A DNA stretch of 64,000 nt from Gammaproteobacteria bacterium (GTDB lineage Bacteria > Pseudomonadota > Gammaproteobacteria > Steroidobacterales > Rariloculaceae): positions 10,957 through 74,956 of the forward strand of contig DASQOL010000146.1 in NCBI GenBank assembly GCA_035644475.1. Reading direction: 5' to 3'. The position numbers and the translations under genes are program-made. The notes beneath the pieces are model-generated. The model saw only the letters and a program-made list of their open reading frames with translations. It made no database searches and was not told where the DNA came from. Shown here in pieces: positions 1 through 64,000 of this stretch (within the stretch, counting starts at the first letter, position 1; every line of letters begins with the position of its first letter).

Positions 1-391
1 GTTGGCCGAGGCTCACGAGGGCCGGATCCGCGCCCTTCGGCGTGGGCTTTTGCGTCGAGAAATAGGCGGCGACGTCGAGCATGTCCTGGTCGCTGAGCAG
101 CATGGCAAAGGGCTGCATGGTGACGTCAGTGCGCTCGCCGTTCTTGAATGCCTTCAGTTGGCGCACGATGTACGCAGGGTGCTGACCCGCGAGGCTTGGC
201 CACATGGGGCTAACGCTGTTGCCGTCGGCGCCGTGGCAGGCGGCACAGGTCATCGACTTGGTTCTACCCGCATCGACGTCGACCGTCTGCGCGAGCAGGG
301 GCTGCGCGAGCAACGAGCCGAAAACGATCACGGCGAGCACCAAGGCGGGGTGACGAAGGATTCTGCTCGGGCGGGGGGCTAGCTCGTCCAC
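1..391 (-). CDS. cytochrome c4-type cytochrome, N-terminal part (gene runs off left edge)
   Basis: Hand translation of the minus strand from GTG at 391 gives a signal-like ILRHPALVLAVIVFGSLLAQPLLAQ. This is followed by the haem motif CAACHGADGNSVSPMWPSLAGQHPAYIVRQLKAFKNGER. It is absent from the ORF track because it is truncated. Divergent from engB. Confidence 0.75.
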   Translation of the reverse strand, partial: MDELAPRPSRILRHPALVLAVIVFGSLLAQPLLAQTVDVDAGRTKSMTCAACHGADGNSVSPMWPSLAGQHPAYIVRQLKAFKNGERTDVTMQPFAMLLSDQDMLDVAAYFSTQKPTPKGADPALVSLGQ

Positions 392-481
392 GGTCGACCG
401 ATCCTGCTGTTTTTCCTCGAAAACGGCGCTGATTGTACACTAACGACCCGCCCCGCAAGTCTGGCCATCACGTCGACGTCC

Positions 482-1075
482 GTGCCGAATCCGACCTTTA
501 TCAAGAGCGCAGCGAGCCCCACGGACTTTCCGGCGGACGTCGGTCGCGAGGTCGCGTTCGTCGGCCGTTCGAATTCCGGCAAGTCGACCGCGCTCAACCT
601 CGTCGTTGGCGCGCGCAACCTCGCGCGCGTCAGCAAGACCCCCGGCCGCACCCAGCTCGCGAATTTTTTCGAGCTCGCGCCCGAGCGGCGGCTCGTCGAC
701 TTGCCGGGATACGGCTTCGCGCACGTGACGCGGGCAACGAAGGAACGCTGGCGCCGCATGATCGATGCGTACCTCACGCGCCGAGAGTCGCTCGTGGGCC
801 TGATCGTGACGATCGACATCCGGCGCGGCATCACCGACCTCGACGACCAGTTGCTCGGCTGGCTCGCGCCGCTCGACCTCGCGGTTGGAGTGCTGCTCAC
901 GAAGGCGGACAAGCTGAGCCGGGGCGCCGCGCGCGCACGCGAGCACGAGGTCGCGGCCAGGCTCGGCGGCGAGCGCGTCACGCGCTTCTCGTCGCTCAGC
1001 CGCGAAGGCGTCGACTCGGCGCGCGCGTGGCTCGACGCGTGGTTGCTCGTTACAGCTCTGAAGGGTGGAGATTAA
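482..1075 (+). CDS. engB: ribosome biogenesis GTP-binding protein YihA/EngB
   Basis: 197-aa ORF with Walker A GRSNSGKST and a G-domain layout typical of EngB. Convergent with polA, as in E. coli. Confidence 0.95.
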   Translation: MPNPTFIKSAASPTDFPADVGREVAFVGRSNSGKSTALNLVVGARNLARVSKTPGRTQLANFFELAPERRLVDLPGYGFAHVTRATKERWRRMIDAYLTRRESLVGLIVTIDIRRGITDLDDQLLGWLAPLDLAVGVLLTKADKLSRGAARAREHEVAARLGGERVTRFSSLSREGVDSARAWLDAWLLVTALKGGD

Positions 1076-1079
1076 AGAG

Positions 1080-1115
1080 GCCCCGGGCGCGGGATTCAGG
1101 GGACACGCCCGGGGC
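1080..1115. terminator. GC-rich hairpin between convergent engB and polA
   Basis: Perfect 10-bp stem GCCCCGGGCG/CGCCCGGGGC with a 16-nt loop. On the minus strand it is followed by CTCTTTAAT. It starts 5 nt after the engB stop. Confidence 0.5.
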
Positions 1116-1267
1116 GCCAAATCCCGGCGGGGTGAGCCGGGATTTAAGGACCCCGCTTAGGGAGGATAGCGGGAGCACTCTTCCTGAGTGCCGTAAGTTT
1201 AGTCAGCCGTGAGCCGCGGAAAGTTCCGAGCGGCTCGCCGTCCGCGAAGCTCAAGATTTCGTTGGCG

Positions 1268-4048
1268 TCAGTGTGCCTGATCCCAGTTGTCGCCGACGCC
1301 GACGTCGGCGCGCAGCGGCACCGATAGCGAAGCCGCGGACTCCATGAGCCGCTTGACGGCCGCTCCGACCGGCTCGACGTGTTGCGCGGGCACCTCCACG
1401 ACGAGCTCGTCGTGGACCTGCATGATCAAACGCGCCTCGGGACGGTGGCGTCGCAGCCACGCGTCCACTTCGATCATCGCGCGCTTGACGATGTCCGCCG
1501 CGGTGCCTTGCATCGGCGCATTGATCGCACTGCGCTCGGCGTACTGACGCTGCTGCGCGTTGCGCGCGTTGATGTCGGGCAGGTAGAGCCTGCGGCCGAA
1601 CACGGTGCTCACGTAGCCCCGCTCGCGGGCCCCGCGTCTCGTCTCGTCCATGTAGCGCTTCACGCCCGGATAGCGCTCGAAATAAAGTTCGACGTAGGCC
1701 TGGGCTTGACCGCGCTCGATCCCGAGCTGCTTCGCGAGGCCGAACGCCGACATGCCGTAGATGAGGCCGAAGTTGATGGCTTTCGCGGATCGGCGCTGGT
1801 CAGCGGTCACGGCCTCGAGCGGCGTGCCGAAGACTTCGGCCGCCGTCGCGCGGTGGATGTCCGTGTCGGCCGCGAAAGCAACGAGCAGTCCTTCGTCGCC
1901 GGACAGGTGCGCCATGATCCTGAGCTCGATCTGCGAGTAGTCGGCGGCGAGGAGCTTGAAGCCTGGCGCCGCCACGAATGCCTGACGGATCCGCCGGCCT
2001 TCGGGAGTGCGCACGGGGATGTTCTGCAGATTGGGGTCGGTCGACGACAGCCGGCCCGTTGCCGCCACCGTCTGCTCGTACGACGTATGGATGCGCGCGG
2101 TCCGCGGGTGGATCTCGGACGGCAGCTTGTCGGTGTACGTCGACTTGAGCTTGGAGAGCGCGCGGTGTTCGAGCACGAGCCGCGGCAGCGCGTGTTGCTC
2201 GGCGAGCTGCTCAAGCACGTCCTCGGCCGTCGACGGCTGGCCCTTCGGCGTCTTGCCGAGCACCGGCAGCCCGAGCCGCTGGTACAGCACGTCTTGCAGC
2301 TGTTTCGGCGAGCCGAGATTGAAGGGGCCCCCGGCAGCCTCGTACGCGGCACGCTCAGCCGCGGCCATGGCGGTGGCGAGCTCCTGGCTCTGGCGGCGCA
2401 GCATTGCGGCGTCGACCATCACGCCCGTGTGCTCCATGTGCTCGAGCACGCCGATCAACGGCAGCTCGATCTCGCGATACACGCCCTCGAGATCGGGCAC
2501 TGCGGCGAGCCGCGCGCGGAGCGCCTGATGGAGCCGCAGCGCGACGTCCGCGCGCTCGCCCGCGTACTGCGTCGCGCTCGCGACGTCGACTTGATCGAAT
2601 GGGAGCTGCTTCGCGCCCTTGCCGGCGATGCTCTCGTACTTCAACGTTTCGAGCCCGAGATACGCGGCCGCGACCGAGCCCATGTCGTGGCGCGCGGCAG
2701 TGGAGTTCAAGACGTACGACTCGAGCATCGTGTCGTTGGCCGGGCCGCCGAGCCGAAGCCCAAGGTTCTCGAGCGCGTGCGCATCGCGCTTGACCTGGTG
2801 CCCTACCTTCGGCGCGCCGCTTTCGAGCCAGCCGCGTAAACGTTCGACGACCGCCGCGCGCTCGAGCTGCTGCGGCGCGCCTGGATAGCCGTGCGCGACC
2901 GGCACGTAGGCGGCCTCCCCCGGCTCGACGGCGAGCGCGACCCCGACGAGCTCGGCGAGCATGTAGCCGCCGCCCGTAGTTTCGATTTCGAGCGCGGCGA
3001 TCTCGGCGGACTCGAGGCGCGCGATCCAGCGGTCGAGCTGCTCGAGCGTAGCGATCGTCTCGTAGCGGCCTTCGGTTTTCGCCGTCGCAAGCGCCCCGGA
3101 GCCTTCGGACGAGCCGGCGGAGCCTTCGGACGAGCCGGCGGCGCCTTGGGACGGGCCTGCGGCCGCTTGGGACGAGCCTGCGACGGCTTGCGCCTCGGCA
3201 TCGCGCACACGGCGCAGATGGCGGCTGAACTCGAGTCGCTCGAACAACGCGACGAGCCGCGCTTTGTCGGGCGCGCGCAGCGCGAGGTCGCGCGCGGCTA
3301 CGGCCAACTCGAGGTTGCAGCGAATCGTGGCGAGCCGCTTCGACAGGTCGAGATCGGGCAACGCCTCGCGCAGCCGTTCGCCGACCTTGCCGGCGACGTC
3401 GGCGGCGTGCAGCTTGAGCGTGTCGAGGTCGCGGTATTGCTGGAGCCACTTCGCCGCCGTCTTCGGACCGACGCCCGGCACACCCGGAATGTTGTCCGAC
3501 GTGTCGCCGACGAGCGCGAGGTAGTCGATGATCTGCTCGGGCGCCACGCCAAACTTCGCGATGACGCCCTCGCGATCGAGCGCGCTGCCGTCCATCGTGT
3601 TGACGAGCCCGACGTGCTCGTCGACCAGCTGCGCGAGATCTTTGTCTCCCGTCGAGATCACGGTCGCCTGGCCGGCCGCCGACGCTTGGCGCGCGAGCGT
3701 GCCGATCACGTCGTCGGCCTCCACTCCTTCGACGCGCAGCAGCGGAATGCCCATCGCCTCGATCGTCTCGAGCAACGGCTCGATCTGCGCGCGCAGCTCG
3801 TCCGGCATCGGCGCGCGGTTCGCCTTGTACTCGGCGAACATGTCGTCGCGGAACGTGCGGCCCGGCGCGTCGAACACCACGGCCATGCTGTCCGGCGCGT
3901 AGTCGTCGAGGAGCTTGTAGAGCATGTTGACGACGCCGAGCACGGCGCCGGTGGGCTCGCCGCGCGCCGTCGTCAACGCCGGCAGCGCGTGGAACGCGCG
4001 GTAGAGGTACGAGGAGCCGTCGACGAGAACGAGCGGTCTAGCGCCCAT
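1268..4048 (-). CDS. polA: DNA polymerase I
   Basis: 932-aa ORF with 5'-nuclease N-terminus PLVLVDGSSYLYRAFHAL, a 3'-5' exo domain, and polymerase motifs DYSQIELRI and QVHDELV. ATG at 4048 has an AGGAGA Shine-Dalgarno upstream. Alternative ATG at 4066. Confidence 0.97.
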   Translation of the reverse strand: MGARPLVLVDGSSYLYRAFHALPALTTARGEPTGAVLGVVNMLYKLLDDYAPDSMAVVFDAPGRTFRDDMFAEYKANRAPMPDELRAQIEPLLETIEAMGIPLLRVEGVEADDVIGTLARQASAAGQATVISTGDKDLAQLVDEHVGLVNTMDGSALDREGVIAKFGVAPEQIIDYLALVGDTSDNIPGVPGVGPKTAAKWLQQYRDLDTLKLHAADVAGKVGERLREALPDLDLSKRLATIRCNLELAVAARDLALRAPDKARLVALFERLEFSRHLRRVRDAEAQAVAGSSQAAAGPSQGAAGSSEGSAGSSEGSGALATAKTEGRYETIATLEQLDRWIARLESAEIAALEIETTGGGYMLAELVGVALAVEPGEAAYVPVAHGYPGAPQQLERAAVVERLRGWLESGAPKVGHQVKRDAHALENLGLRLGGPANDTMLESYVLNSTAARHDMGSVAAAYLGLETLKYESIAGKGAKQLPFDQVDVASATQYAGERADVALRLHQALRARLAAVPDLEGVYREIELPLIGVLEHMEHTGVMVDAAMLRRQSQELATAMAAAERAAYEAAGGPFNLGSPKQLQDVLYQRLGLPVLGKTPKGQPSTAEDVLEQLAEQHALPRLVLEHRALSKLKSTYTDKLPSEIHPRTARIHTSYEQTVAATGRLSSTDPNLQNIPVRTPEGRRIRQAFVAAPGFKLLAADYSQIELRIMAHLSGDEGLLVAFAADTDIHRATAAEVFGTPLEAVTADQRRSAKAINFGLIYGMSAFGLAKQLGIERGQAQAYVELYFERYPGVKRYMDETRRGARERGYVSTVFGRRLYLPDINARNAQQRQYAERSAINAPMQGTAADIVKRAMIEVDAWLRRHRPEARLIMQVHDELVVEVPAQHVEPVGAAVKRLMESAASLSVPLRADVGVGDNWDQAH
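3098..3181 (-). repeat. 4 x 21-bp in-frame tandem repeat inside polA linker
   Basis: Units at 3098-3118, 3119-3139, 3140-3160 and 3161-3181. The first two are identical. They encode AGSSQAA/AGPSQGA/AGSSEGS/AGSSEGS between the 5'-nuclease and 3'-5' exonuclease domains. Confidence 0.9.
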
Positions 4049-4259
4049 TCTCGCGCTTCTCCTCATCGGTTGGCTCGGCCGGGGCGCCGTTCGCCGGCTC
4101 GGCGCTCGGCGCGTTGGGGTCGATGCGTTGGATCGGTCGCGCGGAGTCGGGGAGGCTCAACGGGCCGCGTTGGCCGCAGCCGCCGGTCACGGCCGCCGCC
4201 GCGAGCAGGGAGGCACAGAGGGCGCGCTGCCAGCGCCGTTCCGTCACCCCTTTCGTCAC
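4038..4259 (-). CDS. small lipoprotein, LptM/YifL-like
   Basis: 73-aa ORF with a signal peptide and lipobox LLAAAAVTGGC. It is followed by GQRGPLSLP, which resembles the CG-x-KGPLYLP signature of YifL/LptM. The GTG start overlaps the argH stop (GTGA). Confidence 0.6.
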   Translation of the reverse strand: MTKGVTERRWQRALCASLLAAAAVTGGCGQRGPLSLPDSARPIQRIDPNAPSAEPANGAPAEPTDEEKRENGR

Positions 4260-5449
4260 GATTCCTCACCGCGCAAGCGTGCCGCGACGCGCCGGTAGGC
4301 CTCCCGGAACGGCAGGCCTTCCTTGACGACGAGCTCGTTCGCTTGCTCGGCCGCATGGAGCTCCGGGCCGAGCTCGATCTTGTCGGGCTGGAAGCGCACG
4401 CCGGGCAGCGCATGCGCCATGATCGCGAGCACGTCCTCCGCGAGGTCGATGCTGCGGAATAGCGGCGCTTTGAGCCGCTGCAAGTCGCGGTGATAGCCGG
4501 AGGTGAGCTTGGCCGTGATCGACAGCGCCTCTTGAAGCGCGCCCGTGATCGTCGCGGGCGCGGCGCGCACGAGCTCGAACACGTCGGGATTGCGCTTCTG
4601 CGGCATGATCGACGAGCCCGTCGTCATCTCCGCGGGCAACGCCACGTACGCGAACTCGCTGGTATAGAAGAGCAGCAGGTCGGCCGCGAGCCGGCTCAGG
4701 TCGCCGAGCAGCACCGCGAGCTCGAAGATCAGGGACGCTTCCGCCTTGCCGCGGGAGAGCTGCACTGCGGTGACCGGCTCCTGCGTGCGCTCGAAGCCCA
4801 ACGCGGCGCGGGTCGCCTCCCGGTCTAGCCCAAGGCCCGGAACGCCGTAACCCGCGGCGGAGCCGAGCGGGTTGAGCTCGGTGCGCGCGTGCACGCGCAG
4901 GAGCGCGGCGCGGTCGTCCTCGATCTCGGTGGCGAAGCCGCGGGCCCACAGCGCGACCGAGCTCGGCATCGCGGGTTGCATGTGCGTGTAGCCCGGCAGC
5001 GCGATCGCGCCCTGCTCGGTGGCGACGTGCTCGAGCGCGTCTTTGACGCGGGTGGTCGCCGTCGCGAGCTCGGTGATCGCATCGCGCAGGTACAGCCGCA
5101 GCGCGGCGAGCACCTGGTCGTTGCGCGAGCGGCCGAGATGCACGCGGCCGCCGGTGGCGCCGATCCGCTCGATCAAGCGCCGCTCGAGCGCGCTATGCAC
5201 GTCCTCGTCGGCGAGCTCGATACGCCACTCCCCTGCGGCGTGCGCGTCGGCGAGCGCCTGCAGGCCGCCGCAGATCGCGGCCGTGTCGGCCGACGTGAGG
5301 AGACCCTGCTTCTGCAGCATCCGCGCGTGCGCGATTGACGCGCGCACGTCGTAGCCGACGAGCCGCCCGTCGAGCTTGTGATCTTCGCCGGCCGTGAAAC
5401 GCAGAATGCGCTCATCGAGCGGCACGCCTTTGTCCCAGAGCCGCGGCAT
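4256..5449 (-). CDS. argH: argininosuccinate lyase (short C-terminus)
   Basis: This is the internal ATG of the 614-aa track ORF, starting MPRLWDKG. It has the fumarate-lyase signature GSSIMPQKRNPD and HLGRSRNDQV. Length is 397 aa. Start is 5 nt downstream of the argB stop. Confidence 0.93.
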   Translation of the reverse strand: MPRLWDKGVPLDERILRFTAGEDHKLDGRLVGYDVRASIAHARMLQKQGLLTSADTAAICGGLQALADAHAAGEWRIELADEDVHSALERRLIERIGATGGRVHLGRSRNDQVLAALRLYLRDAITELATATTRVKDALEHVATEQGAIALPGYTHMQPAMPSSVALWARGFATEIEDDRAALLRVHARTELNPLGSAAGYGVPGLGLDREATRAALGFERTQEPVTAVQLSRGKAEASLIFELAVLLGDLSRLAADLLLFYTSEFAYVALPAEMTTGSSIMPQKRNPDVFELVRAAPATITGALQEALSITAKLTSGYHRDLQRLKAPLFRSIDLAEDVLAIMAHALPGVRFQPDKIELGPELHAAEQANELVVKEGLPFREAYRRVAARLRGEES

Positions 5450-5454
5450 CGCGT

Positions 5455-6456
5455 TCAGCTCGTCTGCCGCCCGGACGGCGGCGAAGCCTTCGACGACTTG
5501 CCGGGGGACGACTCGCCGGGGGACGACTGCTCCTCGGGGCTCAGGTGCTCGACGTCGTTGACCACCAGCGTGCCCGTGCCCTCGTTGGTGAACACCTCGA
5601 GCAGCAGGCTGTCGGGCTGCGAATACGAGATCACGTGCACGCGCGGTACGCCGCCCGAAAGCGCGCGCTCGATCGCGGCGATCTTCGGCAGCATGCCGCC
5701 CGAGATCTTGCCTTCCTCGCGGAGCTTGCGCAGGCCCGCGCGATCGACGTACGAGACCAGCGAGCGCGGATCGTCGAGCGACTCGAGAATCCCCGGCACG
5801 CCGGTAGCGAGCACGAACTTCTCGGCTTTCAGCTCGCAAGCGATCGCGGCGGCGACGGTGTCGGCGTTGATGTTGAGCAGCGTGCCTTGGTCGTCGGACG
5901 AGAGCGGGCTCACGATCGGCACGAGGTCGTTGTCGAGCTGCTTCACGAGGATGCTCGCGTCGATCCCGTGGATGTCGCCGACGAAGCCGTAGTCCACGGT
6001 CTCGCCGTTGTCGCGCTGCACCGGCGGACGCCGCTGCGCCTTGATGAGGCCGCCGTCCACGCCGCTGATGCCGATCGCCGGGATCCCGAGCGCGCGGCAC
6101 ATCGCCACGATCCGGGTGTTGATCTCGCCGTTCAGCACCATCGTCGATACCTCGAGCGTCGCGGCGTCGGTGACGCGGCGGCCCTCGACCATCGTGGTGG
6201 CGAGGCCCAGCCGCTTCGACAGCTGCGTCGACTGCGGCCCGCCGCCGTGCACGACGACCACGCGGATACCGACCTGGTGGAGGATGCCGATCTGCTCGAG
6301 CAGCGCGCGCGTGTTCTCCGGCGAGATGAACGCGTCGCCGCCGGCCTTGAGCACGAAGGTCTTGCGCTTGTACACGCGCAGATACGGCACCGCGTGCCGC
6401 AACGCGGTGACCACGATCGCACGCTCGTTGCTGGTGAGTCGAGTCATGACGGTCAT
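5455..6456 (-). CDS. argB: acetylglutamate kinase
   Basis: 333-aa ORF with the amino-acid kinase fold motifs FVLKAGGDAF, VVVHGGGPQ and LNINADT. It carries a Ser/Pro-rich C-terminal tail. Confidence 0.92.
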   Translation of the reverse strand: MTVMTRLTSNERAIVVTALRHAVPYLRVYKRKTFVLKAGGDAFISPENTRALLEQIGILHQVGIRVVVVHGGGPQSTQLSKRLGLATTMVEGRRVTDAATLEVSTMVLNGEINTRIVAMCRALGIPAIGISGVDGGLIKAQRRPPVQRDNGETVDYGFVGDIHGIDASILVKQLDNDLVPIVSPLSSDDQGTLLNINADTVAAAIACELKAEKFVLATGVPGILESLDDPRSLVSYVDRAGLRKLREEGKISGGMLPKIAAIERALSGGVPRVHVISYSQPDSLLLEVFTNEGTGTLVVNDVEHLSPEEQSSPGESSPGKSSKASPPSGRQTS

Positions 6457-6492
6457 CCTTTCAGCATTCCTTTTTTCATCGTTCCCCCTTCA

Positions 6493-7500
6493 TCATTCCC
6501 CCTTCATCATTCGATACACGACGGCCATCTGCACCACCATGCGGTTGCGCGCCTCCGGGATCACAATGCTGCGCGGGCCGTCCAAGATGCGGTCCGCGAC
6601 CACGACGCCGCGGCGCACCGGCAGGCAGTGCATGAACTTACAATCCGCTCGTGCGTTGGAGAACCACGGCTCGTCGACGCACCAGGTGCCGACGAGCTCC
6701 TCGCGCAGCGCCTGATCGCCGAGCTTGTCGCCGTAGTGGCGCGTGGACGAATACGACTTCGCGTAGATCACGTGCGCCCCTTCCATCGCTTCGCGCCGGT
6801 CGGTCGTCTCGCGCACGCTGCCCCCGGACTCCGCCGCGGCCTTGCGCGCTCGCTCCATGATCGCGGGCGGCAGCTCGAAGCCGGGCGGCCGGAGATGCAC
6901 CACGTCCATGCCACGCTTCGCGGCCATGTGGATCGTCGCCGCCGGCACCGCGAGCGGCAAGGCTTTCGGATGATACGCCCACGACAGCACGAACTTGCCC
7001 TTGTTGGCGGGGATTGCCATGTCGTCGAGCGTTTTCCAGTCGGCGAGGCTCTGGCACGGATGGTCGATCGCCGACTCCATGTTGATCCACGGTTTGTCGA
7101 TCAGCGAGGTCAGTGCCTGGAAGTCCTTGTCGGCCAAGTCGTGCGCGAGGTCGCGGCGCTCGGCGAACGCGCGCACGCCCATCGCGTCGCCGTACGACGC
7201 GATCACCGGGATCGCCTCGCGCACGTGCTCGGCGGCCATGCCGTCCATCACGATGCCGTAGCGCGACTCGAGGCCGTGGATCGACATCTCCGGCGAGATC
7301 ACGAACGCGCCGCCGCCGAGCCGGATCATTGCCGCCTGGAACGACGACAGCGTGCGCAGCGACGGGCTCAGGAACAGCAACGACAGCACCTTGCCCTCGA
7401 GCGCGCGCGGCTCGGGATGTTTGTCGAGCCTCGCGGCGAGCGCGATGAGGTTGTGAATCTCCTCGCGCGAGAAGTCGGCGAGATCGTTAAAGTGGCGCAT
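6493..7500 (-). CDS. argF': N-acyl-L-ornithine carbamoyltransferase (AOTC/SOTC type, not canonical OTC)
   Basis: 335 aa. It has SPSLRT in place of STRTR, plus HPCQSLAD, SWAYHPKALP and HCLPVRR. It has no DxxxSMG ornithine loop. By hand it aligns along its whole length with my recollection of the Xanthomonas AOTC. Confidence 0.85.
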   Translation of the reverse strand: MRHFNDLADFSREEIHNLIALAARLDKHPEPRALEGKVLSLLFLSPSLRTLSSFQAAMIRLGGGAFVISPEMSIHGLESRYGIVMDGMAAEHVREAIPVIASYGDAMGVRAFAERRDLAHDLADKDFQALTSLIDKPWINMESAIDHPCQSLADWKTLDDMAIPANKGKFVLSWAYHPKALPLAVPAATIHMAAKRGMDVVHLRPPGFELPPAIMERARKAAAESGGSVRETTDRREAMEGAHVIYAKSYSSTRHYGDKLGDQALREELVGTWCVDEPWFSNARADCKFMHCLPVRRGVVVADRILDGPRSIVIPEARNRMVVQMAVVYRMMKGE

Positions 7501-8683
7501 CGGTCAAGTCCTCCAGGGCGGCGGCCAGTGTCTGCACGTGCTCGGTTGTAAGGATCAACGGCGGCAGCAACCGCAGCACGTGCGGGTCGGCGCTGGTGCC
7601 GGTCAAGATGTCGCGGTCGAGCAGCGCGTCGCGAACCGCCGCGGCCTTGGGCCTAGTGCGGAGCCCGACGAGGAAGCCCTTGCCCTGCACGCCCACGACC
7701 GGACCGACGACGCACTTCGCGCGGATCGCGGCATGCGTCTCGCGGACGTTCGCGAGCAGGTTCTCGCTGCGGATCGCCTCGATGACGGTCTTGATCGCCG
7801 CGCAAGCCACCGGTCCGCCGCCGAACGTCGTGCCGAGCGCGCCGGCCTTGAGCGACTTCGCGATCTCGTGCGGCAGCAGCACCGCACCGCATGGAAAGCC
7901 GCCGCCGAGCCCCTTTGCGACCGTGAGCAGGTCGGGGCGCACCTTGTAGAGCTGCGCGCCGAAGGGCTCGCCGAGCCTGCCCATCCCGGTCTGCACCTCG
8001 TCCAGGATCAGGAGCGCGCCCGCGCGGTCGCAGGCCGCGCGGGCCGCGTGCAGGAACTCCGGCGCGAAATCGAACGCGCCGGCGAGGCCTTGCACCGGCT
8101 CGACGATGACGCCGGCGGTGCTCGAGTCGACGGCTGCATTGAGCGCGGCGATGTCGTTGCGCGGCACGAACTGCACATCGAACGGCGTGCGCGGGAAGCC
8201 GTACCACGACTCCTTCGCGCCCCAGGTAACCGCCGACGCGGCCGCGGTGCGGCCGTGGAAGCTCTGCTCCATCGCGACGATCTTCGCGCGGCCCGTGAGC
8301 TTGAGCGCGAGCCTTAGCGCGTTCTCGTTGGCCTCGGCGCCGCTGTTGATGAAGAACACCTTGTCGAGCCCCGGCGGGCCGAAGGCGGCCAAAGCTTCGG
8401 CGGCTTCGTCGCGCACGCGAAGCGGCAGCGCGTTCGTCTGGAACACGAGCTCGCGGCTCGCGCGCGCCAGCGTCTCCGACAACTTTGGATGGCCGTAGCC
8501 GAGCGCAGCGACCGCGTGTCCGCCGTAGAAGTCGAGCACCCTGCGACCCGCCGCGTCCTCGAGATAGACGCCCTGCCCGCGGACGGGCGTGAACGGCAAC
8601 AGCGAGTAGACCTCGTTCAAGTGTGCCGCGGAGTCCGACCCCTGGGGGTCTGCCCCTATTTTCATGACCTTCATCAGAGCCAT
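7487..8683 (-). CDS. argD: acetyl/succinyl-ornithine aminotransferase
   Basis: Class III PLP aminotransferase with FINSGAEANE, LILDEVQTGMGRLG and TVAKGLGGG. The start is ambiguous: ATG at 8683, 8674 or 8665. The 3' end overlaps the argF' start by 14 nt. Confidence 0.9.
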   Translation of the reverse strand: MALMKVMKIGADPQGSDSAAHLNEVYSLLPFTPVRGQGVYLEDAAGRRVLDFYGGHAVAALGYGHPKLSETLARASRELVFQTNALPLRVRDEAAEALAAFGPPGLDKVFFINSGAEANENALRLALKLTGRAKIVAMEQSFHGRTAAASAVTWGAKESWYGFPRTPFDVQFVPRNDIAALNAAVDSSTAGVIVEPVQGLAGAFDFAPEFLHAARAACDRAGALLILDEVQTGMGRLGEPFGAQLYKVRPDLLTVAKGLGGGFPCGAVLLPHEIAKSLKAGALGTTFGGGPVACAAIKTVIEAIRSENLLANVRETHAAIRAKCVVGPVVGVQGKGFLVGLRTRPKAAAVRDALLDRDILTGTSADPHVLRLLPPLILTTEHVQTLAAALEDLTDAPL

Positions 8684-9744
8684 CCTGCCGCAGGCGCGGC
8701 GAGTCCCGAGTGTTCGGGCAGCCCGAGCAATCGATTCGCCCATTGGATGCTGCCGCCCGCCGCACCCTTGAGCAAGTTGTCGGCCACCGAGCAGACGACG
8801 AGCGTGTCGCCTTCGACGGCGGCATGCAGGAACGCGTAGTTGCTCGCGACGATGTCCTTTACGCGCGGCGGCTCGCTCGACACCTTCACGAACGTCGAGC
8901 CGCGATAGAACTCCGCGAGCGCCTCTTGCGCTTGCGCGGCCGTGAGCCGCTCCTTCAGGCGCGCGAAGATCGTCGCGTGGATGCCGCGCGCGAATGGGCC
9001 CGAGTGCGGCACGAAGCTCAAGCGTGCGTTGCGGCCGGTCGCGTTCTTGATGAGCTCGCGCACTTCCGGATCGTGGCGGTGCTTCAGCACCTGGTACGCG
9101 AACAGGTTGCTCTGGCGCACGGGGTGATGAGTCGTCTCGCGCGGCGTGCGGCCGGCGCCCGTGCTGCCGGTGACGGCGCTCACGTAGAAGTCGTCGGCGA
9201 GGCTCGCGAATGGCACGATGCCGAGCAGCATCGTCGTAGCGAAGCAGCCCGGATGCGCCGCGTGCGGCGTGTCGATCTCGGCGAGGTGCTCGGGCACCGC
9301 GCAGGTGAACTTCGGCAACAGATGCGGCGTCGCGTGCGGATGGCCGTAGACCTCGGCGAATGCCTCGCTCGTCGCGAAGCGGAAGTCCGCCGACGCGTCG
9401 ACGACCGTCATCTGGACGTCCGCGCCCGCCGCCGCGTTCAGCAGCCGGTCGACGAGCTGCGCCGACGCGCCGTGCGGCGCGGCCGACAGCACGAGCCAGT
9501 GCGGCGCCTCCCCAAGGCGCTCGACGGTCGCGTCGAGCGAGACGAACGTCTCCCCGGGGAAAATCGGCGCGAGGTGGCCGAACGTCTTGCCGATCGGCTC
9601 GCCGGCCTGGCTCGTCGACACCACGCCGCCGATCGTGAGGCTCGGATGCCCGGCGATCAGGCGCAGGAACTCGCCCGCGACGTAGCCCGAGCCGCCCAAC
9701 ACGATCGTCGGATAGACGTTGGGGGGATAGATCGCGGCGCTCAT
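8674..9744 (-). CDS. argC: N-acetyl-gamma-glutamyl-phosphate reductase
   Basis: Internal ATG of the 433-aa track ORF, starting MSAAIYPP. It has the NAD-binding IVLGGSGYVAGEF and the catalytic HPGCFAT. ATGA overlap with the upstream gene. Confidence 0.9.
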   Translation of the reverse strand: MSAAIYPPNVYPTIVLGGSGYVAGEFLRLIAGHPSLTIGGVVSTSQAGEPIGKTFGHLAPIFPGETFVSLDATVERLGEAPHWLVLSAAPHGASAQLVDRLLNAAAGADVQMTVVDASADFRFATSEAFAEVYGHPHATPHLLPKFTCAVPEHLAEIDTPHAAHPGCFATTMLLGIVPFASLADDFYVSAVTGSTGAGRTPRETTHHPVRQSNLFAYQVLKHRHDPEVRELIKNATGRNARLSFVPHSGPFARGIHATIFARLKERLTAAQAQEALAEFYRGSTFVKVSSEPPRVKDIVASNYAFLHAAVEGDTLVVCSVADNLLKGAAGGSIQWANRLLGLPEHSGLAAPAAGWL

Positions 9745-10820
9745 GCGTTGACCTTTGCGAGCCGGCCGCCGAGCCCGATGCTCTGCTGGAGCAGATCGCC
9801 GAGCTCCGCCGAATGCGTCATGGCGTTGACCGCGGCGACGTTCGACCGCTCGCGGATGATGTCGATGCCGACCTGGTTGTCGGTGGCCGGCCCCGAGATC
9901 ACGGTGGGCTCGATGCCGAACTCCTCGCGGAGCAGCTTCGCGCCGCCCCAGGCGCCAACCGGGTCGTTGGCGCAAAGCACGACGGACGTCAGCGCGTCGA
10001 CGATCTGCTTGTCGCGCAGGATCGCCTCCACGCCGTACGCGCCGAGCAGGCCGTCGCCGAGCTCGAACACGATCGCGTCGGGCTTTTCGTCGGAGAGCTC
10101 GTTCAAGAGGCTCCGCGTGAGCGCCGGCGCGTTCTTCGACGTCGTGGCGCAGATGCCGAAGTCGGAGAACATCGCGACGTGGCGCGCGCCCGAGTCTTCC
10201 ATGGCCAAGATGTCGCGGCGCAGCGCGACGCCCGTAGACTTGAACGCGTCGACAATGAGCCCGTTATGGCGGAAGCGGCTCACGATCGCGCACGCGGCCG
10301 CGGTCTTGCCGGAGTTCATGCAGGTGCCGGCGATGGCGACGACCGGCACGCCGTGCGTGTCGAGCGGCACGTCGAGCTTGAGCGGCTCGTTGGAGACCCG
10401 CGCGGGCACGCCCACGCGCTGACCGAGGTACGGGAAGTCGAGCACGCAGCCCAAGACCTTGCAGTCGAACGGCTCGCCGTGCGACGGACTGATCGAGTCG
10501 CAGATGCCGATCACGCCGCCGAGATTCAACAACTGCACGACGTCGCCGGGCTTGAGCTCGGTCGGCAGGTGGCCCGAGTAGCCGAACAGCGCCTTACGGT
10601 GCCCGAGCGCGCCGACGACGATGTCGCCCTTCTTCACCTCGGCCATGCGGCCGCTCGTGAGCTCGAGCGTGTTGTAGCGCGACTTGTTGTTGAGCACCTC
10701 GATCGCGATCAGCACCCCCTCCTCGCAGGGAATCTCGGGGCTGACGCGGATCTCTTGGCCGAGATCGGCCGCGAGCGCGACCGACGCGATCTTGTCGACG
10801 GTGACCGAGCGCATTGTCAC
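9741..10820 (-). CDS. uncharacterised P-loop protein embedded in arg operon
   Basis: 359-aa ORF with high GC3. It has a Walker-A-like GTCMNSGKT (res 165-173) followed by DAFKSTG, as in BioD/CobQ-type ATPases. I recognise no motif in the N-terminal ~150 aa. Start and stop overlap argG and argC. Confidence 0.8.
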   Translation of the reverse strand: MTMRSVTVDKIASVALAADLGQEIRVSPEIPCEEGVLIAIEVLNNKSRYNTLELTSGRMAEVKKGDIVVGALGHRKALFGYSGHLPTELKPGDVVQLLNLGGVIGICDSISPSHGEPFDCKVLGCVLDFPYLGQRVGVPARVSNEPLKLDVPLDTHGVPVVAIAGTCMNSGKTAAACAIVSRFRHNGLIVDAFKSTGVALRRDILAMEDSGARHVAMFSDFGICATTSKNAPALTRSLLNELSDEKPDAIVFELGDGLLGAYGVEAILRDKQIVDALTSVVLCANDPVGAWGGAKLLREEFGIEPTVISGPATDNQVGIDIIRERSNVAAVNAMTHSAELGDLLQQSIGLGGRLAKVNA

Positions 10821-12022
10821 TGTCCTCCGGCCCGGGTGTGGAACATGCCGGGCAACGCCATGATCTTAGAGAAGCCGAGAGCGTCGGCCGCGGTCCACTC
10901 GCCGGCCGCCTCGCCGTACTTGCCGCGGCTCGCGGCCATCAGCGAATGCGGCGACGTGACGCCGAGCACGAACAGCGAGCCGGGCCGGAGCTGCACGCGG
11001 GCCGTGCCCGTTACGCGCGCCTGCGACGACACGTACAGGGCCTCCACGTCGCGGCACGCGGGGTCGAGCTGCTTGCCCTCGTGGATCAGCTGGCCGTACT
11101 CGGCGCTCACGAGCTCCTTGACGCGCGATTGCGTGAGCGTGAGCGTGAGCTTCTCGAGCTCTCGGTGCGCGCTGATGAGGATCTCGGCGGCGGGCGCCTC
11201 GAATGCGACGCGGCCCTTCGTGCCGATGATCGTGTCGCCCAAATGGATGCCGCGGCCGATGCCGTAGGCGGCGCCGAGACTCTCGAGCTTCTCGATGAGC
11301 GCGACCGTGTCGAGCTTCTGGCCGTTCAAGCCGACGGGCACGCCCTTGGCGAACTCGATGTCCACTTCGCTGAACGACTTCGGGTTATCGAGCGCGCCGG
11401 CCGAGAGTACCCACGCGGACTCGGGGATGCTGCCCTTGGAGTCGAGCGTCTCGGTGCCGCCGATGGTCACGCCCCAAAGCCCGCGGTTGGTGGAGTACGC
11501 CGAGCCGCGCGTCGGCACGGGCATCTCGCGCTCCTCGAGGAACTTCACCTGCGCGGGCCGCTGCCACGCGTGGTCCCGGACCGGCGCCAGGATCGTGAGC
11601 TCGGGCGCGACGGCTTTGAGCACGATCTCGAACCGCACCTGGTCGTTGCCCGCGGCCGTGCAGCCATGCGCGACCGTGTCGCTGCCGAGCTCCTTCGCGA
11701 GCTGCGCCAAGTACTTCGCCTGCAAGCCGCGCTCGGCGCCCACACACAGCGGGTATAGGTTGCCGCGCTTGATGTTCCCCATGATCAGGAACTTGAGCAC
11801 CCGGTCGAAGAACTCGGGCCGCGCCTCGACGAGCCGATGGTCGGCGGCGCCCAGCGCGCGCGCGCGCTCGTCGAGCTGCTTCGCGGCGGCCGCGTCGATG
11901 CCGCCGCAGTTGACCGTGACCGTGACGACGGGACGCTTGTACGTCTCCTTGAGCCACGGAATGCAGAACGAGGTGTCGAGGCCGCCCGAAAAGGCGAGCA
12001 CGATGGGCTTGGACGAGGTCAT
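10817..12022 (-). CDS. argG: argininosuccinate synthase
   Basis: Internal ATG of the 703-aa track ORF, starting MTSSKPIVLAFSGGLDTS (ATP pyrophosphatase motif). It also has AHGCTAAGNDQVRFE. 401 aa. Confidence 0.95.
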   Translation of the reverse strand: MTSSKPIVLAFSGGLDTSFCIPWLKETYKRPVVTVTVNCGGIDAAAAKQLDERARALGAADHRLVEARPEFFDRVLKFLIMGNIKRGNLYPLCVGAERGLQAKYLAQLAKELGSDTVAHGCTAAGNDQVRFEIVLKAVAPELTILAPVRDHAWQRPAQVKFLEEREMPVPTRGSAYSTNRGLWGVTIGGTETLDSKGSIPESAWVLSAGALDNPKSFSEVDIEFAKGVPVGLNGQKLDTVALIEKLESLGAAYGIGRGIHLGDTIIGTKGRVAFEAPAAEILISAHRELEKLTLTLTQSRVKELVSAEYGQLIHEGKQLDPACRDVEALYVSSQARVTGTARVQLRPGSLFVLGVTSPHSLMAASRGKYGEAAGEWTAADALGFSKIMALPGMFHTRAGGQ

Positions 12023-12483
12023 GGCGTTGCCTTCTTCAGATGTTGACGCAGCCGGCCGCGAAGCCGGCGCTGTTGAGTCGACCCCACGGTCGCGACGAAG
12101 ATCGTGTCGTCGCCCGACAGCGTGCCGACGATCTCGGGCCAGTTGACGTGATCGAGGGCGACGGCGACCTGCTGCGCGGCGCCCACCGCCGTCGTGACCA
12201 CGAGCAGATTGGGGCCGGCCGTGCGGATCTCGCGCACGAACTCGGCCACGGACTGCAGCGCCTGCGCGTTGCCTTGCTCGCTCGGCTTCGGCAAGCTGTA
12301 ACCGTTCTTCAGCTTCGCCGCGCCAAGATCGCGCAAATCTCTGCTGACGCTCGACTGGGTGGCGGGAAAACCTTCCTGCCGCAGCAGCTCGACGAGCTCC
12401 GCCTGACGGCTGATCGCGTGCGCTTCGAGCAAGCGGGCAATGGCTCGCCGGCGCTCGTGCTGTTCCAGGGTCGCGCTGGGCAT
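12019..12483 (-). CDS. argR: arginine repressor ArgR
   Basis: 154 aa. Winged-helix N-terminus QAELVELLRQEGFPATQSSVSRDLRDLG and C-terminal oligomerisation domain GTLSGDDTIFV. The stop overlaps the argG ATG. Confidence 0.9.
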   Translation of the reverse strand: MPSATLEQHERRRAIARLLEAHAISRQAELVELLRQEGFPATQSSVSRDLRDLGAAKLKNGYSLPKPSEQGNAQALQSVAEFVREIRTAGPNLLVVTTAVGAAQQVAVALDHVNWPEIVGTLSGDDTIFVATVGSTQQRRLRGRLRQHLKKATP

Positions 12484-12504
12484 GGCTGCAGGGGTTGAAT
12501 AAAG

Positions 12505-12532
12505 TTGCGCATATAGTAACTGCTATGCGCAA
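12505..12532. promoter_or_regulatory. perfect 9-bp inverted repeat, candidate ArgR operator
   Basis: TTGCGCATA-N10-TATGCGCAA lies 22 nt upstream of the argR ATG, in the divergent argR/esterase promoter region. The GCATA/TATGC half-sites are reminiscent of ARG boxes. Confidence 0.4.
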
Positions 12533-12553
12533 ATCTGCAAGGGGCTGCCGCGC

Positions 12554-13231
12554 ATGACCGAAACGACGCTCGCGACCGTCGAAGTCGAGACCGGACCGAT
12601 GCCGCGGCTCGCTGTGATTTGGCTGCACGGGCTCGGCGCCGACGGCCACGATTTCGAGCCGATCGTGCCGCAACTCGGCGGTGCCGGTGCCGTTCGGTAC
12701 GTGTTCCCCCACGCGCCGCATCGCAGCGTCACCGTCAACGGCGGTTACGTGATGCGCGCTTGGTACGACATCCTCGGCTTCGAGGCGACGGCGCAGGAGG
12801 ACGCGGCCGGTATCCGCGCGAGCGCGGCGGCCGTGACGAAACTCGTCGACCGCGAGATCGGCCGCGGCGTGCCCGCCGAGCGGATCGTGCTCGCGGGATT
12901 CTCGCAAGGCGGAGCGATCGCGCTGCACACGGCGCTCCGCGATCCGCGCACGCTAGGCGGCGTGCTCGCGCTCTCGACGTATCTGCCGCTCGCGGCGACG
13001 CTCGCGAGCGAGCGGAGCGCGGCGAATGCCGGCGTGCCGATCTTCATGGCCCATGGCAGCGCGGACGCGGTGCTGCCGCTTACGCTCGCGGAGCGGTCGA
13101 GGCGAACGCTCGAAGGGCTCGGGTACACCGTCGATTGGCAGGTCTACCCGATGCCGCACGCCGTCTGCCAGGCCGAGATCGAGGCCATCGACCGGTGGCT
13201 CGCGCGGATCGGGGCCAACTCGCCGTCCTAG
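12554..13231 (+). CDS. carboxylesterase/phospholipase family alpha/beta hydrolase
   Basis: 225 aa. Motifs are LHGLGADG, nucleophile elbow GFSQGG, and the late MAHGSADAVLP and H of the triad. Confidence 0.85.
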   Translation: MTETTLATVEVETGPMPRLAVIWLHGLGADGHDFEPIVPQLGGAGAVRYVFPHAPHRSVTVNGGYVMRAWYDILGFEATAQEDAAGIRASAAAVTKLVDREIGRGVPAERIVLAGFSQGGAIALHTALRDPRTLGGVLALSTYLPLAATLASERSAANAGVPIFMAHGSADAVLPLTLAERSRRTLEGLGYTVDWQVYPMPHAVCQAEIEAIDRWLARIGANSPS

Positions 13232-13956
13232 CCCGGCGCGATCCGGAACCTCTCCCGGACCTCGGACGTGAGCCGCGCGGCGGCGTCGAACGACCGTTCG
13301 GCGAAGGTGACCTCGCCGGCCGCGTCGATCGTGACCACGGTGGACGAGCGCGTACCGTAGACGGGTCCCTCGATGAAGTGCGCGCTTCGATACCGGTCCG
13401 CGGCCGGCCCGGTGCCGCGGCGGGCGAGCAGCTCGAACAGCGCCTCGCTCGGCGCGGCGCTCGTGAGCAGCGCCTCGGCGCCGGCGCGCGCGGTGAGCAT
13501 CTTCGGCCAGTCGGCCCCGAGCGCGGCGTTGCTGAGCGCGTGCACTCCGGGCGCGAGGCGGGCCCGCGGCCCGCGGTTGCTCAGGTAACGAAGCTCGCGG
13601 CCGTCGAACAGCAAGAGGTTGAACGGCCCGTATTCGCGCTCGAGCGGCGCGGTTGCGGCCTCGTACTCGTCGATCGAGGCGGTGCCGGCGAGGAAGTCGG
13701 CGGTGAGCGCGCCGCGCGACCGGCTCTTGGATCCCTGCTCCGGGTCGCGGAAATTGGTCACCGCGGCGAGGCGGCCGCTCCGGTCGATCGCGAGCCAGCT
13801 GCCGTGCGCCTCGAGATCGCGGCCGCCGAGCACGCCCGGCAGGTCCTGCCACCAGGCCGCGTGCGCGGTCGGCCGATCGTGGCGCTCGTCGCGATTGGCC
13901 GCGACGAGCAGCCGATAGTGCGCCGCCACGCCCCACGCGACCACGGCGAGGCACAC
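13228..13956 (-). CDS. NRDE family (TANGO2-like) protein
   Basis: A GTG start gives an (M)CLAVVAW N-terminus with the conserved Cys2, followed by the VAANRDE motif. 242 aa. Lies 4 nt downstream of the FlhC-like gene. Confidence 0.8.
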   Translation of the reverse strand: MCLAVVAWGVAAHYRLLVAANRDERHDRPTAHAAWWQDLPGVLGGRDLEAHGSWLAIDRSGRLAAVTNFRDPEQGSKSRSRGALTADFLAGTASIDEYEAATAPLEREYGPFNLLLFDGRELRYLSNRGPRARLAPGVHALSNAALGADWPKMLTARAGAEALLTSAAPSEALFELLARRGTGPAADRYRSAHFIEGPVYGTRSSTVVTIDAAGEVTFAERSFDAAARLTSEVRERFRIAPG

Positions 13957-13960
13957 GGCG

Positions 13961-14539
13961 CTATCCCGCGGCGGAAGCGAGCGCGTAGCCCGCGTCGCGC
14001 TGCTGGAACAGCAGGCACGCCGGGCACGCCGAGCGCGGCAGCGACAGTAGGTCGAATACGTAGCAGATCGAGCAGGTTTCGCAGCGTGCGATGCCGAGCT
14101 CGTCGCCGCGCCGGATGCAGAGTAGGAGATTCCAGCCCCACTCGAAGGACAAGAGGCCGCGCGGCACGAGCGAGTCGTACGTCTCGAAGCACTCGCAGAA
14201 CCGATGGCCGAGATCGGTGCTCCCCTTGAGGTTTGGGCCGGGCGGTTGCTCGATCGAGAACAGGCCGTTCGCGAGCAGCAAGTTGGCGAACAGGCCCGAC
14301 TCGAGGGCGCGCACCGGTGTGCGTACGAGCGGCCCCACGCGCGTCGGCGAGCGGCCGCGCCGGCGCCGCACGGGCGCTTCGGCAAACTTGAAGTAGGTGG
14401 TGTAGAGCTTGCGAATTCGATCGTCGTTAAGGCCGGTCCAGTAGCGGATGGTTCCGGTCCGCGCTTCGTGGCGGATCATCCGCATGGCGAGGTCGAATTT
14501 CGCCTGCTCGGTGCGATAGCGATCGTCCGTTGCCCGCAT
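13961..14539 (-). CDS. FlhC-like transcriptional regulator (non-flagellar context)
   Basis: 192 aa. The N-terminus FDLAMRMIRHEARTGTI..RIRKLY parallels E. coli FlhC IQLAMELITLGARLQML..RLIKLY. A C-terminal Cys cluster CETCSIC...CPAC parallels the FlhC zinc site. Strong Shine-Dalgarno AAGGGGGGGAG. Confidence 0.7.
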   Translation of the reverse strand: MRATDDRYRTEQAKFDLAMRMIRHEARTGTIRYWTGLNDDRIRKLYTTYFKFAEAPVRRRRGRSPTRVGPLVRTPVRALESGLFANLLLANGLFSIEQPPGPNLKGSTDLGHRFCECFETYDSLVPRGLLSFEWGWNLLLCIRRGDELGIARCETCSICYVFDLLSLPRSACPACLLFQQRDAGYALASAAG

Positions 14540-14578
14540 CTCCCCCCCTTTCTTCTCACTTCATGAACATTCGAGAGC

Positions 14579-14599
14579 TTAGCGTACATTTGCCGCTAA
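14579..14599. promoter_or_regulatory. inverted repeat in divergent FlhC-like/FlhD-like promoter region
   Basis: TTAGCG-N9-CGCTAA sits in the relatively AT-rich 79-nt spacer between the two divergent genes. Confidence 0.3.
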
Positions 14600-14618
14600 T
14601 GGTATTTTAGGACCATAT

Positions 14619-15230
14619 GTGGCAAAAACCACCGAAAAAGGCACCCCGATGACCGACCGCAAGCAGGGTCTCGATCAGCTCGAGCAGATCCAAGAGCTCA
14701 ACAGATTGTTTCTCGCATTTCTGCGGTCGTCGGCGCGCGACGGCCTCGACTGCCTTGGGCTGCCGGACCGCGCGAGGACCGTGCTGCTCGCCACTAAGCA
14801 GGACGCGCTCGACGTGCTGGCGGAGTTTCCGCGTGCGCTGTTTCGCCTCGCGTTCGACGAGCGCGTGCCGGCGCTCGCCATCGATCCGCTGCGCAGCCGC
14901 CACGACGGCGAACGCTACGCGCTGTCGCTGACGATTCTGCTATGCGCGTGGACGTTGAGTCGGCAGAGCGTCTACCAGGCGCGCTTGCTGCTCGGCCTCG
15001 AGTCGCGGGCGATGCAGCAGCTGCGGGCGATGCAGTTGGGAGCGATCCAGCACCTGGCGCATGCGCCGCATCTCGTGCTCTGCGCGTTTCCCGATCGGCC
15101 GTGGCTGTGGCCGCAGCTGCTCGTGGAGACTCGCCCCGAAGGCCGCCAATATCTCGCGCTGATCGCGCTGCAGCCGGGCATCGACAAGGACTGGCCGGCG
15201 AGCCGCACGCCGGCCCGGCTCTCGCTCTGA
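14619..15230 (+). CDS. tandem double FlhD-like domain protein
   Basis: 203 aa. Residues 46-80 (LGLPDRARTVLLATKQDALDVLAEFPRALFRLAFD) and 125-159 (LGLESRAMQQLRAMQLGAIQHLAHAPHLVLCAFPD) align without gaps at 12/35 identity. Both resemble E. coli FlhD [35 protein letters not shown]. Alternative ATG at 14649. Confidence 0.65.
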   Translation: MAKTTEKGTPMTDRKQGLDQLEQIQELNRLFLAFLRSSARDGLDCLGLPDRARTVLLATKQDALDVLAEFPRALFRLAFDERVPALAIDPLRSRHDGERYALSLTILLCAWTLSRQSVYQARLLLGLESRAMQQLRAMQLGAIQHLAHAPHLVLCAFPDRPWLWPQLLVETRPEGRQYLALIALQPGIDKDWPASRTPARLSL

Positions 15231-15330
15231 CCGCGGGCCGCGGCGCCGACCGCGCGCCCGACCGCGCATTTCCACTCGCCGCCCTTACAATAGCGGCCCC
15301 GAGGAAGCACTGACTCGTTGCGGTGGGCGA

Positions 15331-16257
15331 ATGGCGGCACTGGTCATCAAGGATCTCAAGAAGGTCTATCGCAACGGCGTCGAGGCGCTCAAGGGCATCG
15401 ACCTCACGGTTCGCGAGGGCGACTTCTTCGCGCTGCTCGGCCCCAACGGCGCCGGTAAGACCACGGCCATCGGCATCGTCACCTCGTTGATCAAGAAGAC
15501 GAGCGGGTCGGTCAGCGTCTTCGGTTACGACCTCGAGCGCGACCGCGAGGCGGCAAAATCCTGCGTCGGCGTCGTGCCGCAGGAAATCAATCTCAACATG
15601 TTCGAGCGCAACGACTACACGCTGATCAACCAGGCGGGTTACTACGGCGTGCCGCAGCACATCGCGCGCGCGCGGACCGAGAAGTACCTGAAGGCGCTGC
15701 ACCTCTGGGACAAGCGCGAGGGCATTGCGCGCACGCTGTCGGGCGGCATGAAGCGCCGCCTCATGATCGCGCGCTCACTCGTCCACGAGCCGCGCCTCCT
15801 GATCTTGGACGAGCCCACGGCCGGCGTCGACATCGAGATCCGGCGCTCGATGTGGGACTTCATGCGCGAGATCAACGCGGCCGGCGTCACGATCATTCTC
15901 ACGACTCACTACCTCGAAGAGGCCGAGAGCCTCTGCCGCAACATCGCGATCATCGACGACGGCCGGATCATCGAGAACGACAGCATGAAGAACGTGATCA
16001 GCAAGCTCCAGGTCGAATCCTTCGTCCTGAGCTTGCAGGAGCCGGTCAGCGAGGCGCCGGCGCTCAACGGCTATACCGTACGCCTGCGCAACGAGCACGA
16101 GATCGAGGTCGACGTCACGAAGGGACAGGGCTTGAATCAAGTGTTCGCCGAGCTTTCGGCGCAGTCTCTGCATGTCGCGAGCATGCGGACCAAGACCAAT
16201 CGCCTCGAGGAGCTGTTCATACGGCTCGTCGAGGACAAACCTGTGCACGCGCAATGA
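15331..16257 (+). CDS. yadG: ABC transporter ATP-binding protein YadG
   Basis: 308 aa. Walker A GPNGAGKTT, signature LSGGMKRR, Walker B LLILDEPT. Near-colinear with E. coli YadG as I recall it. Confidence 0.9.
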   Translation: MAALVIKDLKKVYRNGVEALKGIDLTVREGDFFALLGPNGAGKTTAIGIVTSLIKKTSGSVSVFGYDLERDREAAKSCVGVVPQEINLNMFERNDYTLINQAGYYGVPQHIARARTEKYLKALHLWDKREGIARTLSGGMKRRLMIARSLVHEPRLLILDEPTAGVDIEIRRSMWDFMREINAAGVTIILTTHYLEEAESLCRNIAIIDDGRIIENDSMKNVISKLQVESFVLSLQEPVSEAPALNGYTVRLRNEHEIEVDVTKGQGLNQVFAELSAQSLHVASMRTKTNRLEELFIRLVEDKPVHAQ

Positions 16258-17081
16258 ACGAGCTAACGACCACCCGCGCCGACTTGGGGGCGCCGACGGC
16301 CCGGCCGAATCTGCTCAGGATCAACCTGGTCGGGCTCTCGACGATCGTCCGCAAGGAGGCGCGGCGCGTCGTGCGGATCTGGATCCAGACGATCGTGCCG
16401 CCGGCGATCACGATGACCTTGTACTTCGTCATCTTCGGCAGCCTCGTCGGCGGCCGGATCGGTCAGATGGACGGCGTGTCTTACACCACGTTCATCGCGC
16501 CCGGCCTGATCATGATGGCCGTCATCACCAACTCGTTCGCGAACGTCGTCTCCTCGTTCTTCTCGAGCAAGCTGATGCTGCACCTCGAGGAGATGCTCGT
16601 GGCGCCGCTCGCGCATTCGACGATCGTGCTCGGCTTCGTCGCCGGCGGGGTGGTTCGCGGGCTCCTCGTGGCCGCGCTCGTCGTCGTCGTGGCGTTGTTC
16701 TTCACCGACCTGCACGTCGTGCATCCGTTCGTGACGGTCACGACCATCCTGCTTACGGCGGTGGTGTTCTCCGCGGCTGGGCTCTTCAACGCGATCTTCG
16801 CCAAGAGCTTCGACGACATCTCGATCATTCCGACGTTCGTGCTCACGCCGCTCACGTATCTCGGCGGCGTGTTCTTCTCGACGTCGTTGCTGCCGCCGTT
16901 CTGGCAGAAGGTCGCGCTCGTAAATCCGATCCTGTACATGGTCAACGCGTTCCGCTACGGAATGCTCGGCAAGTCCGACATCCCGATCCTGTGGGCGTAC
17001 GCGATCATGATCGCCTTCGCCGCGGCCCTGTTCGCGGCAGTGCTCGTGATGCTGCACAGGGGCACCGGAGTCAGGGCCTGA
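16254..17081 (+). CDS. yadH: ABC-2 type permease YadH
   Basis: Internal ATG of the track ORF (MNELTTT) with an ATGA overlap onto the yadG stop. Six predicted hydrophobic segments. Confidence 0.88.
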   Translation: MNELTTTRADLGAPTARPNLLRINLVGLSTIVRKEARRVVRIWIQTIVPPAITMTLYFVIFGSLVGGRIGQMDGVSYTTFIAPGLIMMAVITNSFANVVSSFFSSKLMLHLEEMLVAPLAHSTIVLGFVAGGVVRGLLVAALVVVVALFFTDLHVVHPFVTVTTILLTAVVFSAAGLFNAIFAKSFDDISIIPTFVLTPLTYLGGVFFSTSLLPPFWQKVALVNPILYMVNAFRYGMLGKSDIPILWAYAIMIAFAAALFAAVLVMLHRGTGVRA

Positions 17082-17082
17082 C

Positions 17083-17766
17083 GTGTGCGGCCGGTTCGCG
17101 CTGTTCGCCACGCCCGAGCAGCTCGTCGAGTACTTCGAGCTCATGGAGGCGCCGAGCGCGGCGCTTACGCCCCACTACAACATCACGCCCGGACAGCAGG
17201 TGGCCGCGGTCCGGGTCGGCCGTGACGGCGGCCGTCGCCTCGGCCTCCTGCAGTGGGGCCTGGTGCCCTTCTGGGCGAAGGACCGCAAGATCGGCTACAA
17301 GCTCATCAACGCGCGCCTCGAGGGCCTCGCGGAGAAGCCCGCGTTTCGCGAGGCGCTGACGCGCCGGCGCTGCCTGATCGCGGCCAGCGGCTTCTACGAG
17401 TGGGTCGACGCGGGTGGGCGGGCCAAGCGCAAGCCGTACTTCGTGAGGACGCCCGACGAGACGCTGCTCGCGTTCGCGGGCCTGTGGGAACGGTGGCGCG
17501 GCGGGGACGGCCCGCCGCTCGAGACGTGCACGATCGTGACGACGGCTGCCAACCCCGAGCTCGCGCCGATCCACGACCGCATGCCCGTGGCCGTCGCGCG
17601 CGCGGACTTCGCAACCTGGCTCGATCCGACCACCGGCCTCGAGGAGCTCGCCGCGCTGGCGGCGCGCGGGCCGTCGTTCGAGATCTGGCCCGTCGCACTC
17701 CGCGTCAACGATCCGCGCATCGACGACGAGCGGCTGATCGAGCCCGCGCCCGACGCGGGCTCCTGA
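17083..17766 (+). CDS. yedK: SOS-response-associated peptidase (SRAP/YedK), abasic-site processing protein
   Basis: 227 aa. It starts with MCGRF, the catalytic Cys2, and has WGLVPFWAKD and ASGFYEW. Confidence 0.92.
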   Translation: MCGRFALFATPEQLVEYFELMEAPSAALTPHYNITPGQQVAAVRVGRDGGRRLGLLQWGLVPFWAKDRKIGYKLINARLEGLAEKPAFREALTRRRCLIAASGFYEWVDAGGRAKRKPYFVRTPDETLLAFAGLWERWRGGDGPPLETCTIVTTAANPELAPIHDRMPVAVARADFATWLDPTTGLEELAALAARGPSFEIWPVALRVNDPRIDDERLIEPAPDAGS

Positions 17767-17770
17767 GGCG

Positions 17771-18409
17771 CTACTGCGTCAGCAGGAAACGGCGGCCCTG
17801 CTGGCTCAGCACCGCGCCGGTCCGCCCGATCGACACGACTCTCGGCCCTTCGGCGAGCTGCTCGCCCTCGACATACTTGCGGCCGTTGATGAACACGAAG
17901 CGCTCCGCGGGGCGTTCGCTATAGGCATGCAGCTCGAGACGCAGCTGTGGGACGGCGATGCCTTCCGCGGCGAGCGCAGTGGCGCTCGGCAGCGTCGGCG
18001 CGTCGGAGTCGAAGTCCCGAGCGGCAGCCACCGGAGCACGGGCCGGGACGGCGGCCGTCGTGTCGGTCTGCGGTGCCTGTGGATCGTCCGCGGCCACGGC
18101 CGGCGGCGGTGCGGCCACGGGCGTCGGCTCGACGCGCGCGGCGCGAGTCTCGGGCGGCGGCGCCGACGGCGCGGGCGGAACCTCGAGCGGCACGCTCGCG
18201 ATAGCGGGCGCCTGCGTCGCGACCCGCGAGCTGCGCCACCAGGCGCCGCCGAGCGCGATCAAGGCGACCACGAGCGCGGCCACCAGGGCGAACATCCAAC
18301 GGGGCGTCTCGCGCCGCGGGGCCGCGTACGGCACGTTCGAGATTCCGGGCACCGCGCCTCGTTGCCGCTCATGCTCGGATTTGCGCAATGCGTCGAGGAT
18401 GAACGACAC
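17771..18409 (-). CDS. gspB: type II secretion accessory protein GspB/ExeB-like
   Basis: 212 aa. N-terminal MSFILDALRKSE, a single TM segment, a Pro/Ala-rich linker, and a C-terminal VFINGRKYVEGEQL motif. Lies 1 nt after exeA. Confidence 0.8.
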   Translation of the reverse strand: MSFILDALRKSEHERQRGAVPGISNVPYAAPRRETPRWMFALVAALVVALIALGGAWWRSSRVATQAPAIASVPLEVPPAPSAPPPETRAARVEPTPVAAPPPAVAADDPQAPQTDTTAAVPARAPVAAARDFDSDAPTLPSATALAAEGIAVPQLRLELHAYSERPAERFVFINGRKYVEGEQLAEGPRVVSIGRTGAVLSQQGRRFLLTQ

Positions 18410-18410
18410 G

Positions 18411-20069
18411 TCAATTCTCCTCGATCAGCGAGGGAGTGCCCGGAACGTCGAGGTCTGCGACGAGCGCCACTTGCGTGCGCGCCCCGACGATGCCGTCGAC
18501 GGTGAGCATGCGCTCGCGCTGGTAACGCCGGACCGCGTTCTCTAGCGCCCGATCGTAGAGCGGGGATCCGTCCGCGGGCGGTTCCTCGCCGTGGATTCGC
18601 GCGAGCGTCGCCCGCAGCCAAAGCACGTCCGCATCGCGCATGCCGGGAGTAAGCGGCTGCGCGATCAACGGCCGCCACAGCAGCAGCTGGTCCCCGTACC
18701 ACGAGTACGCGAGCTCCGCGAGCGGCAGCTTGAACATCTTACCGTTGGCGAGCACCGAGGCGGCGTCGTAGCCGAGCGCCGTGATCACGACGTGGTGCTG
18801 CACCCCCTGCTCGTCGACGAGCGGCAAGATCGTGGGCCAGTTGACGCGGCGCAGCTCGAAGAGCGAGCCGCGATCGAGAGGCAGGCAGCGCAGCCCTTGC
18901 TGCTCCGCCTGGTGGCACGCGTCTCCCTCCGCCGGGTCATAGGCCGCGCCCCAAAGCGCGAGCAGCGTTCCGACCGCGCCGTCGCGATCGGTCCGGAAGT
19001 CCGGATCGCGTAGCAGCTCCGCGAGCGTCAGAGACTCCGCGGGCGCCGCCGCGGCGGGCGGCGTGCCCCCGAACGCCGGTTCCGTCGCGCCCGGGCCGGT
19101 GGCCGGCGCGCCGGCGAGCGAAGCCTCCGCCGCGCGGGGCGCCTGCTCTACGCCCAAGCCGGCCGGCTCCCGGTGCCGCTGCAACAGGTTGGTGGTCGCG
19201 AGCGCGAAGCTCGCGAGGCCGAGCGCCACGGCGGCCCATGGCCACCAGCGGCCGCCCGGCCGCCGGGTGCCGAAGACCTCGGCGGCCGCCCGGGCGATGA
19301 GCTTGCCGTCGACGCCATGACGGTCTTGCGTGTAGGCGGCGAGCAGCGCGCGGTCGGCGACCACGTTGATCAGCCGCGGAATGCCCCGCGAGCTCGAGTA
19401 AAGCCGCCGCACGCCCGACGCCTTGAACACGTCGCTTTGCGCGCCCGCGACGCGCATCCGATGACGGATGTAGGCGGCCGTGTCTTCCTTGCTCAGAGGC
19501 TCGAGGTGATAGCGGCCGGTTACACGCTGCGCGATCTGCCGCATCTCCGGGCGGCCGAGCAGGTCGCGTAGCTCCGGCTGCCCGATCAGGATGATCTGCA
19601 GCAGCTTCTGCTTCGCCGTTTCGAGGTTGGTCAGCAGACGTACCTGCTCGAGCAGCTCGGGGGAGAGCGTCTGCGCTTCGTCTACGATGAGCACGACGCG
19701 CTTGCCGGCTGCGTGTCTCTCGAGCAGATGGGAGTTCAACGCGTCGATCCGTTCTTTGACCGAGTCGGCGCGCGGCGGCGCCGTCCCGAGCTCCTCGCAG
19801 ATGACCTCGAGGAATTCCCGGGCCGAGAGCTGGGGATTCAGGATTAGCGCGATCTCGGCCTTCTCGGGAAGCTGCTCGAGCAGGCTCCGGATCAGCGTGG
19901 TCTTGCCGGTGCCAACCTCGCCGGTGAGCTGAATGAACCCGCCGCTTTCGGAAATGCCGTAGATCAGGTGCGCGAGCGCGTCCGCGTGGCGCGCGCTCAT
20001 GTAGAGATAGCGCGGATCCGGCGTGATCGAGAAAGGCTTTTCGGTGAGGCCGAAGAATTCGGTATACAC
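18411..20069 (-). CDS. exeA: ExeA/GspA AAA ATPase with peptidoglycan-binding C-terminus
   Basis: 552 aa. It starts MYTEFFGLTEKPF and has Walker A GEVGTGKTT, a TM segment and a C-terminal PG-binding-like domain. Confidence 0.88.
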   Translation of the reverse strand: MYTEFFGLTEKPFSITPDPRYLYMSARHADALAHLIYGISESGGFIQLTGEVGTGKTTLIRSLLEQLPEKAEIALILNPQLSAREFLEVICEELGTAPPRADSVKERIDALNSHLLERHAAGKRVVLIVDEAQTLSPELLEQVRLLTNLETAKQKLLQIILIGQPELRDLLGRPEMRQIAQRVTGRYHLEPLSKEDTAAYIRHRMRVAGAQSDVFKASGVRRLYSSSRGIPRLINVVADRALLAAYTQDRHGVDGKLIARAAAEVFGTRRPGGRWWPWAAVALGLASFALATTNLLQRHREPAGLGVEQAPRAAEASLAGAPATGPGATEPAFGGTPPAAAAPAESLTLAELLRDPDFRTDRDGAVGTLLALWGAAYDPAEGDACHQAEQQGLRCLPLDRGSLFELRRVNWPTILPLVDEQGVQHHVVITALGYDAASVLANGKMFKLPLAELAYSWYGDQLLLWRPLIAQPLTPGMRDADVLWLRATLARIHGEEPPADGSPLYDRALENAVRRYQRERMLTVDGIVGARTQVALVADLDVPGTPSLIEEN

Positions 20070-20131
20070 GTCCGCGGCTCGCTGACTGTCGTCCTACCCG
20101 TTGATCGCCGCTCGGGTCGATCGTTCCCGAG

Positions 20132-20620
20132 CTAGCGCACGTCGATGGTTACGGGCGCCGACGCAATCGCCGGGTCGAACGGCACGTGCGCGTTGTCGCC
20201 GAGCAACAGCCGCAGCTGGTGGCGGCCCGGCGAGAGCGTGATCACGGTCTCCGTTTGTCCGGCGCCGAAGTGCACGTGTTGTGCGTCGCTCGGGATCGGC
20301 GCGTCGAGCGGCGGGAGCTCCGCGTCGATCAACAGGTGGTGATGGCCGGTGTCGGGGCGGTCGACGCCTGCTGGCGCAACGCCGACGCCCTTTAAACCGA
20401 ACTGGATCAGGACCGGGTTGTCGACCGTCGCGCCGTCCTCTGGAGAGACGATGTACGCGACCGCTTCCGCGGGTGCCGGTTTCCGCACGGCCGGCGGCGC
20501 GCCGGGCGCCGGCGCGGCGACGGTGCTCGCCGCGGGCTGGGTGGTAGGGGGCGGAGTGGCTTCCTCGCGCCCGCAGGCGGCGAGCACACCGCAAAACAGG
20601 ATCCATCCGCGCGTCCGCAT
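20132..20620 (-). CDS. DUF4399 domain lipoprotein
   Basis: Lipobox VLAAC after MRTRGWILFCG. Conserved TGHHHLLID motif. Confidence 0.75.
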   Translation of the reverse strand: MRTRGWILFCGVLAACGREEATPPPTTQPAASTVAAPAPGAPPAVRKPAPAEAVAYIVSPEDGATVDNPVLIQFGLKGVGVAPAGVDRPDTGHHHLLIDAELPPLDAPIPSDAQHVHFGAGQTETVITLSPGRHQLRLLLGDNAHVPFDPAIASAPVTIDVR

Positions 20621-20724
20621 GCCGGCCTCTCTTACCCGGGTGTCGGGGGACTCTAGCACAGGGCCGGGAGCCCGCAGGGCCGCGGGCCGTGGCCTCCCTC
20701 ATCCGGCGACCGCCCGGAGGCCGT

Positions 20725-23166
20725 TTAGGGCGTGCCCGACGGACGGCGCGGGAGATCGCGCGGGTCGAAGTCGTCGACGCCGGTGAGCTCGAGCACCTTG
20801 CGATCGAACGCGCGGATCGCCGCGCCTTCCGCCGCGGTGATGAGACCCAAGCGCTCGGCCTCGTCGATTTGGCCGGGAGTGTCGTCGGCCTTGATGTCGC
20901 CGGCGCGGTGTGCGTCGAACACGCGGCGCTCGAGCGGCTTGACCTGCTCGGCGACTTCCATCGCCTCTTGGAGCGCCCCGAGCGGATTGCCCGGCTCGCG
21001 CGTCGTGTAGGCGCCGGCCGCCAGGCGCTCGCGCGTCTCCGTGGGATTGATCAGAAGCTCCACGATCTGCTGCCCCAGCGCGTCCGACGGCGCCGAGTAG
21101 GTTCGGCCGCGCGGGAAGATCAAGAAGCGCAGCACCGCCGCCACCCAGCGATTCGGGAAGTTGCGCAAGAGGCCGTGGAACTGCTCCTGCGTCCGGTACA
21201 GGAGCGTCCGGCACGCCCATTCGACGAGCGGCAGATCCGCGGGCGGCTCGCCCTGGTCCCGGTAGTGCTTGAGCACCATCGAGGCGAGATAGAGGTAGCT
21301 CAGGATGTCGCCGAGGCGCGCGGAGATCAGCTCGCGGCGCTTGAGCTCGCCGCCGAGCGTGAGCATTGCGGCGTCGGTGATCAGCGCAAACGACGCGCTG
21401 TAGCGATTGATGTGCTGGTAGTAACGGCGCGTCGCCCCGGTCTCGGGGACGTCGGTGAAGCGCGCGAGGGTCACGGCTAACACGATCGAGCGCGCCGCGT
21501 TCGACATCGTGTAACCCAGGTGCTTGAACAGCAAGCGATCGAACGCCACGAGCCCGCGCTCGCGTTCGGGGTCCTTCGCGGCGTCCATTTCGGCGCGCAC
21601 GAACGGATGGCAGCGGATCGCCCCCTGGCCGAAGATGATGAGGTTCCGGGTGAGAATGTTCGCGCCTTCGACAGTGATGGCGATCGGTACGGATTCGTAG
21701 TTGCGCGCGAGGTAGTTCTTCGGGCCGAGCATGATGCCCTTGCCGCCGTGCACGTCCATCGCGTCGTTCGCGATCTGCCGGCCGAGCTCGGTGTTGTGGT
21801 ACTTCAAGATCGCCGACGGCACGGCCGGTTTCTCGCCGTTCGCGAGCGCCGTGCACGTTACGCGCGACGCCGCGGTCATGATGTAGACGTTGCCGGCCAT
21901 CCGCGCGAGCGCCTCGCCGACGCCGTGGAACTTGCCGATCGGCAGGTTGAACTGGCGGCGCAGCCGCGCGTACGCACCGGTGGCGTAGACCGCGGCCATC
22001 GCGGCGCCCACGGCGTTGCTCGGCAGCACGATGCTGCGGCCGACGGACAAGAGCTGCACGAGCATGCGCCAGCCTTGGCCGGCCATCTTCGGCCCGCCGA
22101 TGATCGCGTCGAGCGGCACGAACACGTCGCGCCCGCGCGTCGGGCCGTTCTGAAACGGGATGTTGATCGGGAAGTGGCGGCGGCCGATCTCGATGCCCGG
22201 CGTGTTGGTCGGGACCAGCGCGGCTGTGATGCCATAGTCGTCGACGTCGCCGATCAGGTGCTCGGGATCACGAAGCTTGAACGCGAGCCCGAGCACGGTG
22301 GCGATCGGCGCGAGCGTGATGTAGCGCTTCTCCCAGTTGAGTCGGATGCCGACGATCTCATTGCCGTCGTACGTGCCGCGGCACACCACGCCGTTGTCGA
22401 TGAGTGCGGTCGCGTCCGAGCCCACGCGCGGCGAGGTCAACGCGAAGCAGGGCACCTCCTCTCCCGACGCGAGGCCCGGCAGCCAGCGCTGCTTCTGCTC
22501 GTCGGTGCCGTAGTGCAGCAGGAGCTCCGCGGGGCCGAGCGAGTTCGGCACGCCGATAGTCGACGACGCCGTCGCGTTGCGCGACGAGATCTTCGTGAGC
22601 ACCATCGAGCTCGCGAGCGGCGAGAAGCCTAGCCCCCCGTACTCCTTCGGGATGATCATCGCGAAGAATTTCGTCTCCTTGAGGAACCGCCAGACCTCGG
22701 GCGGCAGGTCCGCGAGCTCGTGGGTGATCTGCCAGTCGTCGAGCATGCGGCAGAGGTCCTCGCACGGGCCGTCGAGGAACGCTTGCTCCTCGGGAGTGAG
22801 CTTGGGGGGCGGCAGGCGCTGGAGCTTGCGCCAGTCGGGCATGCCGGAGAAGAGCTCCCCGTCCCACCAGACGTTGCCCGCTTCGAGCGCGTCCTGCTCG
22901 GTCTTCGACATGCTCGGCAGCATTTTTCGGTAGACGCCGATCACGCGGCGCGTGAGGTTGTCGCGCCGCAATGTCTCGACGTTGAGGAACGCGAGCCCGG
23001 CGAACAGCACCCACAGTACGGCCTTCCAGAACACGCCGTCGCAGAACACGGAATACGCGAGCAGCAGCGCGCCGAGCGTGATCGTCGCGGTTCGAAGGTC
23101 GGTGCGCCGATAGGCGAGCGCCACGCCCGCGCCGAGCAGGAACAGGAGCCACAGCAACGTCACCAT
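20725..23166 (-). CDS. fadE: large membrane-anchored acyl-CoA dehydrogenase FadE
   Basis: An N-terminal TM region followed by MLPSMSKTEQDALEAGNVWWDGELF, as in E. coli FadE. About 813 aa from MVTLLWL. Alternative start at 23190. Confidence 0.93.
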   Translation of the reverse strand: MVTLLWLLFLLGAGVALAYRRTDLRTATITLGALLLAYSVFCDGVFWKAVLWVLFAGLAFLNVETLRRDNLTRRVIGVYRKMLPSMSKTEQDALEAGNVWWDGELFSGMPDWRKLQRLPPPKLTPEEQAFLDGPCEDLCRMLDDWQITHELADLPPEVWRFLKETKFFAMIIPKEYGGLGFSPLASSMVLTKISSRNATASSTIGVPNSLGPAELLLHYGTDEQKQRWLPGLASGEEVPCFALTSPRVGSDATALIDNGVVCRGTYDGNEIVGIRLNWEKRYITLAPIATVLGLAFKLRDPEHLIGDVDDYGITAALVPTNTPGIEIGRRHFPINIPFQNGPTRGRDVFVPLDAIIGGPKMAGQGWRMLVQLLSVGRSIVLPSNAVGAAMAAVYATGAYARLRRQFNLPIGKFHGVGEALARMAGNVYIMTAASRVTCTALANGEKPAVPSAILKYHNTELGRQIANDAMDVHGGKGIMLGPKNYLARNYESVPIAITVEGANILTRNLIIFGQGAIRCHPFVRAEMDAAKDPERERGLVAFDRLLFKHLGYTMSNAARSIVLAVTLARFTDVPETGATRRYYQHINRYSASFALITDAAMLTLGGELKRRELISARLGDILSYLYLASMVLKHYRDQGEPPADLPLVEWACRTLLYRTQEQFHGLLRNFPNRWVAAVLRFLIFPRGRTYSAPSDALGQQIVELLINPTETRERLAAGAYTTREPGNPLGALQEAMEVAEQVKPLERRVFDAHRAGDIKADDTPGQIDEAERLGLITAAEGAAIRAFDRKVLELTGVDDFDPRDLPRRPSGTP

Positions 23167-23170
23167 TGGT

Positions 23171-23204
23171 ACTCCTCGAGCATCGGGCACTCCTCGAGCA
23201 TCGG
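23171..23204 (-). repeat. 18-bp tandem duplication in fadE leader
   Basis: ACTCCTCGAGCATCGG occurs at 23171-23186 and 23189-23204. On the coding strand each copy reads CCGATGCTCGAGGAGT, that is ATG plus a GAGGAG Shine-Dalgarno-like element. Confidence 0.85.
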
Positions 23205-23238
23205 CCGGGCCTCGCGGCGCGAGGCTACGAAGCGATCG

Positions 23239-24228
23239 TCAGAGCAGGTCGGCGACTCCGGCGCGTTCCTCGCGGAGCTCGGCATCGGTGGCGGCGAGCC
23301 TGCCGCGAGCGAACTCGTCGATCTCGAGGCCCTGCACGATCTGGTACTCGCCGCGCACGCAGCGTACGGGGTACGAGTAGACGACGCCCTCGGGGATCCC
23401 GTAGCTGCCGTCGGAGGCGACGGCCATACTGACCCAGTCCTCGCGGGGAGTCCCGAGCGCCCAGTCGCGGACGTGATCGATCGCGGCCGAGGCCGCCGAC
23501 GCTGCGGAAGAGGCGCCCCGCGCCTTGATGATCGCGGCGCCACGTTGCTGCACGGTCGGAATGAACGTCTCGTGGTACCAGTTGAGCGGAACCCGCGACA
23601 GCGCGGGCTTGCCGGAGATCGTGGCGTGCGCCAGGTCGGGGAACTGAGTCGCGGAGTGGTTGCCCCAGATGATCGCGCCGCCGACCTCGCCGACGTGGAC
23701 GCCGGCCTTCGCGGCGAGCTGCGCCTTGGCGCGGTTGTGGTCGAGCCGCGTCATCGCGGTGAAATTGCGGGGGTCCAAGCTCGGCGCGTTCTCGCGAGCG
23801 ATCAGCGCGTTCGTGTTCGCGGGATTGCCGACGACCAGGACCTTGACGCGCCGGTCGGCGACGTCCGCGAGCGCCTTGCCCTGCGCGGAGAAGATCTGCG
23901 CGTTCGCGAGCAGCAGGTCCTTGCGTTCCATGCCGGGGCCGCGCGGCCGGGCGCCGACGAGCAGAGCGTAGTTGATGTCGCGGAAGGCGACGTCGGCCTT
24001 GTCGGTGCAAACGATGCCGTGCAGCGTCTCGAACGCGCAGTCGTCGAGCTCCATCGCGACGCCGTTCAACGCGGGGAGCGCCGGCGTGATCTCCAACAGC
24101 TGGAGGATGATCGGTTGGTCGGAGCCGAACAGCTGGCCCGATGCGATGCGAAATGCGAGCTGGTAGCCGATCTGCCCTGCGGCGCCGGTGATCGCCACGC
24201 GCACCGGCGGTTTGCTCTTCTGCTTCAT
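23239..24228 (-). CDS. mdh: malate dehydrogenase
   Basis: 329 aa. [12 protein letters not shown] Rossmann motif, the long LDH-like MDH family, and IWGNHS. Confidence 0.95.
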
Positions 24229-24323
24229 GCGTCAGGTCTCTGCTCGGGTGGATAGAAAATGCGCCCGCGTCGCGAGCGGCCAGAATCTTAGCACGCGCTT
24301 TCGGCGCGGCTTTGGCACGCGTT

Positions 24324-25406
24324 CTATTCGGGCAGTGACTCCGCGGGCGACTCCGTGTCGCCGGGGCCGGGCTTCGAGAGGCCGTGCTTGCGCAGCAGGC
24401 TGCGGAGCTGGTGGTAACTCAGGCCGAGCAACTTCGCCGCGGTAGTCTGCTTGAATTGCGCGCGCTCGAGCGCGCGTCGCAGCACGCTGCACTCGAAATT
24501 GGTCACGGCGGAGCGGAAATCCGGCGGCACTTCGTGGTCGTTCGCCGCCGCGACCGGGCGCGGCTCCGCTTCGGCGGCAGTCTCGCGTGGTGGCGGCGGC
24601 GCGTACGGCGATGCGAACGGATCGAACAGGATTAGGTTGATGGGCTTGGCCGCGTCGTCGGAGCGGTAGACGCTGCGCTCGACCGCGTTCTTGAGCTCGC
24701 GGACGTTGCCCGGCCACGCGTAGCCCAGCAACGCGGCCTTCGCGTCGCTGGTGAATCCCGGGAAGAACGGCCGCTTGAGCTCGCTCGTGACATTGACCCC
24801 GAAGTGATACGCGAGCGTGTCAATGTCCTCGGGGCGGGCGCGCAGCGGCGGCACGTGGATCACGTCGAACGCGAGGCGATCGAGCAGGTCCGCCCGGAAC
24901 CGCCCGATCTCGGCGAGCCGTGGGAGATTTTCGTTGGTCGCGCCGACGATCCGGACGTCCGTCGAAATAGTCTCCGAGCCGCCGACGCGCTGGAACTCGC
25001 CGTACTCGATAGCTCTCAAGATCTTTTCCTGCATGCGCGGCGGGATCGTGCCGAGCTCGTCGAGCACGAGCGTGCCGCCGTCCGCTTGCTCGAACCGGCC
25101 GATGTGCGTGCGCGTCGCACCGGTGAACGCGCCGGCTTGGTGGCCGAACAGCTCCGTTTCGAGCAGCGTCTCCGTCAGCGCCGCGCAATTGACCTTGACC
25201 AGTGGCTGCTCCCAACGCTCCGACAGATAGTGCAGCCGGGAGGCGATCAGCTCCTTGCCGGTACCGCGCTCGCCGATGACCAGCACCGGCTTTATGAGCT
25301 TCGCCGCGCGCGAGACGTGCTCGAGCATCGCGAGGAAGGAAGGCGCTTCGCCGATCAGAGCAATGCTTTCAGGGGTCGGGGCCGTCGCGGTTGCCAAAGT
25401 CGTCAA
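24324..25406 (-). CDS. pspF: sigma-54-dependent activator PspF
   Basis: 360 aa. AAA+ domain only, with no receiver domain. Motifs are GERGTGKE, GAFTGA and a C-terminal HTH. Divergent from pspA. Confidence 0.9.
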   Translation of the reverse strand: MTTLATATAPTPESIALIGEAPSFLAMLEHVSRAAKLIKPVLVIGERGTGKELIASRLHYLSERWEQPLVKVNCAALTETLLETELFGHQAGAFTGATRTHIGRFEQADGGTLVLDELGTIPPRMQEKILRAIEYGEFQRVGGSETISTDVRIVGATNENLPRLAEIGRFRADLLDRLAFDVIHVPPLRARPEDIDTLAYHFGVNVTSELKRPFFPGFTSDAKAALLGYAWPGNVRELKNAVERSVYRSDDAAKPINLILFDPFASPYAPPPPRETAAEAEPRPVAAANDHEVPPDFRSAVTNFECSVLRRALERAQFKQTTAAKLLGLSYHQLRSLLRKHGLSKPGPGDTESPAESLPE

Positions 25407-25411
25407 ACCTT

Positions 25412-25431
25412 AAGGATTTCGGCGAAATCTT
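25412..25431. promoter_or_regulatory. imperfect palindrome, possible PspF UAS
   Basis: AAGGATTTCGGCGAAATCTT lies about 100 bp upstream of the pspA sigma-54 promoter. A related ATTTTCGGC occurs further downstream. Confidence 0.25.
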
Positions 25432-25524
25432 AGCCGATTCGTTCAGCGAAGCACCATAGAATTTTCGGCTTGACAGCGCCCTAACCCCGCGCCGCCCTTG
25501 GACTTGCGTGCGCTCGCGAGGGCT

Positions 25525-25540
25525 TGGCACAGAAACTGCT
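25525..25540 (+). promoter_or_regulatory. sigma-54 promoter of pspA
   Basis: TGGCAC-agaaa-CTGCT (-24 GG / -12 GC spacing is correct) lies 37 nt upstream of the pspA ATG. Confidence 0.75.
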
Positions 25541-25576
25541 TTGAGCCGACCAACTATCGACAAAGGACAGGCTGCC

Positions 25577-26263
25577 ATGGGCATCTTCTCGCGCTTCTCA
25601 GACATCGTGAACTCGAACATCAACGCGATCCTCGACAAAGCCGAGGACCCGGAAAAGCTGGTTCGCCTGATGATCCAGGAGATGGAGGACACGCTCGTCG
25701 AGGTCCGCTCGACCGCGGCGCGCGCCATCGCCGACAAGAAGGAAATCTCGCGTACCTTGAACAACCTCGACCAGGAAGGCCGCGATTGGCAGGCCAAGGC
25801 CGAGCTCGCGCTCGACAAGGAGCGCGACGACCTCGCCAAGGCGGCGCTCGCCGAGAAGGCTCGCGTAATGACCTCGGCCGAAGGTCTGCGCACCCAGCAG
25901 AAGGGGATCGGCGACGGCCTCGAGAAGCTCAACGACGACATCGTGCGGCTCGAGGAAAAGCTCCTCGACGCGAAGACCCGCCAGCAAGCCATCTTCGCCC
26001 GCCACCAGACCGCGAGCCGCCGGCTCGAGGTCCGCAAGCGTCTGCACAGCTACAAGATCGACGATGCGTTGATTCGCTTCGACCAGTTCGAGCGCCGCAT
26101 CGACGACCTCGAAGCGCACGCCGACTCGTACGACCTGGGCGGCAAGAAGGATCTGAAGACCGAGTTCGCCGAGCTCGAGACGGAGGACGAGGTCGCGAAG
26201 GAGCTTCGCGAGCTCAAGTCGAAGCGGGCGGGCCAGAAGCGCAGCACTAACGAACCGGTGTAG
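25577..26263 (+). CDS. pspA: phage shock protein A
   Basis: It starts MGIFSRFSDIVNSNINAILDKAEDPEKL. Coiled-coil protein of 228 aa. Confidence 0.95.
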   Translation: MGIFSRFSDIVNSNINAILDKAEDPEKLVRLMIQEMEDTLVEVRSTAARAIADKKEISRTLNNLDQEGRDWQAKAELALDKERDDLAKAALAEKARVMTSAEGLRTQQKGIGDGLEKLNDDIVRLEEKLLDAKTRQQAIFARHQTASRRLEVRKRLHSYKIDDALIRFDQFERRIDDLEAHADSYDLGGKKDLKTEFAELETEDEVAKELRELKSKRAGQKRSTNEPV

Positions 26264-26268
26264 GTCCC

Positions 26269-26502
26269 ATGCCCTTCACCGTCGCGGCGTTCGTCCTCAC
26301 CGTCCTCTGCGTGACGATCATCCTGCCGATCGTGATAGTCATGCACTACATGACGAAGTGGAAAGCGACCAAGGGATTGTCCAACGACGAGCAGCGATTG
26401 CTCGAGGATCTCTGGCGGGACACGCAAGCGATGCAAAGCCGGGTGAACGCGCTGGAGACGATCTTGGATGGCGAGGTCCCTGATTGGAGGAAGAAGTCAT
26501 GA
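26269..26502 (+). CDS. pspB: phage shock protein B
   Basis: 77 aa. An N-terminal TM segment followed by a leucine-zipper-like helix. Confidence 0.88.
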   Translation: MPFTVAAFVLTVLCVTIILPIVIVMHYMTKWKATKGLSNDEQRLLEDLWRDTQAMQSRVNALETILDGEVPDWRKKS

Positions 26503-26891
26503 AGGGCAACGACGGGGTCGGGTCGAAGAACCGCCTCTATCGCAACCGGCGCAAGGGATTCGTCTTCGGAGTCTGCGCGGGGATCGCCGACCACTTCGCC
26601 TTCGACGCGACCGTCGTGCGGGTGCTGACGGTGTTGTCGACGTTCGCGTTCCCGCTCGTCTGGATCGGCTACATCGTGCTCGGGTTCATCTTGCCGGTGA
26701 AGCCGTACGAGGGGCCGGAGCCCGAGCAGGTCGACCCGGTGCAGCGCCAGGTTCGAGCGGATCCGCACGACATGCTGTCGAGCGTGCGTCACCGTGCGCG
26801 TGACCTCGACGCCCGGCTGCAACGCCTGGAGAAATACGTGACGTCGAATCGCTTCAAATTGGATCAGGAGTTTCAACGCTTGCGCGACTAG
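26499..26891 (+). CDS. pspC: phage shock protein C
   Basis: LYRNRRKGFVFGVCAGIADHF is the PspC domain. ATGA overlap with the pspB stop. Confidence 0.88.
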   Translation: MKGNDGVGSKNRLYRNRRKGFVFGVCAGIADHFAFDATVVRVLTVLSTFAFPLVWIGYIVLGFILPVKPYEGPEPEQVDPVQRQVRADPHDMLSSVRHRARDLDARLQRLEKYVTSNRFKLDQEFQRLRD

Positions 26892-26937
26892 CCCAACCGC
26901 GCGCAGGTAAAAGCCGCGGTCCGGGGAGGGACCATCG

Positions 26938-27168
26938 ATGAATCCGTTTGAATTTGCTTTCGCGGTCGTGTTTCTCGTCCTGGTGTACAAGGTGATCAGC
27001 CGTGTGCTGCAGAACAAGGCGATGCGCCCCGTCGACCAGGCGCCGGAAGTGAACGCGGATCTCGCGCGCCAGATCGTCGACCTCGAGGAACGCGTGCGCG
27101 TGCTCGAGCGGATCGTCACCGACGATCGCTCCGACCTCAAGAGACAGTTCAGGGAGCTGGGCAGCTGA
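26938..27168 (+). CDS. small membrane protein, PspB-like architecture
   Basis: 76 aa. N-terminal TM FAFAVVFLVLVY followed by the helix LEERVRVLERIVTDD. This resembles PspB MQSRVNALETILDGE. It is the fourth gene of the psp operon. Confidence 0.6.
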   Translation: MNPFEFAFAVVFLVLVYKVISRVLQNKAMRPVDQAPEVNADLARQIVDLEERVRVLERIVTDDRSDLKRQFRELGS

Positions 27169-27183
27169 GCGGCCGCAGCGGAG

Positions 27184-27537
27184 CTACCTGGCCGTCGGCG
27201 GCGGGTTCGCGCCTTTGAAGGCCCTGACCTGTTCGTTGAATGCCGCGGCGACCGAGTCCATCTCCGTGATCGCAGTGTCGTGGCGCTTGTCCATCAACAC
27301 CTTGTACTCCGCGGGCGCGTCACCGCCCTTCGCGGTGGCTTCTTCGTCGACGCACGCGAGGTAGTCGTTCATGGCGGCGATATAGGCCTTCACCTCGCCC
27401 TGCGCGCCGACCATCTGATCGTTCGTCGAAGTCTTGCCGTCGGGAATCGTGGGTATCTTCGGGGTTTCGCAGGCGGTGGCAGCGAAACTCAAGCAACTCG
27501 CAATCCCCACCACCACGCAAGACGTCCACGTTCTCAT
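27184..27537 (-). CDS. hypothetical secreted/lipoprotein
   Basis: 117 aa with a signal peptide. Cys at ATAC. Confidence 0.6.
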   Translation of the reverse strand: MRTWTSCVVVGIASCLSFAATACETPKIPTIPDGKTSTNDQMVGAQGEVKAYIAAMNDYLACVDEEATAKGGDAPAEYKVLMDKRHDTAITEMDSVAAAFNEQVRAFKGANPPPTAR

Positions 27538-27639
27538 CTCTTCACCCCGTTATAGTCGAAGGTTTGGCGCGCCGCGCAATATAACCCAGCGCCCGCGCGG
27601 CCGTCACCGGGGAGCGGTGATGCACGATTCGCCCGCTCC

Positions 27640-29721
27640 TCATGCAAACAACGCACGGTACTTACCGCTGCCCTCGTTCTCTGCGATCAACAGAGCGCAG
27701 AACTCGTCGGCTGTGACCGGATCGCCGAACAGGTGCCCCTGCGCATAGTCGCATTCGTGCTTGCGCAGGAACTCGAGCTGCTGCTCGTTTTCGACGCCCT
27801 CCGCCACGACGTCGAGCTGCAGGCTGTGCGCCATCTGGATGATCGCGTCCACGATCGCGGCGTCGTCGCGGTCGATCGCGACGTCGCGGACGAACGACCG
27901 GTCGATCTTGAGCGTATTGATCGGGAACTGCTGCAGCGCCGACAGGGACGAGTAGCCCGTGCCGAAGTCGTCGATGGCGAGATGCAGGCCCATGCCGTAC
28001 AGCGCGTCCAAGATCCGGATCGTCCGCTCCGGGTCCTCCATCAGCGTGGTCTCCGTGATCTCGAGCTCCAACGAGGTCGGCGACACGCCGTGCGAGCGGA
28101 AGGTCTCGCGCACCTGATCGAGGAAGCGCCGCTGCCGGAGCTGCCGTAACGACAGGTTCAGAGAGACGCGGCATGGCGACGGCACCGATCTCTGCCAGAT
28201 GCGATAGTCGGCGCAGACGCGGTTCATGACCCAGTCGCCGAGCTGGAGTATCAGGTTGGTCTCCTCGGCGAGCGGCACGAAGTCGGACGGCAGCACGATG
28301 CCGCGCTCGGGGAGGTCCCAACGCAACAGCGCTTCGGCCCCTTCGAGTCGCCCCGTGCTCAGCCGGTACTTGGGCTGATAGTGCAGCCTCAGCTCGTCGC
28401 GCTCGAGCGCGCGGCGCAGCTTGCTCTTCAACATCAGCCGCTCGACCGCGGCCGTGTTCATGTCGGTGGAGTAGAACTCGGCGCAATTGCCCCCGGCCTT
28501 CTTCGCCTGATACAGCGCCGCGTCCGCGTTGCGGATCAGGTCGATGACGTTGTCGCCGTCCCGCGGGTATACGGCGATGCCCATGCTGGTCGTGAGAAAG
28601 ATCTCCTCCCCGTGCACCTGAAACGGCTTGCCGGTGGCCTGCAGCAGGCGCGGCGCGATCTCGGCTAGGCTCTGGAGCATCGTTTCCACGCGGTCGAAGC
28701 CCGCGAGCAGCACCGCGAACTCGTCGCCTGCGAGCCGCCCGGCGTGCGCGGTGTCCGGGAGCTCCGCGAGCACGCGGCGTGCGAAGATCTCGAGGCTCGT
28801 GTCACCCGCCGCGTGGCCGAACGTATCGTTGATGTCCTTGAAGCGGTCGACGTCGAGATAAACGATCGCGAGATATTGCTGCGTGCGGCGCGCCCGCGCG
28901 ATGCCCTGCTGGAGCAGATGTTGAAACTGCATGCGGTTCGCGATCTTCGTGAGCGGGTCGGTCCGCGCGAGATAGCGGATCCGTTGCTCGACGCGTTTGC
29001 GCTCGTCGATGTTGTGGGCCGCGTAGACCCGGCCTTCCACGTCGTTGCCCCGTCCCAGGATGTGCGAGACCGTATACGAGATGCTCGAGGTCGAGCCGTC
29101 CTGCCGGAGTACGGTTCCTTCGCGCGGTCGCGCGGTGCCGCCGACCGCCTGCCGCCGGTCGTTCGAGACGATGAGATCGTCGGCGCGCCGGCCGACGAGC
29201 TCCGCTTCGGCAATGCCGTACAGCTCGCTCGCGGCCGCGTTGGCGCGCTCGATCTTGCCTTCGGGGTCGGTGATCAGCAGCGCTTCGCCCATTCCCGCGA
29301 GGAGCCGGTCGAGATAGTCGCGCGAGATCGTGCTCGAGCGCAGGCTGGTGCGCATGGACTCGACCGCCGTGCCGAGCTCGTGCAGCTCGCTTGCGTCGCC
29401 GAGATCGAGAGTCGTCGCAAAGTTGCCCCGAGCGGCGCCCGTGAGCGCCGCGGCCACCGAGCGCAGCGGCTTCGCGAAGCTGTCGACGAGCATCGCGATA
29501 AGCCCGAGCGCGGCGCCCGCGGCCACCGCAAGGTCGGCGAGGAGCAACCACCCGAGCCCGCGATTGCCCACGGCGCCCGACGAGTGCAGGTAGAGCAGGA
29601 GGCCGGCCACCGCGAGCGCCGCGACGGCGACGGCCGCCATCGCCGCGAGATAGCGGCGCTTCAGCCCGGAGATCGCGGATGACTTGATGATTGAAAGAGG
29701 GAACATCGGCAGAGAGACCAA
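27640..29721 (-). CDS. membrane HAMP-PAS-GGDEF-EAL signalling protein
   Basis: 693 aa with TM segments. The GGDEF domain carries AGDEF (RLAGDEFAVLL). The EAL domain is intact (GAEALLRW, DDFGTGYSSL, EGVE). Confidence 0.9.
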   Translation of the reverse strand: MVSLPMFPLSIIKSSAISGLKRRYLAAMAAVAVAALAVAGLLLYLHSSGAVGNRGLGWLLLADLAVAAGAALGLIAMLVDSFAKPLRSVAAALTGAARGNFATTLDLGDASELHELGTAVESMRTSLRSSTISRDYLDRLLAGMGEALLITDPEGKIERANAAASELYGIAEAELVGRRADDLIVSNDRRQAVGGTARPREGTVLRQDGSTSSISYTVSHILGRGNDVEGRVYAAHNIDERKRVEQRIRYLARTDPLTKIANRMQFQHLLQQGIARARRTQQYLAIVYLDVDRFKDINDTFGHAAGDTSLEIFARRVLAELPDTAHAGRLAGDEFAVLLAGFDRVETMLQSLAEIAPRLLQATGKPFQVHGEEIFLTTSMGIAVYPRDGDNVIDLIRNADAALYQAKKAGGNCAEFYSTDMNTAAVERLMLKSKLRRALERDELRLHYQPKYRLSTGRLEGAEALLRWDLPERGIVLPSDFVPLAEETNLILQLGDWVMNRVCADYRIWQRSVPSPCRVSLNLSLRQLRQRRFLDQVRETFRSHGVSPTSLELEITETTLMEDPERTIRILDALYGMGLHLAIDDFGTGYSSLSALQQFPINTLKIDRSFVRDVAIDRDDAAIVDAIIQMAHSLQLDVVAEGVENEQQLEFLRKHECDYAQGHLFGDPVTADEFCALLIAENEGSGKYRALFA

Positions 29722-29872
29722 GTCCGTTTGCTATATTTGTTGTTGTTACGGCGGCTCAAGGATCGGGTCGAGCAGAGCACATTCCGGCCGCCTTGCCCAG
29801 TCGGATGCAACAGAATTCGGCAAGCTCGTACCGAGCGCGACCCTCGGTTGTCCGACGACACAGTCTATTACG

Positions 29873-30865
29873 ATGCATCATACCCCGCACCCCGTCGGGG
29901 GGTTTCGCGCCCCTCTCGGCTTGCGCCACAGGCACGTTCAGTCACTCCTTGCGGGGGGGCCGTTTCGCGGCCGCGCGTTGCGGCGCCTGGCCGCCGGCCT
30001 GCTCGGCGCTGCGCGCCGCGAGATCGTCGACTGCGGCGACGGGGTGCGGCTGCTCGGGTTCAGCAGTACCCGGTCGAGCCCGAGCCGCGGGCTCGCCATT
30101 CTGCTGCACGGTTGGGAGGGCAGCGCCGACGCGAGCTATGTCCTGTCGGTGGGAGGCCGGCTGTTCGACGCGGGCTTCGAGGTATTCAGGCTCAACCTTC
30201 GCGATCATGGCGAGAGCTATGACCTGAACCGCGAGCTGTTCCACTCGTGCCGGATCGACGAGGTCGTGGCCGCGACGCGGCGCATCCTGGCCCTCCACCC
30301 GGCGGACCGCACGTTCCTCATCGGCCACTCGCTCGGCGGCAACTTCGCGCTGCGAGTCGCGGCGCGCGCGCCCGCGGCGGGCTTCCAGCTCACGAAGGCC
30401 GTGGCGATCTGCCCGGTGTTGCGGCCGCATAGCACGATGCGCGCGCTCGAGGAGGGGCTGTGGATCTATCGCGACTACTTTCTGCGCCGCTGGCGCCGCT
30501 CTCTGCTCGCGAAAGCCGCGTGTTTCCCCGACCTCTACGATTTCGGCGACCTGCGGCGCTTCCCCACGCTGACCGCGACCACCGACTTTTTCGTGAAGCA
30601 CTACACCGGCTTCGCCGATCTCGACGCGTACCTGTCCGGTTACGCGATCACGGGCGCCGCGCTGGGGGGTCTCACCGTCCCGGCGCGGCTGATCGCGTCC
30701 TCCGACGATCCCGTGATTCCGATTGCCGATCTCCGCGACGTGGCGACGAGCGCCGCGCTGCGGATCAGCGTCTTCCCCCACGGCGGACACTGCGCGTTTC
30801 TCGAGGACTATCGTTTGCGCAGCTGGACCGATCGGGCCGTGCTAGCCGAGCTCGAAGAGGCTTGA
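29873..30865 (+). CDS. YheT-family alpha/beta hydrolase
   Basis: Internal ATG of the track ORF (MHHTPHP). Motifs LLHGWEGS, GHSLGGN and SSDDPVIP. Confidence 0.8.
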   Translation: MHHTPHPVGGFRAPLGLRHRHVQSLLAGGPFRGRALRRLAAGLLGAARREIVDCGDGVRLLGFSSTRSSPSRGLAILLHGWEGSADASYVLSVGGRLFDAGFEVFRLNLRDHGESYDLNRELFHSCRIDEVVAATRRILALHPADRTFLIGHSLGGNFALRVAARAPAAGFQLTKAVAICPVLRPHSTMRALEEGLWIYRDYFLRRWRRSLLAKAACFPDLYDFGDLRRFPTLTATTDFFVKHYTGFADLDAYLSGYAITGAALGGLTVPARLIASSDDPVIPIADLRDVATSAALRISVFPHGGHCAFLEDYRLRSWTDRAVLAELEEA

Positions 30866-30904
30866 GCGCGGATTCGACGACTGCGGTGCGCCGAGCTCCG
30901 CGCT

Positions 30905-30946
30905 CGAACCCGTGATCGAACCCGTGATCGACCCCGTGATCGACCG
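30905..30946. repeat. 12-bp tandem repeat, about 3.4 copies, intergenic
   Basis: CGAACCCGTGAT, CGAACCCGTGAT, CGACCCCGTGAT, CGACCG. It lies between the convergent hydrolase and bactofilin genes. Confidence 0.9.
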
Positions 30947-30971
30947 ATAGCGGCGCTCCCACCTCGCGCGG

Positions 30972-31373
30972 CTAGGCCGGGCTCGCGTCGGGGTTGCGCT
31001 TCTCCTGGAACTTGGTCGGCACGGTGCCGCTCGTGACCTTGATCTCGCCTTCGATGACCGCGCCTTCGGCAACCGCAATCGAGTTGCCGGACAGGCTGCC
31101 CGCCACGCGCGCCGTGCCCGTGATCTCGACGCGCTGCCGCGCCATCACGTCGCCTTCGACGACGCCCGCGACGACGATGTCCGTGGCCTTGATCGTGCCC
31201 TTCCAACGGCCGCCGTCGGCGAGCGTCACTGGGCCGTCGATATCGCAGTCGCCCTCGACCGTTCCACAGAACACGTAGGCCCCTTGTCCGCTGATCGAGC
31301 CGACGATCTTCGTCGAAGGTGCGATGTAGGTCGTGGGGCCCGAGGTCGAGTCTTGAATGCGCCGTTTGAACAT
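30972..31373 (-). CDS. bactofilin (polymer-forming cytoskeletal protein)
   Basis: It starts MFKRR. Beta-helix repeats with G-x-V/I-x-G periodicity (IVGSISGQGAYVFCGTVEGD...). 133 aa. Confidence 0.85.
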   Translation of the reverse strand: MFKRRIQDSTSGPTTYIAPSTKIVGSISGQGAYVFCGTVEGDCDIDGPVTLADGGRWKGTIKATDIVVAGVVEGDVMARQRVEITGTARVAGSLSGNSIAVAEGAVIEGEIKVTSGTVPTKFQEKRNPDASPA

Positions 31374-31595
31374 GAAGGTCTCCGCAAGGATGGCCAAAGG
31401 TAGCCGAGCCGGTGCCGCCGCGCGAGAACGAGCTTCACGCGGCGGCCAATCGCCGTGCCGCGGCAACTATTGACCGCTTATGTCAGGGCGACGCGGTTCA
31501 CGGTCGGCCCGCCGGGGCCCACCGCGCCTCGGGCGGCCTGCCTTGGCACGCTCGTTGCTTGAGTGCGCGCAGGCTTGGAAGGCAGGAACGGTCCC

Positions 31596-31892
31596 ATGGA
31601 CGGCAACGTCGAGATCATTGCGCTCGTGCTCGGGGAACCGAACGAGCGTTGGCACGCCAACCAGCTCGGCGAGGGCGCGCAGCGCCTGGTCCGCCGTTCC
31701 GACGGCCGCGTGATGCTCGAACCCGTGGAGTCGCTCGAGGAGTTCGAGCGCACGGTCCGCACGACGGGCTGCTGCCGGCGCGGCAAGGCGATTCGCGACC
31801 CCGACACCCAGGAAATCATCGGCTACGAGATGGAGCAGGTGCCGATGCTGCGCGCGGCGGCAGAGCCCGATCGGCCGCGGCGGCGTCAGTAG
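31596..31892 (+). CDS. hypothetical protein
   Basis: About 98 aa from MDGNVEII. Codon third positions are strongly G/C, unlike the other frames. No motif recognised. Confidence 0.55.
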   Translation: MDGNVEIIALVLGEPNERWHANQLGEGAQRLVRRSDGRVMLEPVESLEEFERTVRTTGCCRRGKAIRDPDTQEIIGYEMEQVPMLRAAAEPDRPRRRQ

Positions 31893-32230
31893 CCGTAGCC
31901 CAAGTTCTTCACGTCGACGACGAAGCCGTTCTCGAGCCGCACCTGCCGCATCAGCTGGTATGGACCGAAGTTGTAGGTCCAGTCCTCGACCACGATCTCC
32001 TCGACGAATCCCCGGGACGCGTAGATTCGGCCGCCGTCCGTGGTGAACGCCCGCTGCGCGAGCCGCGACTGCACGGTGACGGGGTCTCCGCAGAACTGCA
32101 AAAGCTTCGATACGTGATCGCCGCGGGAGACGATCCGGTTGCCGCAACGGAACGCATGCGCGGGCGCGGCCGCCAACAGCAGTGCGGCCAGTGCGATTGC
32201 GCCGATCTTGCGGCGGTCGAGGGTCCTCAT
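31886..32230 (-). CDS. DUF2845 domain periplasmic protein
   Basis: Signal peptide MRTLDRRKIGAIALAALLLAAAPAHA, then FRCGNRIVSRGD..LLQFCGDP. Confidence 0.75.
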   Translation of the reverse strand: MRTLDRRKIGAIALAALLLAAAPAHAFRCGNRIVSRGDHVSKLLQFCGDPVTVQSRLAQRAFTTDGGRIYASRGFVEEIVVEDWTYNFGPYQLMRQVRLENGFVVDVKNLGYGY

Positions 32231-32370
32231 GATCGCGACGCCTTGTTTTGTTTCCCCAGTCGGTAGGCCTTTGGGACGACGGTAGCGCGCGCCCATGAAC
32301 GTACGCTGAATCGCTGCCGGCGGCAATCGCCGGCCTATAATGCGAGTCCTTTCGCCGGACGCACGCAAGC

Positions 32371-33963
32371 TTGGCCACCAACGAAAAGACGACCGGAGCC
32401 GACGACGGAGCGTTCGCGGCGCGCCTCCACTGGCTCGAGGCGCCGGGTAATTCGCGGTTGCTGCGCGGCGGGTTACGCGGCGTGGAGAAGGAGAGCCTGC
32501 GCGTCGGGGCGGACGGCATGCTGTCGCATCGGCCGCATCCGCGAGCTTGGGGCGCCGCGCTCACCCATCCCTACCTGACTACCGACTACTCGGAGTCGCT
32601 GCCCGAGTTCGTTACGCCCCCCCAGGGCAGCAACTGGGAGACGCTGCAGTTCCTCTGCGACCTGCATGTCTTCGCTCACCGGCACCTCGACAGCGAGCTG
32701 CTGTGGCCGGCGAGCATGCCGTGCGTGCTGAACGGCAACGACGAGATTCCGATCGCCGACTACGGGACGTCGAACCCCGGCCTCATCAAGACCGTGTATC
32801 GGCGCGGGCTCGGTTTCCGCTACGGGCGGTCGATGCAGGCCATCGCCGGCGTGCACTTCAACTACTCGTTGCCGGGCGACTTCTGGCCGGCGTACCGCGA
32901 CCGCGAGCGCTCGCTCGAGCCCGCGCAGGACTTTCGCTCCGAGCGCTTCCTCGGCCTCGTGCGCAACTATCGGCGCTGCGCGTGGCTCGTCACGTACCTC
33001 TTCGGCGCGTCGCCGGCACTCGGCAAGTCGTTCCGGCCTGAAGGTCACGAGCTTTTGACCGAGCTCGACGCCGCGACGTGGTACTCGCCGTTCGCGACGT
33101 CGTTGCGGATGAGCGACTTGGGTTACCGCAACCAGACCCAGGGCCGGCTCGCGATCTCCGCCAACTCTCTCGCGGAGTATGTGGGCGGCCTCACCGCCGC
33201 GATGACCACCGTCGAGCCGCGCTACGCGGCGATCGGCGTCGTGGTGGACGGTGAGTACCGCCAGCTCAACGCGAATTTGTTGCAGATCGAGAACGAGTAT
33301 TACAGCTCGATCCGCCCGAAGCCGAGCAAGGCGAGCTCGAGCCGCCCCGCGGCCGCGCTGCGCACCCACGGCATCGAGTACGTCGAGGTGCGGACCCTCG
33401 ACCTGAGCCCCCGCGACCCCGTGGGCATCAACCAGAACCAGCTGCGGTTCATCGAGACGCTCCTGCTCTTCTGTCTGCTGGCCGACAGCCCCCCGATCGA
33501 CCCCGCGGAGCAGGCGGAAATCGATTCGCGCGACTTGACCGTCGCTCGCGACGGCCGCCGGCCGAGCCGCACGATCGTGCTCGGCGGAAAGGAGCGCCCG
33601 CTCGCGGACGCCGGCCTCGCGATCGTGGCGCGTCTCGACCGCATTGCCGCGTTGCTCGACACTGACCGCGAAGGCTACGTCGCGGCGCTGGAGCTCGCGC
33701 GCGAGGCGCTGCGCGAGCCCGAGCGCACGCCCGCTGCCGGCCTGCTGCGGGACTTGACGGCGGAACGCGCCACGTTCTTCGAGTACGGACTGGCGCTCGC
33801 CCGTGATCACGCCGAGTACTTCGCCAAGCTCCCCCTGGCGCCCGCTCGCGAGCGTGCTCTAAACGAGACCGCGGCCCGGTCGCTGGCCGAGGCCGCGGCC
33901 ATGGAACGCTCGCAGACGCCGCCGTTCGAGGAGTACCTCCGCGACTATTTGGCGGCCATATGA
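32371..33963 (+). CDS. gshA: glutamate-cysteine ligase
   Basis: 530 aa with a TTG start. Motifs RGLRGVEKESLRV, TTDYSESLPEFVTPP and HFNYSLP are typical of proteobacterial GshA. Confidence 0.93.
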   Translation: MATNEKTTGADDGAFAARLHWLEAPGNSRLLRGGLRGVEKESLRVGADGMLSHRPHPRAWGAALTHPYLTTDYSESLPEFVTPPQGSNWETLQFLCDLHVFAHRHLDSELLWPASMPCVLNGNDEIPIADYGTSNPGLIKTVYRRGLGFRYGRSMQAIAGVHFNYSLPGDFWPAYRDRERSLEPAQDFRSERFLGLVRNYRRCAWLVTYLFGASPALGKSFRPEGHELLTELDAATWYSPFATSLRMSDLGYRNQTQGRLAISANSLAEYVGGLTAAMTTVEPRYAAIGVVVDGEYRQLNANLLQIENEYYSSIRPKPSKASSSRPAAALRTHGIEYVEVRTLDLSPRDPVGINQNQLRFIETLLLFCLLADSPPIDPAEQAEIDSRDLTVARDGRRPSRTIVLGGKERPLADAGLAIVARLDRIAALLDTDREGYVAALELAREALREPERTPAAGLLRDLTAERATFFEYGLALARDHAEYFAKLPLAPARERALNETAARSLAEAAAMERSQTPPFEEYLRDYLAAI

Positions 33964-34069
33964 CTCTCCATCCCAACGGGGGAGCTTGAGGTCGGCATTC
34001 TGTGAATCGGTTAACCGCGCGGCGAGCGGCTGGCCTCGATACTCCCGGCTTCGCGCATAGGGCACGATC

Positions 34070-34732
34070 ATGAGAACAGCCTTCTTCATCGCGGTCTTGC
34101 TCGGGTTCAGCGGCGTGCTTGCGGCCGCCCACTTCGTGCCGTGGATGGGGCATACGCGCTTGCCGTCGCAGACCGAGGTCATCGCGAGCGGCGGCCGCGC
34201 CGAGCAATTCCTCATCAGGCTGCCCGTCGACCGGATCGCCGCTACCGGCGCGGGGGCGAGCCCGCTGCGAGCGACGCCGGCGGCCGCGGGCATCGCGCTG
34301 CCCTCCGAGCTCACCGCTCAGCCGCTGCTCGTCGAGCACTTCAAGGTTCGCGATTCGGCCGGCAACGTGATCGGCCTCGCGGCGCGGCATTGGAGCTCGG
34401 ATGCCCACGGTGTCGGCACGGCCTGGTCGGTTCTGATCCCGAGCCGCGGCGCGCTGCTGCTCACGGCGCCCGGTGAGGCGAAGGCCGCGCTCGACGGTGC
34501 GCTGCAAAAGGCCGGCTACCGTCCGGGCAGCGCATGGAGCGGTACGTCGGCCGCGCCGGCCGTGGCCGTGGAGCTCACGCCGCGCGACGGTGGCGAAGTC
34601 GCCGCCGGCAGCGACGAGTTCGAAAAGCTCGACGGCAACTACAAGGAAGTCTGGAAGGTCACGGGCGTGAGCGAAACCGGTGAGTTGCGCGGCACGATCG
34701 AGCTCAACACGGTTACGCGGCGCGGCTCATGA
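34070..34732 (+). CDS. hypothetical exported protein
   Basis: 220 aa with signal peptide MRTAFFIAVLLGFSGVLAAA. High GC3. Confidence 0.65.
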   Translation: MRTAFFIAVLLGFSGVLAAAHFVPWMGHTRLPSQTEVIASGGRAEQFLIRLPVDRIAATGAGASPLRATPAAAGIALPSELTAQPLLVEHFKVRDSAGNVIGLAARHWSSDAHGVGTAWSVLIPSRGALLLTAPGEAKAALDGALQKAGYRPGSAWSGTSAAPAVAVELTPRDGGEVAAGSDEFEKLDGNYKEVWKVTGVSETGELRGTIELNTVTRRGS

Positions 34733-35424
34733 AATACCTCTTCGCTATGATCGTCGGACTGCTGCTCGGCGCCGCCGCGGCCGGTGGCGTGCTCTACTAC
34801 AACCCGCTCACGGAGTCGTCCGGGCCCGAGCCGGCGGCCGCCGACCGCGCGCTGCACTACGACCTTCCCGCGCAGGTGCTCGGCGTCTCGCTCGGCGAGC
34901 GCGCGTTGTTGCCTACGCTCGGGTCGCGCGACACCGCGCTCTGGGAAGACACGATCGACCGAACGGCGCTTCTGGGGCTCGTCTTGCAGGACGATGCGAA
35001 CCGGCCGGCCGCGGTCGCGAGCCGCTTGCTCGCCGGCTCGGCCCGCACGGACCTGTTGCTGCGTGGCGTGGTGTTGAGCGACTACTGGCTGCTCACCATT
35101 CCCGACGAGGGCACGCTGTTCGTGCGCGTCGACACCAACGTCTGGCCGTTCCTCAAGCAGACGCTGCTGCCGGTCTGGTTCTTCGACCGGCCATGGCAGG
35201 GCCCGGTCGAGTATCGGCCGACCGCCGGCCCGGGCGCGCAGAACACGGCGATCGTGATCGGCGCCACCGGCCGGTTCAGTGGCGTCGAGGGCAGCGCGGT
35301 GGAGCGCTACCGCGTGACCACTCTCAACCGTGCGGCCAACAAGGCCGAGGGAGTGGGCGAGCTGCACCTGCACTTCTTCGAGCCGCAAGTCACCGCGGAG
35401 CAGCCGACGCCGGGCGACGGTTAG
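34729..35424 (+). CDS. hypothetical membrane-anchored/exported protein
   Basis: 231 aa with N-terminal MKYLFAMIVGLLLGAAAAGG. ATGA overlap with the upstream gene. Confidence 0.65.
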   Translation: MKYLFAMIVGLLLGAAAAGGVLYYNPLTESSGPEPAAADRALHYDLPAQVLGVSLGERALLPTLGSRDTALWEDTIDRTALLGLVLQDDANRPAAVASRLLAGSARTDLLLRGVVLSDYWLLTIPDEGTLFVRVDTNVWPFLKQTLLPVWFFDRPWQGPVEYRPTAGPGAQNTAIVIGATGRFSGVEGSAVERYRVTTLNRAANKAEGVGELHLHFFEPQVTAEQPTPGDG

Positions 35425-36638
35425 ACCGCGCGCGCCGCGAGGTCGATCGTCGGATCGCTGATCTCCGCCGCTGTCACGGCCGCGCCGGCGGCCACCAGCT
35501 TCTTGCCGTTCATGAAATCGTGCGGGCTGTTGACCGCGTCGACGGCGATCACCCTGCCGCCTGCGAGGTAGTAAGCGGCGAAGCTGTGCGACGTCGCACC
35601 GGGGCGGATCGCGACCTCGTCGTAGCCCGTCGACAGGCCGGCGATCTGCAGTTTCAGGTCGTACTGATCCGACCAGAACCACGGCACCTCCGAGTACGTC
35701 GTCGGCGCACCGAGCATTCCGGAGGCAGCCACCTTCGCCTGGTGGATCGCGTTCGGCACCGACTCGAGGCGCACGCGCCGCCCGAGCGTGCCGAGCGGCT
35801 GGTTGGTGCAGTCGCCCGCCGCGAACACGTGCTCGTCGGCGGTGCGGGCGTGCGCGTCGACGACGATGCCGTTGTCGCAGGCCAGGCCCGCGGCGTGCGC
35901 GACCGCGATGTTCGGCACGACCCCGATGCCGACGATCGCGACGTCGCAATCGAGCCGCCGGCCGTCGGCGAGCTCGACGGCGCTCACGCCGCCGGTGCCG
36001 TGAAACGCTCGCACCGCCGCGCCGTAGTTGAGCGCGACGCCGTGCTCGCGGTGCCGACGGTCGTAGAACTCGGAGACCTGCGGCGCCACCGTTCGAGCCA
36101 TCGCGCGCTCGAGTGCTTCGACGACGGTCACGGCGAAGCCGCGTTGCGCGACGACCGCCGCGACCTCGAGGCCGATGTAGCCCGCGCCCACGAGCAGCAC
36201 GCGCGCGTTCGGCGCGAGCCGCGCGGCGATCGCGTCGACGTCGGCGATGGTCCGCAAGTAGTGCACGCCGGGGAGGTCGGCGCCCGGGATGACGAGCGTG
36301 CGGACGGCGCTGCCGGTGGCGAGCAGGAGGCGGTCGTAGGCCAGCGTGCGGCCGTCGTCGAGCCGGACGATGTGCCCCGCGAGGTCGAGCTCCGTCGCGC
36401 GGCGGCCAAGCTCGAGCGTTACGCCCTTCTCCGCGTAAAACGCGGCGTGCCGCAAGAACAGGCGTTCTCGCGGCAGCTCACCCGCGAGGTATTTCTTCGA
36501 GAGCGGCGGTCGTTGGTACGGCAGATGCGGCTCGTCGCCGATCAACGTGAGGTTGCCGGCGAAGCCCTGTTGCCGCAGCGTCTGTACCGCCTGCGAGGCG
36601 GCCTGGCCGCCGCCCACGATCACGAAGTGCTTGCTCAT
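35421..36638 (-). CDS. FAD-dependent ferredoxin/rubredoxin reductase family oxidoreductase
   Basis: 405 aa. FVIVGGGQAA and LLVGAGYIGLE dinucleotide folds, plus AAGDC. Confidence 0.85.
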   Translation of the reverse strand: MSKHFVIVGGGQAASQAVQTLRQQGFAGNLTLIGDEPHLPYQRPPLSKKYLAGELPRERLFLRHAAFYAEKGVTLELGRRATELDLAGHIVRLDDGRTLAYDRLLLATGSAVRTLVIPGADLPGVHYLRTIADVDAIAARLAPNARVLLVGAGYIGLEVAAVVAQRGFAVTVVEALERAMARTVAPQVSEFYDRRHREHGVALNYGAAVRAFHGTGGVSAVELADGRRLDCDVAIVGIGVVPNIAVAHAAGLACDNGIVVDAHARTADEHVFAAGDCTNQPLGTLGRRVRLESVPNAIHQAKVAASGMLGAPTTYSEVPWFWSDQYDLKLQIAGLSTGYDEVAIRPGATSHSFAAYYLAGGRVIAVDAVNSPHDFMNGKKLVAAGAAVTAAEISDPTIDLAARAV

Positions 36639-36689
36639 CGAGGTGTATATTCCGGGCGCGCAGCGAAAATTCCAACAACGAGGCGGAGC

Positions 36690-37664
36690 ATGGCCCGCGC
36701 AATTCGATTCGAGCGGTTCGGTGGCCCGGAGGTTTTACAGTACGTCGACGTCGCCGTGCCGGAGCCCGGGGCTGGTCAGGCCCGCGTCGTGCATTCGGCC
36801 GTCGGCGTGAACTTCATCGACATCTACCACCGCACCGGCCTGTACCCGCTGACGCTGCCGAGCGGCATCGGCGGCGAGGCGGCGGGGATTGTCGCCGCGA
36901 CGGGGCCCGGAGTCACGCACGTGCGGGCCGGCGACCGGGTCGCCTACACGGCGCACGCGCCGCTCGGCGCCTACTCGACCGAGCGCGTGCTCGACGCGCG
37001 CTGGCTCGTGCGTTTGCCACCGGGCATCCCCGACGAGACGGGCGCCGCGATGATGCTCAAGGGACTGACGGCCTGGTACCTGCTTCACCGTAGCTTCGAG
37101 GTGTCGGCAGGCGACTGGATCGTGCTGTACGCCGCGGCGGGTGGTGTCGGCTCGATCGCCGCGCAATGGGGGCGGCATCTTAAGGCGCGTGTGATCGGCA
37201 TCGTCGGCAGCGCGGCGAAGCGCGAGGTCGCGCTCGCGAACGGCTGTGAGCACGTCCTGCTCGCGGGCGAGCCGATCCCGGCGCGGGTCCGCGAGCTCAC
37301 GGGCGGCGTGGGCGTTCCCGTCGTCTACGACTCGGTGGGGCGCGACACGTTTCTGCAGTCGCTCGACTGCTTGCGGCCGCACGGCGTGCTCGTGAGCTTC
37401 GGCAACTCGTCGGGCAAGGTGGAGCCGTTCTCCCTGCTCGAGCTCATGCGGCGTGGCTCGCTGTACGTCACGCGGCCCACGCTGATCGACTTCATTCGCG
37501 TGCGCGAGGATTTGGAAGCGGGCAGCCGTGCGTTGCTCGAGCTCGTCGAGAGCAGCGCGATCAAGATCGGGATCGGGCAACGCTACGAGCTCCGCGACGC
37601 GGCGCAGGCGCATCTCGACCTCGAGGCGCGGAACACGACCGGATCGAGCATTTTGCTTCCCTGA
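36690..37664 (+). CDS. qor: NADPH:quinone oxidoreductase
   Basis: Internal ATG of the 994-aa track ORF (MARAIRFERFGGPEVL). MDR family with AAAGGVGS. Confidence 0.88.
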   Translation: MARAIRFERFGGPEVLQYVDVAVPEPGAGQARVVHSAVGVNFIDIYHRTGLYPLTLPSGIGGEAAGIVAATGPGVTHVRAGDRVAYTAHAPLGAYSTERVLDARWLVRLPPGIPDETGAAMMLKGLTAWYLLHRSFEVSAGDWIVLYAAAGGVGSIAAQWGRHLKARVIGIVGSAAKREVALANGCEHVLLAGEPIPARVRELTGGVGVPVVYDSVGRDTFLQSLDCLRPHGVLVSFGNSSGKVEPFSLLELMRRGSLYVTRPTLIDFIRVREDLEAGSRALLELVESSAIKIGIGQRYELRDAAQAHLDLEARNTTGSSILLP

Positions 37665-37750
37665 CCGGCGCGCATTTCCGTCGATTACCCGCAGAAACTC
37701 GGGTCGCGCGCCGCGGCGCGGCTCGCTAGCGTAGTGGACGTCAGGACGTC

Positions 37751-38266
37751 ATGGAGGACGCCGTGCCGACGCAACGCCACGAGGCGCGCTTCTCGGAGCC
37801 GCTCACCGCCGTATTCTCCGCAATGATCGACGTGGTCGCGCGTGGCCGCTGGGGTGGCGGCGCGATCGTCGCGGGCACGCCGCCGCCGCGCGCAGGGTGC
37901 CAGTACGCGCAACAGCGCGGCAAGGTATTCCGCCGCGGCAAGGTGCTCGAATGCCTGCGACCGGTGTCGCTCACGGTGCAGGAAACGCTGCTCGATCCGC
38001 CCTGCTGCGTGAAGCTCCGGCTGCATTGGCGCATCGAGCCGCTCGAGACCGGCTCGTGCGTGCTGCTCGACGCGCGGTTCTCGCTGAACGGCGCCGCGTC
38101 GCTGCGACGCCGACACTGGTGCGGGCGAATCGAGGGCCACTGCGAGCGCATGCTCGGCCACGTGCGCCGCCTTGCCGCCGCCGAGCCCGCGCGCGCCGCG
38201 CGCCGCACGGAGCAGAGCGCCGACCCGCGGGAGCTCGCGCTGCGCCGCATGTTCGCGCTGCATTGA
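37751..38266 (+). CDS. hypothetical protein, possibly SRPBCC/START-like
   Basis: 171 aa with high GC3. The weak pattern FSEPLTAVFSAMID..W is typical of SRPBCC N-termini. Confidence 0.5.
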   Translation: MEDAVPTQRHEARFSEPLTAVFSAMIDVVARGRWGGGAIVAGTPPPRAGCQYAQQRGKVFRRGKVLECLRPVSLTVQETLLDPPCCVKLRLHWRIEPLETGSCVLLDARFSLNGAASLRRRHWCGRIEGHCERMLGHVRRLAAAEPARAARRTEQSADPRELALRRMFALH

Positions 38267-38392
38267 ATGTGTGAATTCGATTCACGTAGAAACGTGAAGC
38301 CGCGCGCAGAAGGCCGAAACGTGGTTACTATACTCAGAGCAACGGCACGTCTGCCGTTCTGGTAGCGCGCTGCCGAGCAGAGGGAGACGCGC

Positions 38393-39019
38393 TTGCGCAC
38401 GAAATCGGAGCGGATTCACAGGGTCGCCAGCCTCAAAGAGTTCTTTCGCGACTCGGTTGCGGAGGCGATGGAGAAGCACCGCGTCGCGGCCGACGACCAC
38501 ACCTCGCACTACGTGGTGAACCTGCTCACGCTGTTCGCGCGCTCCGAGCAGGCCTACGCGGCCGACAATCCGGGAGCGCGGTTTCAACCTCTCGCGCTGC
38601 TCCTCGCCGACGCCGCGGCCAACGCCGATCCGCGCGAGCGTGATCTCGGCCTGCAACGCGTCGGCGACATCGCCTTGTTCGTCGCGGGCTTTTTCGGCGA
38701 CGGGTTCGTGCGCAAGCCCGTGGACGTCGACTACTACATCGATGTGGGCGGCGCCGCGTATCAGTCGCTGTCGGCGAACGTGCGGGGCACCGCCCGCGGC
38801 CGTGCATTCGGCGGCGTGTTCGCGGAGCTCGGGGCGAAGTTTCGCGACTTCGTCGACGTGCTGGCCGAGGTCCGCGATTCCGGAAAGTCCGTCGACGATC
38901 TCGACTTGCTGCGCCTCTACGAGCTCTGGCTTCGCACGCGCAGCGGCCGCGCCGCCCGCATCTTGCGCGACCGCGGCATCGAGCCTGCGGCGTCGCTCGA
39001 CCCCGCCACTCGCCACTGA
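38393..39019 (+). CDS. hypothetical cytoplasmic protein
   Basis: 208 aa. High GC3, acidic, no recognisable motif. Confidence 0.65.
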   Translation: MRTKSERIHRVASLKEFFRDSVAEAMEKHRVAADDHTSHYVVNLLTLFARSEQAYAADNPGARFQPLALLLADAAANADPRERDLGLQRVGDIALFVAGFFGDGFVRKPVDVDYYIDVGGAAYQSLSANVRGTARGRAFGGVFAELGAKFRDFVDVLAEVRDSGKSVDDLDLLRLYELWLRTRSGRAARILRDRGIEPAASLDPATRH

Positions 39020-39023
39020 TCGC

Positions 39024-39668
39024 ATGTTGCTTGGCAATCTGCAGGCGCTGATCAGCGACTTCTACGCGCTCGAGCTGCCGTATTGCGTCGACGACTTCCT
39101 GACCACCGACGCGCATCTCGCGCAAGCGCTCGACGGCGGCGGCCGGCAGGTCGACGAGAAGCTCCTCATCGCCGAGGCCGACGGTGAGGCCGAGGTCTGC
39201 TTGTACTTGGAGGAGCGCCTGCTCGAGCGGCTCGCGAGCAATGACCCGTTGCAACGTCTCGACGCCGACAACCTCGAGGACTTCTGGACCGCGTTCGAGG
39301 GTGTGAGCCACTTCACCTACTACGCGTGGAACGCGCAGCGGGAGAAGACCGTGACCCTGCTCGAGATGGAGCTCCAGGCCGAGGTCGATAAGTTCGTCGC
39401 CACGACCCTGCTCTTGCTACGCCAAGGTAGTCCCGACGCGCGGCGGCTGCACCACTGGTTGTTCGAGCTGCCGCAGCTCGATCGGCGCCTCGACGGCGAC
39501 GAGCTCGACCGCTATCGCGACGCCAACCGCTATGCGGCCAAGTACTGCCGCCGGCTCGCGGCCGCGCGCGAGCGCAGCCCCGAGCACGAGCCGGTGCAGT
39601 CCGAGCTGCGCCGCTTCTACCGCCTCTCGCAGACCTCGAAGATCGAGCACATCGACGCCGAAAAATAG
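39024..39668 (+). CDS. hypothetical cytoplasmic protein
   Basis: Internal ATG (MLLGNLQALISDFY), 214 aa. Starts 4 nt after the upstream gene. Confidence 0.65.
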   Translation: MLLGNLQALISDFYALELPYCVDDFLTTDAHLAQALDGGGRQVDEKLLIAEADGEAEVCLYLEERLLERLASNDPLQRLDADNLEDFWTAFEGVSHFTYYAWNAQREKTVTLLEMELQAEVDKFVATTLLLLRQGSPDARRLHHWLFELPQLDRRLDGDELDRYRDANRYAAKYCRRLAAARERSPEHEPVQSELRRFYRLSQTSKIEHIDAEK

Positions 39669-39757
39669 GGTAGGAGGATTAGGGTCAGACCCCGGGGCCA
39701 GAGCAACGGCTCTGGCCCCGGGGTCTGACCCTAATCCTCCTGTCCCTATTTTTCGGC
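39657..39757. repeat. about 100-nt near-perfect palindrome / bidirectional terminator
   Basis: The core is a perfect 33-bp stem (39672-39704 pairs with 39709-39741) with loop AACG. An outer stem GCCGAAAAATAGGG/CCCTATTTTTCGGC follows across a small internal loop. It includes both convergent stop codons. Confidence 0.9.
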
Positions 39758-41302
39758 TCCGCCGCCGAGGAAGAGACGGTAAGCCGGGTTGTCGGTCTCG
39801 TCCCAGTGCGCGTAGCCGAGCGTCGCGAGATGCTCGGCGAAGCGCGCGCGGTCAGGCGGCGCGACCTGCACGCCGGCGAGCACACGTCCGTAGTCCGAGC
39901 CGTGATTGCGATAGTGGAACAGACTGATGTTCCAGCGTTCGCCGATCGCCCGCAGGAACGCGAGCAGAGCGCCTGGCCGCTCGGGAAACTCGAACCGATA
40001 CAGCAGCTCGTCGGCGAGGCCCGGCACCTGTCCGCCCACCATGTGCCGCACGTGTAGCTTCGCGAGCTCGTTGCCGGACAGGTCGAGGACGGAATAGCCG
40101 CGGCCGCGCAGCGTCGCGAGGATCTCGTCGGCTTCCGGCAGTCCTCGCTGCAGCGATACGCCCACGAAAATTCGCGCGTTCTCAGCGGGGGCGTAGCGAT
40201 AGTTGAACTCCGTGATATTGCGCGCGCCTAGCGCCTGACAGAACGCGAGGAACGCGCCGGGCCGCTCCGGGATCTCCGCGGCGATCAGGGCCTCGCGGTG
40301 CTCGCCGATCTCGGCGCGCTCGGTGACGTGCCGCAGGCGTCCGAAGTTCATGTTGGCGCCGCTGTTGATCGCGACCAGCGCGCGGTCCCGGCCCGGATGC
40401 TGCTCCACGTACCGCTTCAGTCCCGCGACGGCGAGCGCGCCGGCGGGCTCGAGGATCACCCTGCTGTCCTCGAAGACGTCCTTGATCGCGGCGCAGATCT
40501 CGTCCGTGCTCACGAGGATCACGTCGTGCACGACCTCGCGCGCGAGCGCGAACGTCTCGTCCCCCACGCGCCGGACGGCCACGCCGTCGGCGAAGGTGCC
40601 GACGCGCTCGAGCGTCACGGGCCCGCCGCGGCGTAGGGCCTCGTGCATGCTCGCCGACTCGAGCGGCTCCACGCCGATGACGGCGACGTTCGGCTGGCGG
40701 TGCTTCAAGTACGCGCCGATGCCGCTGATGAGCCCGCCGCCGCCGATCGGCACGAACACCGCGGCCGGCGCTCGGGACCACTGGCGCTCGAGCTCGACGG
40801 CGATCGTGCCCTGGCCGGCGATCACGTCGGCGTCGTCGAACGGATGCACGAACGTCAAGCGCCGCTTCGCGGCGAGCTCCAGGGCGTGCCGGTTCGCGTC
40901 GTCGTAGGTCGCGCCTTCGAGGATCACTTCGCCGCCCAATGCCGCGACGGCCTCGACCTTGATCGACGCCGTCGTTCGCGGCATCACGATGACGGCGCCG
41001 AGGCCATAGCGGCGTGCCGCGAGCGCGACGCCTTGAGCGTGATTACCGGCCGAGCTGCAGATCACGCCTTTGCGCAGCGCCGCCGCCGACAGCTGCGCGA
41101 TCTTGTTGTACGCGCCGCGCAGCTTGAAGGAGAACACGGGCTGCAGGTCCTCGCGCTTGAGCAGCACGTCGTTGCCGAGGCGTGCCGAGAGGCGCGGCGC
41201 GTGGTCGAGCGGCGACTCGATCGCGACGTCGTACACGCGCGCTTCGAGGATCTTCGGCACGTAGCGCGCCGACACCGGGCCTGGCTTCGCGGGGGCATCC
41301 AT
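39746..41302 (-). CDS. ilvA: biosynthetic threonine dehydratase
   Basis: 518 aa. PLP site FSFKLRGAY, then GNHAQG, and two C-terminal ACT-like regulatory domains. Confidence 0.95.
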   Translation of the reverse strand: MDAPAKPGPVSARYVPKILEARVYDVAIESPLDHAPRLSARLGNDVLLKREDLQPVFSFKLRGAYNKIAQLSAAALRKGVICSSAGNHAQGVALAARRYGLGAVIVMPRTTASIKVEAVAALGGEVILEGATYDDANRHALELAAKRRLTFVHPFDDADVIAGQGTIAVELERQWSRAPAAVFVPIGGGGLISGIGAYLKHRQPNVAVIGVEPLESASMHEALRRGGPVTLERVGTFADGVAVRRVGDETFALAREVVHDVILVSTDEICAAIKDVFEDSRVILEPAGALAVAGLKRYVEQHPGRDRALVAINSGANMNFGRLRHVTERAEIGEHREALIAAEIPERPGAFLAFCQALGARNITEFNYRYAPAENARIFVGVSLQRGLPEADEILATLRGRGYSVLDLSGNELAKLHVRHMVGGQVPGLADELLYRFEFPERPGALLAFLRAIGERWNISLFHYRNHGSDYGRVLAGVQVAPPDRARFAEHLATLGYAHWDETDNPAYRLFLGGGAEK

Positions 41303-41392
41303 TCGCAGATGATGCGCGTGACGCTCTGCGCTGCCTATTCGGTCCTACTCGGGGGGGCGCCGGCGTCTGAAGGCGGGCGCGCGACGGGCGCG

Positions 41393-42580
41393 TCAGCCGG
41401 CGGGCGGCTTCAGCAGGTCGGACATACGGCGCGTCATCTGGTCGTATTGGAACGCCGCGATCTTGTAGCGCCAGCCGGCCGTGCGTTTGTTGATCTGCTC
41501 GACCTCGGCGGCACGCTCGGCGGCGCTCGCCGCAGGCGCGGCGGCGGCCGCCGGCTCGGCCGCGGGCGGGTTCGCCTCCGGAGGCAGGTTCGGATCCGCC
41601 GCCGGGGCCGGTGTTCCGGCGGCCGGCGCGAACCGCGCGGCCTGGTCCGCGTCGAAGCGTGCCGCGACGGTGATCCAAGCGCTGTCGTCCTGCTTCGTGC
41701 CCGTGACGTCGAGGATGAGCCCGTCGAAGGTCCGGAACTCGACACGGATGGGTTTGCCGGCGGCGGCCAGCGTGTCGGCTGGTGCCGGCTTGTCGGCTGA
41801 CGCCGGCTTGTCGGCTGACGCCGCCGCCGGGGGGGCCGGCTGCACGTCTTCCAAATTGAGCTCGCGCAGCGCGTTGGCCGAGACGTTGGCGACGCCGGGA
41901 TAGAGGAGCTCGCGGCCCTTCGGCACGCCCGCAACGTCGTAGTTCTGGAGCCTGGCAGTGGGCTTCGAGATCGTGATCGTCTCGCCGTCCGGGTGCTTGA
42001 TCGTGACCTGCTGCACGCGCTCGCTGTTGACGTCGATGATCGTCGGCGCGAGCCACTGGCCTGTGCCGTGCGGGAAGTTGGGGTCGTGATCGAGCAGATA
42101 GCTCTGTTCATCGCCCGCGCGGCGCGCATAGCGGTACTTGCTGCCCTGGGCGTCGCCCAAGATCACGGTCGGCAGCGCCTTGCCCGCGGCCGTGAACGAC
42201 ACCGCGATGCCGGTCGCGGTCGGCGCCGAGACGTCGACGACGCCGAGCCGGTCGTAGAGCTCGGGTGTCGCGGTCTTCTGCTCGAGGATCTTGGCTTCCG
42301 CGAGTGCGCGCAGTTGCTGCCGCAGCTTCGCGACGTCGGCCGGGTAGTTGTTCTTCTCGACGACCACCCACGCGCCGTCGCGGCGCTCGAGCGTCGCGAC
42401 CGCCTCGTTGCCGGCCTTCACGAGCGCCACGCGCTCGAGATCGTTGAGCGCGGACTCGAGGCCCGGCACGAATGCCGACCCCTGAGCCGTGCTCGGCGCG
42501 CGGCTGCGCTGCGCCACGACCACGACCACGCCCAGCAAGACGAACGCGGCAAGCAGAATCAGCAGATTGCGCTGGCTCAT
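41393..42580 (-). CDS. DUF4340 domain protein
   Basis: It starts at MSQRNLLILLAAFVLLG with an ATGA overlap onto the gldG-like stop. Contains Ala/Pro-rich low-complexity inserts. Confidence 0.7.
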   Translation of the reverse strand: MSQRNLLILLAAFVLLGVVVVVAQRSRAPSTAQGSAFVPGLESALNDLERVALVKAGNEAVATLERRDGAWVVVEKNNYPADVAKLRQQLRALAEAKILEQKTATPELYDRLGVVDVSAPTATGIAVSFTAAGKALPTVILGDAQGSKYRYARRAGDEQSYLLDHDPNFPHGTGQWLAPTIIDVNSERVQQVTIKHPDGETITISKPTARLQNYDVAGVPKGRELLYPGVANVSANALRELNLEDVQPAPPAAASADKPASADKPAPADTLAAAGKPIRVEFRTFDGLILDVTGTKQDDSAWITVAARFDADQAARFAPAAGTPAPAADPNLPPEANPPAAEPAAAAAPAASAAERAAEVEQINKRTAGWRYKIAAFQYDQMTRRMSDLLKPPAG

Positions 42581-44487
42581 CGTGGGGCCGCCTTCCTGCC
42601 GCGCCGCCAAACCACGATGCCGAGCGCGATCCCGGTCAAGAGCAACGGCCAGACGAGCACGTTCAAGATTTTGAGCGTGGTGCCGAGGTTGTCGATGTCG
42701 CGGTCCAGGTCGCGCCGGACCGTGCGCAGCTCCCCGCGGATCCGGACTTGCTCGTCCAAGAAGCGCTGGATCTCGGTCTGCTGCTCGGGGCTCATCAGCA
42801 GCGAGCTTTGGTCCTTGCGGGCCGACTGCAGCTCGCCCAACTTCTGCTCGGTTTCGCTGAGCTCGGCTTGCAGCTGCTTCTCGGTGTCGCTGAAGCGCGC
42901 GTCCGCGTCGCGCTGCAGCTTCTCGACCCTCGTGAACGGCCGCGTGAAGGTGGCGCGACTCCGCAGACCGATGAGGTCGGCGCTGCCCGACAGATTGTCG
43001 AGCGCGCCGAATACGAAGTCGCCGTTATTGGCGAACGCGCTCACGATCCGCTGCCCGAGGAAGCTCTGGGCCTGCGCCCAGAGCCGATCGCTCAACATGT
43101 CCACGTCGCCGACGAGCACGATGCTGGCGTTCTCCGTGGAGGCGATGTGCTGCGACGCGAGCGCCGTATCGACGGGCGCGTCACGCCCTTCCGGCTTCTC
43201 CGCCTTCGGGGGGCCGTCGGGATAGGCGCTCTTGAGCGCCCCCTCGAGCCGCGCGGCGAGCACGTACTGCGTGCCGGTGGGCTTGAAGCCGGTCAGGAGC
43301 TCGGCCGGGTCGGGCAGGAACTGAAAGCGGTCGCTGGTGAGGATCGCCGCCTCGTTGCTCGACCGGAGCAGCGGCGTGAGCTTGGCCGTGGCGCCGTCTT
43401 CGAGAGTGAAGTGGCCGGCGACGTCGAGATTGACCGTCTCCACGCCGGACGTGAGCACGTCCTCCTGGCTCATGGCTTCCTTGTCGAGCCCGATGATCCC
43501 CAGGTGGCGGACGGCGCCGCCTTGGCCGGCGCGAATCCTGAGCGCGTAGCGGCTATCGGCGACGACCTCGGTGGGCGAGAACTTCACGCCCCACGCCGCG
43601 AGCAGCGGCTCGAGCGTCGAGCTCGGCGCCGGCGTTCCGAATTGGGGTTGGCCCCCGGCCGCCATGATCTCCGCGAATGGATCGAGGAAGATCAGCGCCC
43701 GGCCGCCGCGCATCACGAATTGGTCGATCGCATAGAGCGTCGAGGGCTCGAGGTCGGCCGGTTGCACGATCCACAGCACGTTGATGTCGTCGTCGACGCG
43801 CAGCGTGCTCGGCTGCAGCGCGCGGATCTCGAACAGCTGTCGCGCCTGCTCCGCGACGATCCACGGCTGGGTCGGCTGCTGCGTTTGCGGGTCGAAGCTG
43901 CCGCTCATGGGCGCGCCCGACAAGAGACCGATGACGGTCTTGTTCGGATGCGCGAGGTTGTAGACGAGCTTCGCCAGGTCGTACTCGAGGAATTGCTCCT
44001 TCGGCGGGCGCTCCGGTGAATCCGGCAAGAACAGCGGGATGACGTCGCTCTTGCCGATGCTGTTCGTGCCGGCGAGGCCGAAATACACGGGCTGATCCAT
44101 CGTGCCGATGTTCGTGACGCCGAACTGCTCGGCACGGTCCTCCTCCTCGGAGAAGGGCACCGGATCCAGCACGTGCAGCAGGAGCTTGCCGTCGGGAGCG
44201 TGCGCGACGAGCTCGTCCAGCATCTCGCGAACCCGGGTCTCGTAAGTGCGCAGCTGCGGGGAGCTCTTCGTCGCCTCGTCGGAGAAGAACAGATAAAGAT
44301 TGATCGGCTCGGCGATGTTTTGCAGCACCGAACGCGTGCCCGGCGCCAGCGTGTAGAGCTTGTTCTGCGTGAGGTCGATTCGAAACCCGCGCAGCAGCGT
44401 ATTGCTGGCCATCACCGCCGCGAAGAACGCGAGCAGCAGAATCACCAACGTCAAAGCCCCGAGCGTATGTCTCGATCGCGTGCTCAT
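42577..44487 (-). CDS. GldG-family ABC transporter auxiliary component
   Basis: 636 aa with N- and C-terminal TM anchors and a large periplasmic domain. NKLYTLAPGT and INLYLFFS are typical of GldG-like proteins. Confidence 0.75.
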   Translation of the reverse strand: MSTRSRHTLGALTLVILLLAFFAAVMASNTLLRGFRIDLTQNKLYTLAPGTRSVLQNIAEPINLYLFFSDEATKSSPQLRTYETRVREMLDELVAHAPDGKLLLHVLDPVPFSEEEDRAEQFGVTNIGTMDQPVYFGLAGTNSIGKSDVIPLFLPDSPERPPKEQFLEYDLAKLVYNLAHPNKTVIGLLSGAPMSGSFDPQTQQPTQPWIVAEQARQLFEIRALQPSTLRVDDDINVLWIVQPADLEPSTLYAIDQFVMRGGRALIFLDPFAEIMAAGGQPQFGTPAPSSTLEPLLAAWGVKFSPTEVVADSRYALRIRAGQGGAVRHLGIIGLDKEAMSQEDVLTSGVETVNLDVAGHFTLEDGATAKLTPLLRSSNEAAILTSDRFQFLPDPAELLTGFKPTGTQYVLAARLEGALKSAYPDGPPKAEKPEGRDAPVDTALASQHIASTENASIVLVGDVDMLSDRLWAQAQSFLGQRIVSAFANNGDFVFGALDNLSGSADLIGLRSRATFTRPFTRVEKLQRDADARFSDTEKQLQAELSETEQKLGELQSARKDQSSLLMSPEQQTEIQRFLDEQVRIRGELRTVRRDLDRDIDNLGTTLKILNVLVWPLLLTGIALGIVVWRRGRKAAPR

Positions 44488-44491
44488 CGGG

Positions 44492-45226
44492 TCAGTCCGC
44501 CTTCTTGAGGTGCAAGACGATCGTGTTCGCGTAGAGGCAGGTGGCGATCAACAACCCGAAGTAGACGAGGTCGCGCAGATCGATGACGCCCTTGCTGATG
44601 GTGTTCTCGAAGTGCGTGAGAAAGCCGAAGCTAGCGACCGCGTCGCGGAACCACTGCGGCAACAGCGATAGCAGGTTGAGCACCGGATCGTATCCGGCGA
44701 CCGTGAACACGAGCGCGAGCAAGACCGAGATGATGAACGCGATGACCTGGTTCTTCGTGGTCGCCGAGATCAGCGACCCGAGCGCGAGGTACGAGCCCGC
44801 CATCAGGAAGCTCCCGATGTACGTCGCGAAGATCACGCCGTTGTCCGGGTCGCCGAGGTACGTGACGGTGATCCAAATCGGAAACGTGAGCGCGATCGCG
44901 ATCCCGGTGAACGCCCACGCCGCGAGGAACTTGCCGAGCACCGCTTGCCAGATCTCGATCGGCAAGGTGAACAGCAGCTCGATGCTGCCGGATTTCCGCT
45001 CCTCCGCCCACAGCCGCATGCTGAGCGCGGGCACCAGAATCAGGAACAGCCAGGGATGCCACCTGAAGAACGGCTGCAGGTCGGCGAGTCGACGCTCATA
45101 GAGAAAGCCGAAGAAGAACGTGAACCAGCCCGACGCCACCAGGAAGATCACGATGAAGACATAGGCGATCGGCGTCGAGAAGTAGCTGCCGAGCTCGCGC
45201 TTGAATACGGTGACGACGGACTTCAT
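44492..45226 (-). CDS. ABC-2 family permease (GldF-like)
   Basis: Internal ATG (MKSVVTVFKRELGSYF), 244 aa, multi-TM. ATGA overlap with the ATPase stop. Confidence 0.82.
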   Translation of the reverse strand: MKSVVTVFKRELGSYFSTPIAYVFIVIFLVASGWFTFFFGFLYERRLADLQPFFRWHPWLFLILVPALSMRLWAEERKSGSIELLFTLPIEIWQAVLGKFLAAWAFTGIAIALTFPIWITVTYLGDPDNGVIFATYIGSFLMAGSYLALGSLISATTKNQVIAFIISVLLALVFTVAGYDPVLNLLSLLPQWFRDAVASFGFLTHFENTISKGVIDLRDLVYFGLLIATCLYANTIVLHLKKAD

Positions 45227-46158
45227 GCCGCGGCTCCGCCGGTGATGGACCGGAACACCTCGTCGAGCCGACCCGACTCGAGGTGCAGCTCGGCGAGCTC
45301 CCAGCGCTGCTTCTCCGCGAGCGCGTTGATCGGCGCGAGCGGCAGCTTGCCGCGTGCGGGGAAGGCGGTGATGCGGCCGGTGTTCTCGTCGAGCTCGGTG
45401 CTCTCGACCTCGCTCAAATCTTCGATCGCTTTGCGCGCCGCCGACACCAGGTCGGGCTTCGCGAGCTTGAGGGACACCGCGTTGTGGAACCGCGAGCGCG
45501 CCTCGAGCCCGTGCGGCGTGTCGTCCGCGAGGATCTTGCCGCGGGCGATGATGATCGCGCGGTTGCACACGGCCTCGACCTCTTCGAGCAGGTGGGTCGA
45601 AATCACGATGATCTTGTTCGGCGCCATGCGCCGAATCAGCTCGCGAACCTCGTGCTTCTGATTGGGATCGAGGCCGTCAGTCGGCTCGTCGAGGACGAGG
45701 ACCTCGGGGTCGTGCACGATCGCCTGGGCGAGGCCCACGCGCCGGCGATAGCCCTTGGACAACGTATCGATCGTCTGGTCGAGGACGTTCTCGAGATGCA
45801 GCAGCGCGTACACCTCGTCCAGACGCTGCCGGCGTTTCTCGACGGGAATGCCGCGGGCCGCGGCGACGAACTCCAGGAACGAGCGCGGCGTCATCTCGGG
45901 ATAGCTCGGCGCGCCCTCGGGCAAGTAACCCACCCGGCGCTTGGCCTCGACGCCTTGCGATTCGACGTCGAAGCCGCAAACGAGCGCGCGCCCCGAGGTG
46001 GCGGGCACGAAGCCGGCGACGATTCGCATCGTCGTGGTCTTGCCGGCGCCATTCGGCCCCAGAAAGCCGAGCACCTCGCCCGGTTGCACGCGGAAGCTCA
46101 AGTCGTCGACGGCGCGTAGTCGCCCGTACTGCTTGGTAAGGCCCTGGCACTCGATCAT
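45223..46158 (-). CDS. ABC transporter ATP-binding protein (GldA-like)
   Basis: 311 aa. GPNGAGKTT, LSKGYRRR and VLVLDEPT. Confidence 0.9.
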   Translation of the reverse strand: MIECQGLTKQYGRLRAVDDLSFRVQPGEVLGFLGPNGAGKTTTMRIVAGFVPATSGRALVCGFDVESQGVEAKRRVGYLPEGAPSYPEMTPRSFLEFVAAARGIPVEKRRQRLDEVYALLHLENVLDQTIDTLSKGYRRRVGLAQAIVHDPEVLVLDEPTDGLDPNQKHEVRELIRRMAPNKIIVISTHLLEEVEAVCNRAIIIARGKILADDTPHGLEARSRFHNAVSLKLAKPDLVSAARKAIEDLSEVESTELDENTGRITAFPARGKLPLAPINALAEKQRWELAELHLESGRLDEVFRSITGGAAA

Positions 46159-46468
46159 TTGATATTAGCGGCGGATCAAAAGGTTGAGCAGGTCGCGTCG
46201 CGGCGCACAATTCTGCATATTGCGATTTTTCGTTTCAAGCCGTTCGTCGAGCCGCCGCGTTGACCTCATCGACATCGACCTTGCCGGCGAGTTCCGCATC
46301 GGGGCTCCGATAGCAGGAGGCGCGCGGTGGTGACAAAGCTCGGTTTGCGCATGGATCCTCTCGTCGAGCGTTAGAGACTTCAGTCGCGAATGCGGGCCGT
46401 GCCGGCGTCGACGACGCCTGTGGCGCGCTTGCCCGTTGAGATGGCATCCTCGCCCCGAGGGAGTATAG

Positions 46469-47464
<996 letters not shown>

Positions 47465-47471
47465 GCCCCCC

Positions 47472-48809
47472 ATGAGCACGCTGGCGCTGATCAACGCGCG
47501 GCTCGTGAACGAAGGGCGGATCGTCGACGCCGACGTGTTGATCCGCGGCGAGCGAATCGAGCGTGTCGGCGCGGGAGCACTGCCTCCTGGCGCCGCCGTC
47601 GTGGATCTCGCGGGGAAGCACTTGCTGCCGGGCCTCATCGACGACCAGGTCCACTGCCGCGAGCCGGGCCTCACTCACAAGGCCACGCTCGCGACGGAGT
47701 CGCTCGCCGCTATCTGCGGCGGCGTCACGAGCTTCCTCGACATGCCGAACACTCGGCCGCCGACGGCCGACAGGGCGCTGCTCGCCGCCAAGCGCGCGAT
47801 CGCCGCCGCCACCTGCTACGCGAACTACGGTTTCTACCTCGGAGCGACCAACGACAATCTCGAGGAGATCAAGGCCGTCGGCCCCGACGACGCGTGCGGA
47901 ATCAAGGTCTTCATGGGCGCGTCGACGGGCAACATGCTCGTCGACGACCCGGGCACGCTCGAGGAGATTTTCGCCGGGGCGCACTTGCCGATCGCGACGC
48001 ACTGCGAGGACTCGCCCCTCATCTGGGAAAACGAGCGCCGGTTCCGCGAGCGCTACGGCGACAACGTGCCCATCGAAGCGCACCCGCTGATTCGTTCGGC
48101 CGAGGCTTGCTACAAGTCGTCGTCGCTCGCCGTCGATCTCGCGCGCCGGCACGGTACCAGACTGCACGTCTTGCATCTCAGCACGGCGCGCGAGCTCGAC
48201 CTCTTCGAGGCCGGCCCGATCGCGGGCAAACGCATCACGGCAGAGGTCTGCGCCCACCACCTGTGGTTCGAGCAGTCGAGCTACGCGACCCTCGGGGCCA
48301 AGATCAAGTGCAACCCGGCGATCAAGACGGCTGCGGATCGTGAAGCGTTGCGAGCCGCCGTGCGCGACGGCGTGATCGACGTGATCGCCACCGACCACGC
48401 GCCGCACACGCTCGAGGAGAAGGCGCGCCCCTACTTCGAGTCGCCGTCCGGGCTGCCCTTGGTGCAGCACTCGCTGCTGATGCTGCTCGAGCAGCACCGC
48501 GACGGGCTCTTCAGCTTGGAGCAGATCGTGGAGAAGACGGCGCACAACCCCGCGGTGCTGTTCGGCATCGTGGATCGCGGTTTCGTTCGCGAGGGCCACT
48601 ACGCCGATCTCGTCGCGGTCGATCTCGGCGGGACCACGCGCGTCGACGCGGCCCAGGTGCGCTACAAGTGCGGCTGGTCGCCGCTCGAGGGCACGGAGTT
48701 TCATGCGGCGGTCGATTTGACGGTGCAGAACGGCGCGATCGTTTACCGCGAGGGCGCCCCGACCGGTGTCCGGGCGGCTCAAGCGCTGAAGTTCCGCGGC
48801 CGGGAGTGA
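47472..48809 (+). CDS. dihydroorotase-like cyclic amidohydrolase
   Basis: 445 aa. GLIDDQVHCREPG is the HxH metal site. Also has DMPNT and ATDHAPH. Confidence 0.85.
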   Translation: MSTLALINARLVNEGRIVDADVLIRGERIERVGAGALPPGAAVVDLAGKHLLPGLIDDQVHCREPGLTHKATLATESLAAICGGVTSFLDMPNTRPPTADRALLAAKRAIAAATCYANYGFYLGATNDNLEEIKAVGPDDACGIKVFMGASTGNMLVDDPGTLEEIFAGAHLPIATHCEDSPLIWENERRFRERYGDNVPIEAHPLIRSAEACYKSSSLAVDLARRHGTRLHVLHLSTARELDLFEAGPIAGKRITAEVCAHHLWFEQSSYATLGAKIKCNPAIKTAADREALRAAVRDGVIDVIATDHAPHTLEEKARPYFESPSGLPLVQHSLLMLLEQHRDGLFSLEQIVEKTAHNPAVLFGIVDRGFVREGHYADLVAVDLGGTTRVDAAQVRYKCGWSPLEGTEFHAAVDLTVQNGAIVYREGAPTGVRAAQALKFRGRE

Positions 48810-48876
48810 CCCTTACGCAGTCCGGAGGTGATGCATTACCTTGCCGGCATTGCGTCCCTATGCTGGACTGTTTCGT

Positions 48877-49749
48877 ATGAACCGGGGCCGTTCCAGCGTC
48901 ATGGCGCTCGCCGCGATCGTCGTTGCCGGCGCGTTGGCCGCTTGTGAGCGCTCGTCCCCGCCGACGCCCGGCGCAGCGGCCGTCGAGCAGCGCCGCGCCG
49001 CGCCGACGCCGCGGCTCGAGGCCCCGGCACGGGCCGCCGTGCTGGAGCAGCAGCTCGCCTACGGCGAGGCCAAGAGCCGAAATCTCGTGGGCTTTTTGGC
49101 GATGCCGGCCGACGCCGCCGAGCCGCTGCCCGCGGTGATCGTGATCCACGAATGGTGGGGCCTCAACAACGAGATCAAGACGCTCACGCGCCGGCTCGCC
49201 GCAGAGGGTTACGTGGCGCTCGCGGTCGACCTGTATGGTGGCGCCACAGCGACGACGCCCGCTGACGCGGAGAAGCTGATGACAGGGGTCTTCACCGATC
49301 CCGAAGCCGCACGCGCCAACGTGCGCCAAGCCTACGAATACCTCGAGAAGTATGCGTTTGCGCCGCGGATTGGCAGCATCGGCTGGGCGTTCGGCGGGAG
49401 CTGGTCGTTGGAGGCGGCGTTGCTGCTGCCGAATCAGCTCGACGCGACGGTGACCTACTACGGCCCGCTCGTGACGGATGCGGCGAAGCTGCAGCCCATC
49501 GACGCTCCGATCCTCGGCCTGTACGGAGCCTTGGACGAGAGCATCCCGGCGCGCGACGTCATCGCCTTCCGGGCGCTCCTCACCAATCAGCTGCACAAGA
49601 ACGCGAAGATCGTGATCTATCCGAACGCCAGGCACGCGTTCGCCAGCGTTGGGGACGGAGATTACAACGCGGAAGCCGCGGCGCAGGCTTGGAGCGAAAC
49701 GCTCGCGTTCCTGAACGAGAACCTGAAGCTGAAGGCGGCGCGGCCCTAG
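48877..49749 (+). CDS. dienelactone hydrolase family lipoprotein
   Basis: Lipobox GALAAC, then VIVIHEWWGLN and GWAFGG. Confidence 0.82.
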   Translation: MNRGRSSVMALAAIVVAGALAACERSSPPTPGAAAVEQRRAAPTPRLEAPARAAVLEQQLAYGEAKSRNLVGFLAMPADAAEPLPAVIVIHEWWGLNNEIKTLTRRLAAEGYVALAVDLYGGATATTPADAEKLMTGVFTDPEAARANVRQAYEYLEKYAFAPRIGSIGWAFGGSWSLEAALLLPNQLDATVTYYGPLVTDAAKLQPIDAPILGLYGALDESIPARDVIAFRALLTNQLHKNAKIVIYPNARHAFASVGDGDYNAEAAAQAWSETLAFLNENLKLKAARP

Positions 49750-49921
49750 GCGTGGCGGCGAAAAAAAAGAGGGCCGGGTGCAAGAACGTCCATATTCTTC
49801 AGTGCGAAGACATGTCCCTGTTCGCTGCCGGAAACCCCGGCCCCCCGAGTGACGGCCGTCCGACTCGGCCCAGCGGACCTCCACGGGGGGAGGAGTGGGG
49901 TCCGCTTTTCCTGACTACCGC

Positions 49922-50200
49922 TTAGCCTCGCGCGTGCAGCTCGCTGCTTGCGACCTCGAGCTTCGGCGCGGTAGCGCGCCTGAGATCCGCATCGACGGTC
50001 ACCTTGATTTGCTCGCTAACCGCGCGCATGTAGCTCTCGACCTCGGCCCGATACGCCGCCGGCGTTGCTCTCACGCCGATGGTCGCTGCGGTTCCGTAAA
50101 CAACTAACTCTTCGGTGGCTGAGGCCTGCTGAGCGAGCAGGCCGGCCGCCAGTCCGACGACCAGGGTTGCACCTGGGGTCAGAAATTTGCGTGTGGCCAT
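49922..50200 (-). CDS. small secreted protein, unknown function
   Basis: 92 aa. Signal peptide MATRKFLTPGATLVVGLAAGLLAQQASA, Shine-Dalgarno AGGA 9 nt upstream, and a sigma-54 promoter upstream. Confidence 0.65.
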   Translation of the reverse strand: MATRKFLTPGATLVVGLAAGLLAQQASATEELVVYGTAATIGVRATPAAYRAEVESYMRAVSEQIKVTVDADLRRATAPKLEVASSELHARG

Positions 50201-50273
50201 ACTCTCATCCTTTCGTTACGATTTTCCGACAACCCGATCTTCAATCGACCGGAAATCACTTGCAGCTACATAT

Positions 50274-50288
50274 GCACGGTACGTGCCA
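50274..50288 (-). promoter_or_regulatory. sigma-54 promoter
   Basis: The minus strand reads TTGGCACG-TACC-GTGCAT, against the consensus TGGCACG-N4-TTGCW. It lies 74 nt upstream of the ATG at 50200. Confidence 0.7.
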
Positions 50289-50336
50289 ATTGCAAGACAT
50301 AGTCAAAACAACGAGTTACATCACATATACAGCTCT

Positions 50337-50389
50337 CGGTATTCCGTGAATTACGGATTTCCGTTGTCATAGCCTACGGTATTCCGTAA
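50337..50389. promoter_or_regulatory. three (A)CGG-N4-CCG(T) palindromic sites, candidate enhancer (UAS)
   Basis: CGGTATTCCG at 50337-46, ACGGATTTCCGT at 50353-64 and TACGGTATTCCGTA at 50376-89. They lie 50-115 bp upstream of the sigma-54 promoter and just before the activator gene. Confidence 0.5.
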
Positions 50390-50398
50390 ACTAGCCGC

Positions 50399-52222
<1,824 letters not shown>

Positions 52223-52364
52223 CGCATTCGGTGATCCGTCAAACGGTTGCGCGGCTAAGGTGACCCTGGTATACACGTTGACGATCCCCGTAGGACCGTG
52301 TGCCCAGAAACAAAGGGCGATTCCTAAGGGGCGCCACACAAACCTAGAACAACAAGGCCCCGAC

Positions 52365-52730
52365 ATGTCGCAGCTGGCCGAGCGATTCGCCGAAGCGGTT
52401 CGGACTCTCGTGAGCGACGGACCGATCAAGCAGCGCCTGAGTCGCGCGTATACCGAGAACCTCGAGGGACTCGACCAGGCGGAGTTGCCCGCCGGCGTTC
52501 GCCGGGAGTTCAGCGACCTCGAGGCCGCCTTGAGCCGCATCGCTCCCGTGGGCAACGAGACCCGCGTGCGCGCCAACGTGCAGAAGATGTCGCCGGCGGA
52601 AGCCGGCGATCACGCGAGCACCATCGTCAAGCTTTACGTCGAGCTCATGGGCCAAGCGGGCCGCGCCGAGCCCCTCAAGGTTGTCACGACTTCCAAGAAG
52701 ACCCCGCGCTACCTCGCAAGTCGCTCCTGA
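52365..52730 (+). CDS. hypothetical protein
   Basis: Internal ATG (MSQLAERFAEAV), 121 aa. High GC3, no motif recognised. Confidence 0.6.
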   Translation: MSQLAERFAEAVRTLVSDGPIKQRLSRAYTENLEGLDQAELPAGVRREFSDLEAALSRIAPVGNETRVRANVQKMSPAEAGDHASTIVKLYVELMGQAGRAEPLKVVTTSKKTPRYLASRS

Positions 52731-52822
52731 ACAAAACGCCGGCCGCCGCCAGCGTTGCGACCTCGGTCAAGGAATTCCCCTACGCTCCGGGCGATACTTC
52801 GCCCGACGTAAATTTCCACTCC

Positions 52823-55015
52823 ATGAGCATGCCGGGGCTTTCGATTCCCAGGAACGCCAATGCCGACACTGCGAGGGCCGTCGGCGACGGCTACGCGCCT
52901 TATGGTCAATTGGTCAAGATGCTCCTGCCGAGCGCCGGCAGCATTGCGATCTACGACGCGGCGCACGAAGTCGTCTGGTGCTCCGACGGCTATGCACGTC
53001 CCGATCTTCGCGCGCTGCTCGATCGGCTGACCGCCGCGGGCCCCGAGACGCTCGCCGGACGCGGCAGCGTCGAAATGACCGCGGCCGGAGTGCCGGCGTT
53101 CGTCGCGGCCTTGCGGACGGAGCTGAGCCGGCCGCTGGGTGCACTAGTCCTCGAGCTGCGCAGCGACCAAAGCCCGCGGCAGACGGCGTCGCTGCTCTCG
53201 GGCCTGCTACGGCCGGTCTTGGACTGCCTCGAGAGCCGCCTGAACCTGGAGAACACGCTGCGCACGGGCGAGCGCGACGGCGCCAGCGACGGCGTCGAGC
53301 TGCTGCTGACCGTCGACGAGGACGACCGCGAGGACGCGAGCGCCCTGCGGCGCCTGCTCCAGCAGTGCGTCGCGGATTTGGGCTGCGTGCTGGGCGCGCT
53401 TTCGATTCCCGATAAGAATCTTGCGATCTCGTGCGCGCCCGACGACTCGATCAAGACCTCGCAGCTGCTCGACCGAACGCAAAGGCACCTGCTGGCTTGG
53501 GCCCAGCTCAACAATCGACCGATGGTCGTCAATCGCGTCGGCAGCGCGTCCGAAGTGGCGCCGTACAAGATCCTGAGCTGCCCGATCCGAGACCTGCAGA
53601 ACCGCGTCGTGGGCATCGTCGCGCTGTTCCGCTTGACGACCGCAGCCGATTTCGAGCTGCGCGATATCCGAATCCTCGAGTTCGTAAGCCGCAAGACGGT
53701 GAGCGTGCTCCGCAGCCAGCACGACGGGTTGACCGGGTTGATCAACCGTCTGATCTTCGAGCGCCGCGTTCGGGCGCGGCTCGACGCGTCCGCCACCGAT
53801 CGGCACGCGCTGCTGTACGTCGACATCGACAAGCTCGAGGCCATCAACCAGGCGTTCGGCCTGCACGCCGGCGACGAGGTGATCCAGCGCGTGGCCGAGG
53901 TCGTGTCCCGCGCCGCGGGCGAGAACGCGCTCGTGAGCCGCATCGGCGGAGACCGCTTCGCAGTGTTTCTCGCGCAGCCCAACGCCGCGCAAGCCGAAGA
54001 GGTCGGCTCGACGATCTTCGACGCGACGACGCGCTTGGTATACATGAGCGGCGCGGACACCGTGCCCGTGTCGGTGAGCATCGGCGTCGTCGGCGCGTCG
54101 CAGCGCGATCGCGTCGGACATCTGCTCGCGTGCGCGGAGCTCGCATCCAAGCGCGCGAAGCAGCAGGGACGCAGCCAGATCGTGTTGCACGACGAGGACG
54201 TCGCTCTGCTGCCCGCGCGGCGCCGCGAGACGCTCGCGTCGGAAAGCCTGCAGGAAGCGTTCAAGACCAACGATTTTCGGCTCGAATCGCAGCCGATTGT
54301 CGGTCTGCGCGCGCCCGAGGGCGACCCGCTCGCCCACGAAATCTTCATCCGCATGCGCAACGGAGCTGGCGAGCTGATCGCAGCCGACAAGTTCCTCGCC
54401 GCGGCGGAGCGCTACGGGCTGCTGCCGGCGCTCGACCGGTGGGTGCTTTGCACGCTGCTCGACGTCGTGAAAGCGTCGCCGCCCGAGGCCTATCGCTGCT
54501 TGACCGTCAACGTGTCCGCGCAATCGTTGGCGAGCGGCAAGTACGCAAGCTTCGCCCTCGAGCAGATCGAGCGAGCAGGCCTGTCGCCCTCGATGTTTTG
54601 CTTCGAGCTCAGCGAGTCGGCGGCCGTGCATCGGCTCGTGGAGGCGGAGCGGCTGATCCGCGAGCTCACGGCGGCCGGCAGCAAGATCGCGCTCGACGAC
54701 TTCGGCTACGGCATGAGCTCGCTCGCCCATCTGAAGCGGTTGCCGGTCCAATTTCTGAAGATCGACGGCCGCTTCGTCCGCAGGATCCTCGACGATCGAA
54801 TCGCGGAGTCCATCGTGTCGGGGATCGCGCGCGCCGCGAAGACGCTCGGGGTCGGCCTCATCGCCGAGCACGTCGAGAGCGCCGCGCTCGCCGACAAGTT
54901 GCGCGAGCTCGACGTGGAGTACGGCCAGGGATTCTTTCTGGGGCGCCCGCGCCCGTTCGTGAAGATCAACGAGGAGCGGTCGGCGCCCGCCGCGGTCCGT
55001 ACCGGCGCCGTCTAG
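52823..55015 (+). CDS. GAF-like/GGDEF/EAL signalling protein with degenerate GGDEF (GGDRF)
   Basis: 730 aa. GGDEF domain reads RIGGDRFAVFL. EAL domain has EIFIR, DDFGYGMSSL, KIDGRFV, EHVES and QGF. Confidence 0.88.
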   Translation: MSMPGLSIPRNANADTARAVGDGYAPYGQLVKMLLPSAGSIAIYDAAHEVVWCSDGYARPDLRALLDRLTAAGPETLAGRGSVEMTAAGVPAFVAALRTELSRPLGALVLELRSDQSPRQTASLLSGLLRPVLDCLESRLNLENTLRTGERDGASDGVELLLTVDEDDREDASALRRLLQQCVADLGCVLGALSIPDKNLAISCAPDDSIKTSQLLDRTQRHLLAWAQLNNRPMVVNRVGSASEVAPYKILSCPIRDLQNRVVGIVALFRLTTAADFELRDIRILEFVSRKTVSVLRSQHDGLTGLINRLIFERRVRARLDASATDRHALLYVDIDKLEAINQAFGLHAGDEVIQRVAEVVSRAAGENALVSRIGGDRFAVFLAQPNAAQAEEVGSTIFDATTRLVYMSGADTVPVSVSIGVVGASQRDRVGHLLACAELASKRAKQQGRSQIVLHDEDVALLPARRRETLASESLQEAFKTNDFRLESQPIVGLRAPEGDPLAHEIFIRMRNGAGELIAADKFLAAAERYGLLPALDRWVLCTLLDVVKASPPEAYRCLTVNVSAQSLASGKYASFALEQIERAGLSPSMFCFELSESAAVHRLVEAERLIRELTAAGSKIALDDFGYGMSSLAHLKRLPVQFLKIDGRFVRRILDDRIAESIVSGIARAAKTLGVGLIAEHVESAALADKLRELDVEYGQGFFLGRPRPFVKINEERSAPAAVRTGAV

Positions 55016-55107
55016 GCTGCCGCTCGCGGCGAGAGCCGCCGACGCAGTTCACATCGGCGCCGGCGGTGGGCGGCCTATAATCGCCGACATTACGTCAAAT
55101 TTTCGAG

Positions 55108-55707
55108 TTGACGATGCGAACAACGCTGGCCCTCGCAATCCTGCTCGCCGCCGCGACCGTGGCGGCCGCCGAGACCGCGTACGTGACGGACAGCTTGCGC
55201 CTCGGCCTGTACGCCGACGCGGACGCGAGCGGCACGCCGTCGCAAAATCTCGTGAGCGGCACCCCGCTCGAGGTGCTCGAGCGGACCCAAGGGTACGCGC
55301 GCGTGCGCACGGCTGCAGGCAGCGAGGGCTGGGTCAAGTCGACCTACCTCGTCGACGAGAAGCCGGCGCGGCTGCGCGTGGCCGAGCTCGAGGCCGAGCT
55401 CGCGACCTTGCGCGGCGACGCGGACCGCGCGCGCGCCGCCCGCGTGAACGCCGAGGACGAGCTCCATCGACTCGGCAAGCAGGTCGCCACGGCCACCGGC
55501 TCAACGGACGCGATCCAGGACACGCTCGGCCGGCTCAAGAACGAGAACGAGACCTACGAGGCGCGGCTCGAAAGCTATCGCTGGAGCTTGCCGCTCCCGT
55601 GGGTGGCCGCGGCGCTGGTCGTTGCGCTCGGGGCGGGCTTCGTCAGCGGGCTATGGTGGCTCGACGCGTTGATACGTCGGCGCCATGGAGGTTTTCGCGT
55701 CTACTGA
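55108..55707 (+). CDS. ygiM: SH3 domain membrane protein YgiM-like (TIGR04211 type)
   Basis: 199 aa. Signal peptide, SH3-like YVTDSLRLGLY...GWVKSTYL, a coiled coil and a C-terminal TM segment. Confidence 0.8.
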   Translation: MTMRTTLALAILLAAATVAAAETAYVTDSLRLGLYADADASGTPSQNLVSGTPLEVLERTQGYARVRTAAGSEGWVKSTYLVDEKPARLRVAELEAELATLRGDADRARAARVNAEDELHRLGKQVATATGSTDAIQDTLGRLKNENETYEARLESYRWSLPLPWVAAALVVALGAGFVSGLWWLDALIRRRHGGFRVY

Positions 55708-56316
55708 GGCGCGGCGCCGCTTCTTGGTCGTCTCGCGCCAGTGGTTGACGCGCACGCCGAGCAACACCGTCAACAAGACGGCGTACAGCAGCGGCTCCGC
55801 CACGTCGAGCTTCACCTGCCACCAGAAGTGCACGACGCCGAGCACGGCGATCGCGTAGACCAGGCGGTGGAGCCGCGCCCAATTGCGGCCGAGCCGTCTC
55901 TGCAGGGCGTTCGTCGAGGTTGCCGCGAGGGGGATCATCATGAGCAAGGCGGCGAATCCCACCGTGATGTAGGGCCGTTCCGCCACGTCGTCGACGATCG
56001 TGCCCCACTCCATGGCGCGGTCGAGGAACAGGTACACGAGGAAGTGCAGAACCAAGTAGAAGAACGCGAACAGCCCGAGCAGGCGCCGAAACGCGATGAG
56101 CCGATTGATCCCGGTGGAGCGTCGAATTGGCGTGATGCAGAGCGTCAGCAGCAACAGGTTCAGCGTGGTCTTACCGCAGACGTGCAAGACCTCCTGGACG
56201 GGGTTCGCGCCGAGGGACAGCGACCAGATCCCGTTGGCGCGCAGCACGAGCAACGCGAACGGCGCGAGGCACGCGCCCCAGACGAGCACTTTGATGAAGG
56301 CCACCCGGCGCGTCAT
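55651..56316 (-). CDS. msrQ: protein-methionine-sulfoxide reductase haem-binding subunit MsrQ
   Basis: Starts at MTRRVAFIKVLVW. Ferric-reductase-like TM protein with conserved His residues. Downstream of msrP. Confidence 0.85.
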   Translation of the reverse strand: MTRRVAFIKVLVWGACLAPFALLVLRANGIWSLSLGANPVQEVLHVCGKTTLNLLLLTLCITPIRRSTGINRLIAFRRLLGLFAFFYLVLHFLVYLFLDRAMEWGTIVDDVAERPYITVGFAALLMMIPLAATSTNALQRRLGRNWARLHRLVYAIAVLGVVHFWWQVKLDVAEPLLYAVLLTVLLGVRVNHWRETTKKRRRASVDAKTSMAPTYQRVEPP

Positions 56317-56341
56317 TGGAACCGCTGCGCCGACCGCGCCG

Positions 56342-57298
56342 CTAATAGTTCTTGACCAGATCGAGCCCCGTGTAGAGGCTCGCAACCTGTTCCGCGTAGC
56401 CGTTGAACATCTGCGTCGCGGTCTTCGCTGCGAACAGGCCCGGCCCCAGCCGCCGCTCGGTAGCCTGGCTCCACCGCGGATGGTTCACCTTCGGATTGAC
56501 GTTCGAATAGAAGCCGTATTCGTCCGGAGCCGCCATGTTCCAGCTCGTCTTCGGCTGCTCCTCGGTGAAGTGGATTCGAACGATTGACTTGGCGCTCTTG
56601 AACCCGTACTTCCATGGCAAGACAACGCGAATCGGCGCCCCGTTCTGATTCGGCAAGACCTTCCCGTAGAGACCCACGGCGACGAGCGCGAGCGGGTTCA
56701 TCGCCTCGTCGATCCGCAGCCCCTCGCGGTATGGCCACTCGAGCGTCCGAGAGCGAACGCCCGGCATCTGGTCGCGGTCGGCGAGCGTGAAAAACTGCAC
56801 GTACTTCGCCTTCGAGGTTGGCTCGAAGCGCTTCAGCAAGTCGCCGAGCGGGAAGCCCACCCATGGAATCACTACGGACCAGCCTTCGACGCACCGCAAC
56901 CGGTAGATGCGCTCCTCGAGGTCGTGGGGCTTCAGGATGTCCTCGAGGGTCAAGGTGCCGAGCTTCTCCGCCTCCCCCGTGACCTGTATGGACCAGGGCT
57001 TGGTCTTCAGCGTGCCGGCGTTCTTCGACGGGTCGCTCTTGCTCGTGCCGAACTCGTAGTAGTTGTTGTAGGTCGTGATGTCCTCGTACGAGTTTGGCTT
57101 CGCGTCGCCGGACCCGGGCCACTTCTTGAGATTCTCGAAGGCGCCGTTCGGCGGAATCGTCGCCGCCTCGCCGGGGTCGCTCATCGCGCCGACGAGGCCG
57201 GCCGCGACGGCGGCCTTGAGCAGCTCGCGGCGCCCGAAGAACGCTCCCTCAGGCGTGATTTCCGAAGGTTTGATTCCGCCGTGAATTCTCTGTGCCAT
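56342..57298 (-). CDS. msrP: protein-methionine-sulfoxide reductase catalytic subunit MsrP
   Basis: Starts at MAQRIHGG with Tat signal FFGRRELLKAA. Motifs YNNYYEF and RCVEGWS of the YedY molybdoenzyme. Confidence 0.92.
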   Translation of the reverse strand: MAQRIHGGIKPSEITPEGAFFGRRELLKAAVAAGLVGAMSDPGEAATIPPNGAFENLKKWPGSGDAKPNSYEDITTYNNYYEFGTSKSDPSKNAGTLKTKPWSIQVTGEAEKLGTLTLEDILKPHDLEERIYRLRCVEGWSVVIPWVGFPLGDLLKRFEPTSKAKYVQFFTLADRDQMPGVRSRTLEWPYREGLRIDEAMNPLALVAVGLYGKVLPNQNGAPIRVVLPWKYGFKSAKSIVRIHFTEEQPKTSWNMAAPDEYGFYSNVNPKVNHPRWSQATERRLGPGLFAAKTATQMFNGYAEQVASLYTGLDLVKNY

Positions 57299-57419
57299 GA
57301 TCGTTACCTTCTCGCTCGAATACGCCTGGGACGCCGCCGTAGCACGAAGGTTGCATCGTGCCATCGTCCGCACCAACGTCGTGCAACGCGCAGTCCGAGT
57401 TCGTAGAATACGCTGGTAG

Positions 57420-57824
<405 letters not shown>

Positions 57825-57885
57825 GCTCCTATTCCAACGACAACGTCTCCGGCCACAACGTCGCTACCACCGGGGGGAAGAAGCG

Positions 57886-57990
57886 ATGCAAATGACGAGG
57901 ATGAATTGGCTCGCCGCCGGTCTCGGCGCGATGCTCGCGCCGGCGCTCGGCCACGCACAGACTGCGGCTACCGGCGACACGGCCCGGTGC
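57886..57990 (+). pseudogene. possible remnant of ammonium transporter amtB (signal peptide only)
   Basis: A GGGGGAAG Shine-Dalgarno precedes MQMTRMNWLAAGLGAMLAPALGHAQTAATGDTA. This matches the AmtB N-terminus up to the conserved GDTAW. After that the frame degenerates and runs into the convergent kinase gene. Confidence 0.4.
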
Positions 57991-58015
57991 TACACGAGGA
58001 GCGGGGCTACAGCCT

Positions 58016-59380
58016 CTAGGCGGCTTCGGGGAGGCGGTCGAGCGGGAACTTCAGCACCACCTCGAGTCCGCCGTCCGGCCTGTTGAGCGCGCGGACGCTG
58101 CCGTGGTGCAGCTCGGTCACGCGTGCGGTGATCGCGAGCCCGATGCCTTGGCCGTCCTGCCTGTGGTCGCGACTCTGGTCGGTGCGGTAGAACGGCTCGA
58201 AGATCTTCGCGAGGTCCTCGGGCGCGACGCCCGGGCCGCGGTCGAGCACCCGCACGGCCGCCTCGCCCGCCTTCGCCTCGAGGCGCACCTCGATCAGCTG
58301 CGCCGGATCGGAGTAGATCAGCGCGTTGCGCACCACGTTCTCGACGGCGCTCTTCAGGCCGTCGGGGTCGCCGAGCAAGCTCACCTCGCCGCTCGTGGAG
58401 TACTCCACCTTCGTTTTCGGATGCTCGTAGCGTGCGTCGTCGACGACTTCGGCGACCAGCGTGTCGAGCCGCACGACGTCGCGGCGCGGCTCGGTGGCCG
58501 TCCGCAGCCGCGTAAGCGTCATGACTTGGCCCACGAGCGCGTCCAGCCGCTCCGCTTCGCGCTCGATGCGCTCGAGATCGGGCTGCGCGGCTTGGTTGGC
58601 GCGGCGCTGGGCGAGCGCCAGCGCCATGCGGATGCGCGCGAGCGGCGAGCGCAGCTCGTGCGAGACATCTCGTAGCAAGGTTTCCTTGTCGGTCACGAGC
58701 GCCTGGATCCGCTCGGCCATCTTGTCGAAGTCGCGGGCGAGCCTGCCGACCTCGTCCTTGCGCCGCGTGAACGGCTGCCCCACGCGCGCGTCGAGCGCGC
58801 CGGCGGCGAGCGCGAGGCTCGCCTTCTGGAGCCGCGCGATCGGCGAGGAGAGATAGCGGGCGAGCAGCAGCGCCATCAAGGCCGTCGCCAAGACTGCGAT
58901 GCTGATGACGGCGAAGGGCGTGCCCGGCCACGTCAGCAGGCCCAAGAACGTGGACGGTGCCCGCGCGAACAGCAGCCGGTATTCCTCGTCGTTGGGTCCG
59001 ATCAGCGTAGAGGTCAGCTGCATCGGCCGCAGGTTCGACGGCGGCGGCGACGATTGCGGGCGGAACGGCCGCGTCCTGAGCAGCTGGAAGAGCTCGCGCG
59101 GCATCGCGCGGCCGAGCAGCTCGTCGCCGCGCTCGTTCATGACATACAGAACGATGCCCGGGGCGATGCGCAGGTGATTGTTGAGCCAGATCTTGAGCCC
59201 GCGCTCGCCGCCGTGAGACAAGGCCGCGGCCGCCTCATCGGTGATCTTCGCGCGGCCTTCGACGTTGAGGGCCTGATCGAACAGCTGGTTGGCCAGGCGG
59301 AAGCTCACGTACACGGTGCCTACGAGCGTCACGGTCATCGCGACCATGAACGACATGAAGATCTTCCAGAAGAGACCCAC
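58016..59380 (-). CDS. cpxA: CpxA-like sensor histidine kinase
   Basis: 454 aa with two TM segments and a HAMP domain. H-box SHELRSPL, LERIEREAERLD, and a C-terminal FYRTD..RD as in E. coli CpxA. Confidence 0.7.
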   Translation of the reverse strand: MGLFWKIFMSFMVAMTVTLVGTVYVSFRLANQLFDQALNVEGRAKITDEAAAALSHGGERGLKIWLNNHLRIAPGIVLYVMNERGDELLGRAMPRELFQLLRTRPFRPQSSPPPSNLRPMQLTSTLIGPNDEEYRLLFARAPSTFLGLLTWPGTPFAVISIAVLATALMALLLARYLSSPIARLQKASLALAAGALDARVGQPFTRRKDEVGRLARDFDKMAERIQALVTDKETLLRDVSHELRSPLARIRMALALAQRRANQAAQPDLERIEREAERLDALVGQVMTLTRLRTATEPRRDVVRLDTLVAEVVDDARYEHPKTKVEYSTSGEVSLLGDPDGLKSAVENVVRNALIYSDPAQLIEVRLEAKAGEAAVRVLDRGPGVAPEDLAKIFEPFYRTDQSRDHRQDGQGIGLAITARVTELHHGSVRALNRPDGGLEVVLKFPLDRLPEAA

Positions 59381-59382
59381 GG

Positions 59383-60081
59383 CTATCCCCCCGGAGGCAC
59401 GAGCACGTAGCCGCTGCCGCGGATGCTGCGGATCACGACGTCGTCCTGCTCTTCACCGCCCACCTTCCGGCGCAGGTTGCTGATGTGCGTGTCGAGGCTC
59501 CGGTCGTCGGGCAGCAGCTGCCGCCCGAGCGCCGTGCGCGTCAGCGACTCGCGCGACACGACCTCGCCGGGTGCGCGCATCAGGGTCACGAGGATCACGA
59601 ACTCCGCGTTCGTGAGCTTGAGCGGCTCGTCGGCGAGCCACGCTTCGCGGCGCGGCAGGTTTGCGCGCAACTTGCCGACGGTGATCTCGGCCACTTCGTC
59701 CGTCGCCGGCTCGGTGGTTCGGCGCAGGATCGCCTTCACGCGCGCCAGCAACTCGCGCGGGTTGAACGGCTTCGACAGGTAGTCGTCGGCGCCGAGGTCG
59801 AGGCCCACGATTCGATCGACGTCGTCGCCGCGCGCCGTGAGCATGAGCACGGGCGTGCGCGAGCCCGACTCCCGCAGCTGTTTGAGCACGTCGAATCCTG
59901 AGAGTCCGGGCAGCATGACGTCCAATACGATGAGGTCGTAGTTCTCGCGCTGGGCGCTCCGCAAGCCCTGAACGCCGGTGGCGACCGTGGTCAGCTCGAT
60001 GCCTTCCGGCGCGAGGTACTCGACGAGCATCTCCGCGAGACGCTGGTCGTCGTCGATGATCAACAGCCGATGCTCTGCCAC
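59383..60081 (-). CDS. cpxR: CpxR-like OmpR-family response regulator
   Basis: 232 aa. Motifs LLIIDDD, MLTARGDDVDRIVGLDLGADDYLSKPFNPREL and DTHISNLRRK are closely parallel to E. coli CpxR. Confidence 0.7.
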   Translation of the reverse strand: MAEHRLLIIDDDQRLAEMLVEYLAPEGIELTTVATGVQGLRSAQRENYDLIVLDVMLPGLSGFDVLKQLRESGSRTPVLMLTARGDDVDRIVGLDLGADDYLSKPFNPRELLARVKAILRRTTEPATDEVAEITVGKLRANLPRREAWLADEPLKLTNAEFVILVTLMRAPGEVVSRESLTRTALGRQLLPDDRSLDTHISNLRRKVGGEEQDDVVIRSIRGSGYVLVPPGG

Positions 60082-60214
60082 GTCCTGCCCCTCGCGCCTC
60101 GGAAAAGTGCCACAAAAGCTCGGCGAGCCAAAGTGTTGCGCCGATACCCTGACAAATATTGAGACTAACCGCCGAGATCAGCCGGTCGAGAGTAACCGCA
60201 TAAGCCCGCCGCGG

Positions 60215-61318
60215 CTATGACCACAGACCGAGCTGGCCGCCCGGCGCCGCCGGCCTTCGAAACAGGCTCGTGTTCAAGCTCGTCTCCCGGTCGAGACCGT
60301 GCGTGCGCCGCGCCCGCTCGAAGCGCGCCCGCAGCAGCTGCGCGAATGGTCCCGCGCCCCGCTGGCGGTTGTGAAAGGTCGAGTCGTAGAGCGCGCCGCC
60401 GTGCATCTGCCGGATCAGGCTCAAGACGTGCTCCGCGCGGTCCGGATAGTGCTCGCGGAGCCACTCCTCGAACAACGCCTTGACCTCGTGCGGCAGCCGG
60501 AGGAGCACGTAGCCCGCGGAGCGCGCTCCGCACTCGGCGGCCCGCTCGAGGATCGCCTCGAGCTCGTGATCGTTGAGAGCGGGGATCATGGGGGCGGCCA
60601 TGACGCCCGTCGGTACGCCGTGCGCCGACAGCTCGCGGAGCACGTGCAGTCTCTCCTTCGGGCCGGCGGTCCGCGGCTCGAGGCGCCGCTTGAGCTCGTC
60701 GTCGAGCGTGGTCACGCTGACATAGACCGCGGCAAGCCCGTGGGCGGCGAGCTTCTCGAGCAAGTCGAGGTCGCGGAGCACGGCGCCGCTTTTCGTCACG
60801 ATCGTGAGCGGATGCCTGAGCTCGAGCAGCAGCTCGAGGATGCCGCGCGTTAGCCCAAGCCTGCGCTCCACCGGCTGATACGGATCCGTGTTCGTGCCGA
60901 GCGCGATCGGGCTCACCAAGTAGTCGGGCCGCGCGAGCTCGGCTGCGAGAAGCTCGACAGCGTTCGGCTTGTAGTAGATCTGCGTCTCGAAGTCGCGCCC
61001 CGGCGAAAGATCGAGATAGGCGTGCGTCGTTCGCGCGTAGCAGTAGACGCAGCCGTGCTCGCAGCCGCGGTACGGATTGATCGATTGGCTGAACGGGAGG
61101 TCGGGCGACGCGTTGCGCGCGATGATCGTGCGCGCGTTGTCGACGTGCAGCTCGGTGCGCGGCGCGGCGGGCGCCTCGCCGTCGAGCGCGTCGGTGCACG
61201 CCGTCTCGGCGTCGAGCTCGGTTGTGTGGCGCGCGAACCGTCCCTCGCGATTCGACAGCGCGCCGCGACCTTTGGTCTTGATCGGTTGCCTCGTGGGTGT
61301 GACGCGCCGCACGCTCAT
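60215..61318 (-). CDS. PA0069-family radical SAM protein (SplB-like)
   Basis: 367 aa. Motifs KGRGALSNREGRF and the CEHGCVYCYA radical SAM cluster. Confidence 0.85.
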   Translation of the reverse strand: MSVRRVTPTRQPIKTKGRGALSNREGRFARHTTELDAETACTDALDGEAPAAPRTELHVDNARTIIARNASPDLPFSQSINPYRGCEHGCVYCYARTTHAYLDLSPGRDFETQIYYKPNAVELLAAELARPDYLVSPIALGTNTDPYQPVERRLGLTRGILELLLELRHPLTIVTKSGAVLRDLDLLEKLAAHGLAAVYVSVTTLDDELKRRLEPRTAGPKERLHVLRELSAHGVPTGVMAAPMIPALNDHELEAILERAAECGARSAGYVLLRLPHEVKALFEEWLREHYPDRAEHVLSLIRQMHGGALYDSTFHNRQRGAGPFAQLLRARFERARRTHGLDRETSLNTSLFRRPAAPGGQLGLWS

Positions 61319-61425
61319 AGCTTGACATAAACGGCGCGCGCGATGGGCGCCCCGTCAACGCGCTGGCGCTCGCGCCGTTGTGTATCTCGAACTCAACGAA
61401 TCATGGTCCGGGAGGCCAAACGAAC

Positions 61426-61788
61426 ATGAAACGGGATGCGCTTCTGATCAGCCTCGCCTTATTGGTTTCCACGACGCAGGTTTGGGCCGACGCCTCGGAC
61501 CGCACCGACGGCCGCGGCGACCGCATCGAGCGTCGCCTCGACAATCGCGGCGACCGTATCGACAACCACCTCGACCGCCGCGGCGACCGCGCCGACCGGC
61601 GCTTCGACCGCGCGTCGGATCGCGCCGCGGCAACGGGCCACGACGTCGCGGCCGCCCGCCTCGACGCGCGCGGCGATCGCATCGACTCGCGGCTCGACCG
61701 CCGCGGTGATCGCATCGACAACCACCTCGACCGTCGCGGCCGGGAGATCGACCGGCGGATGGATCGACGGGCCACGCGTCGCGGCTGA
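61426..61788 (+). CDS. secreted 11-residue-repeat, Arg/Asp-rich protein
   Basis: GGGAGG Shine-Dalgarno and signal peptide MKRDALLISLALLVSTTQVWA. About seven hendecad units follow, of the type xRGDRIDxxLD. Confidence 0.7.
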   Translation: MKRDALLISLALLVSTTQVWADASDRTDGRGDRIERRLDNRGDRIDNHLDRRGDRADRRFDRASDRAAATGHDVAAARLDARGDRIDSRLDRRGDRIDNHLDRRGREIDRRMDRRATRRG

Positions 61789-61847
61789 CCGCTGCGCGCT
61801 AGCAGCACCGGCCGCGTGGGCCAAGCGCCCCGCTGCCGGTTCCTTTT

Positions 61848-63824
61848 TCAGCCGGCGCGACGGCGGCGTCGCGCACCCGCAGCCGCGGCGAGCGCGAGCA
61901 ACGCCAACCATGACAGCGTGCCACCGCCGCCGGAAGAGGGCGGCGCGCTCACGCTGACGGCGATCGCCAAGTTGTTGTCGGCCGGATTGCTGTCGGAGTC
62001 CCCGGACGACGCGGTTACCGACACCTGCTGCGCGCCCGCGGCGACGCCGGTGAGTGTGAGCGTGAGCACGATGCGGCCGCGCGGCGAGAGTGCTTGCGGC
62101 GCACACGTCACCAATTGCCCTGCGATCGTACACGCCCCGCCCGCGAGCGTGGCCTGGTCGGCCCGGAGGCCTGAGCTCAGCGTCGCGACGAGCGCGACGC
62201 CGGTGGCGGCGAAGTCGCCGTGGTTCTCGACGTTCGCGACGACCGTGAGCTGCGCGTTGGCTTGCCCGCTGGCCGGGTCCGCGGAGAGCGCGACGTCGAC
62301 GATCGGCAGCACGCTGACGACGTCGGCGAGCGAGTCGTTGGCGTTCGCGCGGTCGTCGGGCGAAGTCGCCGCCGCGCTCACCGTGTAGTCGCCGGGTGTG
62401 TCCGCCCGCAGCGGCACGGTGATTTGCCGCCCGGCGCCGCCCGCGACCTCGCCCAAGTCGCAATCGATGCGTTGGCCACGCGCCGTGCAGCCCTGCGGCG
62501 CGGCGCCTACACCCAGGCCATCGGCGAGCTCAACGGTGAGCCGGCTGGCCGTAGCCGGCTCCGAGCCAAGATTGGCCACGGCGAGGACGTAATCGAAAGG
62601 CGCGCCCGCGGGAACGTGTTGCCGCGGCTGCGGCGTAGTCAGCTCGAGGTCGGGTCTGACGATCGGCGTAAGGCACGCCGCCGTCGCGATCTTCGTCCGC
62701 ATCTGCGCCAGGCTGCAGTCCGAGAACCTGTCCGAGCCGTTGATGGTCGGCGCCATCAGGAAGGTGGAGGGCGTGGTCTCGCACACGGATCCCGCCTGCG
62801 CGTCGTGCGGCGCACCGAACGTGTGACCGATCTCGTGCGCGGCGATGAGGCTGTCCATGGTCGGCCCACGCCGCGCTTCGCTCAGGCCGGAGGCAAAGCT
62901 CCGATGCAGAGCGTCGGACGGGCTGCGTTTTCCGCAGACGCCGCCCATGAACGCGATTCCGGCGGTCGTACCGTCGAGGTTTCTGCCGGTGAACAGGTGC
63001 GTGAGGCCGAGCGCGTCCTGCTCGGGCGTCGCGCCGCGGTGCGCGGCGACCTCGTCCAGCAAGCCGTTGGCGCTCGTCTTCGTGAATGGGTCCGAGTCGT
63101 CGGTGAACACGTCGACCCTGGCCGCCGTGATCTGCACGCCCACCTGCTCGCTGAATATGCCGTCGACGTTGTTGATTCGGGTGAGCAGCGCGCTCGACGC
63201 GGCCGGCCCGAAGTTGGTGCTGAACTCGAAGTCCGCGATCACGCCGATGTCGAGATTGCGGGCCGCGCTTTGCTGCGCGAGCGGCTCGAGCTCGGCCGCC
63301 AGCATCGCGAGCGCCGTGCCCGCGTCCATGCGAGGCTCTCCCGTGGCGCAGGTCACGGCGCCCGGGTCGAGATAGACGTCCGCGAGTCGGTAGATCGTGG
63401 GCTGCGACCGCCCGCCGGAGTCCACCGCGCTGTCGTCCGCGCGCTCGAGCGCGTAGATCTCGGAGCCGTCGGCGATCAGTCCGGCCGGACCGGCCGGCGT
63501 CAGCACGATCCGCGCCCACGAGTTCTCGTGCCCGGCGACCTTGCCGCGAAAAGCGGCAACGCCCGCTGCGCGCCCGAGACGGGTGACGAACGGCTCGAGG
63601 CGGGCGTTCGGCTCGAGCACCACGACGAACTCGCGGCCGAGCGCAACGAAGCTCAGATCGACGATTCCGGGGGTCGTGGCCTTGGCCGCCGCTGCGCCGA
63701 CGCGCGCTTCCACGGCATAGTCTCGTATCGGTTCGGAGTATTGGACGGCGACACCGTCGGCCGCCGCGACGATCCCCGGGGCGGCACACCACAATACGGC
63801 AAGCGACGGTGCAAGTCTCGCCAT
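61848..63824 (-). CDS. reprolysin/M12B-like zinc metalloprotease with repeat domains and GlyGly-CTERM sorting signal
   Basis: 658 aa. It has a signal peptide and the metzincin motif HEIGHTFGAPHD. C-terminal Ig-like repeats follow. The tail GGGGTLSWLALLALAAAAGARRRRRAG ends the protein. Confidence 0.85.
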   Translation of the reverse strand: MARLAPSLAVLWCAAPGIVAAADGVAVQYSEPIRDYAVEARVGAAAAKATTPGIVDLSFVALGREFVVVLEPNARLEPFVTRLGRAAGVAAFRGKVAGHENSWARIVLTPAGPAGLIADGSEIYALERADDSAVDSGGRSQPTIYRLADVYLDPGAVTCATGEPRMDAGTALAMLAAELEPLAQQSAARNLDIGVIADFEFSTNFGPAASSALLTRINNVDGIFSEQVGVQITAARVDVFTDDSDPFTKTSANGLLDEVAAHRGATPEQDALGLTHLFTGRNLDGTTAGIAFMGGVCGKRSPSDALHRSFASGLSEARRGPTMDSLIAAHEIGHTFGAPHDAQAGSVCETTPSTFLMAPTINGSDRFSDCSLAQMRTKIATAACLTPIVRPDLELTTPQPRQHVPAGAPFDYVLAVANLGSEPATASRLTVELADGLGVGAAPQGCTARGQRIDCDLGEVAGGAGRQITVPLRADTPGDYTVSAAATSPDDRANANDSLADVVSVLPIVDVALSADPASGQANAQLTVVANVENHGDFAATGVALVATLSSGLRADQATLAGGACTIAGQLVTCAPQALSPRGRIVLTLTLTGVAAGAQQVSVTASSGDSDSNPADNNLAIAVSVSAPPSSGGGGTLSWLALLALAAAAGARRRRRAG

Positions 63825-63918
63825 CAGGCCAGCTCAGGGTCCCCCGTGAGTTAGCTAGAACGTGAACGCAAGCGTACCCGTCGGCCGCGAGCCAGTCGAG
63901 CCTCGCGACGACAGCGGC

Positions 63919-64000
63919 TCACTCGCTGTCGTCGGCGCTCCGCTCGGCGGCATCCTTGGAGACGTAGTAGCGGAACAGGTGAGTGAACCGGACGTTGTCG
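63919..64000 (-). CDS. 3' end of an unidentified CDS (runs off right edge)
   Basis: The minus strand reads ...DNVRFTHLFRYYVSKDAAERSADDSE* with high GC3. Too short to assign. Confidence 0.4.
   Translation of the reverse strand, partial: DNVRFTHLFRYYVSKDAAERSADDSE

Follow-up and report, generated by a model that had tools for sequence, protein, structure and literature searches.

A P-loop protein of a gammaproteobacterial arginine operon as a predicted N-succinylglutamate synthase

The arginine operon and its unassigned gene

The DNA under study, referred to here as the window, is a stretch of 64,000 nt from a Gammaproteobacteria bacterium of the Rariloculaceae (assembly GCA_035644475.1, contig DASQOL010000146.1, positions 10,957-74,956). 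On its minus strand lies an operon with the gene order argR-argG-X-argC-argD-argF'-argB-argH, in which X, located between argG and argC, is the sole gene without an assigned function (Table 1). The first-pass annotation of the window had already read this order, and the open reading frame of X proved to be real, while the identities of its neighbours ArgR, ArgG, ArgC, ArgD, ArgF', ArgB and ArgH were confirmed with Pfam and NCBIfam models.

Table 1. Positions in the window of the operon genes and of the domains and motifs of X
Feature	Coordinates	Strand	Basis or remark
argR (arginine repressor), first gene of the operon	12019..12483	-	Pfam Arg_repressor and Arg_repressor_C; ATGA overlap with argG
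argG (argininosuccinate synthase)	10817..12022	-	TIGR00032, 297 bits (cutoff 268)
gene X	9741..10820	-	ORF of 359 aa from GTG 10820; likelier start ATG 10814, giving 357 aa
N-terminal all-beta domain of X (residues ~3-135)	10416..10814	-	AlphaFold2 domain model, pLDDT 94, pTM 0.88
Walker A GTCMNSGKT of X (residues 165-173)	10302..10328	-	G171 and K172 invariant; T173 at least 90% conserved
Lys194 of X (FKSTG), invariant	10239..10241	-	aligns to BioD Lys37
Glu253 of X (VFELGDG), invariant, Walker-B-like acidic residue	10062..10064	-	aligns to BioD Glu115
C-terminal SIMIBI-class P-loop NTPase-like domain of X (residues ~158-355)	9756..10349	-	pLDDT ~90; Foldseek
argC	8674..9744	-	TIGR01850, 267 bits (cutoff 234); start overlaps X stop (ATGA)
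argD (acyl-ornithine aminotransferase)	7487..8680	-	Aminotran_3 and argD-family models; start somewhere in 8680-8743
argF' (acyl-ornithine carbamoyltransferase)	6493..7500	-	NF003384, 313 bits (cutoff 288); Ala90
argB (N-acylglutamate kinase)	5455..6456	-	TIGR00761, 214 bits (cutoff 151); kinase domain alone, without GNAT domain
argH (argininosuccinate lyase), short C-terminal form	4256..5452	-	TIGR00838, 304 bits (cutoff 279.5)

The operon had furthermore been described as stitched together by stop/start overlaps. This holds for the ATGA at 12019-12022, where the argR stop overlaps the argG start, and for the ATGA at 9741-9744, where the X stop overlaps the argC start. The GTGA at the argG/X junction (10817-10820) is present as well, yet it is probably unused. 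A GGAGGA Shine-Dalgarno sequence is located 2 nt ahead of the X GTG and 8 nt ahead of the ATG at 10814, and the homologues of X are 357 aa long with an N-terminus that reads MRS. Because both the spacing and the length and start of the homologues favour the ATG, translation of X most likely begins at 10814, 2 nt past the argG stop, in a tightly packed arrangement that makes no use of the GTGA overlap. No promoter or terminator signals above background were found inside the operon around X. A frameshift as the origin of the short argH was ruled out: the stop is genuine and the short form is conserved.

All steps of arginine biosynthesis are encoded in the operon except the synthesis of acyl-glutamate and the deacylation of acyl-citrulline. 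The carbamoyltransferase is, as previously proposed, of the acyl-ornithine type, and the alignment places its Ala90 at the position of Glu92 of the Xanthomonas AOTC, with the E92A mutant of that enzyme (3L02) as the best PDB match. The Glu92 residue has been described as a switch to N-succinylornithine (Shi et al. 2007, as cited in 10.1101/2024.10.14.618325). An alanine occupies the equivalent position in all 62 of 62 related loci, and divergent loci have either valine or alanine there. Judged by the sequence, and specifically by Ala90, the ArgF' of the window is of the succinyl-ornithine type.

The reported absence of argA, argJ and argE from the operon held up, and no ArgA/GNAT, ArgJ or M20/ArgE-type protein was found among the ~30 window proteins scanned with Pfam either (a set that leaves out ~23 GC3-supported ORFs). 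ArgB does match ArgA models in NCBIfam, though only with their kinase part. X itself contains no Pfam or NCBIfam domain of the GNAT-type NAGS (ArgA, S-NAGS), of ArgJ or of ArgE/M20, and it matched no other family in these two databases and no sequence in the PDB. This is in agreement with the initial view that X lies outside the canonical arginine enzymes; the searches of these databases assigned it to no characterised family.

The ~30 scanned proteins likewise contained no N-succinylcitrulline deacylase. The Amidohydro_1 protein at 47472-48809 is the dihydroorotase PyrC (NF006688, 656 bits, cutoff 535). The 80 related loci described below lack it, and it has no relationship to the amidohydrolase that neighbours argR in Gemmatimonadota loci. 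An Abhydrolase_2 esterase that diverges from argR (12554-13231) is syntenic in 46 of these 80 loci; since unrelated neighbours are similarly conserved (PolA, for instance, in 39/80), this reflects clade synteny, and a role of the esterase as deacylase is not supported.

Distribution and gene context of the X family

The closest named relatives of X are proteins from metagenome-assembled genomes (MAGs) of Steroidobacteraceae and related Gammaproteobacteria that occupy the same operon slot, with 63-68% identity to those of the Steroidobacteraceae. The family as a whole comprises ~1,428 clusters at 50% identity and is covered by no Pfam or NCBIfam model. At least 593 GTDB species carry a member; most of these are Gammaproteobacteria akin to Steroidobacterales and Woeseiales, and Gemmatimonadota are represented as well. 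Complete sequences with an X gene include CP070671.1 and OZ246973.1. The genome scan for X loci was run with a narrower alignment than the full, diverse family set. Eighty related GTDB loci were compared, and among those that reach far enough nearly every one shows the order argR-argG-X-argC-argD-argF'-argB-argH; given this recurrence, the arrangement is not due to chance. Compact X-argC-argB units, whose genes correspond to the first three steps of the pathway, were present in six of the 80 loci, and a seventh (L016) shows X and argB only. A 167-aa RimJ-like GNAT protein encoded downstream of the compact units was considered as a rival NAGS and set aside; it occurs in only 8 of the 80 loci, and the window lacks it.

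The association with arginine genes extends to distant relatives. Among the divergent members, six representatives have flanking genes on their contig (several others are on contigs that are too short), and five of these six lie in an arg cluster: argG-X-argC-argD (P0126), argR-X-argC-argD-argF'-argB (P0132), argG-X-argF'-argH (P0201), argR-X-argC-argD-argB-argG (P0156, Gemmatimonadota), and P0188, which overlaps argH. The sixth, P0237 (31% identity), is found outside an arg context. Relatives of X are nearly always inside arg clusters, including those with 33-47% identity and a rearranged gene order, and the ArgF' that goes with them is in all cases of the AOTC/SOTC type.

One family member, P0248, is a complete fusion of X to ArgB, with X N-terminal to the kinase domain. 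This fusion is recurrent (4 contigs, confirmed in 3 samples) and retains all conserved motifs of X. Apparent X-ArgC fusions (P0060, P0178, P0276) were set aside, as a single-base error at the ATGA overlap would generate them. Together with the compact X-argC-argB units, the X::ArgB fusion points to the first step of the pathway. From the position of X, the first-pass annotation had suggested that it may supply an arginine step that is missing or carried out by a non-orthologous enzyme. Gene context, co-occurrence and the ArgB fusion support this suggestion.

Domains and motifs of X

X was predicted to consist of two domains. The N-terminal domain is strongly conserved across the family alignments, with S13, G35, E53, an LGxRxAL motif (G73, R75, A77), G83, P86, G92 and an LNxGGVxG motif (G101, G102, G105). 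Its only Pfam match was a sub-threshold one to EF-G_D2, and a Foldseek search of its model against the PDB gave no significant match (best E 0.86, TM at most 0.32).

According to its model, the C-terminal domain has the fold of a SIMIBI-class P-loop NTPase, as Foldseek returned at least 50 structures of the SRP GTPase, BioD, HypB and MinD types with a probability of 1.00 and E-values of 5e-6 to 6e-5. The best of these (E ~5e-6) were NG domains of SRP GTPases, dethiobiotin synthetase (BioD) and HypB, with BioD structures at ranks 4, 8 and 18. The DUF1611 structure 2OBN followed at rank 38 (E 4.4e-5), below 37 chains that were mostly SRP GTPase, BioD and HypB, and 7XRJ was outside the top 50.

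The Walker A motif and the DAFKSTG segment (residues 191-197) are exactly where they had been placed, and their proposed BioD/CobQ character was borne out at the motif level. With the family profile, BioD was the best PDB match (3FGN, E 4.9e-4), next to FtsY and MobB, and hhalign aligned X with E. coli BioD over 119 columns (E 4e-5, probability 70%), pairing GTCMNSGKT with GTDTEVGKT. No DUF1611 entry of the PDB was found with X-family sequences or the profile at E of 10 or below. In Pfam, the P-loop hits among 52 relatives of X were all sub-threshold and divided over CbiA (29/52), MobB (27/52) and DUF1611 (PF07755; 26/52), while X itself had no hit to PF07755. In addition to the residues marked as invariant in Table 1, D203 is invariant across the family. 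The presence of invariant G171, K172, K194 and E253 on a putative P-loop fold is as expected of a nucleotide- or CoA-dependent enzyme.

Proposed role of X and comparison with known systems

We consider it probable that X is an N-acyl-L-glutamate synthase without a GNAT domain, which would catalyse the first committed step of arginine biosynthesis and most likely yield N-succinyl-L-glutamate. X would replace ArgA or ArgJ in a pathway of N-succinylated intermediates, and its product would be passed on by ArgB, ArgC and ArgD to the succinyl-ornithine-type ArgF' and then to ArgG and ArgH. The C-terminal P-loop domain may bind the nucleotide-diphosphate part of the acyl donor, for which succinyl-CoA is the most likely candidate by analogy with DgcN, an enzyme with a P-loop fold. 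The N-terminal beta domain, with R75, E53 and its glycine-rich loops, would close over the site and position L-glutamate. Lys194, Arg202-Asp203 and Glu253 are predicted to line the reaction centre, where the alpha-amine of glutamate would attack the activated succinyl carbonyl.

The same pathway role could be fulfilled with other chemistry if X were to ligate succinate to L-glutamate at the expense of ATP, in the manner of BioD/CobQ/PyrG, which we regard as unlikely; the first-pass annotation had named an ATP-dependent acylation as a speculative option. In such an enzyme ATP would phosphorylate the carboxylate of succinate to form succinyl phosphate on the P-loop domain, glutamate would displace the phosphate with its alpha-amine, and the succinate released by the desuccinylase would be reused, with one ATP spent for each arginine. 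Activation of a carbonyl by phosphorylation, prior to attack by a nitrogen, is common to BioD, CobB/CobQ, PyrG and FTHFS. The leading position of BioD in the profile search, its Foldseek ranks above DUF1611 and the alignment of the P-loop, K194 and E253 with their BioD counterparts are in line with a ligase, and so is the conservation in the X family of the residues that serve Mg-ATP and the phosphorylated intermediate in BioD (K172, K194, E253 and D203, with T173 conserved as listed in Table 1). An LCAND segment of X moreover resembles the adenine-binding WVAND of BioD, but its Asn is not conserved across the X family. The matches to BioD are all sub-threshold and span only ~120 columns, SRP GTPases and HypB score as well as BioD, and the conserved P-loop would fit the 3'-phospho-ADP part of CoA equally well. 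The N-acylglutamate synthases known to us, and DgcN, are all users of acyl-CoA. A broader version, which we likewise regard as unlikely, holds that X represents a new architecture in which a beta domain and a BioD-like P-loop domain ligate succinate to glutamate with ATP via succinyl phosphate, and which might also recycle the succinyl group of N-succinylcitrulline.

Gene context alone leaves room for a late-step role, because the deacylase step is also without a gene and the P0201 branch has X exactly between late-step genes (argG-X-argF'-argH). X would then either desuccinylate N-succinylcitrulline or, in the manner of ArgJ, act as a transacylase that returns the succinyl group of citrulline (or ornithine) to glutamate. 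A transacylase would fill both the ArgA and the ArgE step, neither of which has an assigned gene in the window or in Steroidobacter denitrificans, and it would explain the early contexts (ArgB fusion, X-argC-argB) as well as the late one. We nevertheless judge this role quite improbable: the conserved Walker A and B motifs imply a nucleotide ligand, we know of no P-loop NTPase fold that hydrolyses amides or performs Ntn-type transacylation, and the fusion and the compact units indicate the first step. Moreover, some homologues adjoin plausible argE genes, and the family anticorrelates with ArgA, not with ArgE (GapMind 2026, 10.1101/2024.10.14.618325). Least probable of all, and in our view hardly credible, is an accessory NTPase, which might be a metallochaperone of the G3E/HypB kind that serves a metal-dependent deacylase, or else a subunit that regulates or scaffolds ArgB or ArgC. 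The target-normalised TM-scores are indeed highest for HypB (0.58-0.60), and the top matches include MobB and SRP GTPases. SIMIBI NTPases often act as assembly or insertion factors. The family alignment, however, contains no G3E-type NKxD or metal-binding motif, the invariant BioD-type K194 is a mark of catalysis and not of a switch, and the very strongly conserved N-terminal domain carries Arg, Glu and Gly motifs like those of a substrate site. An accessory role would also leave the ArgA gap of prototrophs unfilled.

In a large set of environmentally abundant bacteria the first arginine step lacks an assigned gene, and automated reconstructions therefore call them arginine auxotrophs. If X is confirmed as the synthase, this step would be filled in Steroidobacterales, Woeseiales, their relatives and some Gemmatimonadota, with at least 593 species genomes involved. 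Its confirmation would also establish a non-GNAT route to N-acylglutamate, provide a function for a family of ~1,400 clusters and define a domain without a solved structural relative. The identity of the acyl donor (succinyl-CoA versus ATP plus succinate) would tell whether BioD-like P-loop chemistry serves the N-acylation of amino acids; should the ATP-dependent ligation be true, X would be the first ATP-dependent N-acylglutamate synthetase, and the BioD/CobQ clade would gain a new type of reaction.

The synthase role that we favour for X is not new, as the GapMind 2026 preprint (10.1101/2024.10.14.618325, Appendix 2) predicts the same for what is evidently the same family, naming ACG33_RS14135 of S. 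denitrificans as an alternative N-succinylglutamate synthase in the role of ArgA. That prediction rests on gene context and one weak Foldseek similarity to DUF1611; S. denitrificans is a prototroph without ArgA, and homologues of ACG33_RS14135 never occur together with classical ArgA (10.1101/2024.10.14.618325). Like X, ACG33_RS14135 (A0A127FCT3) is a hypothetical protein without a family whose gene is clustered with argB, argC, argD, argF', argG, argH and argR, and the accompanying ArgF' has A, P, S or V at position 92, where the neighbour of X has Ala. Our homologue search was seeded from one Steroidobacteraceae locus and did not have S. denitrificans among its named results. Taxonomy, operon position and 66-68% identity to Steroidobacteraceae MAG proteins make it very likely that X and ACG33_RS14135 are orthologous. 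Features that go beyond the earlier prediction are the fusion with ArgB, the X-argC-argB units, the N-terminal domain without a PDB relative, the set of BioD-type catalytic motifs and the non-specific nature of the similarity to DgcN.

With BioD, X shares the GTxxxxGKT P-loop, the lysine after strand 2 (K194, equivalent to K37) and the acidic Walker B residue (E253, equivalent to E115). BioD is, however, a single-domain protein that lacks the N-terminal beta domain of X and acts on other substrates. The relation to the wider BioD/CobQ/CbiA group is likewise distant: X stays below the Pfam thresholds of AAA_26 and CbiA, without a hit, its relatives give weak hits, and only ~120 residues align.

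DgcN (DUF1611; PF07755 and PF17396; PDB 7XRJ, 2OBN, 2G0T) resembles X in having two domains, of which the C-terminal one is P-loop-like with a GTxxxxGK-type loop. It is a D-glutamate N-acetyltransferase, and glutamate N-acylation is also the reaction predicted for X. The acyl donor of DgcN is acetyl-CoA. DgcN acts on D-glutamate with an acetyl group in catabolism, whereas X is predicted to act on L-glutamate with a succinyl group in anabolism, and the N-terminal domain of DUF1611 (DUF1611_N) is Rossmann-like, whereas that of X is all-beta and without a PDB relative. On the modelled structure, the likeness of X to DgcN/DUF1611 is weak and non-specific, with BioD, SRP GTPases and HypB matching at least equally well, and it therefore does not choose between succinyl-CoA transfer and ATP-dependent ligation.

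Classical ArgA and bifunctional NAGS-K (an amino-acid-kinase domain plus GNAT) and the short GNAT NAGS carry out the same step that is proposed for X. X differs from ArgA in showing neither a GNAT fold nor sequence similarity, and the acyl group it would use is probably succinyl. The X::ArgB fusion repeats the synthase-plus-kinase architecture of the classical enzyme, with X in the place of GNAT.

The X gene and its operon

The open reading frame that the first-pass annotation had placed within an arginine operon, here called X, was confirmed as real. The motifs GTCMNSGKT (residues 165-173) and DAFKSTG (residues 191-197) were recovered as described, as were both ATGA overlaps. The GTGA is likewise present, but it is improbable as the start of X and the ATG at 10814 fits better: this ATG is preceded at a distance of 8 nt by a GGAGGA Shine-Dalgarno sequence, which is just 2 nt from the GTG, and X homologues are 357 aa long with the N-terminus MRS. 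Translation therefore probably starts at 10814, 2 nt past the argG stop. Within the operon, no promoter- or terminator-like signals were found above shuffled background.

Pfam and NCBIfam bore out the neighbours proposed earlier, namely ArgR, ArgG, ArgC, ArgD, an acyl-ornithine carbamoyltransferase (the argF' product; NF003384, 313 bits vs cutoff 288), an ArgB whose only domain is the kinase, and ArgH. X was indeed none of the canonical arginine enzymes, nor does it belong with the GNAT, ArgJ or M20 proteins, and the reported absence of argA, argJ and argE held, with no GNAT, ArgJ or M20 protein encoded in the operon according to Pfam. None occurred among the ~30 window proteins scanned either; the window has ~23 further GC3-supported ORFs. 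The sole amidohydrolase of the window was ruled out as the deacylase, being the dihydroorotase PyrC (NF006688, 656 bits vs cutoff 535).

ArgH is a short form, of similar length in related loci; it covers only positions 21-386 of TIGR00838 (455 positions) and just the first ~27 positions of ASL_C2. A frameshift was ruled out as the stop is genuine. Past its kinase domain, ArgB carries a Ser/Pro-rich, low-complexity tail of ~30 residues (…SPEEQSSPGESSPGKSSKASPPSGRQTS). Between argF' and argB, the spacer holds purine-rich ~14-nt tandem repeats (GAAGGGGGAAYGAT twice, then degenerate copies), which run over the argF' stop and precede the argB start. A 70-bp spacer separates argR from a divergent Abhydrolase_2 (phospholipase/carboxylesterase) gene. 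Synteny of the latter is kept in 46/80 related loci, a degree of conservation matched by unrelated neighbours such as PolA, and no evidence supports this gene as the missing deacylase. Two GC3-supported ORFs without Pfam match are conserved in 34/80 (minus strand) and 8/80 (plus strand) related loci.

Positions of the features discussed (window coordinates, or coordinates within loci L031, L094 and L095, which carry X relatives)
Feature	Position	Strand	Length
X	9741-10820	-	359 aa from GTG
ATGA overlap	12019-12022
GTGA	10817-10820
ATGA overlap	9741-9744
ArgH	4256-5452	-	398 aa
ArgB C-terminal tail	5455-5550	-
argF'-argB spacer	6457-6505	-
Abhydrolase_2 gene	12554-13231	+
ORF without Pfam match	13961-14539	-	192 aa
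ORF without Pfam match	14619-15230	+	203 aa
Dihydroorotase PyrC	47472-48809	+
TRZ/ATZ-family amidohydrolase	L094:7096-8394
TRZ/ATZ-family amidohydrolase	L095:391-1563
RimJ/RimL-like ORF	L031:15494-15997		167 aa

Family and fold of X

A Pfam search of X returned nothing beyond one sub-threshold EF-G_D2 match, and neither an NCBIfam family nor a PDB sequence was matched. Its close homologues (>7,500) are annotated as 'hypothetical' throughout and lack Pfam domains. When 1.84 billion cluster representatives were searched exhaustively with HMMER, 1,428 clusters passed E <= 1e-3, of which 845 passed E <= 1e-10. A relative is present in at least 593 GTDB species genomes, the best 80 of them Steroidobacteraceae, Woeseiaceae and further uncultured Gammaproteobacteria; Gemmatimonadota contribute one divergent member. 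Over 52 diverse full-length members (28-64% identity), G35, P86, G102, G171, K172, K194, G197, G211, G222, E253, G255 and G310 were invariant, and S13, E53, G73, R75, A77, G83, G92, G101, G105, T173, D203, D220, D248, Y262, A284 and D286 nearly so.

The AlphaFold2 model of full-length X (pLDDT 76) was confident for the C-terminal domain (~90) and less so for the N-terminal domain. Foldseek against the PDB returned SIMIBI-class P-loop NTPases, headed by SRP/FtsY NG domains, dethiobiotin synthetase (BioD; 1DAE, rank 4) and HypB, while the DUF1611 structure 2OBN ranked 38 and that of the D-glutamate N-acetyltransferase DgcN, 7XRJ, fell outside the top 50. Likewise, the family profile matched BioD (E 4.9e-4), FtsY and MobB in the PDB, with no DUF1611 entry at E <= 10. 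In hhalign, X and E. coli BioD (E 4e-5, probability 70%) aligned at their P-loops, K194 corresponding to K37 and E253 to E115. Sub-threshold Pfam matches among the 52 members were evenly divided between CbiA (29), MobB (27) and DUF1611 (26), and every one fell on the P-loop. When the N-terminal domain (residues 1-152) was modelled separately with a diverse alignment, it came out as all-beta (pLDDT 94, pTM 0.88), and a structure search of the PDB gave no significant neighbour for it (best E 0.86, TM <= 0.32). As modelled, X thus represents a new two-domain architecture rather than a DUF1611 protein.

Arginine clusters and the acyl group

Of the 80 loci, nearly all that reach far enough show the order argR-argG-X-argC-argD-argF'-argB-argH. 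Six have instead a compact X-argC-argB unit, which would account for the first three steps of the pathway; in a seventh, L016, just X and argB are visible. Divergent members stay within arg clusters of changed gene order: argG-X-argC-argD (47% identity), argR-X-argC-argD-argF'-argB (46%), argR-X-argC-argD-argB-argG (Gemmatimonadota, 42%), argG-X-argF'-argH (35%) and X overlapping argH (34%). A single member at 31% identity has no arg context. Residence in arg clusters is near-universal across deep divergence.

In P0248, a protein of 626 aa, X is fused to an amino-acid-kinase (ArgB) domain. This protein was identical on 4 contigs and confirmed in 3 samples, retains every conserved X motif, and covers the complete N-terminal domain in an upstream-extended reading frame. 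Three other gene calls (P0060, P0178 and P0276) join X to ArgC; unlike P0248, which is seen on separate contigs, these may be artefacts because a single-base error at the X/argC ATGA overlap would create them.

On two independent contigs of Gemmatimonadota type (L094 and L095), argR-X-argC-argD-argB is immediately preceded by a TRZ/ATZ-family amidohydrolase gene. Its product is below all NCBIfam cutoffs and unrelated to any window protein, and might be the missing N-acylcitrulline deacylase of this lineage. In 8/80 loci (L031, L021, L036, L037, L041, L046, L058 and L060), an ORF whose N-terminus resembles, as judged by eye, RimJ/RimL-type GNAT acetyltransferases follows the arg genes at a distance of ~1.3-4.4 kb; it is absent from the window and not a consistent partner of X.

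The window ArgF' aligned best with 3L02, the E92A mutant of Xanthomonas acyl-ornithine carbamoyltransferase, and has Ala90 at the mutated site. Alanine was found there in 62/62 related loci covering the site, and Val or Ala in the ArgF' proteins of divergent loci, all of NF003384 type. As Shi et al. 2007 is cited in the GapMind 2026 preprint (10.1101/2024.10.14.618325), A, P, S or V at residue 92 switches the specificity to N-succinylornithine, so the arginine pathway of this organism probably uses succinylated intermediates.

According to the same preprint, Steroidobacter denitrificans is without ArgA and ArgE but can grow in minimal medium (10.1101/2024.10.14.618325, Appendix 2), and a hypothetical protein, ACG33_RS14135, is encoded in its arg cluster. 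Homologues of this protein are 'virtually always' in arg operons, never alongside classical ArgA, accompanied by succinyl-type ArgF' and in some cases adjoining plausible argE genes; its structure is weakly similar to 7XRJ (E 1.4e-7, rmsd 5.6 Å). It was predicted, without experiment, to be an N-succinylglutamate synthase (10.1101/2024.10.14.618325). X very likely belongs to the same family, the function of which had thus been predicted before. Woeseiales are major dgcN carriers in a Mariana Trench survey (PMC12363236); since Woeseiaceae arg operons contain X, some of these calls might be X-family proteins caught by a permissive DgcN model.

Function of X

The best explanation, which we hold with somewhat better than even confidence, is that X would be an N-acylglutamate synthase, with succinyl as the probable acyl group, because this accords with the pathway logic, the residence in arg clusters, the ArgB fusion, the X-argC-argB units and the reported anticorrelation with ArgA. 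To our knowledge, DgcN is the only chemical precedent for a glutamate N-acyltransferase with a P-loop fold, and it uses acyl-CoA. This dependence argues against X being an ATP-dependent succinate-glutamate ligase. By the profile, Foldseek and hhalign comparisons, however, X resembles BioD no less than DgcN and has kept the BioD catalytic lysine and Walker-B glutamate; the ligase is therefore a serious rival, albeit an unlikely one. A late step, as desuccinylase or ArgJ-like transacylase, is improbable on grounds of fold rather than of gene context and we give it little credence, while a role as accessory NTPase is the least likely of the readings and appears very remote.

With no curated model, an N-terminal domain without solved structural relative, and chemistry that may be unprecedented, the X family is a good and directly testable target. 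The fusion P0248 mirrors the kinase-plus-synthase arrangement of ArgA and NAGS-K, with X replacing the GNAT domain.

Follow-up and report, generated by a model that had tools for sequence, protein, structure and literature searches.

A sigma-54 module with a likely double output, a small exported protein and a structured 3' RNA, in uncultured soil Gammaproteobacteria

A gene for an enhancer-binding protein and a small ORF diverge from a common intergenic region in the window studied here (the whole stretch of DNA that was analyzed, 64 kb in length). A sequence-only reading of this DNA had singled out the region as the most AT-rich intergenic segment, and the 200-nt windows with the lowest GC content in the 64 kb are indeed located there (0.445 at 50181 and 50201). 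The features that it had named were all found, with coordinates that differ by only 1-2 nt. The observation is thus confirmed, while the regulatory interpretation attached to it is partly supported: when related sequences are compared, it appears largely right but incomplete. A conserved 3' RNA, an IHF-like site and a sigma-70-like promoter belonging to the activator gene had been missed. The coordinates of all features are given in Table 1.

Table 1. Features of the divergent locus, with positions in the window. Distances with a minus sign are relative to the inferred transcription start of the small gene.
Feature	Position	Strand	Remarks
Enhancer-binding protein gene	50399..52222	+	607 aa; PAS-PAS, AAA+ with GAFTGA, putative Fis-type HTH at the C-terminus
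Sigma-70-like promoter of the activator gene	50364..50392	+	TTGTCA-17-TAAACT
Distal enhancer palindrome, ACGGTATTCCGT	50376..50387	no strand	centre at about -120
Middle enhancer palindrome, ACGGATTTCCGT	50353..50364	no strand	centre at about -97
Proximal enhancer palindrome, TCGGTATTCCGT (minus strand: ACGGAATACCGA)	50336..50347	no strand	centre at about -80
IHF-like site, AAACAACGAGTTA	50306..50318	+	1 mismatch to WATCAANNNNTTR; centre at about -50, between enhancer and promoter
Predicted sigma-54 promoter, TGGCACGTACCGTGCA	50273..50288	-	inferred transcription start at about 50262
Predicted 5' UTR (~62 nt)	50201..50262	-	hairpins; fourth palindrome-like site at 50218-50229
Small ORF, 92 aa	49922..50200	-	signal peptide, about residues 1-28; EELVVYG; helix 47-77; tail ending in RG
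Conserved structured 3' RNA	49761..49921	-	from stop codon to U-tract; SL1, SL2, long-range helix, two inner helices
DLH gene	48841-49749	convergent with the sigma-54 transcript	next gene

The product of the divergent gene had been described as a PAS-PAS enhancer-binding protein, and its domain content agrees with that description. Pfam matches are Sigma54_activat (PF00158, 245 bits), PAS_9/PAS_4 twice and AAA_lid_14, and the translation contains the GAFTGA loop; the C-terminal HTH_8 match (residues 552-594) scores 20.6 bits, just below the Pfam cut-off of 22. The presence of two PAS domains and the lack of a receiver domain indicate that the protein probably senses its signal directly. When compared with NCBIfam equivalogs (NorR, NifA, PrdR, FhlA, RtcR, AtoC, NtrC, ZraR, PspF and TyrR, among others), the activator fell below every cut-off. 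The best match was NorR, with a score of 386.7 against a cut-off of 476, and involved the central domain only.

The only sigma-70-like site between 49700 and 50500 ends 6 nt before the ATG of the activator gene, and an equivalent element (TTGnnn-17/18-TAnnnT, 6-9 nt before the ATG) is found in 15/16 related loci. In the window, an in-frame TAA is located 12 nt upstream of the activator ATG, and a Shine-Dalgarno sequence is absent. From these three traits, namely the closeness of the promoter, the in-frame stop codon and the missing ribosome-binding sequence, the activator mRNA is probably leaderless. The middle palindrome shares its last base with the -35 hexamer, and the spacer and the -10 hexamer overlap the distal palindrome, an arrangement that suggests autorepression.

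A pattern scan retrieved the sigma-54 promoter that had been placed on the minus strand, with 1 mismatch to TGGCAC-N5-TTGCW. Its GG (50287-50286) and GC (50275-50274) dinucleotides are exactly one helical turn apart. The three ACGG-N4-CCGT palindromes described upstream were also located (50336-50387). Even if up to 1 mismatch to ACGGWWWWCCGT is allowed, nothing else in the window matches besides these 3 sites; the expectation from shuffled sequence is 0.69, and at least three matches were reached in 1/100 shuffles of the window. A fourth palindrome-like site (TCGGAAAATCGT) lies in the 5' UTR and is limited to the closest clade. The 5' UTR hairpins have counterparts of unrelated sequence at the same place in distant loci.

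Other sigma-54-like matches were detected at 6417, 25525, 31544 (a perfect one) and 57340, together with single CGGATTTCCG sites at 24514 and 44989. All of these lie inside likely coding regions and were discarded as chance occurrences. As sigma-54-like matches also occur within coding regions, the pattern alone is not diagnostic.

Exact-protein look-up and pattern scans provided 22 related loci, and 16 distinct ones carry the PAS activator divergently; a further locus, L015, was added to these when the promoter was examined, making 17. All come from uncultured soil or sediment bacteria. The syntenic loci, whose activator proteins are 85-95% identical, represent one lineage with conserved gene order; hence adjacency alone proves little. 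Among the 16 loci, the small protein is 25-76% identical to that of the window, and identity in the spacer DNA is 49-62%. In 17/17 loci, L015 included, the promoter (TGGCAC-N5-[GA]TGCA) precedes the ATG by 63-88 nt. All three palindromes (consensus ACGGAAWTCCGT), centred at about -80, -97 and -120, are present in 15/16 activator loci; in the remaining one, L021, the distal palindrome is degenerate (ATGGAATTCCGT) and falls below the scan threshold. An IHF-like site near -50, with at most 1 mismatch to WATCAANNNNTTR, was found in 13/16 loci, and L019 has a perfect match. Because promoter and palindromes occupy the same positions in 16/16 activator-carrying loci, the comparison indicates that these motifs are more than chance.

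In locus L015, the family member has a PspA_IM30 operon and a two-component pair of the OmpR type as neighbours, and the activator is missing from the vicinity. There, the promoter is kept (TTGGCACGCGGCGTGCAT), none of the palindromes is present and the 3' RNA is absent. The palindromes thus appear to go with the activator, and the promoter with the small gene. In L022, the most distant member examined (24% identity), no obvious sigma-54 promoter was seen. A cognate enhancer would be expected to consist of repeated palindromes, 80-150 bp upstream, that co-occur with the activator gene, and the sites described here agree with this. Altogether, a sigma-54 promoter served by three enhancer sites and a divergent cognate activator is a reading well supported by these comparisons. 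In particular, phylogenetic footprinting lends good support to the earlier view of the divergent gene as the likely cognate activator.

The 92-aa ORF starts with an n-region (R4, K5) followed by a hydrophobic core and an AQQASA-T end, features that bear out the signal peptide assigned to it. No match to the small protein was found in Pfam (including the LTXXQ/CpxP family), NCBIfam or PADLOC, and sequence and profile searches of the PDB gave no significant relative, the best being TraT (E=0.021). A word-indexed search detected close relatives in 24 clusters (88-93 aa, 51-97% identical), and a profile search enlarged the family to 114 clusters at 50% identity, nearly all of them 85-100 aa and full length. 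The members are all metagenomic, and either unnamed or labelled 'hypothetical'. Conservation of the small ORF and its co-occurrence with a PAS-type activator, both named as checks by the sequence-only reading, were found, the former in 114 clusters and the latter in the 16 loci that carry the activator divergently.

The family consensus comprises the signal peptide, EE.VVYG, a variable linker, FR.....Y.R.L...LK..L and P...LA..E...RG. In pairwise comparisons, differences amount to 0.24, 0.19 and 0.39 at the first, second and third codon positions, the third being the most variable, and the strongest constraint in the ORF falls on GLAAGLLAQQASATEELVVYG. Given this coding-type selection, comparative evidence identifies the small ORF as a real gene of an unannotated family. 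AlphaFold2 modelling with a deep alignment yielded one confident helix (47-77, pLDDT ~96), with the conserved N- and C-terminal segments extended, and no globular fold was obtained with either the shallower or the deep alignment. The motif EE[ILVM]VV[YT]G is found in most members; a subclade made of L016-L018 and L020 has AE..VQKAP instead and keeps the rest. The EE[IV]VVYG segment may resemble TonB boxes, extended segments, acidic and then hydrophobic (such as EE[IV]VVTG), that directly follow a signal peptide. No TonB-dependent receptor with a comparable N-terminus was found in the 64-kb window, which, together with the replacement of the motif in one subclade, leaves this idea with a low probability. 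The start of the small protein, TR[KR]xFL, is weakly Tat-like; this and the TonB-box resemblance may be considered leads rather than findings.

Conservation does not end with the ORF. A block of ~150-165 nt that follows the stop codon on the ORF strand is strikingly conserved across loci, and ends with GGGGGCCGGG...CCCGGCCCUC and then a run of 7-8 U (the U-tract is at 49761-49768 in the window). The first hairpin, SL1 (49873-49905), exposes the loop CUCCUCCCCCC (49885-49895), which is C-rich and anti-Shine-Dalgarno-like. The second, SL2 (49854-49870), has the loop AGUCGGA. A long-range helix, formed by pairing of 49836-49845 with 49769-49778, encloses two inner helices. Both loops and the sequence AUAUGGA are unpaired and conserved. 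When compared with the ORF, the 5' UTR and the promoter region, the RNA was the best-conserved segment in 9/10 comparisons, and it was better conserved than the CDS in 10/10; for instance, RNA and CDS identities are 86% and 66% with L009, and 79% and 61% with L017. A covariance model built on this structure detected exactly one copy of the RNA in each locus (66-182 bits), and gave no further match in the window. The RNA always starts at the stop codon of the small ORF, on the same strand, and in L019, which lacks the neighbouring DLH gene, it is still beside the small ORF.

Support for the structure was obtained from a model-fitted alignment, in which 91.7% of cells are paired compared with at most 56.5% when the partners are slid. 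Compensatory changes affect 11 pairs, compared with 4.0 in shuffles, and 0/500 shuffles reached that number; being model-fitted, however, the alignment used to score covariation leans towards the structure. Covariation support is also uneven, as several helices are nearly invariant and 4/10 pairs of the closing helix (P3) never vary. Since P3 is largely invariant, the best-supported parts are SL1, SL2 and the inner helices. In L018, the inner helices have been lost, and the closing helix and the U-tract are kept.

Two other readings of the 3' element were tried and rejected. One is the alternative local hairpin SL3 (GCCGG/CCGGC), a competitor of the terminator helix that can form in 96.5% of cells, without covariation. 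The other is a coding reading, provided by a 78-aa ORF (49689-49925, plus strand): homologous loci differ by indels of 1-2 nt, which, not being multiples of three, rule out that the element is coding. The terminator stem encloses ~60 nt, an unusual trait for an efficient intrinsic terminator, and a competing local hairpin is possible.

Rfam searches gave no family for 49000-51000 (E<=1), for 49730-49930 (E<=10) or, at gathering scores, for the whole window. The best matches can be considered noise: mir-9338 on the palindromes, an HDV ribozyme (14 bits), sX14 (12 bits) and ar14 (11 bits). When the 64-kb window was scanned for targets of the C-rich loop, only the complement of the RNA itself and a few 8-9-mers with no clear meaning were found. 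As the RNA is part of the predicted transcript and is more conserved than the ORF, the unit probably has two products, and the RNA is probably the second, with a regulatory role. The earlier proposal of a circuit devoted to a single small exported protein holds in that such a protein does appear to be encoded; it is incomplete in that the transcript would also span the conserved RNA of ~160 nt.

Several alternatives were weighed against a double output. That the protein is the only output, as in the model of the sequence-only reading, seems unlikely to us, yet it deserves serious attention. The 3' element would then be merely a terminator and an mRNA-stabilizing structure, in agreement with the GC-rich helix and U-tract at its end and with the persistence of both traits in L018 after loss of the inner helices; an uninformative target scan in the window also fits. 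However, an element of ~160 nt with five helices and invariant loops would be needless for simple termination, and it is more conserved than the protein that it would serve. A 3' end of such high conservation is precisely what led to recognition of CpxQ (PMC9438474). The opposite view, in which the RNA is the selected product and the ORF a fast-evolving minor leader, or else the RNA is expressed independently, as a gene under a promoter of its own, has a small chance of being correct. It would account for an RNA far better conserved than the ORF, and for an ORF with a GC3 of 0.72 next to genes in the range 0.78-0.94. Nevertheless, substitutions in the ORF depend on codon position, its length and motifs are conserved in 114 clusters, and L015 provides a family member without the RNA. 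Furthermore, the conserved sequence of the RNA begins just past the stop codon, and no conserved promoter is present in the final part of the ORF, which is itself poorly conserved.

If the RNA is regulatory, it might titrate a protein of the CsrA/RsmA type through GGA motifs rather than base-pair through its C-rich loop, a mode of action that we consider improbable. GGAUGU is the core of the CsrA SELEX consensus, and AUAUGGA(U/C)GU resembles it; conserved GGA motifs predicted to be unpaired are found in this sequence, in the SL2 loop (UCGGA) and in a junction (A(N)GGA). The motifs are only about four, however, while by our estimate a 160-nt stretch of this composition would contain some three GGA by chance; the Csr/Rsm families of Rfam gave no match; and the best-conserved loop is C-rich, not GGA. 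Finally, it is very hard to believe that the motifs are chance or a relic, and that the small ORF is not expressed from the sigma-54 promoter. Sigma-54-like matches do occur in coding regions of the window, including the perfect one at 31544, but promoter, palindromes and IHF-like site have remained fixed in loci where identity has fallen to 25-50% in the small protein and to ~50-60% in the spacers.

We thus favour the view that the unit is a self-contained, dedicated sigma-54 module whose likely outputs are two, namely a protein and an RNA derived from the 3' UTR, and assign this reading a probability of about 0.7; the whole case is built on sequence comparison within one uncultured lineage. 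The activation scheme is inferred from the anatomy of the locus and from analogy. The PAS-PAS activator would presumably sense a cytoplasmic signal directly, and its dimers would bind the three ACGGAAWTCCGT palindromes, so that three dimers might form one hexamer. A bend of the IHF type near -50 would loop the DNA and carry the hexamer to the sigma-54 holoenzyme at the -24/-12 promoter, where ATP hydrolysis would remodel the closed complex and open the promoter. Bound at the distal palindrome, the activator would repress its own gene, whose transcription may start at or next to the ATG; with the distal palindrome inside the activator promoter and the middle one abutting it, self-repression is to be expected.

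The sigma-54 transcript would be monocistronic and ~500 nt long, as the next gene converges on it. Its translation product would be exported to the periplasm as a mature protein of ~64 aa, in which EELVVYG would form an extended segment, followed by a single amphipathic helix and a tail that is also extended. The last ~160 nt would fold into a multi-helix RNA with an intrinsic terminator at its end. Most probably, this RNA is released by processing, or persists, as a 3'-UTR-derived regulatory RNA; acting in trans, its exposed anti-Shine-Dalgarno-like loop may pair with G-rich ribosome-binding regions of other mRNAs.

Parts of this arrangement have counterparts in known systems. The loci qrr1-luxO, glmY-glrR and crcZ-cbrB encode sigma-54-dependent RNA regulators with the activator gene next door and multiple upstream activator sites, and the shared region of qrr1-luxO gives autorepression. 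Their RNAs are primary transcripts without an upstream ORF, whereas the RNA described here follows a translated ORF and shows no sequence similarity to them in Rfam searches. In zraP-zraSR, the gene for a small periplasmic protein has a sigma-54 promoter and is divergent from the activator operon. However, ZraR is a two-component response regulator and ZraP belongs to the CpxP family, while the activator of the window scores 284 against a ZraR cut-off of 760 and the small protein has no Pfam match. NorR, whose AAA+ domain is the closest NCBIfam relative of the one found here, has a GAF domain as its sensor and recognizes GT-N7-AC sites; the sensor region of our activator is PAS-PAS, its putative site is ACGG-N4-CCGT, and the target is not a detoxification operon. 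The resemblance to norR-norVW of E. coli lies in the divergent activator, the sigma-54 target promoter and the three intergenic enhancer sites; NorR requires all three of its sites (PMC2831303).

On the RNA side, the ccaF1-CcsR1-4 locus and other cuckoo RNAs of Alphaproteobacteria (ar14, RSs0680) offer a comparison, as their RNAs follow a small ORF and bear CCUCCUCCC loops of the anti-Shine-Dalgarno type (PMC8034643, PMC4615179). Likenesses are the small ORF co-transcribed with the RNA, the alternative sigma factor and the terminator, and the loop CUCCUCCCCCC shares 8/9 bases with CCUCCUCCC. Members of the cuckoo group (cuckoo, CcsR, ar14) are defined by 2-4 adjacent hairpins, each with a CCUCCUCCC loop (PMC4615179), whereas a single hairpin of this kind is found here, accompanied by unrelated domains, and ar14 scores 11.4 bits (E=4.3) compared with a gathering score of 58.8. 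Differences extend to the upstream protein, which is a cytoplasmic RNA-binding protein (DUF1127) in the ccaF1 system and a signal-peptide protein here, and to the sigma factor, RpoHI/HII there and sigma-54 in the gammaproteobacterial host.

Together with ccaF1/CcsR, the closest functional precedent is cpxP/CpxQ, where protein and RNA arms derive from one transcript. The cpxP/CpxQ unit and the one described here both consist of a monocistronic gene for a small, apparently periplasmic protein, divergent from its own regulator genes, and of a 3' UTR that runs on the same strand from the stop codon to an intrinsic terminator and is more conserved than the CDS. In Enterobacteriales, that excess of conservation over the gene is how CpxQ was recognized (PMC9438474). 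The regulatory machinery is different, as cpxP has a sigma-70 promoter and the CpxR response regulator, while the features found here are a sigma-54 promoter and a PAS-type AAA+ activator; and CpxQ is ~60 nt long, compared with ~160 nt and five helices. No sequence or family relation to CpxP or CpxQ was found in Pfam (LTXXQ/CpxP) or Rfam. Hence, the unit is best regarded as analogous to cpxP/CpxQ, and not as a member of that system.

A bolder speculation can be offered, though we see it as a long shot: the module might be a sigma-54 counterpart of the Cpx protein and RNA arms, run by a PAS sensor, in which both arms act on envelope uptake. The exported protein would compete with outer-membrane receptors for TonB through its TonB-box-like N-terminal EELVVYG, the RNA loop would shut translation of its targets, and the mutually exclusive pairings of the 3' end (the GCCGG/CCGGC hairpin and the terminator helix) would provide an additional switch.

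As an architecture, the module is ordinary; sigma-54 promoters, enhancer-binding proteins and small RNAs derived from 3' UTRs are all familiar elements. What is new is an unannotated protein family, a structured 3' RNA that had not been described, and the way in which a dedicated sigma-54 circuit would combine the two. We know of no description of a dedicated circuit made of sigma-54 and a PAS activator that uses one transcript to produce an exported small protein together with a conserved, structured RNA. As the promoter architecture is fully specified, it could be rebuilt in a surrogate host. Two unannotated families thus come to light in abundant uncultured soil Gammaproteobacteria, one of exported proteins of ~90 aa (more than 100 clusters at 50% identity) and one of RNAs absent from Rfam, and the locus illustrates that the 3' end can be the best-conserved part of a 'small protein' locus.

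The 5' UTR of the small gene carries one or two hairpins immediately 5' of the ribosome-binding site, both in the window and in the eight related loci with counterparts. The hairpin sequences differ between clades and bear no relation to each other (for instance, CGAAUC/GAUUCG in L008 and ACCGAU/AUCGGU in L017). Unrelated sequences at an equivalent place suggest that the structural role of these hairpins is conserved.

The same leader also contains a further palindrome-like site, the fourth, which lies 3' of the inferred transcription start, roughly between +35 and +45. Its sequence departs only at the first base from ACGGAAAATCGT, an accepted enhancer variant that occurs in L004 and L017. The site is found in the closest clade (the window, L001, L004, L006, L012 and L014) and is absent from the more distant loci compared.

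Table. Positions of the features discussed
Feature	Position (window unless stated)	Strand	Remarks
Sigma-54-like match	31544-31559	+	perfect, TGGCACGCTCGTTGCT
Further sigma-54-like matches	6417, 25525, 57340		
Alternative-pairing segments	49836-49845 / 49827-49841 / 49769-49778	-	terminator helix region
5' UTR with hairpins	50201-50262	-	counterparts in L008-L011, L016, L017, L020, L021
Fourth palindrome-like site	50218-50229	-	TCGGAAAATCGT on minus strand
Gene of ~121-aa protein	52365-52730	+	3' of activator in every syntenic locus
Genes of GAF-GGDEF-EAL and SH3_3 proteins	52823-55015	+	next after ~121-aa gene
L015	4131-8350 of ENA ERZ25039539 contig_3083		distant small-protein family member

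In the RNA element at the 3' end of the transcript, the terminator helix has a G-rich 5' strand with two possible partners, the 3' strand of the helix or a nearby CCGGC, and insertions in L019 and L021 lengthen both pairing alternatives. Furthermore, the G-run of the helix could form a pseudoknot with the C-run of the hairpin SL1. Covariation among the related loci favours none of the three options.

Certain database "proteins" of 183-193 aa (P0046 and P0072) are the small ORF read through into the RNA element. In L008, L010 and L011, all of them Microflora Danica MAG contigs, tblastn revealed frameshifts that split several genes, including those of the activator, the DLH protein and an amidohydrolase; the small ORF, too, is split in L011. 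Long-read assembly errors are the most likely cause of these frameshifts. The other sigma-54-like matches in the window all fall within likely coding regions.

The small protein begins M-A-T-R-K-F-L (within residues 1-8), and several homologues have T-R-R-F/L-L at the N-terminus. Because this N-terminus is close to the twin-arginine motif, export may, judging from sequence, proceed through Tat instead of Sec. Downstream of the activator, the ~121-aa protein, which had no match in Pfam, NCBIfam or PADLOC, could be an activator partner.

A family member in other surroundings, L015, has the same sigma-54 promoter as the unit in the window, in a different gene neighbourhood; neither enhancer palindromes nor the 3' RNA element were found there. 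A PspA_IM30-hypothetical-VWA operon is divergent from its small gene, and an OmpR-type regulator and a histidine kinase lie immediately downstream, a neighbourhood that hints weakly at an envelope-stress theme.

Follow-up and report, generated by a model that had tools for sequence, protein, structure and literature searches.

The hendecad gene and its locus

The window, the whole 64,000-nucleotide stretch of DNA that was analysed, contains a small forward-strand gene whose product is built of 11-residue repeats (hendecads). The gene, its signals and its neighbours are listed in Table 1. The translation is exactly the protein described in the first-pass annotation of this DNA, with all six hendecads listed there, and the 33-bp period claimed for the underlying DNA is recovered by Tandem Repeats Finder as arrays at 61506-61611 and 61659-61740. 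The divergent intergenic region also holds a genus-conserved element at 61322-61330, TTGACATAA (TTTACATAAG in relatives), which adjoins the start codon of the radical-SAM (rSAM) gene. An Rfam search gave nothing above noise.

Table 1. Features of the hendecad gene and its flanks, in window positions
Feature	Position	Strand	Remarks
Radical-SAM protein (PA0069 family), OmpR-type regulator, histidine kinase	58016-61318	-	apparent operon; upstream, divergent; genus-wide trio
-35 element GTCAAC	61354..61359	+	motif kept across the family; equals the SigAb -35
-10 element CGTT(GT), here CGTTGT	61376..61381	+	16-nt spacer from the -35; 44 nt 5' of the ATG
Shine-Dalgarno GGGAGG	61410..61415	+	10 nt 5' of the ATG; read from sequence
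Whole coding sequence	61426..61788	+	120 codons plus TGA; 120-aa product; single copy in the genome; dN/dS 0.20-0.34
Signal peptide (predicted), residues 1-21	61426..61488	+	MKRDALLISLALLVSTTQVWA: MKR, hydrophobic core, VWA, then DA
N-terminal arm, three hendecads G31-A63	61516..61614	+	repeat arrays; helix 30-70 in the AlphaFold2 model
Central linker S64-R82	61615..61671	+	Gly71(-His72) is the predicted turn; G71 in at least 90% of homologues
C-terminal arm, three hendecads G83-R115	61672..61770	+	repeat arrays; helix 73-119 in the AlphaFold2 model
M12B/reprolysin-like protease, 658 aa	61848-63824	-	two DUF11 domains, weak GlyGly/MYXO-CTERM-like tail; downstream, convergent

It could be argued that the frame is no gene at all, since high-GC DNA yields long ORFs in many frames and an antisense ORF (61401..61808) with a like third-position GC bias might be the true one. 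The third-position GC content (GC3) of the hendecad ORF is 0.84, compared with 0.87-0.92 in the neighbouring genes, but GC3 alone is unable to pick the strand because the antisense ORF has its third positions in common with the hendecad ORF. The forward frame is settled by three observations: i) the signal peptide; ii) at least 296 homologues of like architecture; and iii) a dN/dS of 0.20-0.34 against four orthologues from the same genus. The antisense translation is a run of Arg, Ser and Pro for which no homologues of its own were found. A Shine-Dalgarno sequence and a conserved promoter are present as well, and hundreds of like-built homologues occur in Beta- and Gammaproteobacteria, Nitrospirota and Nitrospinota. 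The homologues, their conserved architecture, the dN/dS and 757 cluster representatives found in a profile search (below) effectively refute the non-gene reading, to which we assign a negligible probability. The ORF is a real gene for a small, putatively exported hendecad protein.

Protein architecture and repeats

The precursor starts with MKRDALLISLALLVSTTQVWA, followed by the predicted cleavage site, DASDRTD and the hendecads GRGDRIERRLD, NRGDRIDNHLD and RRGDRADRRFD. After this first arm come the linker RASDRAAATGHDVAAARLDA, the repeats RGDRIDSRLD, RRGDRIDNHLD and RRGREIDRRMD, and the terminal RRATRRG. The signal peptide, assessed by eye, consists of an MKR n-region, the hydrophobic core ALLISLALLVSTT and V-W-A followed by D, a cleavage site of the AXA type. 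Of 51 aligned homologues, at least 90% retain the n-h-c layout and the Ala at -1. The secretion predicted in the first-pass annotation thus agrees with a Sec-type signal peptide whose layout is conserved in the family.

The hendecads occupy G31-R41, G42-R52, G53-A63, G83-R93, G94-R104 and G105-R115. They are split into two blocks around a conserved 19-residue linker (R-A-x-x-A-x-x-x-G-H-x-x-x-A-x-R-L-D), a feature absent from the first-pass annotation. Its description of an extremely charged protein made almost wholly of hendecads was accurate: the 99-aa mature protein contains 30 Arg and 22 Asp along with the six repeats, and has a pI of 11.3 and a net charge of +6.

The unit consensus, built from 250 units in 51 proteins, is G (100%), D (69%), R (86%), I (76%), D/E (79%), x, R (89%), L (80%), D (96%), R (56%), R/K (82%). 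G1, I4 and L8 recur with a 3-4-4 spacing, as do the a/d/h core positions of hendecad coiled coils. Asp occurs at three of the eleven positions, spaced i, i+3, i+7. Since residues of like charge stack on a helix when placed at i+3 and i+4, D2, D5 and D9 would fall on one stripe and R3, R7, R10 and R11 on an arc. The protein is unusually regular, with a Gly/Ile/Leu core and separate Asp and Arg stripes. His is frequent at the variable unit positions 6, 7 and 10 and in the central Gly-His, and is conserved at no repeat position; Cys and Met are almost absent from the protein.

Predicted structure

AlphaFold2, run with a 51-sequence alignment, gave a model with a mean pLDDT of 81.7 and a pTM of 0.50 in which helices span residues 30-70 and 73-119 and are interrupted at G71-H72. 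A helical hendecad protein, as first proposed from the repeat period, is well supported by these two long helices. The arm lengths on either side of the linker are correlated across 167 family members (Spearman 0.32, p = 2e-5). A tandem-duplicated natural member, modelled by AlphaFold2 from its single sequence without an alignment, came out as one continuous long helix, which gave no view of how hairpins might pack. The conserved turn and the correlated arm lengths support a two-helix hairpin, which is the likely fold; it is not secure because of the pTM of 0.50 and the continuous helix of the tandem member.

Foldseek against the PDB returned only generic helical hairpins (best E 1.0), and a sequence-profile search of the PDB returned nothing relevant. 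CpxP, Spy, ZraP and CnrX were absent from the best 50 Foldseek matches and from the PDB profile search at E <= 10.

Family and distribution

No Pfam or NCBIfam family model exists for the hendecad protein. The top Pfam match, Apolipoprotein (PF01442), scores 16.6 bits where the cut-off is 90, and LEA models are absent from the matches listed. A word-indexed search found at least 296 relatives of like architecture, all "hypothetical" bar one: homologue P0115, 1 of 120 among the matches listed, bears the JGI name "Ni/Co efflux regulator RcnB". The window protein matches no RcnB family model in Pfam or NCBIfam. When 1.84 billion cluster representatives were searched exhaustively with a profile, 757 matched at E <= 1e-3, of which 380 also matched at E <= 1e-10. 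A literature search on the repeat peptide and on DUF3619 and DUF3106 found nothing relevant. The earlier statement that no function could be named for this protein is borne out by the missing models and the unnamed relatives, and the family is undescribed and without a curated model.

Members occur in Lysobacteraceae (Arenimonas, Lysobacter helvus), Woeseiaceae, Methylophilaceae, Thiotrichales, Pseudomonadales metagenome-assembled genomes (MAGs), Nitrospiraceae and Nitrospinaceae. Their architecture is constant: a signal peptide, 2-6 hendecads, a Gly linker (usually Gly-His) and 2-5 further hendecads. The gene is patchily distributed, being present in 15 of 41 relatives and in 8 of 22 high-quality genomes. 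The first-pass annotation had held that absence from close relatives would speak against it. Such absence is literally found (14 of 22 genus genomes), yet it is no argument against function because the pattern is a clean presence/absence polymorphism, with purifying selection wherever the gene is present.

Several family loci have peculiarities of their own. The whole two-arm unit is naturally duplicated in tandem at L006:6001-6804 and in protein P0122, and the L006 member ends in a His-rich tail, HLHKHKKPVHRHVNH. Locus L028 (G010:C3, from a 57%-complete MAG) has frame breaks in the hendecad, rSAM, regulator and kinase genes, which are more likely assembly errors than pseudogenes, and the hendecad matches of G058 and G191 each carry one in-frame stop. 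At locus L030 (G026:C28), a gene at 6598-7116 of the reverse-complemented locus encodes a 172-aa exported protein beside a CpxR-like regulator, ~1.5 kb from the hendecad gene of that genome; it has an LDLAPEQ-type motif and is CpxP/Spy-like by eye.

A predicted SigAb-type promoter

The 220 nt upstream of 22 family members were aligned by eye and then searched by pattern. All but one of them (21 of 22) carry G[TA][CA]AAC-N16/17-CGTT at a distance of 59-78 nt (in one case 122 nt) from the start codon. With L014, a 23rd member that belongs to a different genus of the same family and has its motif at -63, the total is 22 of 23. The 22 members come from different families and classes, and their relatedness is ignored in the following statistics: mononucleotide shuffles gave 0.024 expected matches, reverse complements gave 0, and other windows of the loci gave 3 in 1119. 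A sigma-70-like promoter was not found in 61250-61950.

The promoter of the Acinetobacter baumannii extracytoplasmic-function (ECF) sigma factor SigAb has been defined by saturation mutagenesis and ChIP-seq as a -35 GTCAAC and a -10 CGTT separated by a 16-17 nt spacer (Bacon et al., mBio 2025, PMC12153292; preprint PMC11257525). The putative hendecad promoter is identical to it in the -35, the -10 and the spacer range. The consistent tie of the hendecad family to a SigAb-type promoter, as read from these upstream regions, appears to be new. This promoter and the linkage to an ECF operon (below), together the most informative feature of the gene, are absent from the first-pass annotation.

The strict form, GTCAAC-N16/17-CGTTGT, occurs at only three sites in the 5.1-Mb genome: the hendecad promoter, the promoter of an ECF sigma operon on contig C54, and a site on contig C9. 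The C9 site lies within the first codons of a PRC-barrel gene and was discarded as a chance match. Looser sites (GTCAAC-N16/17-CGTT) occur on the minus strand of C123 (~3829), C41 (~19406) and C11 (~49940). The genes downstream of them encode a 146-aa secreted Ala/Pro-rich protein, a 629-aa lipoprotein and a 725-aa acyltransferase-like protein, and, going by the motif, are possible further regulon members.

The ECF sigma operon

The C54 operon (6484-8348, minus strand) adjoins priA and is without a hendecad gene. It consists of an ECF sigma gene (7719-8348, minus strand), a gene for a 141-aa transmembrane (TM) protein and a DUF3106 gene, and is preceded by TGTCAACC-N16-CGTTGT. The sigma factor matches NCBIfam NF006550 with 225 bits against a cut-off of 173. 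Pfam DUF3619 has no match in this genome, nor in any control genome.

In L127, a low-GC locus from 251 Pseudomonadales genomes searched with the ECF alignment, the ECF gene is grouped with genes for a TM protein of 106 aa and a periplasmic protein of 135 aa. The promoter in front of them is GTCAACC-N17-CGTT, and its spacer includes a TTTT run, in agreement with the published PsigAb (17-nt spacer with a TTTT run; PMC12153292). L127 is Acinetobacter calcoaceticus, and a scan of named contigs showed 94-98% identical copies across the calcoaceticus-baumannii complex. A full-length comparison of the C54 sigma factor with that of A. calcoaceticus gives 35% identity (E 2e-38), and the C54 DUF3106 protein matches the Acinetobacter AabB-like protein with an E of 5e-10, whereas the anti-sigmas of the two genomes have only a short acidic C-terminal EDLEML-type motif in common. 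These matches to the A. calcoaceticus sigAb-like operon suggest that the C54 module is homologous to SigAb-AabA-AabB. The same three kinds of gene make up both modules: the ECF sigma is accompanied by a small anti-sigma that crosses the membrane once and by a helical protein of the DUF3106 type in the periplasm.

SigAb is copper-responsive and required for tolerance of this metal; its direct regulon is small, consisting of sigAb, relA and the sRNA sabS (PMC12153292). The regulon in this genome appears similarly small. The SigAb direct regulon contains no hendecad protein, a point against the reading proposed below.

The hendecad gene is found directly upstream, and on the same strand, of an operon for an ECF sigma, a small one-TM protein and a DUF3106 protein in Arenimonas, Lysobacter helvus, a Lysobacteraceae MAG, an unrelated metagenome contig, Methylophilaceae and another gammaproteobacterial MAG; in a Pseudomonadales MAG it lies within 2 kb of the ECF operon. 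Scanning named genomes with an alignment of the ECF yielded 80 independently fetched loci; 71 have the motif upstream, and 8, including Nitrospiraceae and Nitrospinaceae, have the hendecad gene directly upstream of the sigma gene. At 7 of those 8 loci the motif precedes the hendecad gene, and at none is it located between the hendecad and ECF genes. By this arrangement, the hendecad gene in these lineages is the putative first gene of an autoregulated operon; relocated elsewhere, as it seems to be in the window genome, it carries its own predicted promoter copy.

The two genes also co-occur. Of 41 relatives, 36 have the ECF gene, and the 15 with the hendecad gene are all among these 36 (Fisher p = 0.09); among 251 Pseudomonadales genomes the ECF gene is present in 14 of the 15 hendecad-positive genomes versus 41 of the 236 others (Fisher p = 1.8e-9), both p values ignoring phylogenetic relatedness. 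The hendecad gene is immediately upstream of the sigma gene in 9 of these 15 Pseudomonadales and within ~2 kb of it in 3 more. Many ECF-positive genomes are without it (21 of 36 relatives and 41 of 55 Pseudomonadales). The one Acinetobacter genome in the sample, that of A. calcoaceticus (G281), has the sigma factor and no member of the hendecad family.

SigAb has been described as Acinetobacter-specific (PMC12153292). That claim looks too narrow: the sequence matches point to SigAb-like modules with the same promoter that are widespread outside Acinetobacter, in many orders, a distribution that appears to be new.

Proposed role of the hendecad protein

With moderate confidence, we regard the hendecad gene as encoding a small periplasmic protein that is most likely a dedicated output of a SigAb-type ECF sigma factor. 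Given that the family almost always carries the SigAb-type promoter, the protein probably serves this stress pathway as an output and does not act together with the adjacent protease. In the proposed model, envelope or metal stress would free the C54-encoded sigma factor, with the C54 anti-sigma and periplasmic DUF3106 protein acting as counterparts of AabA and AabB. RNA polymerase with that sigma would initiate at GTCAAC-N16-CGTTGT (61354-61381), ~40 nt upstream of the ATG, and the product would be exported by Sec and cut after VWA. The mature protein may then form long helices with a narrow core, to which every hendecad supplies G(a)-I(d)-L(h) and which is bordered by the Asp stripe and the Arg arc; an antiparallel two-helix hairpin, turning at the conserved Gly-His, is the best model. 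The Arg-rich surface might bind anionic envelope material, unfolded proteins or metal ions. In this scheme, in which sigma dependence, export, the hairpin and the biochemical activity are all putative, the stress-induced protein may also feed back on its pathway. The absence of the gene from more than half of the sigma-bearing genomes would make the protein an accessory effector, outside the signalling core. Feedback is possible and is not needed for signalling. The roles in desiccation, ion stress and metal or polyanion binding suggested in the first-pass annotation are speculative.

Alternative roles

The gene could instead be tied to its local neighbours, as a CpxP-like partner of the rSAM/CpxR-/CpxA-like operon or as a substrate or partner of the protease. 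The best NCBIfam matches of the kinase are two CpxA models (4e-85 and 4e-73; the next is at ~1e-47), which are matched over the full length and below their curated cut-offs, and the hendecad gene is divergent from the operon, as cpxP is from cpxRA. Synteny in the genus runs [two paralogous secreted-protein genes]-[hendecad]-[rSAM]-[RR]-[HK]-...-[glnK], RR and HK being the regulator and the kinase. However, four genus members (G021, G009, G018 and G008) keep rSAM-RR-HK and the flanking gene and have a short spacer in place of the hendecad gene. The flanking and rSAM genes are direct neighbours there, and the spacer that separates them is free of the promoter motif. In G026, from another family of the same order, the hendecad gene also lies within ~2 kb of the orthologous regulator pair. 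The four genomes without the gene and the proximity kept in G026 together suggest that this location is old, with repeated loss. Outside this order the neighbours of the hendecad gene differ, and its only recognisable promoter is of the ECF type. The role of a CpxP-like partner was downgraded on account of the four genomes that keep the operon, and the link to a Cpx-like system is at best weak. The protease link raised in the first-pass annotation is not supported, because among the genus loci carrying the hendecad gene the protease is found in two only, those of the window genome and G007; in G016, G003, G017 and G010 the hendecad gene abuts the next gene directly. The protease is thus a lineage-specific, presence/absence insertion, and partnership with it was rejected. 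Taken as a whole, a function tied to the local neighbours is improbable.

Two other roles can be envisaged within the ECF pathway. The hendecad protein might be a periplasmic co-regulator, with either the DUF3106 (AabB-like) protein or the tail that the anti-sigma extends into the periplasm as its binding partner. Its gene stands first in the sigma/anti-sigma/DUF3106 operon of many lineages, a position where pathway modulators are often encoded, and feedback has precedents in CpxP acting on CpxA and RseB on RseA. Like AabB/DUF3106, the protein is helical and predicted to be periplasmic. On the other hand, the gene is missing from most ECF-bearing genomes, as counted above, and the Acinetobacter pathway works without a hendecad protein (PMC12153292). 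Nor is there profile similarity to DUF3106, and kinship to DUF3106/AabB was rejected at an hhalign probability of 10%. We therefore consider a co-regulator unlikely. The protein might also be a periplasmic metal (copper) buffer whose Asp stripes and scattered His bind Cu(II) or other divalent cations under the metal stress that activates SigAb-type sigmas, which would fit the copper response of SigAb and the requirement for SigAb in copper tolerance (PMC12153292). The Asp spacing, the His at positions 6, 7 and 10 and in Gly-His, the one member with a His-rich tail and the one named after RcnB point the same way. The protein, however, is almost devoid of Cys and Met, which usually serve as Cu(I) ligands in the periplasm, and has no repeat position with a conserved His. 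In addition, the net charge is strongly positive, and no RcnB or other metal-binding family model matches. Metal buffering is possible though weakly supported, and this reading is, in our estimate, quite unlikely. The reading that we prefer remains that of a dedicated output of the SigAb-type sigma factor.

Relation to known systems

CpxP, Spy, ZraP and CnrX are small exported all-helical proteins of the hairpin type that are induced by an envelope- or metal-stress regulator and are often encoded beside it; CpxP is basic and is dispensable in many species. By analogy with CpxP, Spy and ZraP, the hendecad protein would be a periplasmic stress protein: it too is small, putatively exported, helical, basic (as CpxP), putatively stress-regulated, often encoded beside the regulator and dispensable in many species, a likeness drawn from general knowledge and the AlphaFold2 model. 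The differences are equally clear. The hendecad protein is under the predicted control of an ECF sigma instead of a two-component system and is built of exact 11-residue repeats; the hooked-hairpin or cradle fold of the CpxP/Spy/ZraP family was not recovered by Foldseek against the PDB. The LTXXQ/Metal_resist HMMs gave no match at E <= 0.1 in Pfam or NCBIfam. Membership of the CpxP/Spy/ZraP family was rejected, there being no LTXXQ motif in the sequence, no HMM match and no fold match. The analogy extends to location, regulation and general shape only, because no structural or sequence similarity was found.

With group 3 LEA proteins, apolipoproteins A and E and alpha-synuclein, the hendecad protein has in common the 11-residue period, the helical character and the high charge. 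It differs from these families in several respects: i) its hydrophobic face consists of Gly, Ile and Leu only and is narrower than a lipid-binding face; ii) it is Arg/Asp-rich and not Lys/Glu/Ala-rich; and iii) it is bacterial and, as predicted, periplasmic, with a fixed two-arm architecture and a conserved turn. Membership of the Apolipoprotein A1/A4/E or LEA families was rejected on the sub-threshold PF01442 score and the lack of an LEA match.

Implications

An ECF sigma that drives a small periplasmic protein is a regulatory logic of a known kind. The hendecad design could interest researchers working on coiled coils and on periplasmic chaperones. The joining of an uncharacterised family to a stress regulator with an experimentally defined promoter leads to a directly testable hypothesis. 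Homologues of SigAb-AabA-AabB are indicated in many bacterial orders, with like promoter specificity and a different conserved output outside Acinetobacter. A broader proposal, which we put forward tentatively and at less than even chances, is that the SigAb pathway is a widespread module for envelope or metal stress in Gamma- and Betaproteobacteria, Nitrospirota and Nitrospinota, and that the hendecad protein is its recurrent, often its only, protein output outside Acinetobacter. If this is true, the hendecad protein would be a periplasmic stress effector (a chaperone, a polyanion or metal binder, possibly a feedback modulator) that arose independently of CpxP and Spy.
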